Shown here in pieces: positions 1 through 64,000 of a stretch of 64,000 nt of DNA; positions within the stretch are counted from its first letter, which is position 1, and each line of letters begins with the position of its first letter. The notes under the pieces are model-generated. The model ran no database searches. It was not told the origin of the DNA and was given only the letters and a program-made list of their open reading frames with translations. The stretch lies in contig CAXXIA010000001.1 of the NCBI GenBank assembly GCA_963666985.2, positions 384,001 through 448,000 on the forward strand, given 5' to 3'. Position numbers and translations under genes: made by a program. Source of the stretch: Spirochaetia bacterium (GTDB lineage: Bacteria; Spirochaetota; Spirochaetia; DSM-2461).

Positions 1-20
1 GAGTAATGGAAGATCCGACA

Positions 21-188
21 GGCTGTTGAAAAGGGCTCTCTCTTTCGCGCTGATAAAGAGTTTTGAGACTCGCCGAATCGCTGAAAGGTTCGATTTTGGG
101 AACGATTCGGTTCGTAGCCGGCGAGACACGCACCTTGCTGCCGCCGCTGCGGGCCTGATTGGAACCAAAAGGTTGTTTTTCAACAGTT
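21..188. mobile_element. Putative MITE / non-autonomous IS remnant
   Basis: Inverted repeat CTGTTGAAAA (23-32) / TTTTCAACAG (177-186) encloses ~145 bp of non-coding DNA; resembles IS5/IS1182-type ends. Confidence 0.4.
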
Positions 189-277
189 GATCATTCTCCA
201 TCGAAGTTGTTGAATAAGCCGGCGATAATATTTACAAGGACACTTCTTAAAATCATTTTCCAGGGAGCTGGGATAAA

Positions 278-1300
278 GTGAAGAAATCACAATTCAGGCA
301 ATTCTTACTCTCCCTTTTACTTCTGTTCCTGCTCATCCTTATCGGAACAGGCGGATATTATTTTATTGAAGGCTGGAGTCTGAGAGACAGCCTTTACATG
401 ACGTTTATTACAATCTCGACGGTTGGTTACGGAGAGGTTCATTCCCTAACGCCGATGGGACAGAACTTTACGATCGTCTTTCTTATTTTTAGTGTCTTTA
501 CCATTGGATACACCTTGACCAGGCTGCTGACGTTTATTTTCGAAGGGCAGATTGTCCAGACCATGAAGGAGCGCCGAATGAAGCGTTTATTATCGTTGAC
601 AAAAGAGCACACCATTATTTGCGGTTTTGGTGATATCGGGCGGGAAGTGGCCGAGGAATTTTTAAGAAATAAGATTAAGTTCGTGGTGGTGGACAAAGAG
701 TTCTCGGAATCTGATGTTGATCGTTATTCGGATGTTCTTTTCATTCAGGGTGATGCGGCGGATGAGGAAACCTTGAAAAATGCCAAAATCGAAAAGGCCA
801 GAGCTGTTGTTGCCTGTCTTCCCGACGATCAGCAGAATGTTTTCGTGGTTCTGACGGCAAGACAGATGAATCCGAATCTTCAAATTGTGACAAAGGCTTC
901 GGATGAGCGAAACATTGTTAAATTCACAAAGGCCGGCGCGGATCGGATTATCTCACCCAAACAGATTGCCGGACGGAGGCTCGCCGCCATGAGCAGCCAC
1001 CCTTCCATCGTCAATTTTCTGGAAGTCTTATCCTCCGGAGGGGATGAATCTTTACGAATCGAGTCGGTGAAGCTGGAAGCCGAATCATCACTTATTAATA
1101 AATCTCTGAAGGAAAGTAACATCGGTTCCTATACCGGGGCCATCATCATCGGTATTCTCGGTCCCGACGGCAGAACCCGTATGAATCAAACATCGCTGGC
1201 CACGCTTTCGTCTCTGATTCTTGGAGAAGGGGACGAATTGATCGCCCTGGGAAGCGAAGATCAGCTGGAGAGACTTGTTTCGTTCGCCGAAGGGCATTAG
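278..1300 (+). CDS. Potassium channel with RCK (TrkA-N/TrkA-C) domains, MthK-like
   Basis: Two TM helices around selectivity filter TVGYG; Rossmann motif ICGFGDIG; C-terminal TrkA-C. Confidence 0.9.
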   Translation: MKKSQFRQFLLSLLLLFLLILIGTGGYYFIEGWSLRDSLYMTFITISTVGYGEVHSLTPMGQNFTIVFLIFSVFTIGYTLTRLLTFIFEGQIVQTMKERRMKRLLSLTKEHTIICGFGDIGREVAEEFLRNKIKFVVVDKEFSESDVDRYSDVLFIQGDAADEETLKNAKIEKARAVVACLPDDQQNVFVVLTARQMNPNLQIVTKASDERNIVKFTKAGADRIISPKQIAGRRLAAMSSHPSIVNFLEVLSSGGDESLRIESVKLEAESSLINKSLKESNIGSYTGAIIIGILGPDGRTRMNQTSLATLSSLILGEGDELIALGSEDQLERLVSFAEGH

Positions 1301-1340
1301 GGGAAGTTCCAGCACCGCAACAAGGATTGATATCTCTCGG

Positions 1341-1691
1341 TTATTCCGGATATTTCCCATAGGCGTTTTTCCATAAATCCGCGATTTCAAAAAACTTCTG
1401 ATATCCGTGCTCTCGGATGAAATCAATCGCTTCTCTGTATTTTCGATATTTATAGCCGTTCTTGGAATGCCATTCCTTAATGGCGGAACAGGATTCGAAT
1501 TGCGGGCAGTCGGCGCAGGTATCAAGTTGTTTATCTCGGAAACAGCAGAGTTTAAGAGCGCATTTAGCCTTGTTGATGTCCCGCTCTCCGGTATCAAAGC
1601 CGATTTTGCATCCTTTACAGACTCCGGAAAGAAAAGGTTTGCAAGTTTTACAATAAGCGCCGCAGCATCCGGCGAAACGGTTTGGATTCAT
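1341..1691 (-). CDS. Cys-rich DUF3795-like protein
   Basis: GCCGAYCKTC...CKGC...CC...CADCPQF..C pattern; start overlaps the stop of the upstream helicase gene. Confidence 0.75.
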   Translation of the reverse strand: MNPNRFAGCCGAYCKTCKPFLSGVCKGCKIGFDTGERDINKAKCALKLCCFRDKQLDTCADCPQFESCSAIKEWHSKNGYKYRKYREAIDFIREHGYQKFFEIADLWKNAYGKYPE

Positions 1692-4600
1692 TGATTCCTT
1701 ACTGCAGCATCATCCAAATGATCAAACAAACTGAGTTGATTGTCCGGCTTCGACTTTCGCCGAGCATTATGCTCCTGAAGGTTTATAAGAGCTTCCTGAA
1801 TGTCTTTAAGGAAGGGGCTCTCCATTCGTGATTCATTTCTTCCGAAGATTTTCCGGTTTTGTGCCCAGGAAAGAATAACCCGCTGTTTCGCCCGAGTCAT
1901 GGCCACGTAGAGAAGCCTCTGTTCTTCTTCCACATCGGTTTTTGCATCTCCCGAGAGAGAATAAGGAAGAAGCCCGTCTTCGCATCCGGGAATGTAAACC
2001 ATGTCGAATTCGAGTCCTTTAGACGCATGGATGGTCATAAGAGAAACCGCCTGAACTCGGCTGTCATAGCGGTCAACACCCGATCCCAAACGGGCCCGAA
2101 CCGTAAAAGCCGCCGCGTCATCATCATCTTTCCAATAGACGGCCAGTTCATGGTCCATTCGATGAGCTGCTTGTGTTTCCTCGTCGGGTTCCGAATGGCC
2201 GTCTGTTGCTTCTTTGAAGCCGTCGCCGATTATAGAATCAGGTGTTTTGCGGAACTCCGCGTTGACCTCGCCGGTTTGTTTAGATTGAAGTCGGAAAAAA
2301 AGATCCACCGCCTTTCCTCGTGAAGAAGGAAGATTGCAGTTTAAAATTTTTGAGAGAGGAATGTCTTTCACTTCACCTACCGGTGAACGATCCGATCCCT
2401 TCTTATTGATGAGGATGCGAATGAAATTCAGAAACGAGCGGTAAGGTTCCTTGGCAAAGAGAGATTCGGTTTGGATAATCCGGAAGGGGATTCGATGATC
2501 CGATAAGGCCTTTTCCAAAAGCGGCATCTGCAGGGATGTTCGGCATAGGACGGCAATCTGTGAGAACGCTGTATCTCCGGAGCCCGATTCGGTAACGCCG
2601 CTGTCGAAGGAGAAAAAACCCACGCCTCCGGTGCAAACTTCAATATCACGGGCAATCTGTTCGGCTTCAAAAGCGGCGCTTGGGTTTTTCAGGATATCAA
2701 TTTTCACTCCGCCTTCCCGGCCGAAAAGCGGGAGATTTTCCGCTTTGAGAACTTGGGAAGAGGCTCTAATGACGGTGTCGGGGCAGCGGTAGCTTTGAGC
2801 CAGGGAAAACACGCGGCCTTGAGGAAAGTCCTCTTGGAATCGCCGGATAAACCCCGGAGAAGACCCGCGAAAGCCGTAAATCGATTGATTCGGATCGCCC
2901 ACGGCACAGAGTTCGGCGGTTTTCGAAAGAGTTCTGATAAGTGCGTATTGGATGGGATTGATATCCTGATATTCGTCGATGATGAGATGCCGGATTGATC
3001 TTCCGACGCTTTCGAGAATTGCCGGTCTTTTTTCGAATAGACGGACCGGCAGATAGACTAAGTCGTCAAAGTCGAAGCAGTTCCCGCGTCTGAGGATTTC
3101 CTGATATCGATGAAAACGGCCGAAATCGGTGCTCTGTTCTTCCGGAAACGGCCGGATGCCGCTTTTTACTTGGGAAGCATATTCGGTCAGTTCTTTTCTT
3201 TCTTCTCTCTTGCCGATCCCGGCCGCAGCCAGCAGCGCCGCTTTTTCCTCGTCGTCGATAATCAGAAAATTCGTATCGCGGCCCAAAAGAGGAAGAGAGG
3301 ATTGAAGAATCGTGAGGCCGAAACTGTGGAAGGTGGAAACTTTCACTCCCGATTGTTTCCGAGGGGGCCGGACCGCGGCCGATGACGCCGCCGGTCGAGG
3401 GGCTCCGGCTGTAACGGGGAGTTGTGTCTTACTCGCTGGTATGGGCGGCGCAGCGGCACTGTCGGCGGCGGAAGGTCTTGGCCGGTCGGCCGACTCGGAT
3501 GCATCGGCGGTGACTGAGGGGCCGCCGTAACCTTCAATCGGAACCTTGAGCGCGGCCAGGCGTTCCCTGAGTTCTTCGGCCGCTTTGTTGGCAAAGGTAA
3601 TGGCGACGATGCCTTCGGGATTTGTTCCGGTTGAAAGAAGAGTGCGAATTTTTTCCACCACGGTGTGTGTTTTCCCTGTTCCCGGACCGGCGATGATAAG
3701 ACTGGGACCGCCCGAATAGGAGGCGGCCGCCTCCTGCTCGGGATTCAGACCCGATGGCCAAGTTTTGCGGGCGGCGTTTTCGGTTTTGTCGGCGGAATCC
3801 TTTCCTGATGATTCAGGAGGTCGGGCGGATGCTGGGTTCTCGGCACGATCTGAGGGTTCGGAAGTTGGGGATTGGGGTGTATCTGCGTTTTGGCAGTCGG
3901 TTCCCGAGGCGGCTGCGAGGGTGTCGTCGGCGTTCTGATCGTTTGAATCGTCACATGATTCCAAAGAATCCGTTCCGCCAGGGAGAGCTGAATCAACCGT
4001 TAGGCCGGAAGTCGGGATCGTCTGAAAATCCGAAACCTCGGCTTTCTTTCTTTTTCGCTGATAGGCGGCCAGATCGAAATCAACCCAAGCGAGAGGCTCA
4101 GGGGCCTGACTCGTGTCGGCCTTTAGATCTGCGGCTGTAGGTGAGTCGAAGAGCGACGGCGTTGCTTCTGATCGCGGCGGAGGATCACCTGCGTTCCAAA
4201 TATGAATCGTTCCGTATTCTCCGTCGTAGCCTTCTTCGACGCGGACCTGCCGTCGCCGCATGCGGTCAACGGCTTCGGCCAGTTCTTCGCCTTCCGCTTG
4301 GGCGATCTCATCCTTCTCTCGATAGAGAAGAATGTCGAACTCGGCTCCGAGAGTTTTCAAACAGTTTTCGTATCGGGATTGGACCTTTTTCGATTGAGGA
4401 CCGACACCCTCAAGCTCCGCCAACAATTCCGGAAGGGGTATCAGGGAATAAAACGGATCCCGGTTGGGACGCTCGGCAACATCGGTCCTGTCGGCCAGTT
4501 GGGCCACACGGTTGAGAACTCCAATGGTAACAGGCCGTCCGCAGACCGGGCAGATTCCGCCGTTTTGAAGTGTTTCCAGGGGAGTCCAAACAACCGAGCA

Positions 4601-5464
4601 TTTACGATGTCCGTCGAAGTGATATTTCCCTTCCTGCGGAAAGAACTCAATCGTCCCCCGAAAACCCGCTTCCGCGCCTTTGGAGAGGGCCCGGATGATG
4701 TCGGGATAAGATAGTTCGGTGTCAAAGAGATTCGCCTCCCGGCCGAGTTTCTCCGGTGAGTGGGCATCCGAGTTGCTGATGATGGTGTAGGAGTCCAGGA
4801 AGGAACACATCCAGTTCATGGGAGGATCGGATGAAAGTCCGGTTTCCACCGCCGAGATGTGTTCCGATAAATCCCGGTAGCATTCTTTGATGGTGTCGAA
4901 TCCGGATTTTGATCCCAAGGCTGAAAACCAGGGGGTCCAGATATGGGCGGGAACGAAGAAAATCCGATCATCGGCTTCCAGGCAGAGTTCCAGAAGATCG
5001 CGGGAATCCAGTCCCAGAATGGGACGGCCGTCGGAGCGAATGTTGCCGCCGAGCTGTTCGATTTTTTCCTGAATCCTGAGGATGGCGGGAAAGTCCGGAG
5101 CAAAGATGACGTTATGGACCTTCCGGACCTTTTCTCCGTATTTATAGATGGAGCTGACTTCGGCGGTCAGGATGAAGCGCGTCCGTGCTTGATTCGCCTC
5201 CGGAGAGGAGGCCGTTCCGTTTTTAATCTCCGCGGAAAGATTATCAGGGATTCGATATTCGTTTTTAAGAACAAAGAGTCCCTCTTCCGCTGGAACAAGA
5301 TGTTCTTTAAGTTCCTGCGTCCAACCGGGGTGTGTGAAATCACCGGTTCCGAGGACGGCGATTCCTTTCTTTCGGGCCCAATAATCCAGTTTCTCCGGTG
5401 TGAGCTGCCGGCTGGTTGCCCGGGAGTAGTGGGAGTGAATATGAAAGTCTCCGGCAAAGCGCAT
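1688..5464 (-). CDS. Endonuclease Q (PHP)-UvrD/PcrA helicase fusion
   Basis: N-term DFHIHSHYS, PAHIWTP, SNSDAHS, Zn-finger CPVCG; C-term AGPGTGKT, IDEYQD, VGDPNQSIYGFRG, TIHASKGLEF, LYVAMTRA. Confidence 0.9.
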   Translation of the reverse strand: MRFAGDFHIHSHYSRATSRQLTPEKLDYWARKKGIAVLGTGDFTHPGWTQELKEHLVPAEEGLFVLKNEYRIPDNLSAEIKNGTASSPEANQARTRFILTAEVSSIYKYGEKVRKVHNVIFAPDFPAILRIQEKIEQLGGNIRSDGRPILGLDSRDLLELCLEADDRIFFVPAHIWTPWFSALGSKSGFDTIKECYRDLSEHISAVETGLSSDPPMNWMCSFLDSYTIISNSDAHSPEKLGREANLFDTELSYPDIIRALSKGAEAGFRGTIEFFPQEGKYHFDGHRKCSVVWTPLETLQNGGICPVCGRPVTIGVLNRVAQLADRTDVAERPNRDPFYSLIPLPELLAELEGVGPQSKKVQSRYENCLKTLGAEFDILLYREKDEIAQAEGEELAEAVDRMRRRQVRVEEGYDGEYGTIHIWNAGDPPPRSEATPSLFDSPTAADLKADTSQAPEPLAWVDFDLAAYQRKRKKAEVSDFQTIPTSGLTVDSALPGGTDSLESCDDSNDQNADDTLAAASGTDCQNADTPQSPTSEPSDRAENPASARPPESSGKDSADKTENAARKTWPSGLNPEQEAAASYSGGPSLIIAGPGTGKTHTVVEKIRTLLSTGTNPEGIVAITFANKAAEELRERLAALKVPIEGYGGPSVTADASESADRPRPSAADSAAAPPIPASKTQLPVTAGAPRPAASSAAVRPPRKQSGVKVSTFHSFGLTILQSSLPLLGRDTNFLIIDDEEKAALLAAAGIGKREERKELTEYASQVKSGIRPFPEEQSTDFGRFHRYQEILRRGNCFDFDDLVYLPVRLFEKRPAILESVGRSIRHLIIDEYQDINPIQYALIRTLSKTAELCAVGDPNQSIYGFRGSSPGFIRRFQEDFPQGRVFSLAQSYRCPDTVIRASSQVLKAENLPLFGREGGVKIDILKNPSAAFEAEQIARDIEVCTGGVGFFSFDSGVTESGSGDTAFSQIAVLCRTSLQMPLLEKALSDHRIPFRIIQTESLFAKEPYRSFLNFIRILINKKGSDRSPVGEVKDIPLSKILNCNLPSSRGKAVDLFFRLQSKQTGEVNAEFRKTPDSIIGDGFKEATDGHSEPDEETQAAHRMDHELAVYWKDDDDAAAFTVRARLGSGVDRYDSRVQAVSLMTIHASKGLEFDMVYIPGCEDGLLPYSLSGDAKTDVEEEQRLLYVAMTRAKQRVILSWAQNRKIFGRNESRMESPFLKDIQEALINLQEHNARRKSKPDNQLSLFDHLDDAAVRNQ

Positions 5465-5750
5465 GGTTAACTATACCGAATATTTTTCGGCTGGAGAACG
5501 TGAACTTTTTCCGGGATTGTTTTTGTATTTTACCATTGCCGACTTTAATCCTTTTTAGAAGATTTCGGGTACCGGCCCAATGCTTGTATATGATCATTCC
5601 CTAAGGCTTTCTCTCCTTGGTTTTTGAAATAGGTCTTTTTGAGTAATTTCGATAAAAATTTCACGTAATGAAGTTTCCATGCTAAAATTGACAGTCGTCC
5701 GGAGGGATGAAATTGTCTCATGGGGAGGTGCTTTCTTGGCTGATTATGCG

Positions 5751-7019
5751 ATGAGATTGTCCGATGACGAGCGATCTGTTTTAGCCGGAGATAAAGGTGA
5801 AACACTGCGCAAGGCACTGGAAACGGTGGTTCGGTATGGAGAGGTTTTCGGTGCCGATTCTCTGGCGGATGTCGAAAAACCGGTTCATCTGGTCACGTCG
5901 TTCGGTGTACCGCTTTTAAAACCGGTCTTTTCCCTAATGGATGAGTTGATTGAAAACGGATTAAAGACCGCCTATCCCTTTACCGCGGATCCGCGTCCCG
6001 ATTTTTCAAACGTGCCCGCAAATCCGCTGGAAAAACTGATCTTCGGTAAAATCATGTACGGGAAACAGTCCGAATATGAGGAACAGCTGAGAAAAACGGG
6101 CTTGGCTTCCGATGATGCGTTTACCTGCACTTGCTACATGGACGAGGTGGGGAATATCCCTTCTGAGGGAGACATCCTGGCCTGGGCGGAGTCCTCGGCC
6201 GTTGTGTATGCCAATTCGGTTCTCGGAGCCAGAACAAATCGGAATTCAGGAGTACTGGAACTCTTAAGCGGCATCACCGGGAAAACGCCCGTCTTCGGAT
6301 TTCTTAGCGATGAAGGCCGCCGCGCCGACTGGCTGATTCAAGTAAAAACAACCAAGACTCCGGAAGCTCAAGTACTCGGATCGGCCATCGGCATGAAGGT
6401 GATGGAGGATGTTCCCTACATCAAGGGGCTGGACGGATTTCTCGGAAAGGAACTGAACTCCGAGGTAAAGGATTATCTGAAAGATATGGGAGCGGCGACG
6501 GCCTCCAATGGGGCGGTGGGTTTGTACCATGTGGAAAAGCTGACTCCGGAAGCGGTGAAAGGCGGAGAATCCTTGCTGAAAAAAGACTATCGGACCTATG
6601 TCGTCGATGATGCCGAGCTGGAGCGTGTAAAGAACGCCTACCCGGTGATGTGGAAGAATAAAGAAGCGAAGCCGAAGGTCTGTTTTATCGGTTGTCCGCA
6701 TCTTTCCTACAATCAGCTGATCCGCTGGACGGATGAAATCGTCGGCGCTTTGAAGAAATCCGGACGGAAAAAAGTCGCTGTCCGAACCGTCATGACCGCC
6801 GCGCCGGCCGTTATTGAACGGTTTAAAACCAATAAAGACTTTTATGCACGACTGACGGCGACGGGAGTCCGACTAAGTCCTGTTTGCCCGCTGATGTATA
6901 TGAACAACCCGCTTTGCGCGAAAAAGCCGGTAATCACCAATTCCAACAAATTGAGAACCTACACCACCAGCCGGTACTATACCGATTCGGAGATTCTCAA
7001 ATGCCTGGCAAGGAGATGA
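5751..7019 (+). CDS. Aconitase X catalytic subunit (DUF521)
   Basis: Motifs TCTCY, WAESSA, NSVLGARTNR, GCPH, TNSNK; start uncertain (ORF open from 5679). Confidence 0.85.
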   Translation: MRLSDDERSVLAGDKGETLRKALETVVRYGEVFGADSLADVEKPVHLVTSFGVPLLKPVFSLMDELIENGLKTAYPFTADPRPDFSNVPANPLEKLIFGKIMYGKQSEYEEQLRKTGLASDDAFTCTCYMDEVGNIPSEGDILAWAESSAVVYANSVLGARTNRNSGVLELLSGITGKTPVFGFLSDEGRRADWLIQVKTTKTPEAQVLGSAIGMKVMEDVPYIKGLDGFLGKELNSEVKDYLKDMGAATASNGAVGLYHVEKLTPEAVKGGESLLKKDYRTYVVDDAELERVKNAYPVMWKNKEAKPKVCFIGCPHLSYNQLIRWTDEIVGALKKSGRKKVAVRTVMTAAPAVIERFKTNKDFYARLTATGVRLSPVCPLMYMNNPLCAKKPVITNSNKLRTYTTSRYYTDSEILKCLARR

Positions 7020-7021
7020 AG

Positions 7022-7465
7022 ATGGAGTTTCAAGGACGGGTCATATTAGGCGGGGAATGTACCCTGGAAGCGGTGGTGACAAAACAGGGATTCAATACAC
7101 TGGCTTCCTGCCAAAAATCGGCCATGGCCAAAAAAGATCGGATTCTCTGCTCGGATCAGAACAATCCTGATTTGTTTAACAAAAACATCACCGGAAAAGC
7201 ACTCTGTCTTCCGAAAACCATCGGCTCCACAACCGGAGGAATGGTTCTGCAGACCGTCGCGGATATGGGGATTGCCCCCGCGGCCATGCTGTTCTCCGAA
7301 AGCATCGATTCTCTGGCGGCCAGCGGAGTGATTCTGGCCGATATCTGGAACAAGCATACCATCATTACCATCGACAGACTGGGTGCGGATTTCCTCGATG
7401 CCGTGCGGAGCGGAATGAATCTGGAAATTAAAAAAGACGGGACCGTCATATTAAAGGAGAACTGA
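7022..7465 (+). CDS. Aconitase X swivel/small subunit (DUF126)
   Basis: GKALCLPKTIGSTTGG motif; SD AGGAG at 7011; directly follows the DUF521 gene. Confidence 0.85.
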   Translation: MEFQGRVILGGECTLEAVVTKQGFNTLASCQKSAMAKKDRILCSDQNNPDLFNKNITGKALCLPKTIGSTTGGMVLQTVADMGIAPAAMLFSESIDSLAASGVILADIWNKHTIITIDRLGADFLDAVRSGMNLEIKKDGTVILKEN

Positions 7466-7469
7466 AAAC

Positions 7470-9737
7470 ATGAATTATCAGCAGCGCGTTAAAGAACTTG
7501 TAGACGGATTAGGAACCTGGTATGAGGATGAGTCGGCTCTGGCCTCCGGTAAAATGACGGCGAATCTCCATCCCTATACCTCCATGTTTTCTCCCCTGCA
7601 GATTAACCGTCTGAAAGTGAAGAACCGATTGGTGATGGGGCCGATGGGAAACATCAGCATGGCCGACGAGACGGGGCGTCCGGCGAAGAAGATGATTGAA
7701 TATTTCGTGCGGCGGGCCGAAGGCGGAGTGGGGCTTATTACCTCCGGTTTGGTCCCCATCAGTCACGGAGTCGATCCCACCGTTACGGAACTCGGAGACC
7801 GTTCTTATTTTCCCCGGATCGATAAAAGCCGGTCTGTGTTCGCCGGATGGCGCGACATCGCCGAGCGGTGTCACGGATACGGTACGGCATTCTTCATCCA
7901 GCTTACCCCGGGACTCGGTCGCGTGGGCTCTCCCGAATGCATGATTAATAAAATGAAATTCCCGATTTCGGCCTCCTGGAATCCGAACTTTTACATTCCC
8001 GGTCTGCCGTGCAAGCCGATTCCGGGAAGGGATGCCTGGAAAATCATCAAGAAAGCGGGACAGGCGGCCGCCGATGCCAAGTCCCTGAATATCGACGGTG
8101 TGTATCTGCACGGGCATGAAGGTTATTTCCTGGAACAGATGACCAATCCGGCCTTCAACCGCCGCAAGATGGGTAAGTTCGCCGACTGGAAGGCCTTCGG
8201 TATTGAAATCGTGAAAGAGCTTCGCAGGCGCACAGGTCCCGGCTACCCGATTATGTACCGCATCGATCTGTCTCTGGTCTTAAATGAAACATACAAAGAG
8301 CGGATGAGTACGGTTAAGTCGCTGAAAAAGTTTAAAAATGAGCGAACGGTTGAAATGACTCTGGACTACATGAAAGATCTTGTGGCCGCCGGAGTGGATC
8401 TTTTCGATGTTGATCTCGGATGCTATGACAATTGGTGGCTTCCTCATCCTCCCGGTCCCATGCCTCCCGGATGTTTTCTGGAGGTTTCCCGGATTGTCAA
8501 AGAGTATTTCAGAGAACATAAAATCATCTCCAACGCCGGTGTGGAAGTTCCCATTGTGGCCGTGGGCAAACTCGGTTATCCGGATACTTCCGAGAAGGCG
8601 CTCCGAGACGGCAAATGCGACATGATTATGCTCGGGCGTCCGCTTCTGGCCGATCCTGATTGGCCGAAGAAAGCCTATTCGGGGAAAGTGGATGAGATTG
8701 CCACATGCATCGGCGATCAGGAAGGCTGCATCAATGAGTTCGTTGAAGGCGGCCATCCCCAATGCGCCATCAATCCGGTTACCGGATTTGAAGATGTGTA
8801 TAACGGCAGCGAATTGCAGAGAGCTCCTGTCGGCCGGAAGGTGGCCGTCATTGGGGCCGGGCCTGCCGGTGTTATGGCCGCTTTAACCGCCGCCCGCCGG
8901 GGGCATGATGTAACCCTTTTTGAAAAATCGGGGAGAATCGGCGGTATGCTCAATCCCGGATCGCGCCCGAAAATCAAGTTTGATATCGCCAACTACATCG
9001 CCTATCTGAAACGGCAAATTGAACTGGTATCGGCGGAATACTCGTTGAAGCTGGTTTTGAATTCCGCCCCCTCTCCTGCGGAATTGAAGTCTCAAGGATG
9101 GGATGTCATTATCGTCTCAACCGGAACCGTTCAGAAGAAACCGCCTGTAAACGGCATTGATTCGGAGAATGTGGTTTCGGCCATCGACTTATTGAATAAT
9201 CCGGAACTGGCGGATCAGGCGAAAAAGATCGTGGTTGTCGGCGGCGGTGTTGTGGGCTGTGAAACGGCTTACTTCCTGCGCCACGAGATGAAAAAGGATG
9301 TTCAGATTGTGGAAATGCTGCCTGAAATCATGAAGGGAGTCTGCACCGCCAACAGGGGTTATTTGATTCACTATCTGGAAGAACTGAATGTTCCTCTTCA
9401 TAACTGTACCAGCCTGAAAGAAGTAAAAGCCGGCAAGGCGGTTCTTCTGAAGAACGTTTCGAAAACCGTTCCCGATCCGTATGTCACCTGGACTCCGCTT
9501 CTTCCTGAGAATATCGAGAATCCTTTCGCTAAAAAGATAAAACCGGAGACTCAGGAAATCGAAGTGGAGGCCGATTTGGTGGTTTTGGCCGTCGGTTCGG
9601 TACCGGATGATTCATTCTTCTATGAATGCCAGAGCATTAATGCGGCATCCGAGCTGTACAACATCGGAGATTGCTATCATGCCGGACGGGTGTTCGAAGC
9701 GGTGAAATCCGCCTACCAGGCGGGAATATCCTGCTGA
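7470..9737 (+). CDS. NADH:flavin oxidoreductase (OYE / enoate-reductase-like, Fe-S)
   Basis: FMN barrel (KNRLVMGPM, YLHGHEGY, GRPLLADPDW), CIGDQEGC..CAINP cluster motif, two Rossmann motifs (GAGPAG, GGGVVG). Confidence 0.9.
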   Translation: MNYQQRVKELVDGLGTWYEDESALASGKMTANLHPYTSMFSPLQINRLKVKNRLVMGPMGNISMADETGRPAKKMIEYFVRRAEGGVGLITSGLVPISHGVDPTVTELGDRSYFPRIDKSRSVFAGWRDIAERCHGYGTAFFIQLTPGLGRVGSPECMINKMKFPISASWNPNFYIPGLPCKPIPGRDAWKIIKKAGQAAADAKSLNIDGVYLHGHEGYFLEQMTNPAFNRRKMGKFADWKAFGIEIVKELRRRTGPGYPIMYRIDLSLVLNETYKERMSTVKSLKKFKNERTVEMTLDYMKDLVAAGVDLFDVDLGCYDNWWLPHPPGPMPPGCFLEVSRIVKEYFREHKIISNAGVEVPIVAVGKLGYPDTSEKALRDGKCDMIMLGRPLLADPDWPKKAYSGKVDEIATCIGDQEGCINEFVEGGHPQCAINPVTGFEDVYNGSELQRAPVGRKVAVIGAGPAGVMAALTAARRGHDVTLFEKSGRIGGMLNPGSRPKIKFDIANYIAYLKRQIELVSAEYSLKLVLNSAPSPAELKSQGWDVIIVSTGTVQKKPPVNGIDSENVVSAIDLLNNPELADQAKKIVVVGGGVVGCETAYFLRHEMKKDVQIVEMLPEIMKGVCTANRGYLIHYLEELNVPLHNCTSLKEVKAGKAVLLKNVSKTVPDPYVTWTPLLPENIENPFAKKIKPETQEIEVEADLVVLAVGSVPDDSFFYECQSINAASELYNIGDCYHAGRVFEAVKSAYQAGISC

Positions 9738-9878
9738 TTCGCCGATGAGCCGATGCGCCGACGTGGGCCGGCGGCCGTTTTACTTAAAGCTGTCGTCGGC
9801 CTTTCCGGAACTCCCGATTCGGCGGCCTCTGGTGTTTCACCGAACCAGAGTTCATACTGAAACGGCGGGAGAGTGACG

Positions 9879-10730
9879 ATGAAAACGAACGGAACGGTTG
9901 TTTTTCAGAGTGATTTCGGCCTGGTGGACGGAGCGGTTTCCGCTATGTACGGAGTAGCCAATGCCGTTTCTCCGAAGCTTCAGCTTTACAATCTGACGCA
10001 TGAGATTCCTCAATTTAATATTTGGGAAGCTTCATACCGTCTTATTCAAACTTTGGAATACTGGGCGCCGGGAACCGTCTTTGTATCAGTTGTTGATCCC
10101 GGAGTGGGAACGGACAGGAAGAGCGTTGCCGTCTTAACCAATTCCGGACACTATATTGTTACACCGGACAACGGAACACTCACCCACGTTGTCCGGAAAA
10201 TCGGCATAGCGCGCTGTCATGAGATTGAGGAAGCCGTGAATCGTCTGGAGGATTCACGGAATTCTTATACGTTCCACGGCCGGGATGTTTACGCCTATAC
10301 AGGGGCCCGTTTGGCCGCCGGGATTATCGATTTGGATGGAGTCGGACGGGTTTTATCTCCGGAGGATGCGGTTCTTCATCCCTCCACGCAGGCCGGGATG
10401 GAGAGTGGCGTTATCAAGGCATCGGTTGATATTCTGGATTCCCGTTACGGAAGTCTTTGGACAAACTGTTCCGAAGAATTGTTTTCAGAGCTGGAAGTGA
10501 AATACGGAGAATATGTACAAGTTTCCATCTCACACCACGGACGGACAGTTTACGGCAACGATTTGAAGTTCGGAAAATCCTTCAGCGATGTAAACATCGG
10601 CGCTTCGATCGTTTACATTAACTCGCTTATGAATGTCGGCGTGGCCATCAATCAGGGGAATTTCGCCCGGGCTCACGATGTGGGTGCCGGAATCAACTGG
10701 CATATCAATTTTCGCAAAATCATTAAATAA
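9879..10730 (+). CDS. SAM hydroxide adenosyltransferase / SAM halogenase family (DUF62), paralog 1
   Basis: QSDFG, VVDPGVG, PDNG, TFHGRDV motifs. Confidence 0.9.
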   Translation: MKTNGTVVFQSDFGLVDGAVSAMYGVANAVSPKLQLYNLTHEIPQFNIWEASYRLIQTLEYWAPGTVFVSVVDPGVGTDRKSVAVLTNSGHYIVTPDNGTLTHVVRKIGIARCHEIEEAVNRLEDSRNSYTFHGRDVYAYTGARLAAGIIDLDGVGRVLSPEDAVLHPSTQAGMESGVIKASVDILDSRYGSLWTNCSEELFSELEVKYGEYVQVSISHHGRTVYGNDLKFGKSFSDVNIGASIVYINSLMNVGVAINQGNFARAHDVGAGINWHINFRKIIK

Positions 10731-10826
10731 CTCTGTTCAATTACCGGCGGAACCCTTTTTGCTTCGTGGGGTCATTGAAAAAAGCCGGCAAAAACCGGCT
10801 TCCATTAAAAAAATCTCAATTGATAA

Positions 10827-11246
10827 CTATTGCCGAGGACGGTTATCAGCTCCTTCATTGATTCTTTCACAGGAAACAACCCGGATCCGGCCGGAGACAT
10901 GCGTGCTGTCGTTTCTATTTCCTTTTCCCTCAAGACGAATCTGGTTTTCGCGATTATTCTGATCTTGATATGTTACGGTAACGGCATAATTATTTTTATT
11001 CGTCAGTTCCGTTTCTCCCGCTCTGTTTGTTTTTACCTTTACGCCGGAGATTTCATAATTATCCCGCTGCTGACCGGAAATTTGATTATTCTGCTGGTTT
11101 TGTTGATTTTGCTGTGTTTGATTATTCTGCTGCGTCGTCTGTGTCTGCGGCTGATTAGTGCCTGATTTCCCCTGGTCGCCGTTCTGTGCAAAGAGAACCG
11201 TTGAGAGTAACAGTAATGTCGCCGTAAGAGTGATGATTTTCTTCAT
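10827..11246 (-). CDS. Hypothetical secreted Gln/Asn-rich protein
   Basis: SD AGGAG; signal peptide MKKIITLTATLLLLSTVLFA; QQN-rich tract. Confidence 0.7.
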   Translation of the reverse strand: MKKIITLTATLLLLSTVLFAQNGDQGKSGTNQPQTQTTQQNNQTQQNQQNQQNNQISGQQRDNYEISGVKVKTNRAGETELTNKNNYAVTVTYQDQNNRENQIRLEGKGNRNDSTHVSGRIRVVSCERINEGADNRPRQ

Positions 11247-11453
11247 TTTCTTCTCCTGTATCAATTTAACTATTTCTAGAATTGATTCTTAATTGTTTTA
11301 CTAAATAGGTATCGCATGAAAGACATATTAACTATGAACGAATCATAGAATTATTATGAATTGATCGGGGTAGGATATCGGCTGAAGGATCAAATGGTGA
11401 ATTACGGCATTCCGGGGCGCCTTTCGGGTATAATTAAGGGAAAGGGTGAATCT

Positions 11454-12320
11454 ATGATACAAAGCAATCGAATCGTTGTTTTTCAAAGCGACTTCGGCCT
11501 TTTGGAAGGAACCGCTGCGCAGATGTACGGTGTGGCCTTGGGCATCGATCCCGATCTAAAGCTGGTGGATCTTTCTCATTACATCGACAGATTCAACACA
11601 TGGGACGCTTCTTACTCTTTGTTTCAGACCTGTCCGGTTTTTCCCGAAGGTACGGTTTTTGTTTCGGTAATCGATCCGGGGGTGGGGACCGGCCGGAAAA
11701 GCGTGGTTGCCCTTACCTCCGCCGGCCATTTCATTGTTACGCCGGATAACGGCACGCTGACTCATCTGAAGAAACACGTGGGTATAACGGATTTGAGGGA
11801 AATCGACGAATCGATGAACAGACGGCCCGGATCGGAAAAATCCCATGTTTTTCACGGAAGGGATGTCTATGCCTATACCGGCGCACGGCTGGCGGCCGGG
11901 ATTATCGATTTTGAAGGGGTTGGTGCCAAGCTCCCGCTGGACGGAATCGTTTGCCATCCGACGCCCGATCCGGAGATTGCTCATAACAAAGTAACCGGAA
12001 GAGTGGATATCACCGACCCGCATTTCGGAATGATTTGGACCAATATCCCCATAGAGGTTTTTGAACGGATGGATATTCCATTCGGAACAATCGTCAATAT
12101 TGTGGTGAAACATCGCGGTGAAGTCCGTTATGATAAACAAGTGCTTTATGGAAAGTCTTTCGGCAGCGTTCCCGAGGGCGAGGATATTCTTTATAACAAC
12201 GAGATAGGCTATTTCGCACTGGGAACCAATTTGCGAAGTTTTATTGAATTGTACGGCATCGCATCCGGACCGGACTGGAGCATCAGTCTGGAAAAGATAG
12301 AATCGAACGAGACTCGGTGA
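11454..12320 (+). CDS. SAM hydroxide adenosyltransferase family (DUF62), paralog 2
   Basis: QSDFG, VIDPGVG, PDNG, VFHGRDV motifs. Confidence 0.9.
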   Translation: MIQSNRIVVFQSDFGLLEGTAAQMYGVALGIDPDLKLVDLSHYIDRFNTWDASYSLFQTCPVFPEGTVFVSVIDPGVGTGRKSVVALTSAGHFIVTPDNGTLTHLKKHVGITDLREIDESMNRRPGSEKSHVFHGRDVYAYTGARLAAGIIDFEGVGAKLPLDGIVCHPTPDPEIAHNKVTGRVDITDPHFGMIWTNIPIEVFERMDIPFGTIVNIVVKHRGEVRYDKQVLYGKSFGSVPEGEDILYNNEIGYFALGTNLRSFIELYGIASGPDWSISLEKIESNETR

Positions 12321-12371
12321 AAATGTCACAATTTCGCCAAAGAGTCTCCGCTGCTTGATGAGGAGGCAGAA

Positions 12372-12914
12372 ATGTTCAAATTCGGTACAAGGAAAATCGT
12401 CGCGACCGGCATCGGGGCCGCCCTGTTCATGGTTCTGTTCATGTTCGTTAAAATTCCCTCCTGGGTTCCCGAAACACAGTTCCAGACGGCCTATGCCCTC
12501 GGTTCCCTGATGGCCGTCCTCTTCGGGCCCATTGCCGGTTTTCTGATTCAGTTTATCGGCCATGCCTTAAGCGACGCGATTCAGTACGGATCTCCGTGGT
12601 GGAGCTGGGTTATCGCCAGCGGTGTTTCCGGGTTCGTCTTCGGTTTTGCCTATAAGCGGACCGGTGTTGATTCCGGTGATTTTAAAATGAAGGGAATCAT
12701 TGCGTTCAACGTTATTCAAATTATCGGCAATTTGATTGCCTGGCTTGTTGTGGCGCCCGTTTTGGACATCCTGATTTACGCCGAACCGACAAATCTTGTG
12801 TTCACTCAAGGAGCCGTGGCGGCCTTAATGAATATGATCAGCTGCGGCGTTCTCGGGACCTTGCTGATGTTCGCCTGGTCCAAGACCATTCCCAAGAAGG
12901 GCAGCCTGGAATAG
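12372..12914 (+). CDS. ECF transporter S component (MtsT-like)
   Basis: ~5-6 TM; IVATGIGAALF, FGPIAG, GSPWWSW; followed by A-A and T genes. Confidence 0.85.
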   Translation: MFKFGTRKIVATGIGAALFMVLFMFVKIPSWVPETQFQTAYALGSLMAVLFGPIAGFLIQFIGHALSDAIQYGSPWWSWVIASGVSGFVFGFAYKRTGVDSGDFKMKGIIAFNVIQIIGNLIAWLVVAPVLDILIYAEPTNLVFTQGAVAALMNMISCGVLGTLLMFAWSKTIPKKGSLE

Positions 12915-12922
12915 TTCTCCGT

Positions 12923-14665
12923 ATGGTAAAAGATCCGGTTATCCAATTCTCCGGTTTCTCTTTTACCTATCTCGCTCAGAAGTATCCGACTCTCAAGGAC
13001 CTTAATCTCACGATTTATCGCGGGGAGAAGGTCCTCATTGTCGGTCCGAGCGGGAGCGGTAAAAGCACTCTGGGCAACTGCATCAACGGACTTATTCCCT
13101 TCTCCTATGAGGGCGAAATTCTCGGAGAGGTGAACGTCGGCGGAACGGTTGTAAAGGATTCCAGCGTTTTCGAGCTTTCCAAAACCGTCGGAACGGTAAT
13201 GCAGGATTCCGATGCCCAGTTTGTCGCCCTTTCGGTAGCCGAAGACATTGCCTTCGCACTGGAAAACGATCGGGTTCCGCAAGAGGGAATGAAGGTTCGC
13301 GTGCTGGATGCGGCGAAGATTGTCGGTATGGATGATTACTTGAAGCAGTCGCCTCAGGAACTCTCCGGCGGACAGAAACAGCGGACCTCTCTGGCGGGCA
13401 TCCTGGTGGATGACGTGGATGTTCTGCTTTTCGACGAACCGTTGGCCAATCTGGATCCGCAAACCGGGAAATACGCCATCGAACTTATCGACGAAATCCA
13501 TCGGGGGCGCCATTGGGATGCCGGTGACCATGAGGGCGATACGATTCCACGGACCACGCTTATCATCGAACACCGAATTGAAGATGTCCTTCACAGGGAA
13601 GTGGACCGAATTATTTTGATGGACGATGGGCGCATCGTGGCCGATCTGCCGCCTCATGAAATGATCGCATCGGGGCTGCTGACGGATCACGGACTCCGGG
13701 AACCGCTTTATATCGCCGCTCTCCGTCATGCGGGGGTGGATATAACCGCCAAGCTGCGGCCGGCATACCTTTCAACCGTCGACTTTGATTCCTGCCGCCC
13801 GCGGATGCAGAGTTGGTATGAATCCGTGGAAGATCCGCCGCCGCCGAAAATCGGAGAGGAGGTTATCGCCATTCGGCATTTGGATTTCGAATATTACCAA
13901 GATCGGCCTGTGTTGTCGGATATCAATCTGAACATTGCCGCCGGAGAGATGATTTCCATCGTCGGAACCAACGGAGCGGGAAAGTCCACACTGGCCAAGA
14001 TTATCTGCCGCTTTGAGGATAGTCCGAACGGCACGGTTTTCTTCAGGGGAGAGGATGCCTCCGGACTGAGTATTACCGAGAGAGCATCCTTTGTGGGATT
14101 CATTCTGCAGAATCCCAATCAGATGATCACCAAAACTCAAATCTACGATGAAATCGCTATGGGACTCCGGTTGCGAAAAGTTCCGGATACGGAGATTGAA
14201 GAACGGGTGGACCGGGTAATGGCCGTCTGCGGTTTGGAGCGGTTTAAAAAGTGGCCCGTTTCTGCTTTAAGCTACGGGCAGAAGAAACGGGTAACCATCG
14301 CGTCGATTCTGGTGCTGAATCCGAAGGTTATCATTCTGGATGAGCCGACGGCGGGGCAGGATTACCGTCACTACACGGAAATCATGCGTTTTCTGACGAA
14401 GATAAACGAAATGGGTGTAACGGTGATTATGATTACCCACGATATGCATCTGATGCTGGAATACACCCGGCGATCGGTGGTTATCGACGGCGGCCGGATT
14501 ATAGCCGATACAGATTCCAGCACGGTTCTTACCAGTCCCGATTTGGTGAAAAGAGCCAGCCTGAAGGAAACCTCTCTTTTTCATCTGGCCGAAAGTGTCG
14601 GAATCGAGAGTCCCAAATCCCTGGTGGACCGGTTCATTCTTTTCGAAACGGAGATGAATCGGTGA
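12923..14665 (+). CDS. ECF transporter fused dual ATPase
   Basis: Walker A GPSGSGKS and GTNGAGKS; signatures LSGGQKQR and LSYGQKKR. Confidence 0.92.
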   Translation: MVKDPVIQFSGFSFTYLAQKYPTLKDLNLTIYRGEKVLIVGPSGSGKSTLGNCINGLIPFSYEGEILGEVNVGGTVVKDSSVFELSKTVGTVMQDSDAQFVALSVAEDIAFALENDRVPQEGMKVRVLDAAKIVGMDDYLKQSPQELSGGQKQRTSLAGILVDDVDVLLFDEPLANLDPQTGKYAIELIDEIHRGRHWDAGDHEGDTIPRTTLIIEHRIEDVLHREVDRIILMDDGRIVADLPPHEMIASGLLTDHGLREPLYIAALRHAGVDITAKLRPAYLSTVDFDSCRPRMQSWYESVEDPPPPKIGEEVIAIRHLDFEYYQDRPVLSDINLNIAAGEMISIVGTNGAGKSTLAKIICRFEDSPNGTVFFRGEDASGLSITERASFVGFILQNPNQMITKTQIYDEIAMGLRLRKVPDTEIEERVDRVMAVCGLERFKKWPVSALSYGQKKRVTIASILVLNPKVIILDEPTAGQDYRHYTEIMRFLTKINEMGVTVIMITHDMHLMLEYTRRSVVIDGGRIIADTDSSTVLTSPDLVKRASLKETSLFHLAESVGIESPKSLVDRFILFETEMNR

Positions 14666-15489
14666 AGCTTTTTAACTACAGCTGCGAAGATACCGTAATT
14701 CACCGTTTATCCGGACTCACAAAACTGCTCTGCTTCATCATGCTTACCGGAGTGGTGATGTATGCCTACGACATCAGAATCTTTTTATTCATTCTCGTTT
14801 TTTCTTTTACCGTTCTTCGAATTGCCCGTATCCCTTTGAAAAACCTGAAACTCATATTCATCTATGTGGGAATTTTTTTGGTGATCAATTTCTTTCTGTC
14901 TTATCTGTTCGATCCGAAATTCGGTCCGGAAACCTACGGTTCATCAACGCTGATATTCCATATTGCCGGAAAATACGATGTAACCCGGGAACAGCTTTTT
15001 TATCAGCTTTCCAAGTTTTTTAAATACGGTTCGGTGATTCCCTTAGGGGTTATTTTCCTTTTTACAACCGATCCCAGCGAATTCGCTTCCAGTCTGAATG
15101 CCGTCTTGATTCCCTATAAGGTTGCCTATGCCGTGGCGCTTACCCTGCGCCATTTCCCCGATGTGCAGAGTGAATACACCACCATCTCCAAGGCTCAGCA
15201 GGCACGAGGACTGGATATTTCCCGGAAAACTTCTTTCCTGCACAGGTTCAAAAATGCGGTTGCTACGATGGTTCCTCTTATTTTTTCATCGCTGGAACGT
15301 ATCGATGTGATTACGAACGCCATGCATCTAAGGGGTTTCTCCAAATACCGCAAGCGGACTTGGTACAGCTTCCGGCCGATGAAAACCGGTGATTTTATCG
15401 CAATCGGGATTTGTCTTGTCATTATTGGCGGGGCCGTGTTTATCGCCGTTTACGTGAACAAAGGGCGATTTTACAATCCGTTTGGATAA
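14662..15489 (+). CDS. ECF transporter T component
   Basis: Hydrophobic; AQQARG and AMHLRG motifs; GTGA overlap with the ATPase gene. Confidence 0.9.
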   Translation: MKLFNYSCEDTVIHRLSGLTKLLCFIMLTGVVMYAYDIRIFLFILVFSFTVLRIARIPLKNLKLIFIYVGIFLVINFFLSYLFDPKFGPETYGSSTLIFHIAGKYDVTREQLFYQLSKFFKYGSVIPLGVIFLFTTDPSEFASSLNAVLIPYKVAYAVALTLRHFPDVQSEYTTISKAQQARGLDISRKTSFLHRFKNAVATMVPLIFSSLERIDVITNAMHLRGFSKYRKRTWYSFRPMKTGDFIAIGICLVIIGGAVFIAVYVNKGRFYNPFG

Positions 15490-15623
15490 TCGGCGGATAA
15501 ATTACTGCCGTTCAATATGATTTCCATGCAAATTGATATTCTTGCAATGAACGTTTGCATTTCTTTCATTACCTTTACTAAGCTTGTTGTTAACAAAATT
15601 TAACGGAAGCCGGAAGGTAAATT

Positions 15624-18101
15624 ATGTCTTTGCGTGTAAAAACTATCTTTTTGTTTCTCGGAATATTTGTTCTTTTTATCGGTGCGATCGGGATCTATGT
15701 TTTAATTAAGTGTCAGGATACGCAAGATTTAAGTTTAACAAAAAGCTCTGAAGATTTAAGAAACACGATTACCCAAGCCGTTGATGCGAAAAAAGACGTA
15801 TGGCTTACAAATGCTCTTCAAATAGCGAAAAATCCGTTGATTATTCAATCTATGGCCCAATCGGATCGGGAAACGGCTATTGCGATTTTAAATGAATACG
15901 GAAACGATTTTAAGGAATATACCAATTTTAAAAATGTTCGAGTGCATTTAATCGATGCGGAACAAAGATCTTTCGTAAAATCCTGGTCGGCCGATTCGTA
16001 TGGGGAGCTGCTGGATTATTCTGCTGCCTATAAAGATGTAATCGAGAAAGGAATCCCTCTGGTAACAATGGAGGAGGCTCCGAATGGTGTTCGATTGAAG
16101 GGATTGTTTCCTATTACCGATGGAGAGAAATTATTGGGAATAGCCAATTTTGAAGGCGGGCTGAATTCCATTAAGCGCGATTTAAAAGAACGCGAAATCG
16201 ATTTTCTCTATATGATTTCAGAGGATCTTCTTACGGTTGCCGCATCTCTCTCAGAGGCTCCGGCTGTTGCCGGTTATCGTGTGAGCCAAAAAGATGTTGA
16301 TGAAGAGTTTCTGGATTATTGTCAAAACCGCATGAATCTGCAGCAGGCGCTGGACGGATACTCCATTGATTCGGAGTATCTGCTGAGTGCTATTCCGATC
16401 CTTCATGAAAACGGTAAAGAAGTCGGAATGTATCTGGTTGGACAGAAAACGGAATTCGCGATGACTCTTGTTAAACAAAATAACCGTCTGCTTTTAGTTG
16501 TTTTTATTGTCTATGCGATTTCCGCGATGTTTATTCTGATTCTTCTGGTTGTCTTTCTGGAGGTGAGCGTTATCAAACCTGTAAGAGCTTTTACAGGAAC
16601 ATTTAGAAAAATCTCCGAAGGTGATCTTTCCTGCAGTATCGGCATTTCCGAGAAATCTTATCTTGGAGAATTGGCTAAAGCGAGCAGCGCGATGGTGGAG
16701 AAGGTACGGGAGTTTGTACTTGATGTTCAACAGACATCAATGATTATAGAGCAGTCACAAGTTCAATTGGTTAATGAATTGGAAGAATCCATTGCCGCTT
16801 CGAATGTAATCTCTTTTGAAACCGGTTCTTCGGGGCGTGTTGTCGAGGAGTTGCGAGAGAAAATGGGACATTCCTCTACTTCAGTCACACAGATTAATAA
16901 AAATATTCATGCTTTAGCAGATAGAATTGTTGATCATTCCGGAGCGGTGAGCCAGACTACGGCTTCTGTAGATGAAATGTCGGCCTCCATCAGCAGTATT
17001 TCGAAAATCGCCAAGGAGCAAAGTGTTTCATCAGATGAATTGGTTAAATCTACCAATGAAGGCGCCCAGCAGCTTTCTCATACCAATTCGGTGATTGATG
17101 AAATCTCCGGCAGTCTTGATGACATGATGCAATTGGCCCATCTGATTAATGATGTTACCGAGCAAACGAATCTTTTAGCCATGAATGCGGCAATCGAAGC
17201 CGCTCATGCGGGAGAGCAAGGCAAAGGTTTTGCTGTTGTCGCCGGAGAAATTCGGAAACTGGCCGAGTCTACCAATCAGAGTTCCTCAAGCATCTCATCG
17301 ACATTGGACGCTCTTACCAATAAAATTCGATCGGCTGTCGATGCGAGCCAAAGAACCGGGACTGTTTTTGCAACAATTAAGGATACATCGAAAACGGTTG
17401 CTCAATCTTTCCAGAATATAAGCACCAGTACATCGGAATTGGATATCGGTAGCCGTGAGATGGTGAAGGCTTCCGAACAACTCTTGGAGATTGCCCAAGG
17501 TGTTCAGTTAAGTACGGAGGAAATCCGGGGAGCGATGGAAGGTATAACTAAACTGATTCAAACGGTGGAAAATTCTTGCGATCTGGTTTATAGCCAGATG
17601 ACGAATATTCGGGAACGAGCCGTTAATATTAATTCCGCGGTTAAGCGGATAACGGAAAGTTCCATCAATACTTCTGAAAGCTTGGGACGTTCTCTTTCAG
17701 GACTGCTTCAGTTTACGGTTTCTAAGGAGATTCGGGAGAATCAGATCTCTGCGATCAACCGTCTTCATATATCCACGTTGATCCTTCAACATGCTCACTG
17801 GGTAGCCCGTGGGCGAGGCTATATCGATGGAAGCGACAATATCGACCCGGCCACCTTGGTCGATTATCAGCAATGCGCTCTTGGACATTGGATGGTTGAG
17901 GATGATTTAGCCGGAATGCTTGATGAAAAAGTTTACAAAAATTTAGAGGATTCTCATAAGAATTTACACCTAATACTTAAAGAAATTGTCGAATATAGAG
18001 GGCAGGAAAAAAGCGAACGGATCGAAGAACGGTTCCAGGATTTGGTGAAGGCCTCCAATGAAATCATCCAGATCCTGTCCGAAATTCGGGATTCTTTATA
18101 G
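15624..18101 (+). CDS. Methyl-accepting chemotaxis protein (Cache-type sensor, HAMP, C-terminal CZB)
   Basis: 2 [38 protein letters not shown]-terminal HAHW..CALGHW..HKNLH. Confidence 0.92.
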
Positions 18102-18256
18102 CGAAGCAATTCAGTAATTGCTGAAATTACAGATCCGCCTACCGATATTCATCAGTTCCCGTTTTCTATAATTTGAAGAAACGATTTAGTCTGCTTCGGC
18201 TTTAATCTATAAGGAATCTCCGGAGCTTCTGGCCCCAAAAATATATCGGATGTGTA

Positions 18257-19222
18257 TTAGGCCGCTCTGTCGGGCCTTTTGGTTTTTAAAGCGTCCAGGA
18301 GATCCGCGCTTGAAGGTATATGCCTGACGTTCCCATGTGAGTCGAATGAAATCAGGGCTTTCAGCATGCCCAAATCCTTTAAACCGAGGACAATCCACTG
18401 TTCTCCGGTTTCGGAAAAAGGATGATGTTTTTTCGCCATGCCGTCAAAGCTGAAAAGACCGTCTTGATGATCGATTGAAGGAAAGTATTCCCGACGGAAC
18501 AATTCCAATCCGGATCGGTTGAGTTCGGTTTTTACCAGAAATGACCAGCACGTATCGGAAACGGCGAGGTATACACCGGGGAAACCGAGTCTGAAAGAAA
18601 GCAGTTCTAAGTGATTTCTATTTTCCGGACGGTTGTATGGCGGAAAAAGAAGGTATTGATCCGAACGGCTTTTTTTAAAGGGCAGCCTGAAGGAATCCTG
18701 AAGCTCATATCCGGCGGTTTTGAAATCCAAGGTCCCTTGTTTGTAAGAATACGCGGCGTTAGAGAGTTCCTTCCAGTCCGTATCGACATCAAAGCGATTC
18801 TCGATGAGTCTGTAACGCCGTTCAAACCAAATCATCATATCGGTATTGAACGGTATCATCGTACTGAAACGGTCTGAGGAAAAGGCCTCGGTATACCAGC
18901 AGTTGTGGGCATCGTAAGATTTGCAGATGAGGCTTTGATAGGGTTTGTTATGAATGGAGCATTTCCCTTCCGTTCTGTCCAAAAAACCGCATTTACGGCC
19001 CAGATAGATCGTCCATTCACCGGATTGTTTCAGTGCGGGAAAGATTCCGTTGTAACAGGAAGCTAAAGTTAGATTGATAAAATCATTTCGTGTTTCAAGA
19101 CGGAACGGCATGAGCGGCAGATTCGCGCAGCAGTGACTTTGAAAGCATTGACGGCAGGGAGTCTGCAGCCAGGGATCTTGCCTGATTTTGATATCGCCCC
19201 GCAGGGATATTTTTTCTTTCAA
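18257..19222 (-). CDS. YkgJ/CxxCxxCC-like cysteine-cluster protein
   Basis: CRQCFQSHCC...CGFL..KCSIH..ICKSY; probable TTG start after SD GGAGA. Confidence 0.65.
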   Translation of the reverse strand: MKEKISLRGDIKIRQDPWLQTPCRQCFQSHCCANLPLMPFRLETRNDFINLTLASCYNGIFPALKQSGEWTIYLGRKCGFLDRTEGKCSIHNKPYQSLICKSYDAHNCWYTEAFSSDRFSTMIPFNTDMMIWFERRYRLIENRFDVDTDWKELSNAAYSYKQGTLDFKTAGYELQDSFRLPFKKSRSDQYLLFPPYNRPENRNHLELLSFRLGFPGVYLAVSDTCWSFLVKTELNRSGLELFRREYFPSIDHQDGLFSFDGMAKKHHPFSETGEQWIVLGLKDLGMLKALISFDSHGNVRHIPSSADLLDALKTKRPDRAA

Positions 19223-19334
19223 AAACGAATCTCTCCGATACCGAAGAGATATACTCCAAGGAACAAGATTCTGTAAAGATGGGATTGACCGACAGCCTGA
19301 TTTCTCGCCATACAGTGCTGTGGAGAGAATATAA

Positions 19335-20975
19335 TTGAATAGCATTTTTAATCCCAAGCTCTTTTCTCTTTTACGTCAGGGGATAAGTAGAGATCAAATC
19401 GCCGCAGACATATTTTCCGGTGTGGTTGTCGGCATTGTCGCATTACCTCTTGCAATCGCGTTCGCCGTCGCTTCGGGAGTTTCCCCGCAGAAGGGACTTA
19501 TTACAGCCATTATTGCCGGTTTTTTGATTTCGGCTCTCGGCGGAAGCAGGGTCCAGATCGGCGGGCCGACCGGTGCTTTTGTCGTCATCGTCTACGGTAT
19601 CGTTGAACGCTACGGTATCGACGGTTTGATTGTTTCCACGATGATGGCGGGAGTTCTGTTGGTTGTATTCGGGGTACTGCGATTGGGAGCTCTTTTAAAG
19701 TACTTCCCGCAATCCCTCATTGTCGGATTTACTTCCGGCATCGCTCTGGTGATTTTTTCCACTCAGGTGAAAGATGCCTTGGGGCTGAGTATTTCCCAGG
19801 TCCCATCGGATTTCATTGGTAAATGGCAAGTTTATTTTGAGCATATAGCAACCATTAATCCTTATGCGCTGGGGCTGACGATTTTTACGATTCTTATTAC
19901 GATTACAGCCGGACGGTTTACGGGAAGAGTTCCGGGCTCCTTTATCGCTCTTATTCTCGGAACCCTTATCGTTCTGTTCGGGAAACTCCCGGTTGAAACA
20001 CTGCGGTCAGTATACGGGGCTATGCCTCGCGGATTCAGCGTCGGTTTGCCAACGATCCACTTGTCCGATTTGCCTGCGTATATTCAGCCTGCTGTTAATA
20101 TCGCTTTGTTGGGCGCCATCGAATCACTTTTATCGGCGGTAGTTGCCGACGGAATGATCAGCGGCCATCACCGCTCAAATACGGAGTTAATCGCGCAAGG
20201 AATCGCCAATATCGTTACGCCTCTTTTCGGAGGAATCCCCGCGACGGGCGCCATCGCCAGAACCGCGGTCAATATAAAAAACGGAGGCCGAACGCCCATC
20301 GCCGGAATTGTCCATTCCGTGACTCTTTTGCTGATTATGCTTTTTTTCGGACGATATGCGGAACTGATACCTGTTCCGGTACTGGCCGGCATTCTTATTG
20401 TCGTGGCATACAATATGAGCGAATGGCGTACCTTTATCGGAGTCCTTCGGGGATCTTCCTTTGATATCCTTGTTCTGCTCTCGACGTTCTTTTTAACGGT
20501 TCTTGTGGATCTTACCGTGGCGATTCAGGTTGGTGTCGTTCTTTCGGCATTGCTGTTTATGCGCCGTATGGCCATTATCCCTTCCGGTTTGCCCGCGGAA
20601 GTTGATAAAGATATTATAGAAGATTATTCCGATTTACCCCGTGATGTATCGGTGTATGAAATCAGCGGACCGCTTTTTTTCGCGTCGGCCCGGGAATATG
20701 CCGAAACGATAAAGGTGGCCGGTATTCGGAAAAGGGTTTTGATAATCCGTATGCGGCATGTCCCCTTTATTGATGCTACCGGCCTGCATAATTTGGAATC
20801 GGCCGTTACCATGCTCCGTCATTCGGGGGTGGATGTTATTTTCTCCGGTGTTCGGGAGCAGGTGATTTCAGAATTAACACGATTCGGAATAGGACCCCAA
20901 GAAGGCGGCTTGATGTTTTTCGATACATTCTCCGGGGCCTTGGAATACGCGCTGACTTATAATGGCCAAGAATAA
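19335..20975 (+). CDS. SulP-family anion permease with STAS domain
   Basis: VALPLAIAFA, GGSRVQIGGPTGAF, PATGAIARTA, STAS motif GPLFFA..FIDATG. Confidence 0.93.
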   Translation: MNSIFNPKLFSLLRQGISRDQIAADIFSGVVVGIVALPLAIAFAVASGVSPQKGLITAIIAGFLISALGGSRVQIGGPTGAFVVIVYGIVERYGIDGLIVSTMMAGVLLVVFGVLRLGALLKYFPQSLIVGFTSGIALVIFSTQVKDALGLSISQVPSDFIGKWQVYFEHIATINPYALGLTIFTILITITAGRFTGRVPGSFIALILGTLIVLFGKLPVETLRSVYGAMPRGFSVGLPTIHLSDLPAYIQPAVNIALLGAIESLLSAVVADGMISGHHRSNTELIAQGIANIVTPLFGGIPATGAIARTAVNIKNGGRTPIAGIVHSVTLLLIMLFFGRYAELIPVPVLAGILIVVAYNMSEWRTFIGVLRGSSFDILVLLSTFFLTVLVDLTVAIQVGVVLSALLFMRRMAIIPSGLPAEVDKDIIEDYSDLPRDVSVYEISGPLFFASAREYAETIKVAGIRKRVLIIRMRHVPFIDATGLHNLESAVTMLRHSGVDVIFSGVREQVISELTRFGIGPQEGGLMFFDTFSGALEYALTYNGQE

Positions 20976-21127
20976 GGAAAAAGGGCAATTCGCTATAGAT
21001 TGATCATAGGCGTTCCGGAAGAACGTGTGGAGTGGGTACCGCCGTTCGCCTCAGGTGCGGCAAAGGGCATGGAGAGTACCCGGATATCCGGCGTTCGGAG
21101 GAAACGCGAAAGCTGGCTTTGGCAATC

Positions 21128-21613
21128 CTCTCAACTTCAGCGCCTGGTGTTCTTTCGGAACTCAGCCGCTTCGTTTCGGCCATGTGCAAGCTGATGCTTG
21201 CCCGCGGCTCTCAACTTCAGCGCCTGGTGTTCTTTCGGAACTCAGCCGCTTCGTTTCGGCCATGTGCAAGCTGATGCTTGCCCGCGGCTCTCAACTTCAG
21301 CGCCTGGTGTTCTTTCGGAACTCAGCCGCTTCGTTTCGGCCATGTGCAAGCTGATGCTTGCCCGCGGCTCTCAACTTCAGCGCCTGATGTTTTTCCGGAA
21401 CTCAGCCGCTTCGGCTCGACTATGCCCAAACGGTAGTTTGGTCACAGCCCTCGCTCTCAGCGTCTGATGGGAATCCCCTTCAGTCGGCCACGTCGTGTGG
21501 CCTCCTTGCGGGCCGTCTCCGGCGGCTTTCGCCGACATCCTGTCGGCTCATCGCTCCTATTGTCGCGCGCCGCCTCCGCTTCGATTCCCATCGGGCTTAC
21601 TCTGTAGATAAAC
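21128..21613 (-). repeat. tRNA-Gly-linked modular repeat array (left)
   Basis: Units start AGCG(C/T)CTG at 21139, 21219, 21299, 21379 (80 bp each) and 21459 (long unit, interrupted by the IS, resuming at 23336). Confidence 0.92.
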
Positions 21614-23336
21614 GGGGCTGTCTCATTAGTTTGAGACAGCCCCTTTTAAAATTTGGTTGACCTCCGAAGACGGGAGGTTCCCTCCCATCCCCTTATCGTT
21701 TCTGTAGCTTCCTCATGTTATGAGCCATACTCAACAGTCCCCATTCAGTACTGACCATCTTCAATCCCCTGGTTCGGAATCTCCGAAATCCCATATTCGT
21801 CTTGATATCTCCGAATACAGATTCGACTTCAATCGGCCTGAGAGAGCGCATTCTCAGTCCTTCCTCTGAAGTCAGCAACTTGCGCACTTCAGACTTATGC
21901 CGTTCCAGGTTTGGACGAACCGTCAGGATGCGCTCTTTGCCTCCGTATTTGCAGCACCGGATTCGGAGAGAACACCTTTGGCATCCAGGGCCTGTATACC
22001 TTTTTTCAGTGGTCGGAAATCCTGAACCTGTTTTCGAGATTCTGGTCTCCTCGTGTTTGAATCGGCGACCCTTGGGGCACCGGTATGTATCATCAGAGGC
22101 ACGATAGTCCCAGTTCTCTTTCATATGAATCTGCTTCTTGAACTTCCGTTTCCGCTCCCTGTGGAAGTAGCTGAACTTGATGTACTTCTCGACACCATGA
22201 TCCTCACACCACTGGTAGTTCTCTTCACTACCATATCCTGAATCAGCAATGATTCTTTTCGGATAGCGTTTCAGATTCTTTTTCAGTTTCTCCATATGTA
22301 GCGGCAATGTCAGGGAGTCACCGGGACTCTGGTGGATGCTATATCCGAGGATGAACTGGTTCTCAGTACCCATTTGGATGTTGTACCCGGGCTTGAGCTG
22401 ACCATTTTTCATATAGTCTTCTTTCATCCGCATGAAAGTCGCATCATAGTCTGTTTTCGAGTAACTATTTCGGTCGCCGAGGATTCTCTTCTGCTGCTCA
22501 TACTTTTTGGCACGAGGGAGATAGTCCTTGCTAGCGGTATTCAATCTCCGTTGAATCTCCTTCTTTTCTCGCTCCTCCCGATCCTTGCGCAGCTCTTCAT
22601 TGAGCTTGGATACCGCATCTTCGAGAATCTCCGACATCGGCCTGCCTTGAGGATCCACATGGGGAAGGTCATGGTCGCCGTACTTCTCATCCTCTTCTTC
22701 ATTGATGCGGTCGATGTATTCGAAAAGCTCATCCATATTGCCGGCCAGGCGCTTCTGGAACTTGTCTGTCGCCCGGCCCCATACCCATGTGTATTTGTTA
22801 GCTGCTGATTCGATTTTTGTGCCGTCGAGAAAGTAGTTCTCCATCTGGACATGTCCGCTCTCGATGAGGCTGTTGGCCATTGAGGCAAAGATTTTCTCGA
22901 TGCTCTTCTTCAATGGACCGTTACGAAATCTGTTTATCGTGTGGAAATCAGGACGGTTATTACCACTGATCCACATGAAGCATATCTGCTCACGAAGAGC
23001 GTCTGCGATTTGACGACAGGAATACAGCTGTTTCGAGTAGGCCAACACCAGAACCTTCAGCATCATCACCGGGTGGTAGCTGCTGGCACCGCCTCCCGGA
23101 TAGGCGTTGAAGAGCTCACTGGTATCCATCGTGTCGATGAAGTTGTTGATTGTGCGGGATATATGGTTTGCGGGAAGCAGTTCATCGAGACTTGGAGGCA
23201 GGAGCATCTGTTGGCTGATTTCGTAATCTTTGAATGTAGCCTTCTTTTTAGTGTCCATGAAGAATTCTACCACCCTTGAATTCAGAAGGGAATTCTTCCA
23301 GACATGAAAAAGGGCCGCCTCTTATGAGACAGCCCC
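21614..23336 (-). mobile_element. IS1182-family insertion sequence
   Basis: 13-bp perfect TIR GGGGCTGTCTCAT (21614-21626) / ATGAGACAGCCCC (23324-23336) around a single transposase; no target duplication seen. Confidence 0.9.
21693..23258 (-). CDS. IS1182-family DDE transposase
   Basis: YHPVMMLKVL, PDFHTINRFR, FLDGTKIE, SKTDYDATFMRMK, IADSGYGSE, VESVFG. Confidence 0.93.
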   Translation of the reverse strand: MDTKKKATFKDYEISQQMLLPPSLDELLPANHISRTINNFIDTMDTSELFNAYPGGGASSYHPVMMLKVLVLAYSKQLYSCRQIADALREQICFMWISGNNRPDFHTINRFRNGPLKKSIEKIFASMANSLIESGHVQMENYFLDGTKIESAANKYTWVWGRATDKFQKRLAGNMDELFEYIDRINEEEDEKYGDHDLPHVDPQGRPMSEILEDAVSKLNEELRKDREEREKKEIQRRLNTASKDYLPRAKKYEQQKRILGDRNSYSKTDYDATFMRMKEDYMKNGQLKPGYNIQMGTENQFILGYSIHQSPGDSLTLPLHMEKLKKNLKRYPKRIIADSGYGSEENYQWCEDHGVEKYIKFSYFHRERKRKFKKQIHMKENWDYRASDDTYRCPKGRRFKHEETRISKTGSGFPTTEKRYTGPGCQRCSLRIRCCKYGGKERILTVRPNLERHKSEVRKLLTSEEGLRMRSLRPIEVESVFGDIKTNMGFRRFRTRGLKMVSTEWGLLSMAHNMRKLQKR

Positions 23337-23345
23337 TCTTGGGGT

Positions 23346-23412
23346 AGCGCCTGGGAATCGAACCCACGTCACGAGCTTTGGAAGCTTTCCAGGCACCATT
23401 ACATCACCCTGC
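23346..23412 (-). pseudogene. Chimeric/degenerate tRNA-Gly copy (att-like remnant)
   Basis: 3' half matches the tRNA at 34093-34164 except a 3-nt deletion and anticodon CCC>CCA; 5' half is a different tRNA-like sequence (GCAGGGTGATGTAATGGT); acceptor stem cannot pair. Confidence 0.8.
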
Positions 23413-23430
23413 ATTCTATATGTGGGCTAA

Positions 23431-23459
23431 AGCATAATATGAGTCCGGCTCATTGTCAT
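23431..23459 (-). promoter_or_regulatory. Putative sigma70 promoter upstream of the pseudo-tRNA
   Basis: Minus strand ATGACA-N17-TATGCT, 18 nt upstream of the tRNA-like 5' end. Confidence 0.45.
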
Positions 23460-23592
23460 ATTTCCAGGAAATAAAATGCCAATAGAATGCCGGTAGGACT
23501 GGGAACGGTATTCCTTAATTCGTTCAGTTCCATAATGAGTTTATCGGTGTCTAGCAAAGCGGGGAGTTCCAAAAAAGCCTGATTAGCCGCTA

Positions 23593-26500
23593 TTACACAA
23601 GGGCGGTCGTTTCGTCTTCGATATCCAGAACAGGCGAACCGATCAGCATGCTGGCACCAAGATGGGCGGGATCAGATTCCAGAACGTTATGGAAATGGAC
23701 CAGGGCTTCGCTTTTCTGTCCCAGGCCGGCCTTGGCCAAGGCCATGAGAAATCGGCAATGGGTTCTGTTATTCCGGTTGAGATCGTCGTCGAAGAGCTGG
23801 ATATCCGGAAGTGAGACGGCAAAGAAATCGATTTTCACTTCATCAAAAAGATGCTGCTCACCGTAGTCCAGAAGCTTGTTGAAAAGACTTTTTGCCGTTT
23901 TCCTCTTGCCTAGTTTTAGCCATGCCAGAGCTTGATAGAAAATCATATCCGCCGGCTGATCATTGTAGAACATAGCAGCGACAGGCTCGGAATCACCAAG
24001 GGTGGCCAGTTCAAATTCCTCTTTCGCGGCTGCCTCCTCCTTCTGTTTCTGGCGACAGAGACCCAGAAGATAATGAATGTCGTTGTCCTTTCGGCCTATC
24101 AATTTCCCTTCCCCGAGATTGACCGGATAGCTGAGGCTTTTGTTGAGTTTTTCCACCGCGTCTTCAATTCGGCCGTTTTTCATCGATTGAACGGCAAGTT
24201 CTCTCAGGGCAATGACAAATTGAGAGGAAACTTTTCCTTCACCTCCTTCCCAGGGATGGAATCTGGTTTCTTTAATGAAGTCCAGAGCCTTCTGATAATC
24301 GCCCGTGAGATTGAGGAGCGTGGCATATTCAACTTTCAGGTCGTCCCGGACTGGAATAAGCGATAAATGTTTCAGAAAATTCTCCAGTCTATTCTGAGGT
24401 TGGTGGCCGAATTTCTTGTGGAGCTGATCAAGTTCGTAAAACACTCTGGCATCAGTGGGATCGCAGGCGAAAGCGGCTTCCATCTCCTTCATAGCCGAGA
24501 TTTTATCGTTCTTCTTGTTGAACAAGACAATGGAGAGGTTTCTGTGGGACGTTGGGAAATCTGGAGCGATACGTGCGCTTCGGTTCCAGTATTCGAAGGC
24601 ATCGTCGTATCTGCGTTTGTCGTAGCAGAGGTTACCCTGCATGTAAAGCGCCACCCAATCGTTCGGCGAGGCCTCAATGGCGTGTAAAAGGGCGTCCTGA
24701 TCGTCCAGAGTATAGGCAAAACGGGATACGGGCATCTGTCCGGCGGCTTCCTTCAGGAATACTTCATCATTCATTCCCTGCTTTGCTGCGTAGAAGGCTT
24801 TATGGTAGGACACCAGAATGTCTTCTCCTGGGTAGCGCTGAAGTATTTCCAGGGCTTCTTCACAGCAACCTGTTCGGGCGAAGTCCGCGGCCAGGGAGAG
24901 GTAGGTTTCTACACGGCCACCGATTCGCTGATCGATATTGAATCCAACGGCTCGGCTTTCTAGTTTTTCCAGAACGAGGGCGGATCCGTAATCGAAAGGA
25001 TTTTCGATGAGATTCTCTTTGGCCGCCTCGACGGCTTCGGCAAGGTTACCCTTCTTCTGAAGAATGAAGGCTTTCAGGAACCGGGCCGTGGTGTTTCGGG
25101 TATTGTATTGCAGGGCCTGATTGACGAAGGCCAGGGCTTCATTCCAGGCATCTCTCCTACAGGAGATAAAGGACAGCATGGAGAAGGCGACTCCAGCCTG
25201 TCCTTGAGTCCATGTGGCCTTGTAGAAATGGTCGAAAGCCTCTTTCTCACGACCCAGCCGGAACAGGATGAAACCGTAAATCAGATGGGGCTCGCTGTCT
25301 GCGGGATTCGTGTTGAGCATTTCCATGCGTTCGATGGCCTTGCAGCAGTAGGTCTCCGCCAGGGCGGCATCCCCCCGACGGAATTGAAGAGCCGCCATAG
25401 CCGTGTTAATTCGGATGTCACCCGGGTCCCGGCGGAGTCCTTCTTCGTAGTAAAGATCTGGAATGTATGTGGCATGGCGGTACTGTTCGATGTGGCGGCC
25501 CACAAGAAGCAGTTCTTCATTTGTGCGAATTGTATCGGGCGTACCTGGGGCCTTTGCCGGTTCCGGCAAGGGCTTCACCGTGGATTTTTGGGGAGAGTAA
25601 CGGATGAGTTTCCGTCCATTGGAGTCGAAGACGGTTAAGAGCAGTTCCTCCTTTTCGCAATGAATGCCTTCAACCTTTTTCTCGAAGAACATATCTGGAG
25701 AGGTGGAGATAGTTTGATCCACAAAAATTTCTTTTCCGGAGAGAACCACACGAATGTTCTTTTCAGTTCCAGTGGAGTAAACCGCAAACCACGCTGTTCC
25801 TTCTGACACTTCCAGGTTGACAAGGATGTCTTTCGTGGCGTTTTTTACGGAGCCGAGTCCTTTATAGGGAAGGAAATACTGTGTGAAATGCTTTTCCTCG
25901 TACGGCCGAAGCCATGAAAAATCGGGCTGATTATCGGTGTACATTCCCGTCATCAGTTCGATGTAGGGGCCGTTTTTATCAGTGAGGTTCCTGTCCCAGG
26001 CCAGGCCGAAGTCCCCGCATCCCCAGGTCCACTGCTTTTTTCCGGGGGAGACGTGGTGATCGGCTACATGAAGGATTCCCGCTTCCTCTTCGTAGTCGTA
26101 ACCGCCGACGAAATCGTAATCGCTTCGGTAGGCCATGTAGGAGGTGGGAACCGGGAGGTTCTTGTACCGGGAAATATCCACACCTTCCGAATAGTCATAT
26201 TTGTAGTATTCGCCCGTGGCTATCGGGAAGCGGGAAACCGCCCGTTTGCCATGGTCGTATACGGCATGCACGTCCGGAGGGAATATGGACTGGGTATGAT
26301 CGTTGACCGCCACGGCGGGGTTCGCCCACCATAGGAATGTCTGGGTCATGTTGGTGGGGTTGAAAACGCTGGAATTGATTTCAATATAACTTTTTTCGGC
26401 GTGAAGGCAGAACTCCGTCACGACACTGGTTCCGCTGATTCTATCGTAGTCATAAACCTTAACGCTTGATATATCTCCGTCGTTTTCTTCGATGGAATAG

Positions 26501-26895
26501 TCGACATTCATGAATGTCGTGGGACGGTGGTGCTGCGGCCAGTTGAATTCGATTCCTCCGGAAACCCAGGGGCCGAGGAGTCCTACGAGGGCCGGTTTGA
26601 TGACTTCATTGTGGTAGACGAAGTCGTAACCGTTGGTCTTGTCGAAAGCCCGATGGATTTTTCCACCGATTTCCGGAAGTACAAGAACCTTTATATATCT
26701 GTTCTCGAGATAAATTCCTGTGTATTCCTTGTCATGGATGTCGTCCTCAAGGGTATCGATAACCGGATAGGGATAGACTTTCCCGCTGGATCCCTGATAA
26801 ACGCGCTTTTCGAAGAACATTGGGTTCCTGTTCGGCTTTCCCATTCCATAGGTGGGAATTACAACTTTCTCGGTCCATGCCCTTGCGGTTTTCAT
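23593..26895 (-). CDS. DUF5107 + TPR protein (YphG-like)
   Basis: KRVYQGSSGKVYPYP, IKPALVGLLGPWVSGGIEFNWPQHHRP, many TPRs, FHPWEGGEG; SD GGAGG. Confidence 0.88.
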   Translation of the reverse strand: MKTARAWTEKVVIPTYGMGKPNRNPMFFEKRVYQGSSGKVYPYPVIDTLEDDIHDKEYTGIYLENRYIKVLVLPEIGGKIHRAFDKTNGYDFVYHNEVIKPALVGLLGPWVSGGIEFNWPQHHRPTTFMNVDYSIEENDGDISSVKVYDYDRISGTSVVTEFCLHAEKSYIEINSSVFNPTNMTQTFLWWANPAVAVNDHTQSIFPPDVHAVYDHGKRAVSRFPIATGEYYKYDYSEGVDISRYKNLPVPTSYMAYRSDYDFVGGYDYEEEAGILHVADHHVSPGKKQWTWGCGDFGLAWDRNLTDKNGPYIELMTGMYTDNQPDFSWLRPYEEKHFTQYFLPYKGLGSVKNATKDILVNLEVSEGTAWFAVYSTGTEKNIRVVLSGKEIFVDQTISTSPDMFFEKKVEGIHCEKEELLLTVFDSNGRKLIRYSPQKSTVKPLPEPAKAPGTPDTIRTNEELLLVGRHIEQYRHATYIPDLYYEEGLRRDPGDIRINTAMAALQFRRGDAALAETYCCKAIERMEMLNTNPADSEPHLIYGFILFRLGREKEAFDHFYKATWTQGQAGVAFSMLSFISCRRDAWNEALAFVNQALQYNTRNTTARFLKAFILQKKGNLAEAVEAAKENLIENPFDYGSALVLEKLESRAVGFNIDQRIGGRVETYLSLAADFARTGCCEEALEILQRYPGEDILVSYHKAFYAAKQGMNDEVFLKEAAGQMPVSRFAYTLDDQDALLHAIEASPNDWVALYMQGNLCYDKRRYDDAFEYWNRSARIAPDFPTSHRNLSIVLFNKKNDKISAMKEMEAAFACDPTDARVFYELDQLHKKFGHQPQNRLENFLKHLSLIPVRDDLKVEYATLLNLTGDYQKALDFIKETRFHPWEGGEGKVSSQFVIALRELAVQSMKNGRIEDAVEKLNKSLSYPVNLGEGKLIGRKDNDIHYLLGLCRQKQKEEAAAKEEFELATLGDSEPVAAMFYNDQPADMIFYQALAWLKLGKRKTAKSLFNKLLDYGEQHLFDEVKIDFFAVSLPDIQLFDDDLNRNNRTHCRFLMALAKAGLGQKSEALVHFHNVLESDPAHLGASMLIGSPVLDIEDETTALV

Positions 26896-26924
26896 TGCGC
26901 AACGCCTCCATTGGTCGTAGGCAT

Positions 26925-26990
26925 AACGTATCATTCAGATCTTCAACTCGCTATGGCGAGGATTGCGGTTGTATTGCAGAAAATTGCTTA
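26925..26990 (-). promoter_or_regulatory. Putative AraC-activated promoter of the DUF5107 gene
   Basis: GCAA half-sites 21 bp apart; proximal site 33 nt upstream of extended -10 TGATACGTT; same geometry as 31603-31668. Confidence 0.6.
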
Positions 26991-27058
26991 TTTGGTTGGA
27001 CGACTTTTTATACAAGGTTTATGGTGTTTACTGAGAACGATCAGTATTGAGTATCGCC

Positions 27059-27898
27059 ATGAAAGTAAACGAAACCGGAGTTCTTGAGAGTTCTGAGGTC
27101 TTCTTTTCAACCCCGAGTGCGGCGGCCCAGTCGATTTTCTTCCATTTGCTTTGCTGTGGTAATTTTGACTGTAATTCGCATTACCGGGTAAAACGAAGCC
27201 AGTATAACAGTATTTTGCTTATATTGGTTGTGCGTGGATCGGGGTACGTCATCAAAGCCGGGAAGAGGGTGGCCTTGAAGGAAGGATCTATGGCCCTTGT
27301 GGACTGTTTCCAACCGCACGAGTACGGTTCAACCTCGGGATGGAAAATCCTCTGGTGCCATTTCCAATCCTCTCAGATTCTGGAGTGGTACAAACGCGCC
27401 GACAGTCAATCCGGAGGAGTCGTTCAACTTCTTGATTTTAACGCCGCTCTTCAGAGTATGAAGCAGATGATCGGACAGTTTAAAAGACAAGAGGAGGCGA
27501 ACGAAGCGGTTACCCACCTTCATCTTACCCGTTTGCTAACCGAATTCCTGCGGCCGCAGTCTCAGGGTTCTAATTCTGGTCAAACCTTTGAAAGTCTTAT
27601 TGCATATATCAATGAGAATCTTGACAAGAGAATTAAGGTTGAGGAACTCGCGGATATGGCCGGACTTTCCGTGTATCATTTTATACGGGAGTTCAAGAAA
27701 GACATCGGATACACGCCCCATGAGTACTTGATTCATGCCCGGATCAATGCCGCCAAGTTTTATCTGAAGACGACGAGAAATCCCATCAAGACGATTGTTT
27801 CCGATTGCGGTTTTTCCAGCGACAGCGCATTCTCCAATTCCTTTAAACGAATTGTGGGAACGACACCGGCTGTATTCCGGGAGTCGGGAGCTGAATGA
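27059..27898 (+). CDS. AraC-family transcriptional regulator
   Basis: Cupin-like N-term; C-terminal HTH LADMAGLSVYHFIREFKK..CGFSSDSAFSNSFKR..GTTP. Confidence 0.93.
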   Translation: MKVNETGVLESSEVFFSTPSAAAQSIFFHLLCCGNFDCNSHYRVKRSQYNSILLILVVRGSGYVIKAGKRVALKEGSMALVDCFQPHEYGSTSGWKILWCHFQSSQILEWYKRADSQSGGVVQLLDFNAALQSMKQMIGQFKRQEEANEAVTHLHLTRLLTEFLRPQSQGSNSGQTFESLIAYINENLDKRIKVEELADMAGLSVYHFIREFKKDIGYTPHEYLIHARINAAKFYLKTTRNPIKTIVSDCGFSSDSAFSNSFKRIVGTTPAVFRESGAE

Positions 27899-27946
27899 AA
27901 AAAGGCTGCCGCCCGAGCCTTTTCAGACTTGGACAACAGCCTTTTG
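27899..27946. terminator. Bidirectional intrinsic terminator
   Basis: AAAAGGCTG...CAGCCTTTT inverted repeat between convergent genes. Confidence 0.55.
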
Positions 27947-27962
27947 AATTCAACCGGTCAAA

Positions 27963-28950
27963 TCATTCGGCGTATTTGCCCATGATTTCCTGATAGTTCT
28001 CAGGGGTTACAACAGCTGCGTCAACGGCGGTTTCCATGGGAACGTCGTTTCCGGCGATGATGTCGAGGAGAACTTCAACGGATCCGGCTCCAACGCTTTC
28101 GGAGGAGAAATACGCCGCGGCTTTCATGGCCGATCCGCCTGCCTTCTTGAATTCGTCTTTGGCCATGTAGGCGCCCAGGCCCACGACCACCGATTCGGTA
28201 TCCAGACCGGCGCTTTCCAGGGCGCGAACGGCACCGACGGTTCCTTCTTCATTGGCGCCGGTTACAAGCCATTTCGTAATTTCAGGATGAGCTGTGAACA
28301 CGGCCGAAGAAACCTGGTTGCCCTTATCGGTGGTGCCGTCGTAGTCGGCATAGAAAATTCGGTCTTCCGGGAAATTGGGGGCCATTTCTGTGAACTTGGC
28401 ATATTCACCTTCGGCGCGGGGAACGCAGGAGGAAACTGTGTCCATGGTCATGATCAGAAGACCGACTTTCGGATCGTTGGTCATTTTGTTGTCTGAAGCG
28501 TACTGGGCGAGCCAGGCGCCGTTGGCCTCGCCGATAACATAGGCGTTGATTCCCACCCAGGGAGCAAGCTTTTTGCCATTCTCTTCAAGTGCGTCATCGG
28601 CCGCTACCACGGGGATTCCCGCTTCTTCCAGCTTACTGACTGTAGCCCTGCTCATGGTCTGGTCGGGAATGCAAGTCACAACACCGGCAGCGTTGTTCGC
28701 AATGGCATTATCGATGGCCCGAAGATATTCTTCGGGATTCATTTTTGCATCCACATAAATGAATTCGTATCCGGCCGCTTCGGCTGTGGCTTTCGCGGCT
28801 TCACCTTCATCAATAAACCAGGTCTGATCACCCGCTTTGTAGATTCCGTAGATAACAGGTTTTCCCGAGCTTTTCTCGCCGGAACCTTCAGAGAAGGCAA
28901 ACGCTGCACAGAGAAGAATGAGCAACACTACCAAACCGCTTTTTTTTCAT
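27963..28950 (-). CDS. Monosaccharide ABC substrate-binding protein (AraF-like); frameshifted in an A8 run right after the ATG
   Basis: Periplasmic-binding fold (WFIDE, IPVVAADD); SD AAGGAG + ATG at 28950 is out of frame with A8, and A7 gives signal peptide MKKSGLVVLL... Confidence 0.85.
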
Positions 28951-29017
28951 AAAAACGCTCCTTTATGGGGATAACCCCATGATTTTTATCTATGCCGGCA
29001 GACGCCGGCTGTTTTCC

Positions 29018-30055
29018 TTAAGACCGGGCCGCTTTCTTGCTGGCTTCCAGAAGAGCCCTTTCCCTGTTTCCTTTCCGCAGGAAGTCGCTGGTCAGGGCTA
29101 CAAGAAGGAGTCCGCCACGGGCCACGTACTGCCAGAAAGAGGGGACATTAACCATTGTGAGTCCCGTATTGAAAGCCTGAATGAGGATTATGCCCAGGAA
29201 GGCTCCGGTCATATCACCGATACCGCCGGCAAAGGAAATACCTCCCAGAATTACGCCGGTGATGGCATCGAATTCCAGATTCACATTGGCCGCCGGCTGG
29301 CCGGAGTTCATTCTTGCCGAGAAGACGATTCCCCCGACCGCACTGAGAACACCCATGATGATGAACATGATGGAAATGGTTTTTTTCGGATTGAGTCCGG
29401 CCAGTCTTGCTGCAGAGATGTTTCCGCCTACAGCATAAACGCTTCGGCCGAATTTGGTTCTGGCCAGAATGAATCCGAAGAGGATCATGAGAAGCAGCAT
29501 GATCCAGACGGAAATCGGGAGGCCTATAATCCTGGCTTTGCCCAGGGCAATGTAAACCGGATCGCTGATGGCCACGGGTTTTCCCCCGCAGATGATATAG
29601 GCGAATCCTCGGATAATGGTCTGCGTGACAAGCGTTGCGATGAACGGCTGTAGCTTGATTCTGTTGACCATGAAGCCGTTAAAGAATCCCAACAGGCCTC
29701 CGGCCATCAGTGTGACGATGATGACCAGATAGAAACTCATGCCGACACTCACGAGGGTTGCGGCAAGGACGCCGCTGAACGCCACAAGGGAACCGGGGGA
29801 GAGATCCACCTGAGCCGCGATGATCAGGTAAGTTTCTCCGATGGCTATCAGTCCCGCCAGCGAAGCGGCAACGAGAATGTTGACCATGTTCGTTTTTGAC
29901 AGGAAGTTTCTGTTGAGGGCGGTGAACAGAATGGTAACTGCTATTATGGCGAATACCAGAATTAGTTTCCCGCCGTCGACGCCGGATAGAAAACCGGATT
30001 TCTCTTTTCGGGATTTCGTAACCTTGTTCTGTTTGTTGGATGCTTCGCTACTCAT
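29018..30055 (-). CDS. Monosaccharide ABC permease (AraH/RbsC-like)
   Basis: DLSPGS, PFIATL, TKFGRSVYAVGGN..AARLAG, VILGGISFAGG. Confidence 0.92.
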   Translation of the reverse strand: MSSEASNKQNKVTKSRKEKSGFLSGVDGGKLILVFAIIAVTILFTALNRNFLSKTNMVNILVAASLAGLIAIGETYLIIAAQVDLSPGSLVAFSGVLAATLVSVGMSFYLVIIVTLMAGGLLGFFNGFMVNRIKLQPFIATLVTQTIIRGFAYIICGGKPVAISDPVYIALGKARIIGLPISVWIMLLLMILFGFILARTKFGRSVYAVGGNISAARLAGLNPKKTISIMFIIMGVLSAVGGIVFSARMNSGQPAANVNLEFDAITGVILGGISFAGGIGDMTGAFLGIILIQAFNTGLTMVNVPSFWQYVARGGLLLVALTSDFLRKGNRERALLEASKKAARS

Positions 30056-31571
30056 ATTCTTTCCTTCGTCCCTTATTCTTTTCTTCCATGGCGAGTCTTA
30101 AAAGAAGGTCTTCCGTTGCATCTTTTCTCATGACTTCACCCGATATTTCACGATTTCGCATAACGATGATGCGATCCGACAAGCCGATGACTTCCGGAAG
30201 TTCACTGGAGATGAGAATGACTCCTAGTCCCTGAGCGGCGAAATCGCAGATCATCTGGTAGAATTCGCTTTTCGCCCCGACATCAATGCCTTTGGTGGGT
30301 TCATCCAGAATGAGAACCTTGGGGTTCGTGGCCATCCAACGGGCCACTATGCATTTCTGCTGGTTACCGCCTGAGAGCTCGACGATCATTTTCTGAGGAT
30401 TGGGCGTTTTGACGTTGAATCGGTCGATGTATTCGGATACAAGGGCCTTTTCCAACGAACGGTTGATTACCCCCATTCGGTTGGTATTGCTGCTCATGGC
30501 CCCTATTGCGATGTTGTCGGCAACGTTGAGGTTCTCCAAAATCCCTTGAGTCTTCCGGTCTTCCGGAACCATTACGATGCCGTTCATGGCCGCTTCGCCT
30601 GGGGATTTATTAAGAATCTCTTTTCCTTCGAGTTTCACCATTCCGGACTGCATTTTGTCGGCGCCTATGATGGCCCTCATGATTTCCGTTCTACCCGCTC
30701 CCACCAGTCCGCTGAAACCGAGAATCTCACCGCGTTGAAGCTTGAAGGATATCGGTTCCACGAAGTCGCTTGAGCAATTCTCGACTTCCAGAAGAACATC
30801 TCCCTGGGAAGAGGCGCGCTCCAGATTCCCGAAGATGTTTCCAAGGTCGCGACCCACCATCATTCGGATCATCGTTTGCTCATCGGTGGTCTTGGCATCC
30901 ACGATGTCGATGAAGCGGCCATCCTTGAAGATGGCCGCTTTGTCGGCAATCTGCTTTATTTCGTTCATGCGGTGGGAAACATATATGACGACTTTCCCTT
31001 CATTCCGAAGCTTTTCGATAATGGCGAAGAGTTTCTCGATTTCTGAATCGCTCAGGGGGGCCGTCGGTTCATCGAAGCAGATGCAGATGAGATTTTCCCG
31101 GCTGTAAGCCTTCATGATTTCCACCATCTGTTGATAGGCGATGGAGAGATCCTTGGCCTTGTCCGTGGCTTTGAAAGGAAGACCGAATTCTTTAATAAGT
31201 GCTTCGGTTTTCCGATTGGCTTCCTTCACATTAATTATACCGAGTCGATTGCTGGGCATTCGTCCGAGGTAAATATTTTCGGCCACCGAGAGTTCCATCA
31301 GGATCTGCCGCTCCTGATAAATCACGCTGACTCCGGCTTCAATGGCCTGATGGGGAGAAGTGAAATGGACCTCTTTGCCGTTCAGCAGATAGCTTCCGCT
31401 GCTGGGTTGATAATCGCCGTTAAGCGTTTTAAGCAGAGTGGATTTTCCCGCTCCGTTTTCGCCGAGGAATGCCAGAACCTCTCCTCCCTGAGATGTGAAA
31501 CTTACATCATCAAGGGCTTTGACTCCGGGGAAGTACTTCGTGATGTTTTTAAACTCGACAGAATTGGACAC
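30048..31571 (-). CDS. Monosaccharide ABC ATPase (AraG/RbsA-like)
   Basis: GENGAGKSTL, LSGGNQQK, DEPTKGIDVGAK; GTG start after SD GGAGG (alternative ATG at 31586). Confidence 0.93.
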   Translation of the reverse strand: MSNSVEFKNITKYFPGVKALDDVSFTSQGGEVLAFLGENGAGKSTLLKTLNGDYQPSSGSYLLNGKEVHFTSPHQAIEAGVSVIYQERQILMELSVAENIYLGRMPSNRLGIINVKEANRKTEALIKEFGLPFKATDKAKDLSIAYQQMVEIMKAYSRENLICICFDEPTAPLSDSEIEKLFAIIEKLRNEGKVVIYVSHRMNEIKQIADKAAIFKDGRFIDIVDAKTTDEQTMIRMMVGRDLGNIFGNLERASSQGDVLLEVENCSSDFVEPISFKLQRGEILGFSGLVGAGRTEIMRAIIGADKMQSGMVKLEGKEILNKSPGEAAMNGIVMVPEDRKTQGILENLNVADNIAIGAMSSNTNRMGVINRSLEKALVSEYIDRFNVKTPNPQKMIVELSGGNQQKCIVARWMATNPKVLILDEPTKGIDVGAKSEFYQMICDFAAQGLGVILISSELPEVIGLSDRIIVMRNREISGEVMRKDATEDLLLRLAMEEKNKGRRKEYE

Positions 31572-31602
31572 GATCTCTGCCTCCATTACAGGCTAGAAAA
31601 TT

Positions 31603-31668
31603 ACTGTATCACGGTGAATTTAAGGGTGAATTAGTAAAAGTTGCTCACTCTTTGTAAAAAATTGCTCT
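31603..31668 (-). promoter_or_regulatory. Putative AraC-activated promoter of the ABC operon
   Basis: GAGCAA direct repeats 21 bp apart; proximal site 33 nt upstream of TGATACAGT. Confidence 0.6.
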
Positions 31669-31702
31669 GTATAGTCATTGATATGTGCGGTAACGTTTTC
31701 CC

Positions 31703-32620
31703 GTGGACAAAATCACCATACTGACCAATCAAGCCTTATCCGTTTCAATTCATCCATTTGGCTGTTCTCTTTTTCGTCTGCTGACTGCCGATGGGTTTTC
31801 TCCTCTTCTGGCAAGCCGAGAACCGGCTATGGCCTATGGAGGGGCCATTATCGGACCATGCTGCGGGAGGATTCCCAATGGTTTCGTTGATATGGACGAC
31901 TGTCAGATTTCTCTCTCAATGAACGAAAAGAAACATCATCTCCACGGTGGATATTTTAGTACAGCCCTTCGGTCCTGGGAACTTATGGAACGGAGTGGCA
32001 CATCCGTTTTGTTTAGGATTGCGGTTAAAGATGGTGTAGACGGATATCCGGGAAATCGACTTTTTCAGACACGATACTCCCTGGACGACATGGCCGTTTT
32101 TGTGGAAATTCAGGGTGAGTCAGATCGGCTGACCATCGTTAATCCGACGAATCATGCGTATTGGAATCTTAATGATGAATCTGTTTCATCGGTTTTGAAC
32201 CATCGATTCAGGATTTCATCATCCTTATATTATCCGACTAATGGAGAAATGTTGCCGCAGAAACCCCAGCCTGTCTATGGGACTTCCTTCGATTTTAATT
32301 CACCAAGATCCCTGAAAAAAGCCCTGGAGATTGATTGTCCCTCGGATCAGTTGAAAATCGCCAAGGGTTTTAATCATGGCTGGCGGTCATCTTCGTTGTA
32401 TTGCGAGGGTAATAGAGGCGGGCTGCGGGTAACATCCGATGCCGATGATATTTGGCTTTATTCAGGTGGTTTCTTGGACAGAACCATGATACTAGAGGAT
32501 GGTTCCTGCGCAAAACCGTCCTGTGCGTTCGCCGTTGAGCCCCAGAATATCGGAAGGCCGACCCTGCTGCACCCAGGAGAAATTTTTATACGCAGTATCG
32601 AGTTCAAGTTGCAGAATTAG
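31703..32620 (+). CDS. Aldose 1-epimerase (GalM-like)
   Basis: HHLHGG, DGYPG, NPTNHAYWNL, FAVEPQ. Confidence 0.85.
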   Translation: MDKITILTNQALSVSIHPFGCSLFRLLTADGFSPLLASREPAMAYGGAIIGPCCGRIPNGFVDMDDCQISLSMNEKKHHLHGGYFSTALRSWELMERSGTSVLFRIAVKDGVDGYPGNRLFQTRYSLDDMAVFVEIQGESDRLTIVNPTNHAYWNLNDESVSSVLNHRFRISSSLYYPTNGEMLPQKPQPVYGTSFDFNSPRSLKKALEIDCPSDQLKIAKGFNHGWRSSSLYCEGNRGGLRVTSDADDIWLYSGGFLDRTMILEDGSCAKPSCAFAVEPQNIGRPTLLHPGEIFIRSIEFKLQN

Positions 32621-32724
32621 TCCCGGTCTTCTAAGCAGAACCGGATTGGTCGTTTTTCGGGTTACATCGAGATCTGTCTTGAAGTATCAAAAACCCGACC
32701 TAAATATCGGTTTCCTTTTAAATT

Positions 32725-34092
32725 AGCGCCTGATGTTCTTTCTGAACTCAGCCGCTTCGTCTCGGTCATGTGCAAGCTGATGCTTGCCCGCGGCTCTCAA
32801 CTTCAGCGCCTGATGCGATTTGGACGCTCAGGCACTTCGGCTCGACTATGCCCAAACGGTAGTTTGGTCGCAGTCCTCGCTCTCAGCGCCTAGATGGGAA
32901 TCCCCTTCAGTCGGCCACGTCGTGTGGCCTCCTTCCGGGCCGCTGGTTCAGCTTGGCTCGGCTTCGTGCCTCACCTTGCTCTCTGTTCGGTCGCAAACAG
33001 CTTCACCCTTCGATTCCCATCAGGCTTACTCTGTAGATAAACGAAAACCCGCTTTAACGGGTTTTCTCTTGGGGTAGCGCCTGATGCGATTTGGACGCTC
33101 AGCCGCTTCGTTTCGGCCATGTGCAAGCTGATGCTTGCCCGCGGCTCTCAACTTCAGCGCCTGATGGGAATCCCCTTCAGTCGGCCACCTCGTGTGGCCT
33201 CCTTGCGGGCCGTCTCCGGCGGCTTCCGCCGACATCCTGTCGGCTCATCGCTCCTATTGTCGCGCACCGCCTCCGCTTCGATTCCCATCGGACTTACTCC
33301 GGAGAATAACGAAGCCCACCTTTCGGCGGGCTTCTAAGTGGTAGCGCCTGATGGGAATCCCCTTCAGTCGGCCACCTCGTGTGGCCTCCTTGCGGGCCGT
33401 CTCCGGCGGCTTCCGCCGACATCCTGTCGGCTCATCGCTCCTATTGTCGCGCACCGCCTCCGCTTCGATTCCCATCGGACTTACTCCGGAGAATAACGAA
33501 GCCCACCTTTCGGCGGGCTTCTAAGTGGTAGCGCCTGATGGGAATCCCCTTCAGTCGGCCACCTCGTGTGGCCTCCTTGCGGGCCGTCTCCGGCGGCTTC
33601 CGCCGACATCCTGTCGGCTCATCGCTCCTATTGTCGCGCACCGCCTCCGCTTCGATTCCCATCGGACTTACTCCGGAGAATAACGAAGCCCACCTTTCGG
33701 CGGGCTTCTAAGTGGTAGCGCCTGATGGGAATCCCCTTCAGTCGGCCACCTCGTGTGGCCTCCTTGCGGGCCGTCTCCGGCGGCTTCCGCCGACATCCTG
33801 TCGGCTCATCGCTCCTATTGTCGCGCACCGCCTCCGCTTCGATTCCCATCGGACTTACTCCGGAGAATAACGAAGCCCACCTTTCGGCGGGCTTCTAAGT
33901 GGTAGCGCCTGATGGGAATCCCCTTCAGTCGGCCACCTCGTGTGGCCTCCTTGCGGGCCGTCTCCGGCGGCTTCCGCCGACATCCTGTCGGCTCATCGCT
34001 CCTATTGTCGCGCGCCGCCTCCGCTTCGATTCCCATCGGACTTACTCCGGAGAATAACGAAAGCCTACCTTGCGGCAGGCTTTCTAATCAGT
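32725..34092 (-). repeat. tRNA-Gly-linked modular repeat array (right), 9 units
   Basis: Units start AGCGCCT at 32725, 32805, 32885, 33076, 33156, 33343, 33530, 33717, 33904 (80, 80, 191, 80, 187x4, 189 bp). Confidence 0.95.
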
Positions 34093-34164
34093 AGCGCCTG
34101 ATGGGAATCGAACCCACGTCACGAGCTTGGGAAGCTCGGGTAATAGCCATTATACGACAGGCGC
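34093..34164 (-). tRNA. tRNA-Gly(CCC)
   Basis: Acceptor stem GCGCCTG/CAGGCGC, discriminator U, anticodon arm CGAGC-TTCCCAA-GCTCG, T arm GTGGG-TTCGATT-CCCAT; CCA not encoded. Confidence 0.95.
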
Positions 34165-34178
34165 GAATTGTGAGGCCT

Positions 34179-34208
34179 ATCCTAGCGCCGGTTTTACGGA
34201 ATGGTCAA
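34179..34208 (-). promoter_or_regulatory. sigma70 promoter of tRNA-Gly
   Basis: Minus strand TTGACC-N18-TAGGAT. Confidence 0.6.
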
Positions 34209-34340
34209 GGTCGGGGAGACTAAGAATCGGTACGGATCGGCATTGCGTGGAATCCGAGGAAGGCTGTGTCCCCTTCAATAAGAACAAAAAAGAGATTTCT
34301 CCGGTAAACTGAATACACCCAAACAGCAAGTTGTCCGTCA

Positions 34341-34910
34341 ATGGATGTGAACGTTATGGATACGGATCAAATGCCGGAATCAGCGGAAACTCAAAGGCGC
34401 GTAGAGAACGTCTATAGAAGTGAAAAACATCGCTTCATGGCACGTTTGCGCGCCGCGGGACGGACGCTGGAGGAAGCGGAAGATTTTATCCATGACATTT
34501 ATATCGAGACGATGGAGAAATGGTCTTTGCTGCCGGAGGTACACAGTCTTCCGGCATGGATCAATTCCCTGTTTTCTCGGCGCATGATTGATGCCTGGCG
34601 GCATGAGAAGGTTCGCAAAGCGGCGGGGGAAACCGATGTGGCCGAAGAGACTCTTCGGGAAATCATTTGCGGTGTGGGACTGAATCCCCTGGACGAGTAC
34701 GTTCAGGAGGCCATGGTTGATGCGCTGAACTCAGCACTGAAGGCTCTTCCCGCTTTACAGAGACAAGTAGTAGAGGCCCAGGTTTTCGGCGGAATGACCT
34801 TTCGGGAAATCGCCGAATCGACGGGTGAGAATATCGACACCTTGAAAGCCCGCAAGCGTTACGCGCTGAAGAATCTGACGCGGGCATTAAGGCATTGGAT
34901 TATCGATTGA
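34341..34910 (+). CDS. ECF sigma factor
   Basis: Region 2 EEAEDFIHD..AW..IDAWR; region 4 LP..QRQV..GMTFREIAE..TLKARKRYA. Confidence 0.88.
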   Translation: MDVNVMDTDQMPESAETQRRVENVYRSEKHRFMARLRAAGRTLEEAEDFIHDIYIETMEKWSLLPEVHSLPAWINSLFSRRMIDAWRHEKVRKAAGETDVAEETLREIICGVGLNPLDEYVQEAMVDALNSALKALPALQRQVVEAQVFGGMTFREIAESTGENIDTLKARKRYALKNLTRALRHWIID

Positions 34911-34921
34911 GGAGGAATGAT

Positions 34922-35374
34922 ATGAATGAAGATGATGCGATGAGAAAGAGCGGAATTTCCGAAAACGAACGCGGATCGAGGGGATGTGACATCGACGAAT
35001 GGTGGACCGAACGCGGTACGGCGGTAAAGATTGTAATGGGAATCGGATTCGGCATTCTGGGAATTGGGCTGCTTTTCTTCTTCGGCTGGATCGTGATGAT
35101 CCTGTGGAACTGGCTGATGCCGGATCTTTTTGGACTTCCTTCGGTAACGTATTGGAAAGCGTGGGGATTGCTTCTGCTGTGCAGCATTTTATTCAAGGGG
35201 AAGCCTTTTGGATCGGATAACGGAGGCGGCCGCAGCGAGAGGAAGCGAAAGAAAACTCTCCGCCGCTATATCGCCGACGAGGTGGAAAAAGAGATTGAAA
35301 AGGAAATAGAGGGAGAGATCGACAAAGAGATTCGAAAGGAATGGGATAAAAGAAACAATCATGATGAAATTTAA
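34922..35374 (+). CDS. Small membrane protein (possible sigma partner)
   Basis: SD GAGGAGG; LWNWLMPDLFGLPSVTYWKAWGLLLL; charged C-terminus. Confidence 0.7.
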   Translation: MNEDDAMRKSGISENERGSRGCDIDEWWTERGTAVKIVMGIGFGILGIGLLFFFGWIVMILWNWLMPDLFGLPSVTYWKAWGLLLLCSILFKGKPFGSDNGGGRSERKRKKTLRRYIADEVEKEIEKEIEGEIDKEIRKEWDKRNNHDEI

Positions 35375-35562
35375 CCTTCGAAGCGTTCTCCGATAATTGG
35401 GGGAGCCGGAGGCTGAATGGAAACAAGAAGTTTTTTATTTTTTTCTGCCGCTTCAAGCGCTGTCCGTAAAGTTCTTTCTTTTCCTGTAGCAATCATAAAG
35501 GGCTTATATTCGCTGAATTTGTGAATAGTAATCCGTAACCGCCCCGGTATATTATTAACAGC

Positions 35563-36474
35563 ATGTTCATAAACAATCGCCCCGACGGTTCTCCGGTGAA
35601 AGTACCCGGTTTCACCAAATTGCTGCCTTATTTAATGTCGACCAGAACGGAATCCACCATTTTCATGGAACAGATCGTGGAGATGGATAACGCCCTTAAG
35701 TTCATGCGGCAATGGAACACACGGAAGGAAAAGGACGATTGGCCGATAACGCCGATGCAGCTTTTTTTATGCGCGCTTGTCCGAACCGTGGCGCAGCGTC
35801 CTCGAATGAATCGATTTATCTCCAATAGACGGCACTATCAAAGGAATAATATTTCGGTATCGTTCGTAACGAAGAAGACTCTTTCCGACGACGGTTTGGA
35901 AGTGAATGTTATAATGCCTTTCCATCCCCACGATACACTCAAGGATGTCAACAAGCGATTTAAGCGCTTCATCGGAACGGCGAAAAGCGATGAAGGAAAC
36001 CGTTGTGAGAGTGATGTCGATATCATTGATAAACTGCCTCATTGGGCCGTCCGGGTATTCATCCGGTTTTTTAATTGGGCCGATCAGCATAATTTCATTA
36101 CACGGGGAATGATCCGAATGCTCCCCTTTTACAGCACGATGTTCGTAACGAATGTCGGTTCCATCGGCCTGGATGCTCCATTGCATCATAATTATGAAAT
36201 GGGCAATACGGGGATTTTTGCCGCTCTCGGAATCATTCGAAAGGAAAAAGTCATTCTTGAAGACAACAGCATTACCGAGAAATCCCGGATGGCAATCAGT
36301 TACACGTTTGACGACCGGATTGTCGACGGCATCTATTCCGGACGGGCAATGGCCATGCTGAAAGATTATTTGGAAAATCCGGAAAAACTGATGGAAAGGC
36401 CGGATATCGATCCGGTTAAATTGGATGAATTGGCTCTTACGGAAAAGGGCTGGGACTTATGGGACAAAAATTAA
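35563..36474 (+). CDS. Stand-alone 2-oxoacid dehydrogenase acyltransferase catalytic-domain (CAT-fold) protein
   Basis: RPRMNRF, TNVGSIG, TFDDRIVDG; no lipoyl domain. Confidence 0.75.
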   Translation: MFINNRPDGSPVKVPGFTKLLPYLMSTRTESTIFMEQIVEMDNALKFMRQWNTRKEKDDWPITPMQLFLCALVRTVAQRPRMNRFISNRRHYQRNNISVSFVTKKTLSDDGLEVNVIMPFHPHDTLKDVNKRFKRFIGTAKSDEGNRCESDVDIIDKLPHWAVRVFIRFFNWADQHNFITRGMIRMLPFYSTMFVTNVGSIGLDAPLHHNYEMGNTGIFAALGIIRKEKVILEDNSITEKSRMAISYTFDDRIVDGIYSGRAMAMLKDYLENPEKLMERPDIDPVKLDELALTEKGWDLWDKN

Positions 36475-38186
36475 TTCCTTGGCGGCGGTTCCAGCCCGAT
36501 AACAGCCCGGAAGAACTGATTTTTGATGAACGGACTCTGTATCGGACCGTGGCGGATTCTGCGGCCGCTTATCCTGATGTCATCGCCTGGGATTATATGG
36601 GGAAAACATCCACCTATCGGGAGTTTCTCTCCGACATCGACCGTACGGCCGAAGCCTTCGCCGCTCAGGGAATCCGGGCCGGAGATGTTATGACGGTGTG
36701 TCTGCCCAACTGCCCGCAGGCCCTTTTTGTCTTTTACGGTCTGAATAAACTCAGAGCGGTCGCTTCCATGATTCATCCTCTCTCCGTTACGGAAGAAATC
36801 CGGACGTTTTTGGATATTTCCCAGTCCAAATGGTTTTTAACGCTGGATGCTTTCTGGCCGCGGGTCGCGCCGGCCTTGGACGATTCTTCGGTTAAGCAGG
36901 CGTTTCATTGCCGAATCCAGGAATATATGCCCATTCCCATCAAGGTCGGCTTTTGGCTGACAAAGGGAAGAAAAATCAAAAAAGTGCCTTCCGAAGAAGG
37001 GATAGGCTGGAAGGCCTTAATGCGGCGAGAGGGTGAGAAATCTCTTGAAAAAGTCGCTTCCTCAATTTCCAAACCGGATGCCCGGGATTTGGCGGTAATT
37101 CTCTACAGCGGAGGAACCACGGGAACACCCAAGGGGATTATGCTTTCGGATTGGAATTTTAATGCTCTTACACAAGGTCTCAACTGGCAAATCGGCGGAG
37201 GCGTTCAGCCCGGTGATAAGGTGCTTTCCATTCTGCCGCTTTTTCACGGATTCGGTCTGGGCGTTACGGCGAATCTTTTTCTCACCCAAGGCGGGACTTC
37301 TCTGCTGGTGCCTCAATTTTCGGCCGATGCGGTTGTTCAGATGCTGATTAAGAAAAAACCGCAATTCATCGCCGGAGTGCCCACCTTATTTGAAGCCATG
37401 AGTGCTCATCCCAAAATTAAAGAAGTTGATTTTTCCACTCTCAAAGGATGTTACGGCGGCGGCGACAAAGTTCCCGAAACCGTAAAGAAACGGTTTGATG
37501 AGGTTATACGCGGCGGCGGAGGAACGACGGAACTGCAGGAAGGCTACGGTCTTACCGAAACGGTTACGGCCTGTACTCTGCTTCCGAGCGGACGATACAG
37601 GAAAGACTCCATCGGAGTTCCTCTTCCGGGCATTCATGCCAAAATCGTCGAGCCGGGAACTCATGTGGAATTGCCCTTCGGAGAAGAAGGCGAACTCTGC
37701 ATTTCCGGTCCTACCAACATGATTGGTTATCTCAACCGGCCGGAAGAAACGGCCGCTGTTCTTCAAACCCATAAAGACGGCCGGGAATGGGTTTTTACCG
37801 GGGATTTATGCTCCATGGATGAAGACGGCTTCATCTATTTTCGAATGCGTCTGAAGAGGATGATCAAGGTATCGGGAATCGCCGTGTATCCGCCCCAAGT
37901 GGAAGAGGCTCTTCGGCGGCATCCGGCCGTTCGGGATGTCTGCGTGATTGGCGTTCCCGATCCGTACAAGATGAATGTCATCCGCGCGTATGTTGTGCCC
38001 GCCGATGATGTTGCCGGAAACGATGATTTGGCCGAAGACATTATTTCTTCGGTTAAAGATATTTTGAATCGGTGGAGTCTGCCGAAAGATATCGTTTTCC
38101 GCAGTGAGCTGCCTCTTACCCGTGTCGGGAAGATTGCCTATACCGAATTGGAAAAAGAAGCCGCCGAAGATAAAGCCGCCGGTTGA
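36459..38186 (+). CDS. AMP-dependent (long-chain) acyl-CoA ligase
   Basis: YSGGTTGTPKG, EGYGLTE, TGD, PLTRVGK. Confidence 0.9.
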   Translation: MGQKLIPWRRFQPDNSPEELIFDERTLYRTVADSAAAYPDVIAWDYMGKTSTYREFLSDIDRTAEAFAAQGIRAGDVMTVCLPNCPQALFVFYGLNKLRAVASMIHPLSVTEEIRTFLDISQSKWFLTLDAFWPRVAPALDDSSVKQAFHCRIQEYMPIPIKVGFWLTKGRKIKKVPSEEGIGWKALMRREGEKSLEKVASSISKPDARDLAVILYSGGTTGTPKGIMLSDWNFNALTQGLNWQIGGGVQPGDKVLSILPLFHGFGLGVTANLFLTQGGTSLLVPQFSADAVVQMLIKKKPQFIAGVPTLFEAMSAHPKIKEVDFSTLKGCYGGGDKVPETVKKRFDEVIRGGGGTTELQEGYGLTETVTACTLLPSGRYRKDSIGVPLPGIHAKIVEPGTHVELPFGEEGELCISGPTNMIGYLNRPEETAAVLQTHKDGREWVFTGDLCSMDEDGFIYFRMRLKRMIKVSGIAVYPPQVEEALRRHPAVRDVCVIGVPDPYKMNVIRAYVVPADDVAGNDDLAEDIISSVKDILNRWSLPKDIVFRSELPLTRVGKIAYTELEKEAAEDKAAG

Positions 38187-38217
38187 CACCCCTCGCTTAT
38201 TGAAAGTCCCCGGTGTT

Positions 38218-39117
38218 CTACTCCGGGTTTCTTAACGCCTCGATTGATGCATCCAGCAGTTCTTGGTAACGCGAAACCAGAAACCAGGGATTCAGGAGAT
38301 TTTTTTTGCCGTATCTCAGGCTCATCCCTCCGGAGGTTTCGACCACACGGGCTCCTGCGGCCCGGCAAACGGCATCGGCGGCCGCGGTGTCCCATTCCAT
38401 TGTCGGTGCCGCCCGGGGATACAGTTCCGCCGTGCCTTCGGCGATACGGCAGAGTTTCAGGGAACTGCCCGAAGAGACGATTTCTCCCGCTCCGAATTTT
38501 TCGGCGACGGAATTGATAACGGCGTCGGTTTCGGGAGTTCTGTGCGAGCGGCTTGCGACGATACGGGGCGGAGATGTCGGGAACGGTGAGATTTCAACGG
38601 GAAGCGGGAGAGGATCGGGATTGTTTGCATTTTCCGTTACGATGTTATCGTAACGGACCGCTCCCGAGCCGAAGATGCCTTCATAAAGGATATCAAGAAC
38701 CGGAGTGTAAACCCAGCCGGCCAAAGGAATGCCCGCGGCGCCCGGTTTGAGTCTGATGATTAAGGCGATATTCACGGTGAATTCACCGTTGCGTTTAACG
38801 AATTCCTTGGTCCCGTCCAGAGGGTCGATAAGCCACCAGGCTTCCCAGCCGACCCGTTCTTTAAAATCGGGGATGCCTCCTTCCTCGGAGAGGACGGGGA
38901 GGGCGCCCAAGGGACCCTCCAGGGCGGACAGTCCTTCGATAATGATGTTATGAGAGGCCAGGTCCGCTTCGGTCAGCGGTGAAGAATCCTCTTTTTCGGT
39001 TACGCTGAAATCACGGGCGTAGACTTCCATAATCCGCACGCCCGCTTCGATGCATAAGGCGCGAAGTTTCTCGGAAAGCCGGACGGCCTCGGCGGCGTAT
39101 TTGGTTTCAATCCTCAT
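38218..39117 (-). CDS. cysQ: 3'(2'),5'-bisphosphate nucleotidase
   Basis: SPLTEAD, LSEE, IDPLDGTKEF, ASRSH, GSSLK, EWDTAA. Confidence 0.9.
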   Translation of the reverse strand: MRIETKYAAEAVRLSEKLRALCIEAGVRIMEVYARDFSVTEKEDSSPLTEADLASHNIIIEGLSALEGPLGALPVLSEEGGIPDFKERVGWEAWWLIDPLDGTKEFVKRNGEFTVNIALIIRLKPGAAGIPLAGWVYTPVLDILYEGIFGSGAVRYDNIVTENANNPDPLPLPVEISPFPTSPPRIVASRSHRTPETDAVINSVAEKFGAGEIVSSGSSLKLCRIAEGTAELYPRAAPTMEWDTAAADAVCRAAGARVVETSGGMSLRYGKKNLLNPWFLVSRYQELLDASIEALRNPE

Positions 39118-39339
39118 ACCGCCAACATAAACCGGACGCGGCGGGTACGGAAAGACTCATTCGGTATGAACCGGCGCCGGCAGGTGTTCCCCGTCCTCTC
39201 GCCGAATCTCTTCGCGGATAAACGAAATCTTTTCATAAGCCGCCGCTCGGTGAGATTCGTATCGGGATACCGCACCGGCCGGCCGACTGTTTTTCCCTCC
39301 GGGCTTGACCGCCGGCGGCGCCTGAGGTGAAAATGCCGT

Positions 39340-39618
39340 ATGGAATGGAGAGCCAGTCACATCCTCGTAAAAGACCGCGCTTTGGCGCAGGATCTGCTGA
39401 GGCGGATTAAATCGGGCGGCGTGCGTTTCGAACAGCTTGCCCTTGAGCATTCAACGTGCCCGAGCCGCTCCAAAGGGGGCGACTTGGGGTGGTTCGGTCC
39501 GGGAAAGATGGTGGCTCAGTTCGAAGCCGCCTGCAAACGGCTGTCGCCGGGATCTGTTTCCGATGTAGTTCAGACACAGTTCGGTTACCACATTATCAAA
39601 TTGACCGGTCGAAAGTAG
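39340..39618 (+). CDS. ppiC: Parvulin peptidyl-prolyl isomerase
   Basis: ASHILV, HSTCPS..GGDLGWF, TQFGYHII. Confidence 0.9.
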   Translation: MEWRASHILVKDRALAQDLLRRIKSGGVRFEQLALEHSTCPSRSKGGDLGWFGPGKMVAQFEAACKRLSPGSVSDVVQTQFGYHIIKLTGRK

Positions 39619-39620
39619 GC

Positions 39621-40523
39621 CTATAACTCGGCCCGCTTTCGAAAGAGAACTCTGAAGTTCACCTGCGAGATCATAACGCCGCCGATTATAAGGGCCATAC
39701 CGGCCGTACGGGAGCCCGTGAGCGGTTCATTGAGAAAAGCGGCCGATAAGCCCGCGGCGATGAAAGGCACCAGATAGATAAACTGACTGGCTTTCACGGC
39801 GCCGAGATTGCGAATCGCCGCGGCCCAGCTCCAGAAACATACGGCCGAGGCCAGAGTCCCGAGGAACAGAAAATGCCCGATGTTCGATGGAACGGCGAGA
39901 TCGGTCCATCGCGGGATGTTCCCGGTTGCCGCCGAAACCCCGGCGATGACAATCCAGCCGTAGGTGAGTGTTTTGCGGGTAAGCGTGAGCGAGGGGATGT
40001 TCGGATCGACTCCGCGAAGAAGAAGTGTGTACAGGGCAAAACACAGAGCCGCCCCAAGTGCGGCGAGATCGCCCTTCCAGGAAAGACCGGCCCGGCCGGA
40101 ACCGCTTAACAGAATAATCATGCCGGCCATGGAAACGAGAAAAGCGGCCGGGATTTTCGGAGAGAATTTTTCTTCTGCATAGAAAAGGGGGCCGGCCAGG
40201 CCGGTCCAGAGAGGAATCGTGGTAACGATGACGGCGACATTCGAGGCATAGGTGTGAGCGGCCGCCAGATTTTCCAGAAAGTAGTACAGGAAAATTCCGG
40301 AAAGGCCCGCCGCGGCAATACGGAGTTCCTCTTGCAGCCGAAACGGTCTTTTGCGGGGAGGCGCCAGGATCGTCATCAGCACCAGGCCGATGCTGAAACG
40401 GACCAGTGAAATTTCCAGGGGAGCGAATGTCTGCACAAGAATCTTGGTGGAAATGTAGGTACTGCTCCATACGACGATGGAGAAAAGAGCGGTGAGATAA
40501 CCGCGGGCAGGGGATTGTTTCAT
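39621..40523 (-). CDS. DMT/EamA transporter
   Basis: ~10 TM, duplicated EamA pattern. Confidence 0.88.
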   Translation of the reverse strand: MKQSPARGYLTALFSIVVWSSTYISTKILVQTFAPLEISLVRFSIGLVLMTILAPPRKRPFRLQEELRIAAAGLSGIFLYYFLENLAAAHTYASNVAVIVTTIPLWTGLAGPLFYAEEKFSPKIPAAFLVSMAGMIILLSGSGRAGLSWKGDLAALGAALCFALYTLLLRGVDPNIPSLTLTRKTLTYGWIVIAGVSAATGNIPRWTDLAVPSNIGHFLFLGTLASAVCFWSWAAAIRNLGAVKASQFIYLVPFIAAGLSAAFLNEPLTGSRTAGMALIIGGVMISQVNFRVLFRKRAEL

Positions 40524-40532
40524 ATCCCTTTT

Positions 40533-41438
40533 TTAAAGTGATTCCACCGTGCTCCGATTGGACGAAATTGCTTTTTGATATTCCGAGGGCAAAATTCCCG
40601 TGTAGCGCTTGAACTGTCTGATGAAGTGGCTTTGATCCGAAAATCCGCAGTCCTGGGCAATCTCGGTTAACGAATCGTTTTTACGCATCAGGGTGAGGGC
40701 TTTGCGAATTCGTCCGTCGGTCAGACTCGAATGAGGAGTCAGGCCGTAGCGTCGGGAGTATTTTCGAAGAAAATCGTACTTGCTCATTCCGGCGAAGGAT
40801 GCCATCTCTTCGATGCTCAGGGTCCGTTCGGGATTCTCCGTGATGATTCGATGCACGTTATCCAGAAGGGGTTGGGAATCGGCGTTTTCGCCGGTGGAAC
40901 CGCCTCCATGGGGAGTGAAGCCGCCCTTATCGAATTCGGAAGCGCCTCCGGCACCGTTATCGGTTGGAGGGCCTTTCCGGTTATGGGCTTTGATATTCGC
41001 CGAAGCGGCTTTGGGGGTCGGCAAGAGAGAAACAAGTGCGCCGCTCAGCTCCTGTTCCATCGAGTCCAAATCCCGGCCGTTCGTCAGACGGGCGAAGAAT
41101 TCTTTCCATTGACTTGATGCGCGGGGTGAGTGCGGAGCGATCAGATGAGCGTCCATGCCCGTATTTTCAATAAACCACGCGGGATTGAAGTAGAGCATAT
41201 GGAAATTGAATCGATCCGGATCCGAGGGAATGCAGAGATGCGCGAAATCAGGCGGAATGACGATGAGATCGCCTTCTTTCAGGCTGAAGTTCAGTCCTTC
41301 AACGGTGACACAAGCCGAACCGCTGAGAATGATTCCTATGGAGAGTTCTTCGTGGGTATGCGGACGTTCCGAAAACGTATCGGGACCCTGTTTGGACTTC
41401 ATGGAAAGGAAGGGGAGCTTGGGAATTTCGAGAATCAT
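40533..41438 (-). CDS. AraC-family regulator
   Basis: PHTHEE cupin; CGFSDQSHFIRQFKR..G; start inferred. Confidence 0.85.
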   Translation of the reverse strand: MILEIPKLPFLSMKSKQGPDTFSERPHTHEELSIGIILSGSACVTVEGLNFSLKEGDLIVIPPDFAHLCIPSDPDRFNFHMLYFNPAWFIENTGMDAHLIAPHSPRASSQWKEFFARLTNGRDLDSMEQELSGALVSLLPTPKAASANIKAHNRKGPPTDNGAGGASEFDKGGFTPHGGGSTGENADSQPLLDNVHRIITENPERTLSIEEMASFAGMSKYDFLRKYSRRYGLTPHSSLTDGRIRKALTLMRKNDSLTEIAQDCGFSDQSHFIRQFKRYTGILPSEYQKAISSNRSTVESL

Positions 41439-41619
41439 CGGAACGAATATAACGAATCGAAAGAGCCGAACCAAGGGAAGATGGACTTGATTCGCCGATT
41501 TCAGCCCTCCGGCGCCGCTTATAGAGCGATGATCAAGAAATCGGCGCCGTTCATGAGGGTTCGCTTCCGGCTGCTCGCGGCATCGGAAAGGCCGCACTCC
41601 ATGGAACCGGATTCGGCCG

Positions 41620-42837
41620 TCAGCCCAGAGCTTTGATGATCCGTCCGACGGCGTCATCCACGGCTTCATGGTCATTGAAAGCCGAAATGCGGATGAATCC
41701 TTCGCCCATTTTGCCGAAACCGCTTCCGGGTGTTACCACGACATCGGCCTCTTTTAAAAGGAGATCGAAGGTGTCCCAGGAGTCCCTTCCGGTTTTCACC
41801 CAAAGGTAAGGACTGTTCACGCCGCCCCAAACCTCGAAGCCGATTTTTTCCATGGCTTTTCGAATGATTTTCGCGTTGCCCAGGTAATAGGTGATGAGAT
41901 CGGCGGTTTCTCTGGAACCTTCGGGGGTGTATACGGCCGCCGCCGCTTTTTGTACCGGGTAGGAAACGCCGTTGAATTTCGTGGAGTGTCTGCGGTTCCA
42001 CATGTCGCGGAGTTTGATTCCTCCGATGCTGATGGCGTTCGGTACCACCGTGTAGGCGCAGCGAGTGCCGGTAAAGCCCGCCGTTTTCGAAAAGCTTCTG
42101 AATTCAACGGAACATGTTTCGGCGCCGGGGATTTCATAGATGCTTTTGGGAAGTTCCGGATCCGTAATAAAGGCCTCGTAAGCGGCGTCGAAGAGCAGGA
42201 TCGATCCCTTGGATTTTGCCCAGTCCACCCATTCGGTAAGCTGGGCCTTCGTGGCCGTCGCGCCGGTGGGATTGTTCGGGAAGCAGAGGTAGACCAGATC
42301 GGCGTTTTTCCCTTTGAGAGCATCCGGCGAAGGGACGAAACCGTTCTCCGGGGTTCCTTCAATATAGAGAAGACCGTCGTATCGGCCGTCGACGGAGTTC
42401 CCGGTGCGGCCCGCCATAACGTGAGATTCCACATAAACCGGGTAAACGGGATCGGGAACCGCGACGGTGATGTCGGTCGTGAAGAGTTCCTGAAAGTTTC
42501 CGGTGTCGCATTTCGCGCCGTCCGATACGAAAATATCGTCCGCAGAAATCGAACATCCGCGTGAGGCGTAGTCGGCCTCGGCAATGGCGTTCCTCAGGAA
42601 CGCATAGCCCTGCTCCGGGCCGTATCCTCTGAAGGTCGCCGCGTCGGCCATTTCATCCACCCCTTCGTGAAAGGCGTTGATGATGGACGGCGGAAGAGGG
42701 CGGGTAACATCCCCGATTCCGAGTTTGATGATTTTTTTGTCGGGGTTGGCGGAGATATAGTCGGTAACCCGCCGATTGATTTCAACGAAGAGGTAGCTGG
42801 ACTGCAGCTTGGCGTAATGTGTATTCAGGCGAATCAT
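41620..42837 (-). CDS. dapL: LL-diaminopimelate aminotransferase
   Basis: LGIGDVT, GYGPEQG, SDGAKCD, PNNPTG, SFSKTAGFTGTR, TKFNG. Confidence 0.93.
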   Translation of the reverse strand: MIRLNTHYAKLQSSYLFVEINRRVTDYISANPDKKIIKLGIGDVTRPLPPSIINAFHEGVDEMADAATFRGYGPEQGYAFLRNAIAEADYASRGCSISADDIFVSDGAKCDTGNFQELFTTDITVAVPDPVYPVYVESHVMAGRTGNSVDGRYDGLLYIEGTPENGFVPSPDALKGKNADLVYLCFPNNPTGATATKAQLTEWVDWAKSKGSILLFDAAYEAFITDPELPKSIYEIPGAETCSVEFRSFSKTAGFTGTRCAYTVVPNAISIGGIKLRDMWNRRHSTKFNGVSYPVQKAAAAVYTPEGSRETADLITYYLGNAKIIRKAMEKIGFEVWGGVNSPYLWVKTGRDSWDTFDLLLKEADVVVTPGSGFGKMGEGFIRISAFNDHEAVDDAVGRIIKALG

Positions 42838-42993
42838 AAGTCCATCCTAATAAATGAGCGTGAATTGTGGAAGCGGCGCGGGAGGAGAGAGCGGAGTGCG
42901 GTTTTTCATCCGGAGCTATCCGGACGGTGAGTCGTCCGGCGGAGAGGCAAAAATCGCATAGACTCATCCTCTTTGAACCGCTATCGTATTCAT

Positions 42994-43881
42994 ATGCTGA
43001 TCAAAGACATCCTGACCGTCGGGAAAACGGCCGTAAGTTTTGAATTTTTCCCTCCCAAAACACCCAAAGGGTGGGAGGTTTTGTTTGAGACCATCGCCGA
43101 TCTAACGGTTTTGAAGCCGGCCTATGTAAGTGTTACTTACGGAGCGGGCGGTTCCACCCGAGACAGAACGCACGATCTTGTTACCCGGATTCATGAAGAG
43201 ACCGATCTTGAAGTGGTTGCTCATCTGACATGCGTCGGGCATCGATTCGATGAAATCAAGAGAATCCTCGATCGTTATGCCGAAAGCGGCATCGGCAATA
43301 TTCTCGCTCTCCGCGGAGATCCTCCCGCCGATAAGGCGGTCGACGGGACTTTCGACGGAGATTTTCCCTATGCTTCCGATCTTGTGGCTTTTATCCGGGA
43401 TATTCATCCCGAAATGGGCATCGGCGTTGCCGGATTCCCCGAGGGGCATTCGGCCGTTACCAATCGCCTAACGGAGCTGGAGCATTTAAAAGAGAAAGTC
43501 GACGCGGGAGCCGATTACATCGTTACCCAGCTTTTTTTCGACAACCGGGATTATTTCGACTATGTGGAGCGCTGCCGCCTTGCCGGAATCGGCATTCCGG
43601 TTATAGCGGGAATCATGCCGATTACCGGCGGAAAGAACATGCTCAGGATGGCCGAACTTTCCCCCAGAACCCGTTTCCCGGCCGGATTAATCCGTACCGT
43701 GGAGAGGGCCGGAACCGAAGAGCGGATTGAAATGGCCGGAACGCATTGGGCCGCCGAGCAGGTTCGGGATCTTCTGGACCACGGAGTTCCGGGAATCCAT
43801 CTTTATACGCTGAATCATTCGGCGGCCACTCTCCGTATCGGGGAATCTTTGGGATTGGCCGGATTCGACGACCTTCTCTGA
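42994..43881 (+). CDS. metF: 5,10-methylenetetrahydrofolate reductase
   Basis: SFEFFPPK, VTYGAGG, AHLTC, ALRGDPP, TQLFFD, HLYTLN. Confidence 0.95.
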   Translation: MLIKDILTVGKTAVSFEFFPPKTPKGWEVLFETIADLTVLKPAYVSVTYGAGGSTRDRTHDLVTRIHEETDLEVVAHLTCVGHRFDEIKRILDRYAESGIGNILALRGDPPADKAVDGTFDGDFPYASDLVAFIRDIHPEMGIGVAGFPEGHSAVTNRLTELEHLKEKVDAGADYIVTQLFFDNRDYFDYVERCRLAGIGIPVIAGIMPITGGKNMLRMAELSPRTRFPAGLIRTVERAGTEERIEMAGTHWAAEQVRDLLDHGVPGIHLYTLNHSAATLRIGESLGLAGFDDLL

Positions 43882-44129
43882 TAAGATTCTTCGGAGATCG
43901 GCGTACTCCTGTGTGGCGTCCCGGTCCGTTTCCTGCGGAGGGGAGGCTTGCGGAAACTGTATCGTTGAATTACAAAGGCGGCCGGCGAAGAGTCACTATA
44001 CCCGCCCCTTGGATTCAATTCACGCCGATCCTCCGCCGTTTCGCTGTTTTGGAATTTCCGGAACACCGCGCGAGCCGATGAAAAGCGCGCGGCTCAAGAG
44101 ATTCCGCGAAAGCAAAGATCGTGTGAAAA

Positions 44130-45224
44130 TCAGTCTTTCCCGACGGTCTTTTCAACGGCTTTTCGATAGTCGTTTGCTCGTTTTTTCAGAAGGCGGTTCA
44201 TTCTGGCGGCGGCGCCGGCCGAAGGGATTTTCATCCGTATGTCGGGAAAATCCTGAGCGGCCTGTGGGGATGAAGCCTCGTCGATGAAATCCTCGATGGG
44301 AGAGACCGCACGGAACGCGAAAGGGGTAACAACGACTAAATCGGCCTCCTTCTCCGGTGCCGCCGCCTCCCATCCTTCGAAAGGAAGCGATGCGGTCTCG
44401 AAGGCAAAGCTCCGGTCCCGAATATCGCGGCGAGCGCTTTCGGTTCCGATGATGTCGTGTCGAGGCAGATAATGGGCGACAACATAAGGATTCGTAATAC
44501 CGGCGCCGCTTTTAAGCCGGGGAAGATCTTCGGCTCTAACCCAAAGAATTCCTTGAAAAGGTTTCTGATTCCCGATCATTTCCTCCGCATCGTCGGCGTA
44601 TTCATTCTCTTCGGCCGCGTTCTCCGGGGTGGTTTCGGGATTTTCAAGAAGGGACGAATCCGAATCGGCGTTCGCCGACTGAAGAATCCCCGGATTAAAC
44701 ACACGGTTTGTGGAGAGAGGCAGAAGCTTTATCGGTTCTTCATCCGGCGCAAGGTACGAATTGAACGTTCTGACATAGAGAATAAAATCCCGGTACTCAC
44801 GGTAGCCGAGGGAAGCGTCGGCGTTCAAAAGCAGCTTCTCGGCGTCTTTTACGGCCTCCGATTCGCCGAGGTTGCGGTCGGAAAGAAAAGTGTTTAATGA
44901 ATTCATGAAATTTGAGTTTAAAAAGAAGATGCCCCATTCCCTGATTCCCGAATCATAGAGAGCGGGCAGGAGACTGATCGCCAAATCAACCGTATCGGCC
45001 CGCATGGCATTATCCTGTAAGAGAATAACGGTTGCACCCGCATCATGGGCCTCCGCTATGAGATCCGCCGGAGACGGTCTGTCGGTATCCAGCCATTGAT
45101 GGAAATTCAGCGCGTTGGCGGAGGAGTATAACGCCTCGTTATTTCCGCAGGAGAGGAGGAACAGCGTCGCGGCGGTGAGTAGGAGAACGCGAAGCCTGTT
45201 CCCGATTATGAACTTATTCGACAT
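44130..45224 (-). CDS. Hypothetical lipoprotein
   Basis: Lipobox-like FLLSC after a hydrophobic stretch. Confidence 0.6.
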   Translation of the reverse strand: MSNKFIIGNRLRVLLLTAATLFLLSCGNNEALYSSANALNFHQWLDTDRPSPADLIAEAHDAGATVILLQDNAMRADTVDLAISLLPALYDSGIREWGIFFLNSNFMNSLNTFLSDRNLGESEAVKDAEKLLLNADASLGYREYRDFILYVRTFNSYLAPDEEPIKLLPLSTNRVFNPGILQSANADSDSSLLENPETTPENAAEENEYADDAEEMIGNQKPFQGILWVRAEDLPRLKSGAGITNPYVVAHYLPRHDIIGTESARRDIRDRSFAFETASLPFEGWEAAAPEKEADLVVVTPFAFRAVSPIEDFIDEASSPQAAQDFPDIRMKIPSAGAAARMNRLLKKRANDYRKAVEKTVGKD

Positions 45225-45612
45225 GAATACCTTCTTCTTTCAGTCTCGCGGCAAGCCGGTCGGCATCGGTTCGCTTCAGCCTGATGCTTACGGGTTTAAA
45301 ACCTTTGGAATCCAATGTCAGGCGATTTGCGGAGCGGCGTTTGCAGCTGCGGATTCCGTTAAAGGGATGAGATTCGGCATTGTGCCTGTAATGCAGATAT
45401 AAAAGTAACCGATCCGATTCAACGCGAACCAGAGGACTCTTGTTCCCGTAGATCACCAGAAATGTAACCAGAACAATCCCACCGAGATAGACCGATGTGT
45501 CCTGAATGGTGAAATTGACCAAGAGAGGCCGAAGGGCCGGAAAAAACGGCAGCAGATACAGATAATGGACAAACCGCGTCACAGGATGTCTTTTCAGGAC
45601 GAGTGGGGTCAT
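45214..45612 (-). CDS. Hypothetical membrane protein
   Basis: 2 TM segments; overlaps the next gene's start. Confidence 0.6.
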   Translation of the reverse strand: MTPLVLKRHPVTRFVHYLYLLPFFPALRPLLVNFTIQDTSVYLGGIVLVTFLVIYGNKSPLVRVESDRLLLYLHYRHNAESHPFNGIRSCKRRSANRLTLDSKGFKPVSIRLKRTDADRLAARLKEEGIHVE

Positions 45613-45793
45613 CGGGATATCCTACGTCTTAATCGGTCTTCCGGTCCAGCGGGCGGTTAAGGGATGCGGAGTGAAGATGACCCCGAATGGGAATCCCGCC
45701 GGATTCTTCCCGGTATGGTATGCCGATACTTCCTTCATGCGGCGAGGGATTATCAAACCGCCTCATCTCATCATGAACGTTTTTAACATCCCG

Positions 45794-46720
45794 CTAGAGA
45801 TCCGCCCGAATGCAGCGGTTGCGTCCTTCCTCTTTTGCCTTATAAAGGGCCTTATCCGCCGCGGCGATGAGCTCGGCGGGACCGTCGGCTCCCGGACCGA
45901 ACGAAGCGAGCCCCATACTGATGGTTACCTTGCGGCCCGCGATGTCTCCGGCGCGCGCTTCGATGGCCTTTCGGGCTTTTTCCGCCACAAAAAAAGCCCC
46001 GTCGAGATCCGTTTCCGGCAATATAAGGACCATTTCCTCACCGCCGTAGCGTGCGGCGACATCCGAAGCTCTGCAGCTTCCTTTTAAGAGATCGGCTACG
46101 GCTCTGAGAACTTCGTCACCTTTTTGATGACCGAAATCATCATTATAACTCTTGAATTTATCGATATCGCCCATAACCAAGCTTAACGGCCGTCCGTATC
46201 GGGCCGACCGATCAACCTCTTCTTTGAGTTTCATGTCGAAATAACGGCGGTTGAAGAGACCCGTAAGCTGGTCGCGGAACGCCATGTCCGAGAGGGAGTC
46301 CCTCTTTTGGTTGTAGTAGCGTTTGAGTTCCCGAATTTTTTCCGCGGTTTTCGGATTGTCCGTTTCCTTGACGAGTTCATGGATTTTGCTTTCGAAAATC
46401 AGCGTATCGTCGGGGCTCGGCTGGGAATCATGCTCTCCGGATGTAACGATATACTGAAGATCGTGCGGACCGATACGAATCTTATCTCCATCGAGAAGGC
46501 GGATGGTTCCGGCTTTCCCGCCATTCACATATGTTCCGTTTGTGCTTTGCAGATCAACAAGAGCGAAACCGGTTCCGGACCATTTTAACGCCGCATGACG
46601 GCGGGAAACTCGTTCGTCGGGCAGTATGATGTCCACATCGCGGGAACGCCCGATAAGATATTGCCGTCCTTTGGCGAGTTTGATGTGTGTATCAAGATAG
46701 TACAGATAGTGCTCTTCCAT
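45794..46720 (-). CDS. FHA-domain diguanylate cyclase
   Basis: FHA GRS..VSRRHA..STNGT; GGDEF domain DQLTGLFNRR, DIDKFK, RYGGEE. Confidence 0.92.
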   Translation of the reverse strand: MEEHYLYYLDTHIKLAKGRQYLIGRSRDVDIILPDERVSRRHAALKWSGTGFALVDLQSTNGTYVNGGKAGTIRLLDGDKIRIGPHDLQYIVTSGEHDSQPSPDDTLIFESKIHELVKETDNPKTAEKIRELKRYYNQKRDSLSDMAFRDQLTGLFNRRYFDMKLKEEVDRSARYGRPLSLVMGDIDKFKSYNDDFGHQKGDEVLRAVADLLKGSCRASDVAARYGGEEMVLILPETDLDGAFFVAEKARKAIEARAGDIAGRKVTISMGLASFGPGADGPAELIAAADKALYKAKEEGRNRCIRADL

Positions 46721-46931
46721 ATGTTCCCGTCCTCAGTTTAAGGGGCGTGTAAAGGGGCATCAAGATGCTGTGCCTGTGAGTGATTGTAACGCGTGAGACG
46801 GCCGCGTCGGCAAACGGTGTTTTCTCTTGCCGGCGCGGCCTTGAGCGGTTTGAGCACGCCGCCGGGGTGGATCGCCGTATTTTCCTTGCCGATGGAGAAG
46901 AACTCCGTGCTTTCCTCGCCGCCGGGGCAAA

Positions 46932-48053
46932 TCATTCCAGATTCTCAGGGTTCAGCCCCTCAAGCTCCGGAAGAATGAAACGGCCGTTTTTCCGAATCAG
47001 AACATCATCAAACCAAATCTCACCGCCTCCGCTGTTTTCTTCCTGCAGGAGTACGATATCCCAGTGAAGGGCGGATTTATTGCCGTTCGGCGCTTCATCG
47101 TAACTGTTTCCGGGTGTGAAATGGATGCTCCCGCGGATTTTTTCATCAAAGAGCGTATTATTGACCGGTTTTTCCACATAGGGATTCACGCCCAGGGCGA
47201 ATTCTCCGATGTACCTGGCTCCCTCATCCACATTCAGCACAGTGTTGATTCTTTCGGTATCGTTGGCCGTTGCCTCGACGATGCGCCCGTTTTCAAAACG
47301 AAAGCGGATATTCGTGAATTGGAAACCGTCATGAATGGATGCGGTGTTATAGGCGATAATCCCTTCAACCGATTTTTTAACCGGTGCGGTATAGATTTCT
47401 CCGTCCGGGATGTTGCATTCGCCGAAGCAGGGAACAACCGGAATATCCTTGATGCTGAAAGAAAGATCCGTTTCTCCGGGACCAAGAATCCGCACCCGAT
47501 CCGTTCTCTCCATCAATTCCTTCAGCGGAAGCATGGCATAACCCATCGCTTTGTAGTCCACCGAGCAAACCCGATAATACCAGTCTTCAAACGCCTCAAG
47601 ACTCATCCCCGCGGACTGAGCGAAAGCCGGTGTCGGATATCGAAGAACCACCCAGCGGGTTTTGGGAAGGCGAATCTTCATGTGGACCGGATTCACATAA
47701 TGTTCCTGGTAAAGCGCCATTGTTTCACCGGGAATATCCGCCAGCTCCAGAGCGTTCTCGGGCGCCGTGAAACCCACATACGCATCCATGAGCCGCATCT
47801 GTGCGGCATCGGCCTCGGCCGCCAGGTCCATTTGCGCGGTATCGGCCTCTTTGAGCCATTCGCGCAGAGTTGAGGGATGATCGATTTTATAAACAGGGTA
47901 GGCGCCGGCCTCTTTTGAAGCCTTAATAACGGCCCTGATCAGGGGTTCCGAAAGAAGTCCGTTCCCCTGAATGAGAACTTTTTCACCTTTTTGGAGTTTC
48001 AGAGAGTGATTCACGATGATATCGGCGAGTTTGTCGTTTCTGGAATCGTACAT
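46932..48053 (-). CDS. Aminopeptidase, M29 (AmpS/PepS) family
   Basis: NIPDGEIYTAP, GEFALG, LFDEKI..SIH, SALHWD. Confidence 0.9.
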   Translation of the reverse strand: MYDSRNDKLADIIVNHSLKLQKGEKVLIQGNGLLSEPLIRAVIKASKEAGAYPVYKIDHPSTLREWLKEADTAQMDLAAEADAAQMRLMDAYVGFTAPENALELADIPGETMALYQEHYVNPVHMKIRLPKTRWVVLRYPTPAFAQSAGMSLEAFEDWYYRVCSVDYKAMGYAMLPLKELMERTDRVRILGPGETDLSFSIKDIPVVPCFGECNIPDGEIYTAPVKKSVEGIIAYNTASIHDGFQFTNIRFRFENGRIVEATANDTERINTVLNVDEGARYIGEFALGVNPYVEKPVNNTLFDEKIRGSIHFTPGNSYDEAPNGNKSALHWDIVLLQEENSGGGEIWFDDVLIRKNGRFILPELEGLNPENLE

Positions 48054-48150
48054 ACGAGGGATGATAGCGAGATCTCTGCCGAACGTGAAGAGAATTGAAT
48101 CTGCTGGGGATAATCCCGCCGTGCGTTCAGCGGGGCCGCCGCTTGGTTTT

Positions 48151-49782
48151 CTATTCTTGCCGTTCCAAAGCGGCAATTTCCCCGGCCAAATAAAAAGATC
48201 CGGTTACCAGAATGGGCCGACTCTCGCCGGCCGTCTCCAGAGCCCGCGACCAAGCTTCCGCGGTATCGGGAATAAGATTCACCGCCGCGCCGACACGGCG
48301 GAAGGCTTCGGCGATTCCCGGAGGATCGCTGCGCTTAAAGGTTCCAGGCGTACTGATAATCACGTCGGTAAACGCCGGATGCCTTCCGCCGCAGAGCTCT
48401 TTCGCCATTCCCTCGACATCTTTTCCCAGGGCGCAGCCGAAGATGAGGATGGGGGAGGGCATCGGCCGGGAATCCGCGGCCGTCGAACGGACAACCTCCA
48501 AAAACGCATCACGAAGAGCCGCCGCGGAGTGCGGAGTATGGGCACCGTCGATAATGACCGGCGGCGATGTTCGCAGCCAATGAAATCGGCCCGGAAGACG
48601 GATGTCTTGCAGAACATCGCCCGCTGAGCTGTTATCGGAAAGCGAGGATTCCAGGGAACGGGCCGCCAGGAGCGCCAGGGCGGCGTTTTCCGCCTGAATC
48701 CGCCCGCCCATCCGCAGCCGAATAATCTCCTCTTTCCCGTCCTTCCAGAAAAGTTTCCAGGTAAAGAAGTGCTGTTTGACATCGGCCTTCCATACGGGCG
48801 GCGCGGAGGGTGCCGAGGAGAGTGCGGCGTCGGATATGGCGGCGGGAGCGGCCGGATTTTCAACCGGTGTTGATAACGCGGCCGCTCCCGCGGAGGGCGG
48901 ATTCTCCGCTGTATCCCGTATTGAAAGACTTCCCGAAGGCGGATCGGCATGGACCGCGGAAATCGACATGAGGGCCGAGTCGATTCGTGTTAAGGGCACG
49001 CCCATTTTCCGGGCGCTTCTGCGAAATACGCGCATTGCCGCGGGATTTTGCCGCGCCGACCAAGCCCGCGTTCCGGCTTTGAGAATCCCGGCTTTCTCTT
49101 GGGCAATCTGAGAAAGGGTTCGTCCCAAAATCTCCGTGTGTTCTTTCTCAATCGGCGTGAAGAAGACGGCCTCGGGACGCAGAATGATATTGGTGGCATC
49201 CAGCCGTCCGCCGAGTCCCGTTTCCAGAACGACCGTGTCGCAGCCGCATTCGTTAAAAAGGAGGAAGGCGAAAAGTGTCAGAAGCTCGAAAGTCGTGGCG
49301 CCGCCTTCACCGGCCAAATTCGATTCAACTTCCGGCAGCTTCTTCAGAAGCGTACGGCCGACACTTAAGGCCGCTTCTTCAGGGAATGCTTCTCCTTCAA
49401 TGCGGAAGCGCTCCCTGTAATCGACCAGATGCGGCGATCCGTAAACACCGACACGTCTGCCTGCGGCATGCAGCAGCGCCGCCATATAAGAGGCAACCGA
49501 GCCCTTGCCCTTGGAACCGGCGATATGAACCGTCCTGCAGCGCTCTTGGGGATCGCCGAAGGCCCCGCAGAGCACGCGCATCCTATCAAGCCTGTAGACA
49601 CGGTTCGGATTCCCCGGAGGCAAGCCCTTTTCAAGGTTCGTACGGGCCTCGAAAGCGGCGAAAACTTCATCCAGATCGGTCGGCAGGGCCTGCCTTTCCG
49701 ATGATTTCGATAATGAATCTTCATCGCGAACCACAGGGAGACTTCGGACCGGCTTCGGCCCTTCGAATGAATTCTTCTTCAC
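48151..49782 (-). CDS. folC: Folylpolyglutamate/dihydrofolate synthase
   Basis: HIAGSKGKGS, SPHL, ETGLGGRLDATN, DGAHT, TGSFYLAG. Confidence 0.9.
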   Translation of the reverse strand: MKKNSFEGPKPVRSLPVVRDEDSLSKSSERQALPTDLDEVFAAFEARTNLEKGLPPGNPNRVYRLDRMRVLCGAFGDPQERCRTVHIAGSKGKGSVASYMAALLHAAGRRVGVYGSPHLVDYRERFRIEGEAFPEEAALSVGRTLLKKLPEVESNLAGEGGATTFELLTLFAFLLFNECGCDTVVLETGLGGRLDATNIILRPEAVFFTPIEKEHTEILGRTLSQIAQEKAGILKAGTRAWSARQNPAAMRVFRRSARKMGVPLTRIDSALMSISAVHADPPSGSLSIRDTAENPPSAGAAALSTPVENPAAPAAISDAALSSAPSAPPVWKADVKQHFFTWKLFWKDGKEEIIRLRMGGRIQAENAALALLAARSLESSLSDNSSAGDVLQDIRLPGRFHWLRTSPPVIIDGAHTPHSAAALRDAFLEVVRSTAADSRPMPSPILIFGCALGKDVEGMAKELCGGRHPAFTDVIISTPGTFKRSDPPGIAEAFRRVGAAVNLIPDTAEAWSRALETAGESRPILVTGSFYLAGEIAALERQE

Positions 49783-51071
49783 CGATCGATAAGGGCGCGC
49801 TTATGCGCCGGAAATTCCTCGTATTCCGCAAGAACGGCCGCATGCGGCCTTAAATCGTCCAGTCCTTCTTTCGTCAGGTAGACCACGCCGGTTTTTTTCT
49901 TAAAATCCGCCACCGATACGCCGGACCAAGTTCGGGCGTTCCCGCCGGTCGGCAGCACGGCATTGGCGCCCACCGAATAATTCGCCGCGGAGAACGGGAC
50001 ATATTCGCCGAGAAGAATTTCTCCGGCGTTTCTGATGCGTCCTAAAACGGCGAACGGATCTTCGGTGCGGATTTGGAGATGTTCGGTGGCGAAACGGTTC
50101 ACCAATTCAATTCCTTCGTCCAAATCGTTTACCAAGAGAATCCCGCCGTACCCGGAGAAAACATCCGATACAAATGTCAGGCGAGGTTCGGGAAGTGATT
50201 TCGCCATCTCCATGAGATGCCTGCCCACTTCTACGGCCAAATCCTTCGAAGGAGTTATCAGCAAGGCAGCCGAATCGGATCCGTGTTCGGCTTCCACCAG
50301 AAGATCCTGCGCGACAAGCCGCGGATTCGGCGTGGAATCCGCCAAAATTATGGATTCCGAAGGTCCCGCCGGCAGACCGCAGTCCAGAACATCGGATAAA
50401 AGCCTTTTCGCCGCGGCGATGTACTTGCTTCCCGGGCCCATGCATTTGTCCACTTTTTGAACAGATTCGGTGCCGTAGGCAAGAGCCGCCCAGGCTTGGG
50501 CCCCTCCGACGGCATAAACTTCTTCGATGCCGCAAAGTTTCGCCACGTAGAGGCATGCCGCATCAACCCGGCCTTCATTATCGGGAGGGCTGGCAAAGGC
50601 GATGCGAGGCACTCCGGCGATGGCGGCGGGAACGGCCATCATATAGAGCATGGAAGGAAAACTCCCGCGGGCTCTCGGAACGTAAAAGGCCGCCGAATCA
50701 ATGGGACGGGTCCGCTCACCGGCTAAGATTCCCTCTCTGATTTCCTTCCACTGTAATCCGTCGGGTGCTTGGTCGGCATGGTAGCGCCGAACATTTTCAA
50801 CCGAGTATTCCAGGGCGGATTTGATTTCATCGGAGAGTGAGGCCTCGGCGTCGGCAAAATGAGATTTCGGCACCCGGATGGAAGCATCCGGCGGAGCATT
50901 GTCGAATCGATGATTATATTCTTTAAGCGCTTCATCGCCTTTTGTTCTTACCGCCTCGATTATTTCAGCCACGATCGGCGTTGTTGCGGCGATGTCCGTT
51001 TCCGAACGGGCAAAGAGTTTTTTTCGGGCATCCTCATCCAGTTCGGACCAGGTGCGGATATTAACGGTCAT
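49779..51071 (-). CDS. hisD: Histidinol dehydrogenase family protein
   Basis: GGAQA, GPG, PAGPSE, EAEH, ATEHL, NAVLPT, AH motifs; no other his genes nearby. Confidence 0.8.
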   Translation of the reverse strand: MTVNIRTWSELDEDARKKLFARSETDIAATTPIVAEIIEAVRTKGDEALKEYNHRFDNAPPDASIRVPKSHFADAEASLSDEIKSALEYSVENVRRYHADQAPDGLQWKEIREGILAGERTRPIDSAAFYVPRARGSFPSMLYMMAVPAAIAGVPRIAFASPPDNEGRVDAACLYVAKLCGIEEVYAVGGAQAWAALAYGTESVQKVDKCMGPGSKYIAAAKRLLSDVLDCGLPAGPSESIILADSTPNPRLVAQDLLVEAEHGSDSAALLITPSKDLAVEVGRHLMEMAKSLPEPRLTFVSDVFSGYGGILLVNDLDEGIELVNRFATEHLQIRTEDPFAVLGRIRNAGEILLGEYVPFSAANYSVGANAVLPTGGNARTWSGVSVADFKKKTGVVYLTKEGLDDLRPHAAVLAEYEEFPAHKRALIDR

Positions 51072-51231
51072 TGTGCCCCCTTGGCAGGCTTTCAGCCGTC
51101 CTAACTCTAGCCGTCAGAGAAGGGCTCATCAAGGGATTCGGATCGTATTCCGGCATGATGGAGGCCGGAAAGAATGAGTCCTTCGGAGGTAAGGAATCTT
51201 TTGAAATCCTCCGCTGTATTCTCACAGCCTG

Positions 51232-51573
51232 CTAAACCAGGGAAATCTCGATGCGTCCGCCGAGTTTAATCACATCGACCGGATTGAGACGGACGGCCTT
51301 CCCCGGTTTTATTCGTTTTTCGTTTATCCAGGTTCCGTTTTTACTACCCGCATCCTCGATATACCAAGCTGTTCGGATACGGCGGATTATGCAATGAATT
51401 CGGGAAACAAGGGGATCGTTGATAACGATGGAATTATTTTTATCTCTGCCGATGCTCATTTCATCGGAGAGTTTCACCCGCTTTCCGTTATGAATGAGGA
51501 ATTTAAGTTCGGCCTTCGGAATTTGTGATAAGCGCAGGCCGACGGGGCTTTTTCCGGAAATAGTTTCGTCCAT
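51232..51573 (-). CDS. Stand-alone FHA domain protein
   Basis: IGRD..VSRIH..SKNGTW. Confidence 0.85.
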   Translation of the reverse strand: MDETISGKSPVGLRLSQIPKAELKFLIHNGKRVKLSDEMSIGRDKNNSIVINDPLVSRIHCIIRRIRTAWYIEDAGSKNGTWINEKRIKPGKAVRLNPVDVIKLGGRIEISLV

Positions 51574-51655
51574 CCGTCCTCCCGGTCAAAACATATCACG
51601 AATTTGTACAAAAAGTTGATTGGCGTAATACAAGATCAATGATTATAATTGCGTT

Positions 51656-52090
51656 ATGAAGGCGAATGCAGACTTCCCTACGATTAATGCGAAAAATCCC
51701 GAAGGAATTGATCCTTCAGGGAATCCCTATCGAGTCCTGCTTGTTGATGATTCGATGTTTGTTCGAAAACAATTGAACCAGATTTTGACATCGGAAGGTT
51801 TTGATGTCGTTGGACAGGCCGAGGATGGTTTACAGGGTCTTGAGCTTTACAAAGAGCTTCATCCAAATGTCGACTTGGTGACTATGGATATTACCATGCC
51901 GAACATGGACGGCCTTACGTGTCTGGAAAAAATTCTTGATTTCGACGGTAAAGCCAAGGTCATTATGATCAGTGCGTTGGGAAAAGAAGACCTTGTAAAG
52001 AAGTCGTTGATAACCGGTGCGAAGAATTATATCGTCAAACCGCTGGATCGAAAGAAAGTTCTGGAACGTATTTCTTCGGTGCTCAAGTAA
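51656..52090 (+). CDS. cheY: CheY-type response regulator
   Basis: VDDS, DITMPNMDG, ISA, KP; N-terminal extension like spirochaete CheY. Confidence 0.8.
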   Translation: MKANADFPTINAKNPEGIDPSGNPYRVLLVDDSMFVRKQLNQILTSEGFDVVGQAEDGLQGLELYKELHPNVDLVTMDITMPNMDGLTCLEKILDFDGKAKVIMISALGKEDLVKKSLITGAKNYIVKPLDRKKVLERISSVLK

Positions 52091-52156
52091 TCGGCGGTTT
52101 CTCGGCCATTGAACCGAACTTTCCTCGGACGTTGATCGTGCCGAGGAGCGAAGTCC

Positions 52157-52891
52157 TTATCGAACGTTTATAATCAGATTCGATTCCAGTTCTTCGGCCC
52201 ATTGTTTAAGGGTTATCTCGTTGGGAGCTTGGATATCGTTCCAAGCCGGATCGAGGGTGTTTCCGGGAACATACGGCTGCCAAATCCATTGGGGAACACC
52301 GTTTAAGAAGGGGCTCATTTGCTGAAGGATTTCTCTGTCAACCAGCGGGGGAACCACGGTTGTACGGACTTCGTAATTCAGTCCCGAATCCGCGAGCAGT
52401 TTGAGAGTTCTGCTTAAAAGTACTTCGGCGCTTTTTTCTTCGGTTCCCTTCCAGCCAAGTTCGCCGTAGCGTTCGGGAAGAGTTTTTAAATCCATGGCGA
52501 TGTAATCAATCATTCCCGATGCAATCATTTCCTCCAGGCGGTCGGGAAGCAGGCCCGCCGTATCCAGTTTTACCGCAAGTCCTTTTTCTTTGACGATTTT
52601 GATGAGTTTCGGCAGCTGAGGATTTAAGAGCGCTTCTCCGCCGGAAAAAGCCACACCGCCTAAAACCGACGATCTTTTGTCTATAAAGGTTCGAAACATC
52701 CGCGCATCGGCATTGAATGTTTCTTCCCCCGCATCGCTGTTTCCCGGATAGCGGACAGGATCGACGAATTCAGGATTGTGGCAGTAAGGACAGCGGAGGT
52801 TGCAACCCGGAAGGAAAACGGCCGCCGCCACTTTGCCCGGAAAGTCGAGCAAAGTGGTTTTTACCAGAGCGAATCGATGTGTTCCGGTCAA
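52157..52891 (-). CDS. nrdG: Anaerobic RNR activating radical-SAM enzyme
   Basis: CNLRCPYCHN, SGGE; last gene of the nrd operon. Confidence 0.88.
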   Translation of the reverse strand: MTGTHRFALVKTTLLDFPGKVAAAVFLPGCNLRCPYCHNPEFVDPVRYPGNSDAGEETFNADARMFRTFIDKRSSVLGGVAFSGGEALLNPQLPKLIKIVKEKGLAVKLDTAGLLPDRLEEMIASGMIDYIAMDLKTLPERYGELGWKGTEEKSAEVLLSRTLKLLADSGLNYEVRTTVVPPLVDREILQQMSPFLNGVPQWIWQPYVPGNTLDPAWNDIQAPNEITLKQWAEELESNLIINVR

Positions 52892-52921
52892 GAGAGAATT
52901 CCTTGATGGCGGATCAGTCGA

Positions 52922-53467
52922 TTAGGCGCCGGCAACGGCCGCGAGTCCGGCTTGTGCTTCAAGCGCGGCGACGGTGCTCCCTCGGCCTGTTTCATTCCCC
53001 AAGGAATCGAGGAAAACAACCGTCGGAGCCGCCGTTATGTCGTACAGGCCCGCTTCGTGCATTCCGGATTCACGGTCGACATCAATCCGTCTTCCTTCCA
53101 GACCGGATCGTTCAAGCCAATCCGCCACGGGCGGGCAGTTGGGGCATGTTTTTCTAAAAAAATAGAGGTATTCGGCGGGATTTGCTTCTCCGGCGAAAAG
53201 AAGTTCCTTTTGAGGTTCCGTCTCTTGAACCACGGTGAGGGAAATCGATGAGTCTGTTTTGCTTTTCAGGGACCCGGCGGTTACGGACGGCTTATAATTT
53301 GTGTAATTAACACGCTGTCCGAATTCTTCTTTTTTGCCTTTGTTCCAATTACGTACCGAGCGATAATAACCGACGATACGGGCATAAACCTCGGTTTCCA
53401 TGCCCTGCACCTGTTTCCGCTGATCTTTGAGCTCTTCCAGGCGCGTGTTGATTTGGTCCACTGTCAT
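52922..53467 (-). CDS. NrdD glycyl-radical segment fused to a thioredoxin/glutaredoxin-like domain
   Basis: EVYARIVGYYRSVRNWNKGKKEEF; C-terminal TCPNCPP..APTVVF; ATGA overlap with nrdD and own SD GGAGG. Confidence 0.85.
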   Translation of the reverse strand: MTVDQINTRLEELKDQRKQVQGMETEVYARIVGYYRSVRNWNKGKKEEFGQRVNYTNYKPSVTAGSLKSKTDSSISLTVVQETEPQKELLFAGEANPAEYLYFFRKTCPNCPPVADWLERSGLEGRRIDVDRESGMHEAGLYDITAAPTVVFLDSLGNETGRGSTVAALEAQAGLAAVAGA

Positions 53468-55590
53468 ACTGTTTCTTCCTCCAGCAGCTGTTTTTTTGAT
53501 TCGAGTTCGGCGATTTCTTGATCAATTGCCGCCTCTTTTTCCGCCCGGCATTTCGGGCATTCAAAATGTTCACCCTCGAGATAGCCATGAACGGGGCAAA
53601 CTGAAAAAACCGGGGAAACCGTGAAACAGGGAAGACGGTATCCGGTCGCGATGGTTTTCACCAATTCGCGACAGGCCTCCCAGTCCTTGATCCGTTCTCC
53701 CAAGAAACAATGAAACATCGTTCCACCGGTATATTTCGTCTGCAGTTCGTCCTGCAGGTCGAGAGCATCGAAAACATCGTGTGTGAAGTCCACGGGCAAT
53801 TGCGTGGAGTTCGTGTAATACGGTTCATCCGAACCGGCCGTGATTATCTCCGGGTAGTGCTTTTTGTCGTGCTTGGCCAGACGGTAGCTGGTGCTTTCCG
53901 CGGGGGAAGCCTCCAGATTGAACAGATCGCCCGTTTCTTCCTGATAATCGGCCATTCGTCCGCGCATGAAGTCCAGAATCTCCAAGGCGAAGTTTCGTGC
54001 CGCCGGATCGGTGATGGGTTTACCCATGAAATTCAGCAGACATTCATTCATTCCCACCAAGCCGATTGTGTTGAAATGGTTGTTCAGATGTTTGAGATAA
54101 CGGCGTGTATAGGGGAAGAGGCCGGCATCAAAAAGGTGGTTTATTACTTTTCGTTTCGCGATAAGCGATTCGGCGGCAAGATCCATCATGCGGCCGAGGC
54201 GGCCGTAGAAATCGGCTTCCGAATTCGACAGATAGCCGATTCTGGGCATGTTGATGGTTACGACGCCGAGAGAGCCCGTGAATTCGTCCGATCCGAAAAG
54301 ACCCCCGCCGCGTTTGCGCAGTTCCCGTTTATCCAGCCTGAGCCTGCAGCACATGGACCTGACATCTTCGGGATTCAAATCCGAATTGATGAAATTCTGG
54401 AAATTGGGTGTACCGAATTTCGAAGTCATTTCAAAAAGGAGTTTGGCGTTCGGTGAATTCCAGTCGAAATCCGGGGTGATGTTGTAGGTCGGTATCGGAT
54501 AGGCGAATCCGCGGCCGTTGGCATCTCCTTCGAGCATCAGTTCGATAAATGCCTTGTTGATCATGTCCATTTCAACGCGGCAGTCCCCGTAGGTGAAATC
54601 CAGTTCCTCTCCGCCCACGACGGCCGGCCGGTCTTTCAGATCCGAGGGGCAGACCCAATCCAGCGTTATGTTGGTAAAGGGGGCCTGACTTCCCCAGCGC
54701 GAGGGAGTATTAACGCCGAAAATGAAACTCTGGAGAGACTGCTTAACCTGTTTATAGGAGAGTTTATCCGTCCGTACAAACGGGGCCAGGTAGGTATCGA
54801 AACTGGACAAAGCCTGAGCTCCCGCCCATTCGTTCTGCATGATGCCCAGGAAGTTCACCATCTGGAACATCAGCGTGGACATATGCGATGCCGGTTTTGA
54901 GGCGATTTTATCACGAACTCCGCCGAGTCCTTCGGCAATTAATTGTCTCAAGGACCAGCCGGCACAGTAGCCGGAAAACATGGACAGATCATGAATGTGC
55001 ATGGCTCCCGAGCGATGGGCTTCGGCGACCGCTTCCGAGTAGACGTTTTTCAGCCAGTAATTGGCCGTAATGGTTCCCGAATTGTGGAGGATGAGCCCAC
55101 CGAGGGAGAAATTGACGTTGGCGTTCTCATTAACGCGCCAATCGGATCGGGAAAGGTATCCGTCCATCGTATCGTTGATATCGAGCATCAGGGCTTTTGC
55201 TTCCCGAATACCTTCGCGGCGGGCCCTATAGAGGATGTAGGATTTTACAAGAGCGGCGTCTCCGTTCGTTATAAGAGCCTTCTCCACGAGATCTTGGATT
55301 TCTTCCACGGCCGGAGCGGAATTGGGATGACGGCTGTCCATGAATTCGCGCAGAGAATCTTCAACCGCATCGGTAATTTTCGATGCCGTTTCTTCCGCGT
55401 CGCTTTGGGAGTGGCCATTGGCCATGACTGCTTTGGCCACGGCGCTTTCAATCCTCGAACGATCGTAATGAACCACACGGCCGTCTCTTTTTACGATTCT
55501 TTTCACGGGGAATTCGGACATAGGCATAACGCTTTCGTGTGAAATCCCAACAAGAGCCTTCCAATCCGTCGTATTGTTTTGCTCGCTCAT
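53464..55590 (-). CDS. nrdD: Class III ribonucleoside-triphosphate reductase large subunit (ATP cone; lacks the Gly-radical tail)
   Basis: IVKRDG ATP cone, HIHDL, GYCAGW, RSMCCRL, PAES, YTGGT, CPVHGY..CPKC. Confidence 0.93.
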   Translation of the reverse strand: MSEQNNTTDWKALVGISHESVMPMSEFPVKRIVKRDGRVVHYDRSRIESAVAKAVMANGHSQSDAEETASKITDAVEDSLREFMDSRHPNSAPAVEEIQDLVEKALITNGDAALVKSYILYRARREGIREAKALMLDINDTMDGYLSRSDWRVNENANVNFSLGGLILHNSGTITANYWLKNVYSEAVAEAHRSGAMHIHDLSMFSGYCAGWSLRQLIAEGLGGVRDKIASKPASHMSTLMFQMVNFLGIMQNEWAGAQALSSFDTYLAPFVRTDKLSYKQVKQSLQSFIFGVNTPSRWGSQAPFTNITLDWVCPSDLKDRPAVVGGEELDFTYGDCRVEMDMINKAFIELMLEGDANGRGFAYPIPTYNITPDFDWNSPNAKLLFEMTSKFGTPNFQNFINSDLNPEDVRSMCCRLRLDKRELRKRGGGLFGSDEFTGSLGVVTINMPRIGYLSNSEADFYGRLGRMMDLAAESLIAKRKVINHLFDAGLFPYTRRYLKHLNNHFNTIGLVGMNECLLNFMGKPITDPAARNFALEILDFMRGRMADYQEETGDLFNLEASPAESTSYRLAKHDKKHYPEIITAGSDEPYYTNSTQLPVDFTHDVFDALDLQDELQTKYTGGTMFHCFLGERIKDWEACRELVKTIATGYRLPCFTVSPVFSVCPVHGYLEGEHFECPKCRAEKEAAIDQEIAELESKKQLLEEETV

Positions 55591-55603
55591 CTTCCAGGTT
55601 CTC

Positions 55604-56107
55604 CTAAAACAATTCGCCGGCCGATTCGGTTTGCGTGGCGGTTGTATTCGTTTCCGATCCTAATTCCTCGATGACTCGGATGAATTCATCGACATCCTCA
55701 AATTGACGATATACGGAGGCGAAACGGACATAGGCCACTTTGTCCAGGGAAAAGAGTTTCTCCAGGACCAAGTCTCCTATGGTTTCGCTCCGGATTTCAT
55801 GCGTGGAGCGGCTCATCATGGCGGCTTCATCTTCTATCGAATGAAGAACATCTTCTATGTCCGAGTGAATTACCGGCCGTTTCTCCAAAGCCCTCATGAC
55901 GCCGTGCTCGATTTTTTTAACATCAAAGGACTCCCGACGCCCGGATTTTTTAATAACCATAATGGGGACTTCTTCGATATGTTCATACGAAGTAAAGCGA
56001 TAACCGCATCCGATGCATTCTCTTCGTCTTCGTATGGTTGTTCCGCTCTGGTTTTGGCGCGATTCAATAACTTTATCTTCTGCCAGGCCGCACAACGGAC
56101 ATTTCAC
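55604..56107 (-). CDS. nrdR: Transcriptional repressor NrdR
   Basis: KCPLC, RRRRECIGCGYRFTSYE, VAYVRFASVY; GTG start after SD GGAGG. Confidence 0.95.
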   Translation of the reverse strand: MKCPLCGLAEDKVIESRQNQSGTTIRRRRECIGCGYRFTSYEHIEEVPIMVIKKSGRRESFDVKKIEHGVMRALEKRPVIHSDIEDVLHSIEDEAAMMSRSTHEIRSETIGDLVLEKLFSLDKVAYVRFASVYRQFEDVDEFIRVIEELGSETNTTATQTESAGELF

Positions 56108-56130
56108 AATAAATCGAGCCCTCCGGAAAA

Positions 56131-56187
56131 ACTCCATATGTAGGTGTTTATCAGCTAATGAAAATGTTAGCACGCCATATATGGAAT
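56131..56187. promoter_or_regulatory. Tandem NrdR boxes overlapping the operon promoter
   Basis: actCcATATgTaGgtg (56131-56146) and acgCcATATATgGaat (56172-56187), 41 bp apart; minus-strand promoter TTGAAG-N18-TAACAT. Confidence 0.8.
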
Positions 56188-56324
56188 CTTCAAGCTGAAA
56201 CGAAAGATTTCATAAAAAAAATCACGGCTCTTCTTGTATGGTGAACATGCGAATACTGAAAGACGGTATTATAAGGTCTTTTTTAAGCCGACTAGGCACG
56301 GAATTCGCATGGAAAACAAGCGGT

Positions 56325-58478
56325 TTAGAGACGGATTTCGGCGCGGGCGCGCCTGATGATCGTATCTTCCAGGTCCGTTCGATTCACCGACGGCGGATCA
56401 ATCGGATTTTTCCAGGAGGCAACGGCGCGTAAAACAAGTTTCGCATCTCCGTTAACCGTGAATCTCAAGTCAAGCGGGAAGGGAGGATTCGCCCCGAGAT
56501 AAATGATTGCATTTGTTCCGCTCGGAGACATTCCGAAAGGATAATTCGCCTCATGGAGCGTGAATGGAGATAAGGAATGGAGCGAGATTTCAAGGCTTGA
56601 AGGAGCATCATCTCCCCGGATCGTGACGGCTACGGTTCGGCGTCCGAGAAAAGTTCGTGATGTTTCCTCCATCTTCAACGGTATAATGCTCGGTTGTGTC
56701 TGAATCTCAGCCTTCCGGCCGATGTCCTCCAGGGCATAATCGATTCCGTCCAGAGAGAGAACGGCATCACCCACAGGTCCGGGACTGCTGAGTTCCAGCT
56801 TTCTGCTGCCTTTAACAAGATCGATGTCGTCGATAAGAATTACGGGCTGCGGCGAGCCGGGACCGTACGGATGAAGTCCGAGTATCCAGATCAGCGTGAT
56901 AATCGCCATCAGGCTTAGGGTTAGGGTTGCGGCGGGCGTGACGATAATCAATCTGATTCGCTGATAGTGAATGCGCCAATAGCTGAGGCTTACGATACCG
57001 AATATCAGCGGGAGCAGAGTCAGAGTCAAAATGATATTGGCGGAGATGCGGTTCAGCAGCATGTATTGCAGAATGGGATAATAGGGCTCTTTGACAACGA
57101 CAACGGCCCCAATGAGATAAGGCAGCTGCGCGAGGATCAGAAGCGGTATTTTTCTCTGAACATTCTTCGAGATGGTGAAAAGAAGAAGGATGATAATAAC
57201 TAAAAGGGCATAGAAAGCCATCGTAACATCAAGCGCCATGAGTACAAGTAAAAAGAGGATTGAGGAAAAAATGGCTCCGTAGGAATAAAAATGAGGTGAG
57301 CGCGGCAGCGGAAGACCTTGTGTTATCAGAATGAAATTCAGTGTAAGGGCACCGGTAACGGCAAGTTTGAAGAAAATGAAAATTCCCGGTGCGTGCTTCC
57401 AAAGATCCGGGAAGTTGGCAAGGAGGATGGATTCTTCAACGATAAGCGTTGACAGGAAGAGAAAAAGAAATACCAGGATGAAAAGGAGAGGCCAAGTCCA
57501 CCAGAATCGGGCGAACCGTTTGAGATTCAGTCTGATTTTTCTCAATTGAAACAGCGGTGTTATTAAGAGAATAACGGATATGGCCAGGAACACACCGATA
57601 TAGGGCAGTTCCGGGATGAGTTTTGGAGCGGAACTTGAAAGCGGACGAAGGAATATATAGGTACGCTCATCTTCGTCGGGGAGAGCGTCGAAATCCCGGT
57701 CGAGGGTTTTCATCGCCGTAAGGAATCGTGTGATAAGCCGATCTTCCTTCCCCTGTTCGGCTTTCCCTTCTCCGGCCAGTCTGATGGATGGAATGCCCGC
57801 TTCAAGCCAGGAGGCCAACGCACCGACATCTCCCTGCAGTCCCAATCGCGCCGCGTGAATATCGGTCCCTCTCATCCGATAAGGGATGTATTCCGATGAA
57901 ATAACTTGCGCCGTTTTCTCCACAAGCCAATACGGCGAGACCGTTCCGTTCCCGCCGATTTGGAACCGCCACAGATCGGGAACAACCTCGCTGTCCAAAT
58001 AGATAACGAAAAGATCTTCCCGACCGCCGAACATTTCCGCGGCGAGTCTGCTTCCATACGGATGGAATTCGGTTTCTCCCCGTTCGGCGCCAAGGAACGC
58101 CAGAATGATTGTGTGTTTCGGGGGATTGATTTTTAAATCTGAGGCAAGCTCCAAAAGCAGGGCCGTCGAGTAGGCTCCATCGTCGATAGGCGCGGCAAAA
58201 ATAATTCGTTCGGAACGGCTTCCCTGTATCGTCGCAATCAGATTCGAGGAGAACGAATGCCCCCTGTCCCCCGAATCAAGCGGCAGCCGCTCATACGGGA
58301 TATTATTTTCACTCAGAAATCCGGCGATGTAATTAATGGCCTTGAGTTCTCCCTCGGTTCCGTCGGAGCGATCCTGAAAGCCGGAAAGTACGGAACTATG
58401 GGCTTCAACGTCCCTCGGTGAAGCCGTAAGGGGAAAAATCATGAGGAAAAAGAAAAATGCCGTTATCCAACGCCGCAT
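56325..58478 (-). CDS. Membrane protein with N-terminal M28 peptidase-like domain
   Basis: Signal peptide, NLIATIQG..LLELA..FLGAE..IYLD, then ~9 TM. Confidence 0.6.
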   Translation of the reverse strand: MRRWITAFFFFLMIFPLTASPRDVEAHSSVLSGFQDRSDGTEGELKAINYIAGFLSENNIPYERLPLDSGDRGHSFSSNLIATIQGSRSERIIFAAPIDDGAYSTALLLELASDLKINPPKHTIILAFLGAERGETEFHPYGSRLAAEMFGGREDLFVIYLDSEVVPDLWRFQIGGNGTVSPYWLVEKTAQVISSEYIPYRMRGTDIHAARLGLQGDVGALASWLEAGIPSIRLAGEGKAEQGKEDRLITRFLTAMKTLDRDFDALPDEDERTYIFLRPLSSSAPKLIPELPYIGVFLAISVILLITPLFQLRKIRLNLKRFARFWWTWPLLFILVFLFLFLSTLIVEESILLANFPDLWKHAPGIFIFFKLAVTGALTLNFILITQGLPLPRSPHFYSYGAIFSSILFLLVLMALDVTMAFYALLVIIILLLFTISKNVQRKIPLLILAQLPYLIGAVVVVKEPYYPILQYMLLNRISANIILTLTLLPLIFGIVSLSYWRIHYQRIRLIIVTPAATLTLSLMAIITLIWILGLHPYGPGSPQPVILIDDIDLVKGSRKLELSSPGPVGDAVLSLDGIDYALEDIGRKAEIQTQPSIIPLKMEETSRTFLGRRTVAVTIRGDDAPSSLEISLHSLSPFTLHEANYPFGMSPSGTNAIIYLGANPPFPLDLRFTVNGDAKLVLRAVASWKNPIDPPSVNRTDLEDTIIRRARAEIRL

Positions 58479-58555
58479 GAAACACAAACTAGGCTTCACG
58501 ATCATCCTCGTCAAGAAGCTTCCTGTCTTATGCCGGTCGTGTTATTCTATGGTAT

Positions 58556-59065
58556 ATGGATATTCTGGCGTTTATCCGGGATCGCTTTACGGCGAAGTCG
58601 TTCGATGGTAAAGCGGTGGATAACTCTATTCTCGACCGCATATTGGAAGCGGGGCGGCTGGCGCCGTCGGCAAAGAATCGGCAGGCATGGCGATTTGTTG
58701 CGGTCCGTAGAGAAGAAATGAAGAAATCTCTTGCCGAGGCATGCTATGGGGATGAAAGGGTTCTTAATGCCGGATGCGTTATCGCGGCTTGTACAACGAA
58801 TATTCATTATACCATGCCCAATGGTCAGCCGAGTTATCCTCTTGATCTCGGATTCGCCGTTTCCTACATGGCGCTTCAGGCGCAGTGTGAAGGATTGGGT
58901 ACGGCGCTACTGGCAACTTACGATGAGGATTCGGTGAAAAAACTTCTCACGGTTCCTTATGCCATGCGGGTGGTCCTGCTTCTTGCGATCGGCCATACAT
59001 CGGATACTCCCCCTTACAAGGATCGGCTGCCGAAAGATCGGGTTATCAGCTACGATCATTGGTAG
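58556..59065 (+). CDS. Nitroreductase family protein
   Basis: LAPSAKNRQAWRF, EGLGT. Confidence 0.88.
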   Translation: MDILAFIRDRFTAKSFDGKAVDNSILDRILEAGRLAPSAKNRQAWRFVAVRREEMKKSLAEACYGDERVLNAGCVIAACTTNIHYTMPNGQPSYPLDLGFAVSYMALQAQCEGLGTALLATYDEDSVKKLLTVPYAMRVVLLLAIGHTSDTPPYKDRLPKDRVISYDHW

Positions 59066-59084
59066 GATAGGATCTCAATAAGAC

Positions 59085-60239
59085 ATGGCCGGCGGGAAAA
59101 AAAACATCATTGAGCTGGAACCGCATGTTATTCTCACAACCGGCGGCGCCGGTTTCTTTATGAACAACGGCTATAATCTCAGCAAAATCTCCATGGCCGA
59201 CGGAAGCGTACAATACGGAGTGAAGCTGGCTAAAGTCTCTCCCGGATCGTTTCAGCATATGCTCAGGATCGGGTATCTTTCGCAGCTCGAGATTTCAAGG
59301 CCCGAGTTTACGACGGTACGTTCCCATCTTATGGATCTTTCGAAACTCATTGTCTACGGTTTCCTTTACAGACAGTTCGATCAAGTTCTTTTCGATATGC
59401 TCATCAATTCTTCCATGATAAAAGAGTGGAACAGAGCCAATCCCGGAAACATTATTGATGAACAAACCAGGATTAACGACTCGTATCTGAATGAAGTTCT
59501 CTCGCAGAATGCCGATCAGCTGAGACTGATTAAAAAGGCGATCGCCAAGCCTTTGACGGAGCGGATCGCTTCGGATTCTTCTCTAAATCCGGACGAGAAG
59601 AATACCACGATATTCTTGGCCGATAAGTTTTTGAACAGCGTTCGTCCTTTTGTTTGGTTTATTCTGACGCGCTTCAGTTCTTATGAAGAGCATAAAATGC
59701 TGATTCAAGAGTCCAGAAACATTCTGAATTTGTATACGAACCGAGCCCGTATCGCGGATTATCTGACTTTACTGCTGATGGAATTGGCCGTCAGCGCAGA
59801 AACCCTCAACATGATTTCTTTTGCCGAAAGGGTTTATGGTGACGGTATCGATGCTCAGGCGCTTCTCTACGATCAGGCGAAAAGGGAAACGCTTCTTAAA
59901 GGCATGGAAAAGGTGAATGCCAATTTCACCATAGCCTGGCGCGTGGGAAATCCGACGGCTTCTTCCATCGGAACCGAGAAAAAGCTTGAAATGACCATTT
60001 ATAACAGGGAAGCCGAATATCTGGATCTTAAGGAAAAAGTGGAAGAAAAGCTGAAGTCGGGTTCAAGTGTTTCTTTGAGTCAATTCTACAAGAGCACTTC
60101 GGCGGGGAATTCGGAAATGGGCCTTCTGTATTTGGGGTATCTTCAGGATGAATGCGACAAAGTGGGCATACGGTTTACTTCACGAGTCGGAGAGGCCTTA
60201 AGCGGAGTTCCTTCCATTACGCTGACGGTGCAGTTTTAA
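59085..60239 (+). CDS. Hypothetical protein
   Basis: 384-aa ORF co-oriented with the nitroreductase gene, with SD; no recognised motif. Confidence 0.7.
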   Translation: MAGGKKNIIELEPHVILTTGGAGFFMNNGYNLSKISMADGSVQYGVKLAKVSPGSFQHMLRIGYLSQLEISRPEFTTVRSHLMDLSKLIVYGFLYRQFDQVLFDMLINSSMIKEWNRANPGNIIDEQTRINDSYLNEVLSQNADQLRLIKKAIAKPLTERIASDSSLNPDEKNTTIFLADKFLNSVRPFVWFILTRFSSYEEHKMLIQESRNILNLYTNRARIADYLTLLLMELAVSAETLNMISFAERVYGDGIDAQALLYDQAKRETLLKGMEKVNANFTIAWRVGNPTASSIGTEKKLEMTIYNREAEYLDLKEKVEEKLKSGSSVSLSQFYKSTSAGNSEMGLLYLGYLQDECDKVGIRFTSRVGEALSGVPSITLTVQF

Positions 60240-60484
60240 GAAGGTCTAATTTGTAGAGAAATCACGAAAGGGCTCGCGGTTGGACACTGTCGAGCATGCT
60301 GTGTCGTCTCGCTGAATCCTTTTGTAATTCAGCCGCTTAACGATATCCCCGTGAAAGCTATAGATCTGCATACAGCGGGGCAGTGGACGATTAATCGATG
60401 ATGGGGACGCACCATAGAGACGATTCTCTGCTCTTTAATATAATATATTAGTATAATAGTATTGATATTGAAGGAGATACTTTC

Positions 60485-61084
60485 ATGACTGCGGACAAGT
60501 TGAAGGCCATATTCTACTTTACAACTCTGCTTCTCTGTATTCCAGTATTTCAAATCCACGCCACAAGCAGTATTTCCTATGCTGAAGGACGTGTTTCCGT
60601 GCACCGATCCGGCCGGGTTTTTTCCGGAGAAATTGGAGTGGATCTTATGGCGGGGGATCGAATTGAAACTCAAGAAGGTTCCATGGCCATTCTCGAACTT
60701 GAAAATCGGGGAGTTTTAAAAATACTGGAAAATACATCGCTGATTCTGGATAATCTGAACGATTCCATGCAAGTTTCGCTCAATGCTGGTAATCTTTTTG
60801 CCAAAATCCGGAAAATGTCAGGGAAAAGTTTTAATGTTTTCTCTCAAAATGTTATTGCCGGAGTAAGGGGAACCCAATTTTACATGGCTTATTCCTATGA
60901 AAATCCTGAGAATATGTGGCTGTGTGTAAAAAACGGACGGGTTGAAGTATCGCTTCAGGACAGCGAAGATACGGTTCTTGTTAAAAAGGGTGAAGGAATC
61001 AGCATTATCGGCGGGAAAGAATTCTCAGAGCCTCAGCGTTATGAATGGACTAAAAATTTAAACTGGGATTTCATCGCTCCTTAA
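60485..61084 (+). CDS. FecR-like domain secreted protein
   Basis: Signal peptide; GDRIET, AGVRGTQF; SD AAGGAG. Confidence 0.75.
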   Translation: MTADKLKAIFYFTTLLLCIPVFQIHATSSISYAEGRVSVHRSGRVFSGEIGVDLMAGDRIETQEGSMAILELENRGVLKILENTSLILDNLNDSMQVSLNAGNLFAKIRKMSGKSFNVFSQNVIAGVRGTQFYMAYSYENPENMWLCVKNGRVEVSLQDSEDTVLVKKGEGISIIGGKEFSEPQRYEWTKNLNWDFIAP

Positions 61085-61126
61085 AAACCGAAAGGCTAAT
61101 AAGGAAAACCAAGATTGGGATTTCTT

Positions 61127-61723
61127 TCATTTACTTTCTGACTCCCCGTATCTCCAACACCCCAGCAGATGATCGTTCACAATTCCTGTGGCCTGCAGAT
61201 GCGCGTAGGCGATAACCGGTCCGAAGAACCGGAATCCCAGTTTTTTCAATTCACGGGCCAAGGCTTCCGATTCGTGTGTTTGCGCGGGAATCTCTTCCAG
61301 GCGTTCCCACCGGTTTATTCGGGGCCGTCCGCCGTAGAACGAGAGGAGCCAATCGGCAAAAGAACCGCAGCGTTCTGAGATTTCCAGGAAGATTCGGGCG
61401 TTTGTAATGGATGATTCGATTTTCCGTCTGTTGCGGACAATGCCGGGATTCTCCATAAGACGCCGCACGTCTTTTTCACCCCATGACGCGATTTCTTCCG
61501 GATTGAAGCCGCTATAAGCTTCGCGGTAGGCTTCCCGTTTTTTTAAGATGGTGATCCATGAAAGGCCGGCTTGTGCCGATTCAAGGACTGTAAACTCGAA
61601 CTGTGTTTGATCGTCAAGAACAAGGCGGCCCCATTCTTCGTCGTGATATGCCGTGTATAATAAATCTCCGGCGCACCAGCCGCAGCGCATTCTTTCATCC
61701 GATCCTTTTACCAAATCTTCCAT
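61127..61723 (-). CDS. tag: DNA-3-methyladenine glycosylase I
   Basis: RCGW, YHDEEWG, LESAQAGLSW, IVRNRRKI, NDHLLGC. Confidence 0.95.
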   Translation of the reverse strand: MEDLVKGSDERMRCGWCAGDLLYTAYHDEEWGRLVLDDQTQFEFTVLESAQAGLSWITILKKREAYREAYSGFNPEEIASWGEKDVRRLMENPGIVRNRRKIESSITNARIFLEISERCGSFADWLLSFYGGRPRINRWERLEEIPAQTHESEALARELKKLGFRFFGPVIAYAHLQATGIVNDHLLGCWRYGESESK

Positions 61724-61856
61724 GAAAGGGTCTCCCTTGGAAAAGATTCTATCCTAAGGACGGCCGAATGATCAAAAAAAGGATCGAAGATGTCTGGGAT
61801 ATAATAACTAATAGGAGATTTCCCCCGATGCGGAACACCGGGGATGAATCGAACCA

Positions 61857-62054
61857 TCAGATGATGGCGAGAGCTTCCTTAAATTTACCGGATTTTACGG
61901 CGGAGTGGCACTGCTTACACAGGGAAAGCTTCTTTTCATTTACTTCATGTTCGTAGAGAAGCTTAATTCCGGAGCGTTTGCACAGAGGGCAGGTACCGCG
62001 ACCGGATCCCGGTGTCTCCTCTTTTAAAGGTCTGCCGCGGTGGGCTTTGGACAT
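61857..62054 (-). CDS. Small basic Zn-ribbon protein
   Basis: SD AAGGAG; CPLC...CKQC; downstream hairpin at 61819-61846. Confidence 0.75.
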   Translation of the reverse strand: MSKAHRGRPLKEETPGSGRGTCPLCKRSGIKLLYEHEVNEKKLSLCKQCHSAVKSGKFKEALAII

Positions 62055-62165
62055 AGTCGGTCTCCTTAAAATTCATACCGAAGAAACAATAAAACTCTTC
62101 AGGCGTACCGGCTGACTCTATATGTGATCATCGTTTAGGTCAAGCCGCCGCACCAAGAAGCGCGA

Positions 62166-63446
62166 TCAGATGAAAGGTCTCATTCTTATGATGATTTCGG
62201 GTCTGTTTCGCTTCAAATCCCATCCGAAATCCAGATTAAACGAGAGGGAAGGAAGTGCGGGAATAAAGAGAATCATCGAGCTTCCGACGCAGTATTCGAA
62301 GGAATCCCGTCCATCCCATTCTTCCGATTTAATATATCCGATATCGGAAAACGGACGGAGCTGCATTTCAAAACCGCCTGATGTTCGAAGAACCCTGAAA
62401 TTCACTTGACCGGTAAGATAAACGCCCGCGGTTCCGTATGTCATATAGTCCAAGGTCCCCCTGAGCCTGTCGCCGGCATTTTGCCTGATTCCCAAAGCGG
62501 CGTAGAATCCGCCGATTCTTCCGGAGATTTCCAGCCAATCGGTGAGGGGAATGAGTCCTATAAGATCGGATTCCAATAAAACATCGTTCCGGCCGTTTCC
62601 CGTATACCAAAAATTCGTATTCATGAAGGAGAAGAGAATCCCCCGTCGAAAATTTTCATCTTTAAGGATGCTGTCGAAAGTAAACCCGTGGTCTATTCCC
62701 GGTGAAAACCCCCGATTGAGGAACCGATCGTCTTCCAGGGTGGAAGATATGTTGTATTCGAATTCATAATGATAGAAGAAAGCCGCCTTGGGCTGCAGCC
62801 AATAAAACCAGGGACTTTCCAAACCCAGAGGTATTCTTGCAAGTATCGATGCCGCTGTGCTCATACCGCTATATTGGAGAACAATATCTCCGGAGGGATT
62901 TCCGAATCGGTTGAGTCCGATGGTCTGTTCGAATCTCACCTCCAACGTCATCGGACCGGCCGCGATGTTTCCGATTTCGGTCATGATGTATGTTTTTTTC
63001 GGACTCCAGGTACCCATAAGCATTTGATCCGTCAGAGTGCCGAAGGCGTTCTGATACGTGAGTATTCCGCCGAATATAATTCCAAGATCGGAGGAATAAG
63101 CGGCAAAAGGAATGGGATAGAAGGAGAAGGCATCTTCCGCTTTGATGATGAGGTTGAAGCGGCCGGGAGCGATTTGTACGATTTCCGTTTCGAATTCTTT
63201 ATAAAGCCGTCTTTTCTCGATGTCTTGAAATCGAACCGAAAGGATGTGGAGCATTTCTTCTTCGCTTGAGAACGTTATCCCTTCGTGAAGACGGAGTTCG
63301 CGGAGCAGCGCGCTGCTGCGGGTTTTTCCGATAATTTCGATTTTTATGTTTTCGATAACGGCGGGTTCTCCGTCCTGGGCAAAGCAAGGAAGAACCATCG
63401 ACACAATGATGAGTGAAAGAAGAATGCAGCGTAATCTTATCGGCAT
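62166..63446 (-). CDS. POTRA + beta-barrel outer-membrane protein (Omp85-like)
   Basis: Signal peptide; POTRA-like IENIKI..GKTR..LLREL; aromatic beta-strand-rich C-terminus. Confidence 0.6.
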   Translation of the reverse strand: MPIRLRCILLSLIIVSMVLPCFAQDGEPAVIENIKIEIIGKTRSSALLRELRLHEGITFSSEEEMLHILSVRFQDIEKRRLYKEFETEIVQIAPGRFNLIIKAEDAFSFYPIPFAAYSSDLGIIFGGILTYQNAFGTLTDQMLMGTWSPKKTYIMTEIGNIAAGPMTLEVRFEQTIGLNRFGNPSGDIVLQYSGMSTAASILARIPLGLESPWFYWLQPKAAFFYHYEFEYNISSTLEDDRFLNRGFSPGIDHGFTFDSILKDENFRRGILFSFMNTNFWYTGNGRNDVLLESDLIGLIPLTDWLEISGRIGGFYAALGIRQNAGDRLRGTLDYMTYGTAGVYLTGQVNFRVLRTSGGFEMQLRPFSDIGYIKSEEWDGRDSFEYCVGSSMILFIPALPSLSFNLDFGWDLKRNRPEIIIRMRPFI

Positions 63447-63583
63447 GGGAATTCCTTATAACCTCCAGATCGGTATATAGTTCGACCGTTCCATTAATAT
63501 TATATGGATTCCCGCCGCATTTTTTCCAAATGCGGCGGTGGTTGAGATTCGCTTCTTCAAAGAGCGATTGAAAGGCATGTTTC

Positions 63584-64000
63584 ATGGATAAGGACAAAGT
63601 CGCCCGGCTTACCCGGGAGCTTCTGATGGAAATTGGAGAGAATCCCGAGAGAGAAGGACTCCTTGCGACTCCCGCGCGCGTTGCCGCTTCCTGGGAGTTC
63701 CTGACTTCGGGATATCAAAGCCGGCTTGAGGATGTAATCAACGGCGCCGTATTCGAATCGGAAGCCAACAATATGATTCTCTGCCGGGATATCGAAGTTT
63801 ATAGTCTCTGCGAACATCATATGCTTCCCTTTTTCGGAACATGCACCATCGGATACATCGCGAAGAAACATGTCATCGGCGTAAGCAAACTGGCGCGTAT
63901 CGTCGATCATTTCTCCAGAAGACTTCAGATACAGGAGCGGCTTACCGCTCAAGTGGCCCGGGCCGTAAAAGACTCAGTGGATGCCGAAGGTGTGGGCGTT
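63584..64000 (+). CDS. folE: GTP cyclohydrolase I (partial, runs off window)
   Basis: Manual translation MDKDKVARLTRELLMEIGENPEREGLLATPARV...SLCEHHMLPF...SKLAR...RRLQIQERLT; not in the ORF track. Confidence 0.93.
   Translation, partial: MDKDKVARLTRELLMEIGENPEREGLLATPARVAASWEFLTSGYQSRLEDVINGAVFESEANNMILCRDIEVYSLCEHHMLPFFGTCTIGYIAKKHVIGVSKLARIVDHFSRRLQIQERLTAQVARAVKDSVDAEGVGV

Follow-up and report, generated by a model that had tools for sequence, protein, structure and literature searches.

Two-hairpin repeats with target-matched tails behind tRNA-Gly and other gene ends in spirochaetes

The closest described counterparts of the repeats studied here are the tRNA-linked repeats (TLRs) of E. 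coli. They are defined by their position and by 18 to 19 bp of identity with the gene end, and the account of their function in PMC8144298 names none besides that of three rRNA-linked TLRs, which are expressed as sRNAs that bind Hfq and CsrA. The set that we compared comprises the 178-bp repeats of tyrT/tyrV, RtT (RF00391), and rrA, rrB, and rrF. To our knowledge, the origin and function of E. coli TLRs have gone without explanation since 1978. Target choice by base pairing is a feature of IS200/IS605 elements, in which the target pairs with a guide adjoining a hairpin. Integron attC sites fold as imperfect hairpins with an unpaired base and RYYYAAC/GTTRRRY cores, as PMC5027507 outlines them. 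REPs are short imperfect intergenic palindromes near gene 3' ends and are patchy between species (described in PMC3733652). Finally, the end of an island that targets a tRNA gene is recognisable by a displaced 3' fragment of the tRNA (described in PMC4383910).

We analysed a window of 64,000 nt, the whole stretch of DNA under study (positions 384001-448000 of contig C1 in genome G000). Its sole tRNA gene, according to ARAGORN and Rfam, is tRNA-Gly(CCC), and the window contains two arrays of repeats. The features are as follows.

34093-34164, minus strand: tRNA-Gly(CCC), found by ARAGORN and Rfam, without an encoded CCA; the arrays have its 3' end as their target
33156-34092, minus strand: five long units of 187-189 nt, with the layout of E. 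coli TLRs
33076-33155, minus strand: 80-nt unit, head A on tail T2 (head 33110-33155, tail hairpin 33076-33107)
32885-33075, minus strand: 191-nt variant of the long unit, terminator-like hairpin at its start
32805-32884, minus strand: 80-nt unit, head B on tail T2
32725-32804, minus strand: 80-nt unit, head A on tail T1
32754-32835, no strand: breakpoints of an in-register 80-bp skip within the shared core (run X2)
23387-32724, no strand: putative integrase-less island in tRNA-Gly, judged from the flanking tRNA fragment
23346-23386, minus strand: 3' half of tRNA-Gly, displaced, covering positions 29-72 at 91% identity and lacking 3 nt; attR-like island end
21693-23273, minus strand: IS1182-family transposase, within the terminator-like spacer of the left array
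21459-21614, minus strand: long unit of the left array
21379-21458, minus strand: 80-nt unit, head B on tail T1
21139-21378, minus strand: three identical 80-nt units, head A on tail T1
21093-21138, minus strand: decayed head remnant at the end of the left array

Read down the minus strand from the tRNA gene, the right array consists of the five long units, the 80-nt unit at 33076, the 191-nt unit, and the 80-nt units at 32805 and 32725. In the left array (21139-21614), a single long unit is accompanied by four 80-nt units. Seven 80-nt units are present in the window (at 21139, 21219, 21299, 21379, 32725, 32805, and 33076), each exactly 80 nt, and five of the seven are distinct in sequence. 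Identical tandem copies occur (3 x 80 and 4 x 187). Each long unit in 33156-34092 begins with a terminator-like hairpin, continues with an inverted tRNA-end copy and the inner hairpins, and finishes with a 17-nt copy of the tRNA 3' end. The tRNA-Gly 3' end and the unit motifs quoted in the original prediction are present where it placed them. One extra base in the tRNA-end copy of the 191-nt unit (window 32885-32895), missing from the contigs of runs X1 and X2, restores the bulge opposite a perfectly complementary arm.

The 80-nt unit is predicted to fold as two hairpins, a head of about 46 nt and a tail of 32 nt. From the outside in, the head opens with two outer pairs and a tandem GA/GA, which are followed by a single G-C pair and a one-base bulge; six pairs and a one-by-one mismatch then lead to the inner stem. 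The two kinds of inner head hairpin occupy the same position in the unit, as had been proposed. The tandem GA/GA is kept in 22 of 23 tRNA-Gly units; we rejected a K-turn reading of this motif because the flanking pairs covary and there is no 3-nt bulge. In the tail, a copy of the last 8-11 nt of the tRNA pairs with an upstream arm (AGCG-R-CTGA), and a short variable stem-loop closes the hairpin. The resulting helix of 11-12 bp rebuilds G1-C72, C2-G71, G3-C70, and U73, with the equivalent of A64 (tRNA position 64) left unpaired. This A is unpaired in all 24 tRNA-Gly tails (13 bulges, 9 one-by-one mismatches, and 2 larger loops). Folding of the tRNA strand beats shuffled sequences (z of -3.0 to -4.6 as RNA and -3.3 to -5.0 as DNA), and the tRNA strand is the more stable one in 4/5 units folded as RNA and 5/5 folded as DNA.

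These units stand just downstream of a tRNA or rRNA gene on the same strand, and other family members follow protein genes or repeats. Like the E. coli TLRs of PMC8144298, they lie in tandem behind tRNA and rRNA genes and end in a copy of the gene 3' end. In the E. coli tyrT unit an upstream inverted copy of the end closes the helix, the same as in the long window units. However, the copy of the gene end is 8-11 nt in the 80-nt units and 17 nt in the 187-nt units compared with 19 nt in E. coli, the head of the 80-nt units is missing from the E. coli locus, and the spirochaete units are also found behind protein-gene stops and other repeats. The RtT model RF00391 had no match in window positions 32600-34400 at E<=5, and it matched an E. 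coli control 4 times. Like attC sites, the units have an imperfect hairpin with an unpaired base at their far end and form arrays of unlike members. Unlike attC sites, they lack RYYYAAC/GTTRRRY cores, and on both strands the tail helix closes on AGCG/CGCT. They also differ from integron cassettes in being without a cargo gene, having only the 32-nt hairpin (no Pfam family was found in ORFs over the arrays), and from the attC-like sites of the local integron. With REPs and REPINs they share short imperfect palindromes near gene 3' ends and a patchy presence, but the head feet are GAAG, GAGAG, and GCAG rather than GTAG or CGTC. In a further difference from the REP/RAYT pairing, no Y1 gene was found in the window's genome, and RAYT-like homologs elsewhere, apart from one genome discussed below, have no head nearby. 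By analogy, the units might work like a folded attC or a guide-bearing REP. Rfam has no family for the 80-nt units. Our literature search, with supplements and the original TLR papers outside its scope, returned no description of the 80-nt unit; a prior mention is possible.

A DNA search of 40 relatives found copies in 4. Loose pattern scans of genome, metagenome, and viral collections, in which most of the matches listed were false, added 5 true loci among 253 matches listed; all 5 were metagenomic, and no true units in viral contigs were among these matches. In an alignment of 15 distinct units, 92.5% of cells were paired, and 14 of 27 pairs had changed on both sides. None of 500 shuffles reached this level and slid controls gave 28-34%, with both controls leaving the relatedness of the rows in place; the rows are non-independent, and most palindrome-type tails come from one genome (G006). 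A model from the 15 units matched 8 of 37 genomes of the family and 5 of 150 of the class. A later set of 8 units of another family and 1 window row, from which the misaligned tail middle was excluded, was 92.1% paired, with two-sided change in 8 of 21 pairs. Compensatory changes therefore do maintain the structure, as the original prediction claimed, in the 15 units and again in the 8 of another family. At one locus (L377, G145:C30) a single array holds four unlike units, one of them cut to 66 nt by an internal deletion. The displaced tRNA half at that locus has a changed base, and this base pairs perfectly with the arm of the next unit.

The claim that heads and tails are shuffled also held. 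Among the five distinct window units, the two head types are separated by differences at 20 of 46 positions, compared with 0-2 within a type, and tails have 8 differences between types and 0-3 within a type. All four combinations of the two heads and two tails were found. Exchange is needed because these type differences are too many for repeated mutation. The GCCGCTTCG-like core had been named as the place of recombination, and a related strain bears this out. In a 16-kb contig of this strain (run X2; flank identity about 98%), exactly 80 bp are skipped between breakpoints at 32754 and 32835 in the core. The skip, seen in one contig, could be a gain or a loss. It yields head B on tail T1, the same hybrid form as at 21379. 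In-register exchange between neighbours is enough for the four combinations and for the local 80-nt length. Separately, a 153-bp back-joint in run X1 was rejected as a long-unit contig mapped on its variant.

The same head occurs at targets other than tRNA genes. We used a head-only model (R2), the alignment rows of which were chosen by a pairing descriptor, making their pairing circular and no evidence. It found 37 sites at E<=0.001 in the window's genome, 8 of which are tRNA-Gly units. With only 39 candidates per genome scored, R2 matched 13 of 150 genomes of the class and 0 of 150 drawn across the phylum. A head with a matched tail lies behind all three 23S rRNA 3' ends found in the genome. 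Units with head and tail also follow the glmS stop in five genomes (G000, G011, G018, G140, and G144), an unrelated ORF that shares the final bases of glmS (L419), a permease-like stop, and a palindromic repeat, for which G006 has many mixed arrays. The glmS stop-codon site is the one used by Tn7. In each target class the tail arm is complementary to the target end, and it tracks host variants (glmS of G018 and C197 of G006). One filled copy of the palindromic repeat is a clean 79 bp longer than an empty copy, with a direct repeat of 12 bp. Of 51 tails, 49 have an unpaired A ahead of the target helix (48 when L290 is counted as paired); the helix start having been set post hoc, this count shows only that the arm has no partner base there. 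Comparison of the left and right target copies over 10 nt in 30 first units gave identity in 12 and agreement at 5-9 of 10 in the others, which does not tell target duplication from an element-borne copy. Many other heads are parts of larger repeats without a duplicated target, such as the long units behind tRNA-Leu. Directly behind the glmS stop codon of the window's genome (G000:C2:972900-973330, L339) there is a complex array of several unlike hairpin units.

Why the window has two arrays is a separate matter. A displaced, same-orientation 3' tRNA fragment (23346-23386) lies beyond the right array, as in tRNA-targeted islands and as in G126, G145, and G163. We infer that the two arrays mark the two ends of an island in tRNA-Gly. 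Its genes (23387-32724) encode an aldose 1-epimerase, a sugar ABC transporter, an AraC regulator, and a DUF5107/TPR protein. In contrast to other tRNA-targeted islands, this one has no tyrosine integrase among its scanned ORFs (the genome's 7 PF00589 matches are all outside the window), and the units duplicate only about 10 nt. Both arrays contain a module of spacer, long unit, B unit, and A unit, and therefore probably have a common origin in one module. In G126, G145, and G163, units stand behind displaced tRNA-Gly halves of integrase-bearing islands, at both ends in G126. Island integration accounts for there being two arrays and leaves the nature of the units unexplained. We rejected the IS1182 element as the mover of the units, since it is a later insertion in the spacer and the units have no terminal inverted repeats. 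Three places in the genome have IS1182 ends within terminator-like hairpins that follow tRNA-linked arrays (window 21616-21644 and 23327-23337, and on G000:C2 behind tRNA-Leu(CAA) and tRNA-Arg(TCG)).

Several features bear on whether the units act as DNA or as RNA. Triloops close 28 of 51 tails; 21 of these triloops are GAA, AAA, or GCA, sequences that form stable DNA hairpin loops. GNRA tetraloops (7 of 51 tails) and CUUG-type loops (31 of 87 heads) are compatible with RNA. G.T pairs outnumber A.C pairs by 82 to 45 in 87 heads, and in the tRNA-Gly units the counts are 17 vs 21 and 8 vs 6, which favours neither strand. As PMC5737381 discusses, DNA and RNA folding are hard to distinguish computationally. 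The window units stand behind five or six terminator-like hairpins. We lean toward the view that the units act as DNA.

The window's genome encodes XerC/D, island integrases, an integron-like integrase with its own cassette sites, a retron, and one IS110, and among the loci scanned no head was near its recombinase, retron reverse transcriptase, or IS110 genes. The integron-like integrase is present in 2 of 14 genomes of the genus, and its cassette region has no head match. At this locus (G000:C2:1777136-1782000, L331:4137-9001), low-GC cassette genes follow an integron-like tyrosine recombinase, with long repeated sites between them that have TAAC...GTTA cores. The arrangement looks like a chromosomal integron whose attC-like sites are unusually long. 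The only reverse transcriptase found in the genome is of the retron St85 type, next to an effector gene (G000:C2:1836600-1838550, L328:4622-6536). PF01797 (Y1 transposase) had no match in the window's genome and is present in 2 of 14 genus genomes. RAYT-like homologs were found in 7 of 41 genomes, none of them in the family of the window's genome. In one genome, G110, both near-identical copies of a RAYT-like gene end beside a head, and one is cut in the head loop; among 13 loci scored by R2, these 2 were the only ones with a head beside the gene. At each G110 locus (L439:260-1305 and L468), the RAYT-like Y1 gene lies between an upstream palindromic element and a downstream repeat that contains a head. 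The end motif of this upstream element recurs at the borders of head-containing repeats in G004 and G007. No homolog of the G110 protein was found in the window's genome, and we saw no circles of units. We regard the G110 gene as a lead only in the search for the enzyme that moves the units.

Our best explanation is that the units are two-hairpin spirochaete repeats that likely spread as non-autonomous, folded single-stranded DNA, placed behind a matching target by an enzyme acting in trans, and then underwent in-register exchange. We give this reading about an even chance of being right. The conserved head would be a protein-binding hairpin. The 5' arm of the tail, complementary to the target 3' end, would select the target, with the 3' arm repeating it, and the unpaired A might mark the register. 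The intermediate would be single-stranded DNA, and a recombinase or transposase supplied in trans would place the unit behind the matching target; candidates are an HUH (RAYT-like) transposase and a tyrosine recombinase. Neighbouring units could afterward gain, lose, and swap parts by in-register exchange or slippage. The original prediction offered a tRNA-mimic minihelix or a recombination substrate. The second of these is near our best reading, and the first fared poorly.

If the units were tRNA-Gly minihelix mimics under selection, they might be cut by RNase P and RNase Z, CCA-tailed, and perhaps charged or used as decoys. The tail does remake G1-C72, C2-G71, G3-C70, and U73 on its helix and, like tRNA acceptor/T-arm minihelices, has an acceptor-like helix, with 6/7 acceptor pairs, that ends in a discriminator. 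However, this discriminator pairs with the base before the helix, and pair 4-69 is a purine-purine mismatch in 13 of 15 units. The T-arm was examined in 24 distinct tRNA-Gly units. Tail T2 fits the T-loop consensus, but 2 of 24 units do so altogether. The tRNA register gives 4/5 T-stem pairs in 9 of 24 and 5/5 in none, and a 7-nt tail loop occurs in 3 of 24, all from the window. In all five distinct window units the register yields only 4/5 pairs, with an A.A clash. The proposed T-arm geometry and T-stem are thus not supported, and the hairpin sketched for them corresponds to the inner stem alone; the predicted fold bulges A64 and continues into the acceptor-like helix, which had been overlooked. 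In contrast to tRNA minihelices, the units have neither a conserved T-loop nor a conserved T-stem. The claim that the units are always 80 bp is correct in the window (7/7 units) and fails elsewhere: 80 nt is found only in the five distinct window units, and the other 19 of 24 are 66-79 nt. With lengths ranging from 66 to 80 nt, selection on length is not supported. Of 18 tRNA-Gly loci in genus relatives, 4 are directly followed by units; in four near-complete relatives (1-2 contigs each), 0 of 8 loci are. The same head stands on tails matched to targets other than tRNA. These absences and tails argue against mimicry as the purpose. A conserved tRNA mimic is unlikely because the T-arm test failed and the units are patchy among relatives, and we consider selected mimicry very improbable. 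The units are a real, structured, recombining repeat and no T-arm mimic; they resemble a minihelix incidentally, because their target is an acceptor stem.

The repeats might also arise without a dedicated enzyme, through template switching at hairpin-rich gene ends, palindrome correction, slippage, and travel within island attachment sites. Palindrome correction would give compensatory changes without selection, and slippage would yield the identical tandem copies and the 80-bp skip. Units do lie at island ends in the window, G126, G145, and G163, and no enzyme co-occurs with them. However, fresh fold-backs would pair perfectly, yet the A is unpaired in 48-49 of 51 tails across four target classes; the GA/GA pair and the bulge of the head persist; and the presence of the same 45-nt head at unrelated targets is left unexplained. 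We think such an origin rather unlikely. An RNA function, as a structured trailer or selfish RNA co-transcribed with tRNA, rRNA, and mRNA ends and stabilising or processed, possibly even copied back by a reverse transcriptase, seems unlikelier still. It would fit the sense orientation of all units just behind transcribed genes, several of which are tRNA genes followed without a terminator. The CUUG-type head loops, the GNRA loops of family f10, and the tandem GA pairs are compatible with RNA, and three E. coli TLRs are the expressed, Hfq- and CsrA-binding sRNAs reported in PMC8144298. The terminator-like hairpins that precede the window units, the patchy presence among relatives, and the mostly triloop tails all speak against it, as does the sole reverse transcriptase found, a retron St85 type with its own effector.

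Folded single-stranded DNA placed in trans remains our preferred reading. A more general version is that the units are mobile elements of about 75-80 nt in which a fixed protein-binding hairpin is joined to an exchangeable arm that reads the target by pairing and is naturally reprogrammed between targets (tRNA-Gly, 23S rRNA, glmS and permease stops, and palindromic repeats). We consider this version possible but doubtful. If it is true, then the same logic could explain the tRNA-linked repeats of E. coli. A single short, well-covarying unit whose arm is matched to each of several unrelated targets makes the question of origin testable, together with the empty/filled pair and the rearrangement between strains: it comes down to which protein binds the head and whether the site changes with the arm. 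If changing the arm moves the site, insertion would be programmable, in a very small system directed to safe gene ends. If it does not, the units give a well-described example of how structured repeats turn over at island attachment sites. The family occurs in free-living spirochaetes.

Two further observations concern the window. Two long ORFs on the minus strand have no Pfam match (18257-19357, 366 aa, and 44130-45224, 364 aa), and the first of these is possibly a shadow frame. In the long units (33156-34092), the inner hairpin has a CAGGATG loop that fits the CsrA-binding consensus, and similar loops are present in long units behind other tRNAs of the same genome.

What the first reader, a model, noticed from the sequence alone, without database searches (positions are those of the whole stretch)
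32725..34164. Modular tRNA-3'-end repeat array: mixed structured cassettes, each ending in the tRNA-Gly 3' end
Seen: nine units lie directly downstream of tRNA-Gly(CCC). Read on the tRNA strand, each ends in CAGGCGCT (TAGGCGCT in one unit), the tRNA acceptor 3' strand, and long units share up to GATTCCCATCAGGCGCT. Two size classes (exactly 80 bp; 187-191 bp) are interleaved, so this is not one simple tandem repeat. Each long unit is closed by a stem between the tRNA-end copy and an internal inverted copy (GATGGGAATC/GATTCCCATC). Each long unit also begins with a terminator-like hairpin, GNRA-capped on the tRNA strand (GAAA, GCAA) in five of six. The 191-bp unit keeps this frame but swaps ~60 nt of internal sequence. 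Established: tRNA-linked repeats occur in enterobacteria, and tRNA 3' ends are integrase targets. Inference: a cassette system of small non-coding units serially added at the tRNA 3' end, or a polycistronic source of small RNAs released by tRNA-processing enzymes.
Basis: partly seen in the sequence, partly recalled or inferred. Interest (0 to 1): 0.82.

Follow-up and report, generated by a model that had tools for sequence, protein, structure and literature searches.

The report
tRNA-mirroring repeat cassettes of spirochaetes
The nine repeats behind this glycine tRNA gene belong to an uncatalogued spirochaete family of gene-less folded units that carry a forward and an inverted copy of whichever tRNA tail they follow; they are likely mobile elements that copy their target on arrival, a possible origin for the long-unexplained tRNA-linked repeats of E. 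coli.

Summary
In detail: nine units (189, 4x187 identical, 80, 191, 80, 80 bp) follow tRNA-Gly(CCC), each ending in the tRNA tail. The array is not a one-off. The ~105-nt folded body of the long units has 27 hits in this genome, behind 15 tRNA genes and tmRNA, and occurs in 39 of 121 Spirochaetia genomes. In 103 parsed elements at 27 tRNA types it is bracketed by a direct copy of the local tRNA tail from T-loop position 57 (17/17 exact in 80) and an inverted copy of the local T-arm (mean exact run 11.7 versus 5.1 shuffled). Bodies switch tRNA type, and 25 of 80 also duplicate the sequence after the tRNA. The class is known: E. coli tRNA-linked repeats (RtT) share the layout and a short core motif, but Rfam RtT does not match. 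Best reading: non-autonomous elements that copy their target on insertion, then expand in tandem. No mobilising enzyme and no RNA evidence was found. One run's depth does not support four identical copies. New variant of a known, unexplained kind.

The parts
34093..34164 (-). tRNA-Gly(CCC), the target gene
   Evidence: ARAGORN; Rfam RF00005
33904..34092 (-). Unit 1, long type, 189 bp (own terminator 34059-34084, GCAA loop; 95% identical to units 2-5)
33717..33903 (-). Unit 2, long type, 187 bp
33872..33895 (-). Terminator-like hairpin at the start of unit 2 (GAAA loop)
33838..33850 (-). Left arm of unit 2: inverted copy of tRNA positions 54-66 (GATGGGAATCGAA)
   Evidence: (I19)
33734..33837 (-). 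Conserved 104-nt purine-rich body of unit 2: covarying hairpins with C-ASGAN-G loops, CGGCCCG core, tandem GA pairs
33717..33733 (-). Direct copy of the tRNA tail from T-loop position 57 (GATTCCCATCAGGCGCT)
33530..33716 (-). Unit 3, 187 bp, identical to unit 2
33343..33529 (-). Unit 4, 187 bp, identical to unit 2
33156..33342 (-). Unit 5, 187 bp, identical to unit 2
33076..33155 (-). Unit 6, short type, 80 bp: dispersed 5' hairpin module plus a hairpin closed by the tRNA acceptor 3' strand
32885..33075 (-). Unit 7, long type, 191 bp, a different body lineage (74% to units 1-5) with its own terminator
32805..32884 (-). Unit 8, short type, 80 bp (second short lineage)
32725..32804 (-). Unit 9, short type, 80 bp
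32695..32710 (-). Terminator-like hairpin after the last unit
23593..32620 (.). Sugar-uptake gene block (DUF5107/TPR, AraC, ABC transporter, aldose epimerase) between the array and the tRNA-Gly fragment; island-like, no tyrosine recombinase match in it
23344..23386 (-). attR-like copy of the tRNA-Gly 3' half from the anticodon loop, with a damaged tail; anchors the second array
21614..23337 (-). IS1182-like insertion sequence (transposase ORF 21693-23273; family name recalled from its Pfam domains) inserted in the first hairpin of the second array
21459..21613 (-). Second array: long unit (94% to unit 2 over 156 nt)
21139..21458 (-). Second array: four 80-bp units (one variant, three identical)

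Best explanation
The array is a local tandem cluster of a spirochaete-wide family of gene-less, folded tRNA-linked units that are likely non-autonomous mobile elements, inferred to insert at the T-loop of tRNA genes by a copying reaction that rewrites both ends from the local tRNA and then to expand or contract in tandem. Shown: a ~105-nt body with covarying stems; a fixed right junction at C56/R57; a direct copy of the local tail; an inverted copy of the local T-arm of variable length; bodies at many tRNA types; differences between strains. Inferred: a break or stalled 3' end at the tRNA tail primes DNA synthesis that folds back on the T-arm (making the inverted arm), copies the body and rejoins at position 57, duplicating the tail and often the terminator. 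The fold likely matters as single-stranded DNA. Later, recombination or slippage between tail copies gives identical runs (4x187, 3x80) and mixes units from other hosts' tRNA-Gly loci. The enzyme is not identified.
For: Right copy 17/17 exact in 80 of 103 parsed elements, mean run 14.9 versus 2.3 with tRNAs shuffled. Left arm mean exact run 11.7 versus 5.1 (highest of 2000 shuffles 5.9); at the tRNA-specific positions 62-67, 4.22 of 6 matches versus 2.47. 25 of 80 also repeat the 40 nt after the tRNA (control 0.0002 for other tRNA types, 0.021 for the same type at another locus). The nearest body lies at a different tRNA type in 83 of 103; 67 label changes on the body tree for 27 labels. In some loci the arm follows the tail as a near-perfect fold-back (L227, L308, L294). 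Polymorphism: contigs of X3 join 21146 to 23352 (no second array) and skip one 80-bp unit; X5 joins the tRNA straight to a 191-type unit; 6 of 9 same-genus tRNA-Gly(CCC) loci have no unit. Stems: G-U 2.9% of pairs versus 9.5% in neighbouring terminator-like hairpins and 9.1% in shuffles; tandem GA motifs 1.75 per body versus 0.41.
Against: No mobilising gene was found: no Y1 transposase in G000, no integron integrase over the cut-off in G000, one retron-like RT with no element beside it, no family member among 120 viral loci or in the phage and plasmid collections. Bodies do cluster by tRNA type more than chance (67 changes versus 80.9 +/- 2.0; nearest neighbour same type 20 versus about 6 expected), so much inheritance is vertical. 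In L022 and L220 arm and right copy agree with each other and differ from the tRNA at position 62, which fits a cassette carrying its own ends. 55 of 80 do not repeat the downstream 40 nt. Arm length does not depend on spacer length. An empty site can be a loss rather than a gain. CAGGA.G loops in 98 of 103 bodies and csrA in 20 of 20 element-rich genomes fit an RNA role.
Confidence: 0.55

Rival explanations
1. Integrase-mobilised mini-islands: each unit (tail + terminator + arm + body) excises as a small circle whose tail copy is an attP core and is put back at the same tRNA type by a tyrosine recombinase in trans, possibly through a folded single-stranded site as in integron attC; arms match because lineages stay with one tRNA.
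For: A full gene followed by a downstream 3' fragment is the island signature, and T-stem-region sites are common (PMC4383910 passages). Units 1, 2-5 and 7 bring different terminators. Arm = right copy but not tRNA in L022 and L220. Clustering of bodies by tRNA type.
Against: 83 of 103 nearest bodies are at another tRNA type; a carried tail would damage a different tRNA. Local terminator duplication in 25 of 80. G000 has no integron integrase over the cut-off, and its closest short recombinase has no element nearby.
Confidence: 0.2
2. The units are kept as a source of small RNAs: read-through past each terminator and cleavage at the tRNA-like tail release ~135-190 and ~80-nt RNAs that titrate CsrA, as shown for E. 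coli RrA/B/F.
For: The tRNA strand folds better in 100 of 102 elements; CAGGA.G loops in 98 of 103 bodies, two in 61; csrA in G000 and in 20 of 20 element-rich genomes versus 14 of 20 element-free. RrA/B/F are transcribed, processed and bind CsrA (PMC8144298).
Against: The equivalent loop is often CACGA.G without GGA. G-U pairs are scarce. Presence is patchy within the genus. The same paper scores the other 19 E. coli TLRs below 0.01 for CsrA binding and finds modest phenotypes. A function would not by itself explain how ends come to match each tRNA; it can coexist with mobility.
Confidence: 0.15
3. No dedicated mobility: units arise through ordinary replication errors (quasi-palindrome correction, gene conversion among tRNA loci, slippage), and the four identical 187-bp copies may partly be an assembly effect.
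For: T-loop sequence is shared by all tRNAs and offers microhomology; four copies are identical; depth in run X1 is about single-copy over the 187/187 junction. E. coli RtT copy number ranges from 1 to 4 in the 12 listed strains.
Against: A fixed junction at 56/57, body length peaking at 103-106 nt and compensatory changes in three stems across many families point to a specific reaction or selection. Non-identical tandem arrays occur in single-contig genomes (G080).
Confidence: 0.1

Closest known systems
E. coli tRNA-linked repeats (TLRs; RtT/rttR at tyrT-tyrV, RrA/B/F; Rfam RF00391)
   Same: Gene-less units behind tRNA genes that end in a copy of the upstream gene's tail (PMC8144298); tandem arrays of variable copy number; a CGGCCCG core and, in rrnB, a CAGGACG hairpin; inverted T-stem segments of 8-10 nt at tyrT, tyrV, argV, lysQ, lysV and terminator duplication at lysQ, lysV, proK.
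   Different: The copy starts at position 56/57 here and at 58/59 in E. coli; the arm is longer (mean 11.7) and includes the T-loop; the body has extra hairpins. RF00391 hits E. coli tyr and lys units but no spirochaete element, and model R1 finds nothing in the whole K-12 chromosome, so homology beyond the core is not shown.
tRNA-integrating genomic islands (tyrosine integrase, attL/attR)
   Same: Intact tRNA gene plus a downstream copy of its 3' part; T-stem-region crossover class (PMC4383910).
   Different: 80-190 bp, no gene, an extra inverted arm, one body family at 27 tRNA types; such lengths are rejected by Islander's 2-kb filter.
REP/REPIN with RAYT, ERIC-type MITEs
   Same: Short non-autonomous folded intergenic repeats that form mosaic arrays (REPIN passages in 10.1101/2024.07.17.603846; ERIC from memory).
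   Different: Strict tRNA linkage of the long body, termini taken from the target, no Y1 transposase in G000.
Integron cassettes with attC sites (recalled)
   Same: Serial mixed units with a strand-asymmetric fold whose base could act as a recombination site.
   Different: No cassette genes, no attI, no integron integrase over the cut-off in G000; the stem is built from the tRNA sequence.

Membership tests
tRNA-linked repeats (TLR, class definition) | Lies directly downstream of a tRNA or rRNA gene | tested here: met
tRNA-linked repeats (TLR, class definition) | 3' 18-19 bp identical to the 3' end of the upstream gene | tested here: met
   Long units: 17 nt from position 57 to the discriminator (no encoded CCA here), 80 of 103 exact. 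Short units copy only 9-11 nt.
tRNA-linked repeats (TLR, class definition) | One to several tandem copies per locus | tested here: met
tRNA-linked repeats (TLR, class definition) | Co-transcribed and processed to a discrete RNA (shown for RrA/B/F) | not testable with these tools
   only DNA contigs available
RtT RNA (Rfam RF00391) | Scores above the family's gathering threshold | tested here: not met
   no RtT match in the window or in 17 non-E. coli loci, while E. coli tyr and lys units match
RtT RNA (Rfam RF00391) | Sequence homology to E. coli TLR bodies | tested here: inconclusive
   the ten best R1 matches in 5 kb of E. coli loci fall on the TLR core (E 0.006-0.55); nothing genome-wide
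Integrative genomic island | Encodes a tyrosine integrase between gene and fragment | tested here: not met
   none of the 7 PF00589 matches of G000 lies in the window
Integrative genomic island | Excises as a circle | not testable with these tools
   needs outward PCR or raw reads
REP/REPIN-RAYT | Cognate Y1 (RAYT) transposase in the genome | tested here: not met
   0 PF01797 matches in G000, 93% complete
REP/REPIN-RAYT | Dispersed in many intergenic sites independent of tRNAs | tested here: not met
   long body 26 of 27 tRNA-linked; only the 5' module of the short units is dispersed
Integron cassette array | Integron integrase with attI beside the array | tested here: not met
   no TIGR02249 match over the cut-off in G000
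CsrB/C-type sponge RNA | Several GGA motifs in hairpin loops and CsrA binding | tested here: inconclusive
   CAGGA.G motif in 98 of 103 bodies, two in 61; csrA present; binding untested

The most novel reading that the evidence does not exclude
These units and the E. coli TLRs are the visible products of an undescribed, cross-phylum mode of mobility: a small folded single-stranded element with no termini of its own is written into any tRNA T-loop by target-primed fold-back DNA synthesis and takes both arms from the target, driven by an enzyme not yet identified. A looser sister module may do the same at 23S rRNA and gene ends.
Probability: 0.25. Interest if true: 0.88.

Novelty: new variant of a known kind. 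Interest (0 to 1): 0.6.

Why it matters
E. coli tRNA-linked repeats have been known since 1978 without an origin or, for most, a function (PMC8144298). This family gives over 100 sequenced elements at 27 tRNA types, a fixed junction, an inverted target copy and strain-level empty sites, so their origin becomes testable. If the element rewrites its ends from any tRNA, that is a target-adaptive insertion chemistry at the commonest landing sites of mobile DNA. In practice the units also mimic attR sites and break assemblies next to tRNA genes.

Tried and rejected
Rfam: only the tRNA and two chance matches in the array; no spirochaete element matched any family above its gathering score. Phage and plasmid BLAST: only short Streptomyces matches inside genes; E. 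coli lysQ TLR against phages gave three partial matches. First genome contigs pattern found nothing because a gap was mis-sized. No RNA holder listed. Candidate mobilisers in G000: Y1 transposase absent; RT looks retron-like with no element near; the short IntI-like recombinase and 9 relatives have no element in the fetched flanks. R1 against the whole E. coli K-12 chromosome: no match. Arm length against spacer length: no correlation. First parser kept only 21 elements and was replaced. In one search one module site (C2 1386262) was entered on the wrong strand; its row is disregarded. Literature searches found no description of this family or of the inverted arm; Rudd 1999 and Williams 2002/2003 were not held, so they may contain it.

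Full report
OBSERVATION. The window holds one tRNA gene, tRNA-Gly(CCC) at 34093-34164 on the minus strand. Cutting the downstream sequence at AGGCGCT gives nine units of 189, 187, 187, 187, 187, 80, 191, 80 and 80 bp. Units 2-5 are identical; unit 1 is 95% and unit 7 74% identical to them; the three short units are 62-88% identical to each other. A long unit reads: terminator-like hairpin, short spacer, inverted copy of tRNA positions 54-66, a 104-nt body, and a direct copy of the tRNA tail from position 57. It folds far better than shuffles (z -5.04). The short units fold into two hairpins, the second closed by the acceptor 3' strand (z -3.2 to -4.6).

A second array lies at 21139-21640 behind a damaged copy of the tRNA-Gly 3' half (23344-23386): one long unit whose first hairpin is split by an IS1182-like element, then four short units. 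Between the two arrays is a sugar-uptake gene block with no tyrosine recombinase match, which reads as a decayed island. In the whole genome (G000, 3 contigs, 93% complete) an iterated profile of the long body gives 27 hits. They stand behind 15 of 48 called tRNA genes and the tmRNA gene: directly, as further units, behind an IS inserted in the terminator, or behind an attR-type copy displaced by an island. One hit is an orphan half. The local gene is the best or joint best match among 48 tails for the right copy in 23 of 27 and for the left arm in 19 of 27.

DISTRIBUTION. A sequence-only model found the body in 39 of 121 genomes of the class, G000 included. A pattern scan of GTDB contigs stopped at 119 loci: 80 were Spirochaetota (Treponema, Spirochaeta, Salinispira and unnamed), 79 of these confirmed by the profile and 62 with a tRNA in the locus; three strong hits were in MAGs labelled Myxococcota (2, one genome) and Planctomycetota (1), where binning error is not excluded. 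Tandem arrays of non-identical units occur in other genomes, for example G080 at Asn, Pro and Leu. Short units were seen only at tRNA-Gly, in this genus, with tails that follow the local variant. Their 5' hairpin module is dispersed, however: 35 hits at 23 loci in G000, 7 near tRNAs or the tRNA fragment, 3 just after what reads as the 23S rRNA end (recognised from memory), others after gene ends, four of these flanked by 9-12-nt direct repeats.

THE ENDS FOLLOW THE TARGET. Of 196 profile hits in the pooled loci, 151 had a tRNA within 2.2 kb upstream, 110 could be parsed with anchors that do not use the tRNA sequence, and 103 were unique (83 loci, 27 tRNA types); 45 without a tRNA in the locus and 41 that failed the anchors were dropped. 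Of the 45, 20 end in at least 15 of 17 bases of a known tRNA tail, 11 in 13-14 and 14 in fewer. In the 103, the right copy is exact over 17 nt in 80 (mean run 14.9 versus 2.3 shuffled). The inverted arm has a mean exact run of 11.7 versus 5.1, and 4.22 of 6 matches at positions 62-67 versus 2.47 (highest shuffle 2.83). The anchors and the scan pattern demand T-loop-like letters, so identity at 54-61 is partly built in; the 62-67 test is not. Identity falls from 0.93 at position 62 to 0.53 at 66. The base before the copy is C in 75 of 103, so the junction is at C56/R57; bodies are 94-123 nt with a mode of 103-106. In 25 of 80 elements the 40 nt after the tRNA recur after the right copy (controls 0.0002 and 0.021). 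The nearest body sits at the same tRNA type in 20 of 103 (about 6 expected), and the body tree needs 67 label changes against 80.9 +/- 2.0 shuffled: vertical descent is real, but switches are frequent. The tree is of short sequences and kin are not independent. Two loci go against simple copying: in L022 and L220 arm and right copy agree and differ from the tRNA at position 62.

STRUCTURE. Two hairpins with loops C-ASGAN-G keep their pairs through double changes (8-9 of 19 sequences at the inner pairs), and a 4-bp stem next to the right copy covaries (GCCT/AGGC, GCTC/AGAG, GGTC/GACC). Bodies are 65% purine and 9% T; outer stem positions are Watson-Crick or G-A. G-U makes 2.9% of predicted pairs, against 9.5% in 62 neighbouring terminator-like hairpins and 9.1% in shuffles; tandem GA motifs are four times enriched; the tRNA strand folds better in 100 of 102. 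Tandem sheared GA pairs are notably stable in DNA (my own knowledge), so this leans to a single-stranded DNA fold without excluding RNA. CAGGA.G loops in 98 of 103 bodies lean the other way, though many equivalent loops read CACGA.G.

DYNAMICS. Among 9 same-genus tRNA-Gly(CCC) loci, 6 have no unit, 1 a long unit and 2 a short unit. Contigs of run X3, a related strain, join 21146 to 23352 with an intact tail, so the second array and its IS are absent there, and skip one short unit; X5 joins the tRNA to a 191-type unit. In X3/X4 (one sample) a unit-1-type contig runs upstream into another body end. Gain and loss cannot be told apart from these. In X1, identical over long pieces, the contig across the 187/187 junction has depth 6.56 against 5.24 for single-copy DNA, whereas the short repeat shows 23.5; this does not support four copies in that sample, but contig depth is a poor measure.

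MECHANISM. I commit to non-autonomous mobility with target copying (0.55): a fixed right junction, a variable inverted left arm, frequent duplication of tail plus terminator and switching between tRNA types are what fold-back synthesis primed at the target would leave. Tandem runs then follow from recombination between tail copies. The order of steps and the enzyme are inferred. Searches for a partner failed; integron integrases are commoner in element-rich genomes (11 of 20 versus 3 of 20) but none passes the cut-off in G000 and genome size confounds this. Rivals: integrase-mobilised mini-islands (0.2), CsrA-binding small RNAs as the reason for existence (0.15; csrA in 20 of 20 versus 14 of 20), ordinary replication errors (0.1).

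COMPARISON. PMC8144298 (passages and the first part of the Discussion read) defines 22 E. coli TLRs at ten loci by an 18-19-bp copy of the upstream gene's 3' end, of unknown function except that RrA/B/F are processed and bind Hfq and CsrA with modest effects. The long units meet that definition. Of 13 K-12 tRNA genes examined, 12 are followed by such a unit (argY by the next gene); five have inverted T-stem segments of 8-10 nt, and three repeat the terminator. The core CGRCCCGNAGGG occurs 19 times in K-12 (9 for the reversed control); 15 lie in the tRNA or rRNA loci I fetched and 1 in a coding gene. Rfam RtT does not match the spirochaete elements and R1 finds nothing genome-wide in K-12, so they work like TLRs and belong to the class, but are not RtT family members. 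PMC4383910 and 10.1101/2024.07.17.603846 were read as passages. Eight searches found no description of the family or of the inverted arm; Rudd 1999 and Williams 2002/2003 could not be read. Earlier notes of this scan report the same family in this genome and similar ones in Clostridia; they are leads, not support.

VERDICT. Real, well beyond chance, and a new variant of a known but unexplained kind. Interest 0.6.

Noticed in passing
window 21614-23337: IS1182-like element with 14 copies in G000 by an exact 35-nt end match; its ends form a terminator-like hairpin and several copies sit right behind tRNA genes or units (Gly fragment, Arg tcg, Arg tct, Leu caa).
   Followed up: partly
G000 C3:161888-162151, C2:973016-973226, C1:756733, C2:737211, C2:1503341, C2:267341/271099/1048064: The 5' hairpin module of the 80-bp units also builds arrays away from tRNAs, after gene ends and after the apparent 23S rRNA end, some with 9-12-nt direct repeats of the upstream sequence.
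   Followed up: partly
window 23593-32620: Integrase-less sugar-uptake block bounded by the tRNA-Gly gene array and a tRNA-Gly 3' fragment; also present in related strain X3.
   Followed up: partly
L335 (G000 C2:1777133-1777966): Short 277-aa tyrosine recombinase similar to integron integrases but below the cut-off, with GTTATAAC next to its start; related proteins in several Spirochaetia.
   Followed up: partly
L314 (G000 C2:1836211-1839822): 308-aa reverse transcriptase preceded by a 314-aa ORF, retron-like in layout.
   Followed up: no
L005 (G000 C1:782267-782424): Behind tRNA-Glu(CTC) a stretch resembling a body domain in reverse orientation precedes the normal unit.
   Followed up: no
L017 (G000 C2:2344000-2344620) and L325 (G080): Hybrid units: T-arm inverted copy joined to the short-unit module at tRNA-Leu(CAA), and 228-nt units with an extra hairpin inside the tail copy at tRNA-Pro(CGG).
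   Followed up: no
L073:340-370 (E. coli rrnB T1-T2): The rrB TLR contains CAAATCCGC...GCGGATTTGAAC, which looks like a leftover tRNA T-arm copy and its inverted arm, although the unit now follows 5S rRNA.
   Followed up: no
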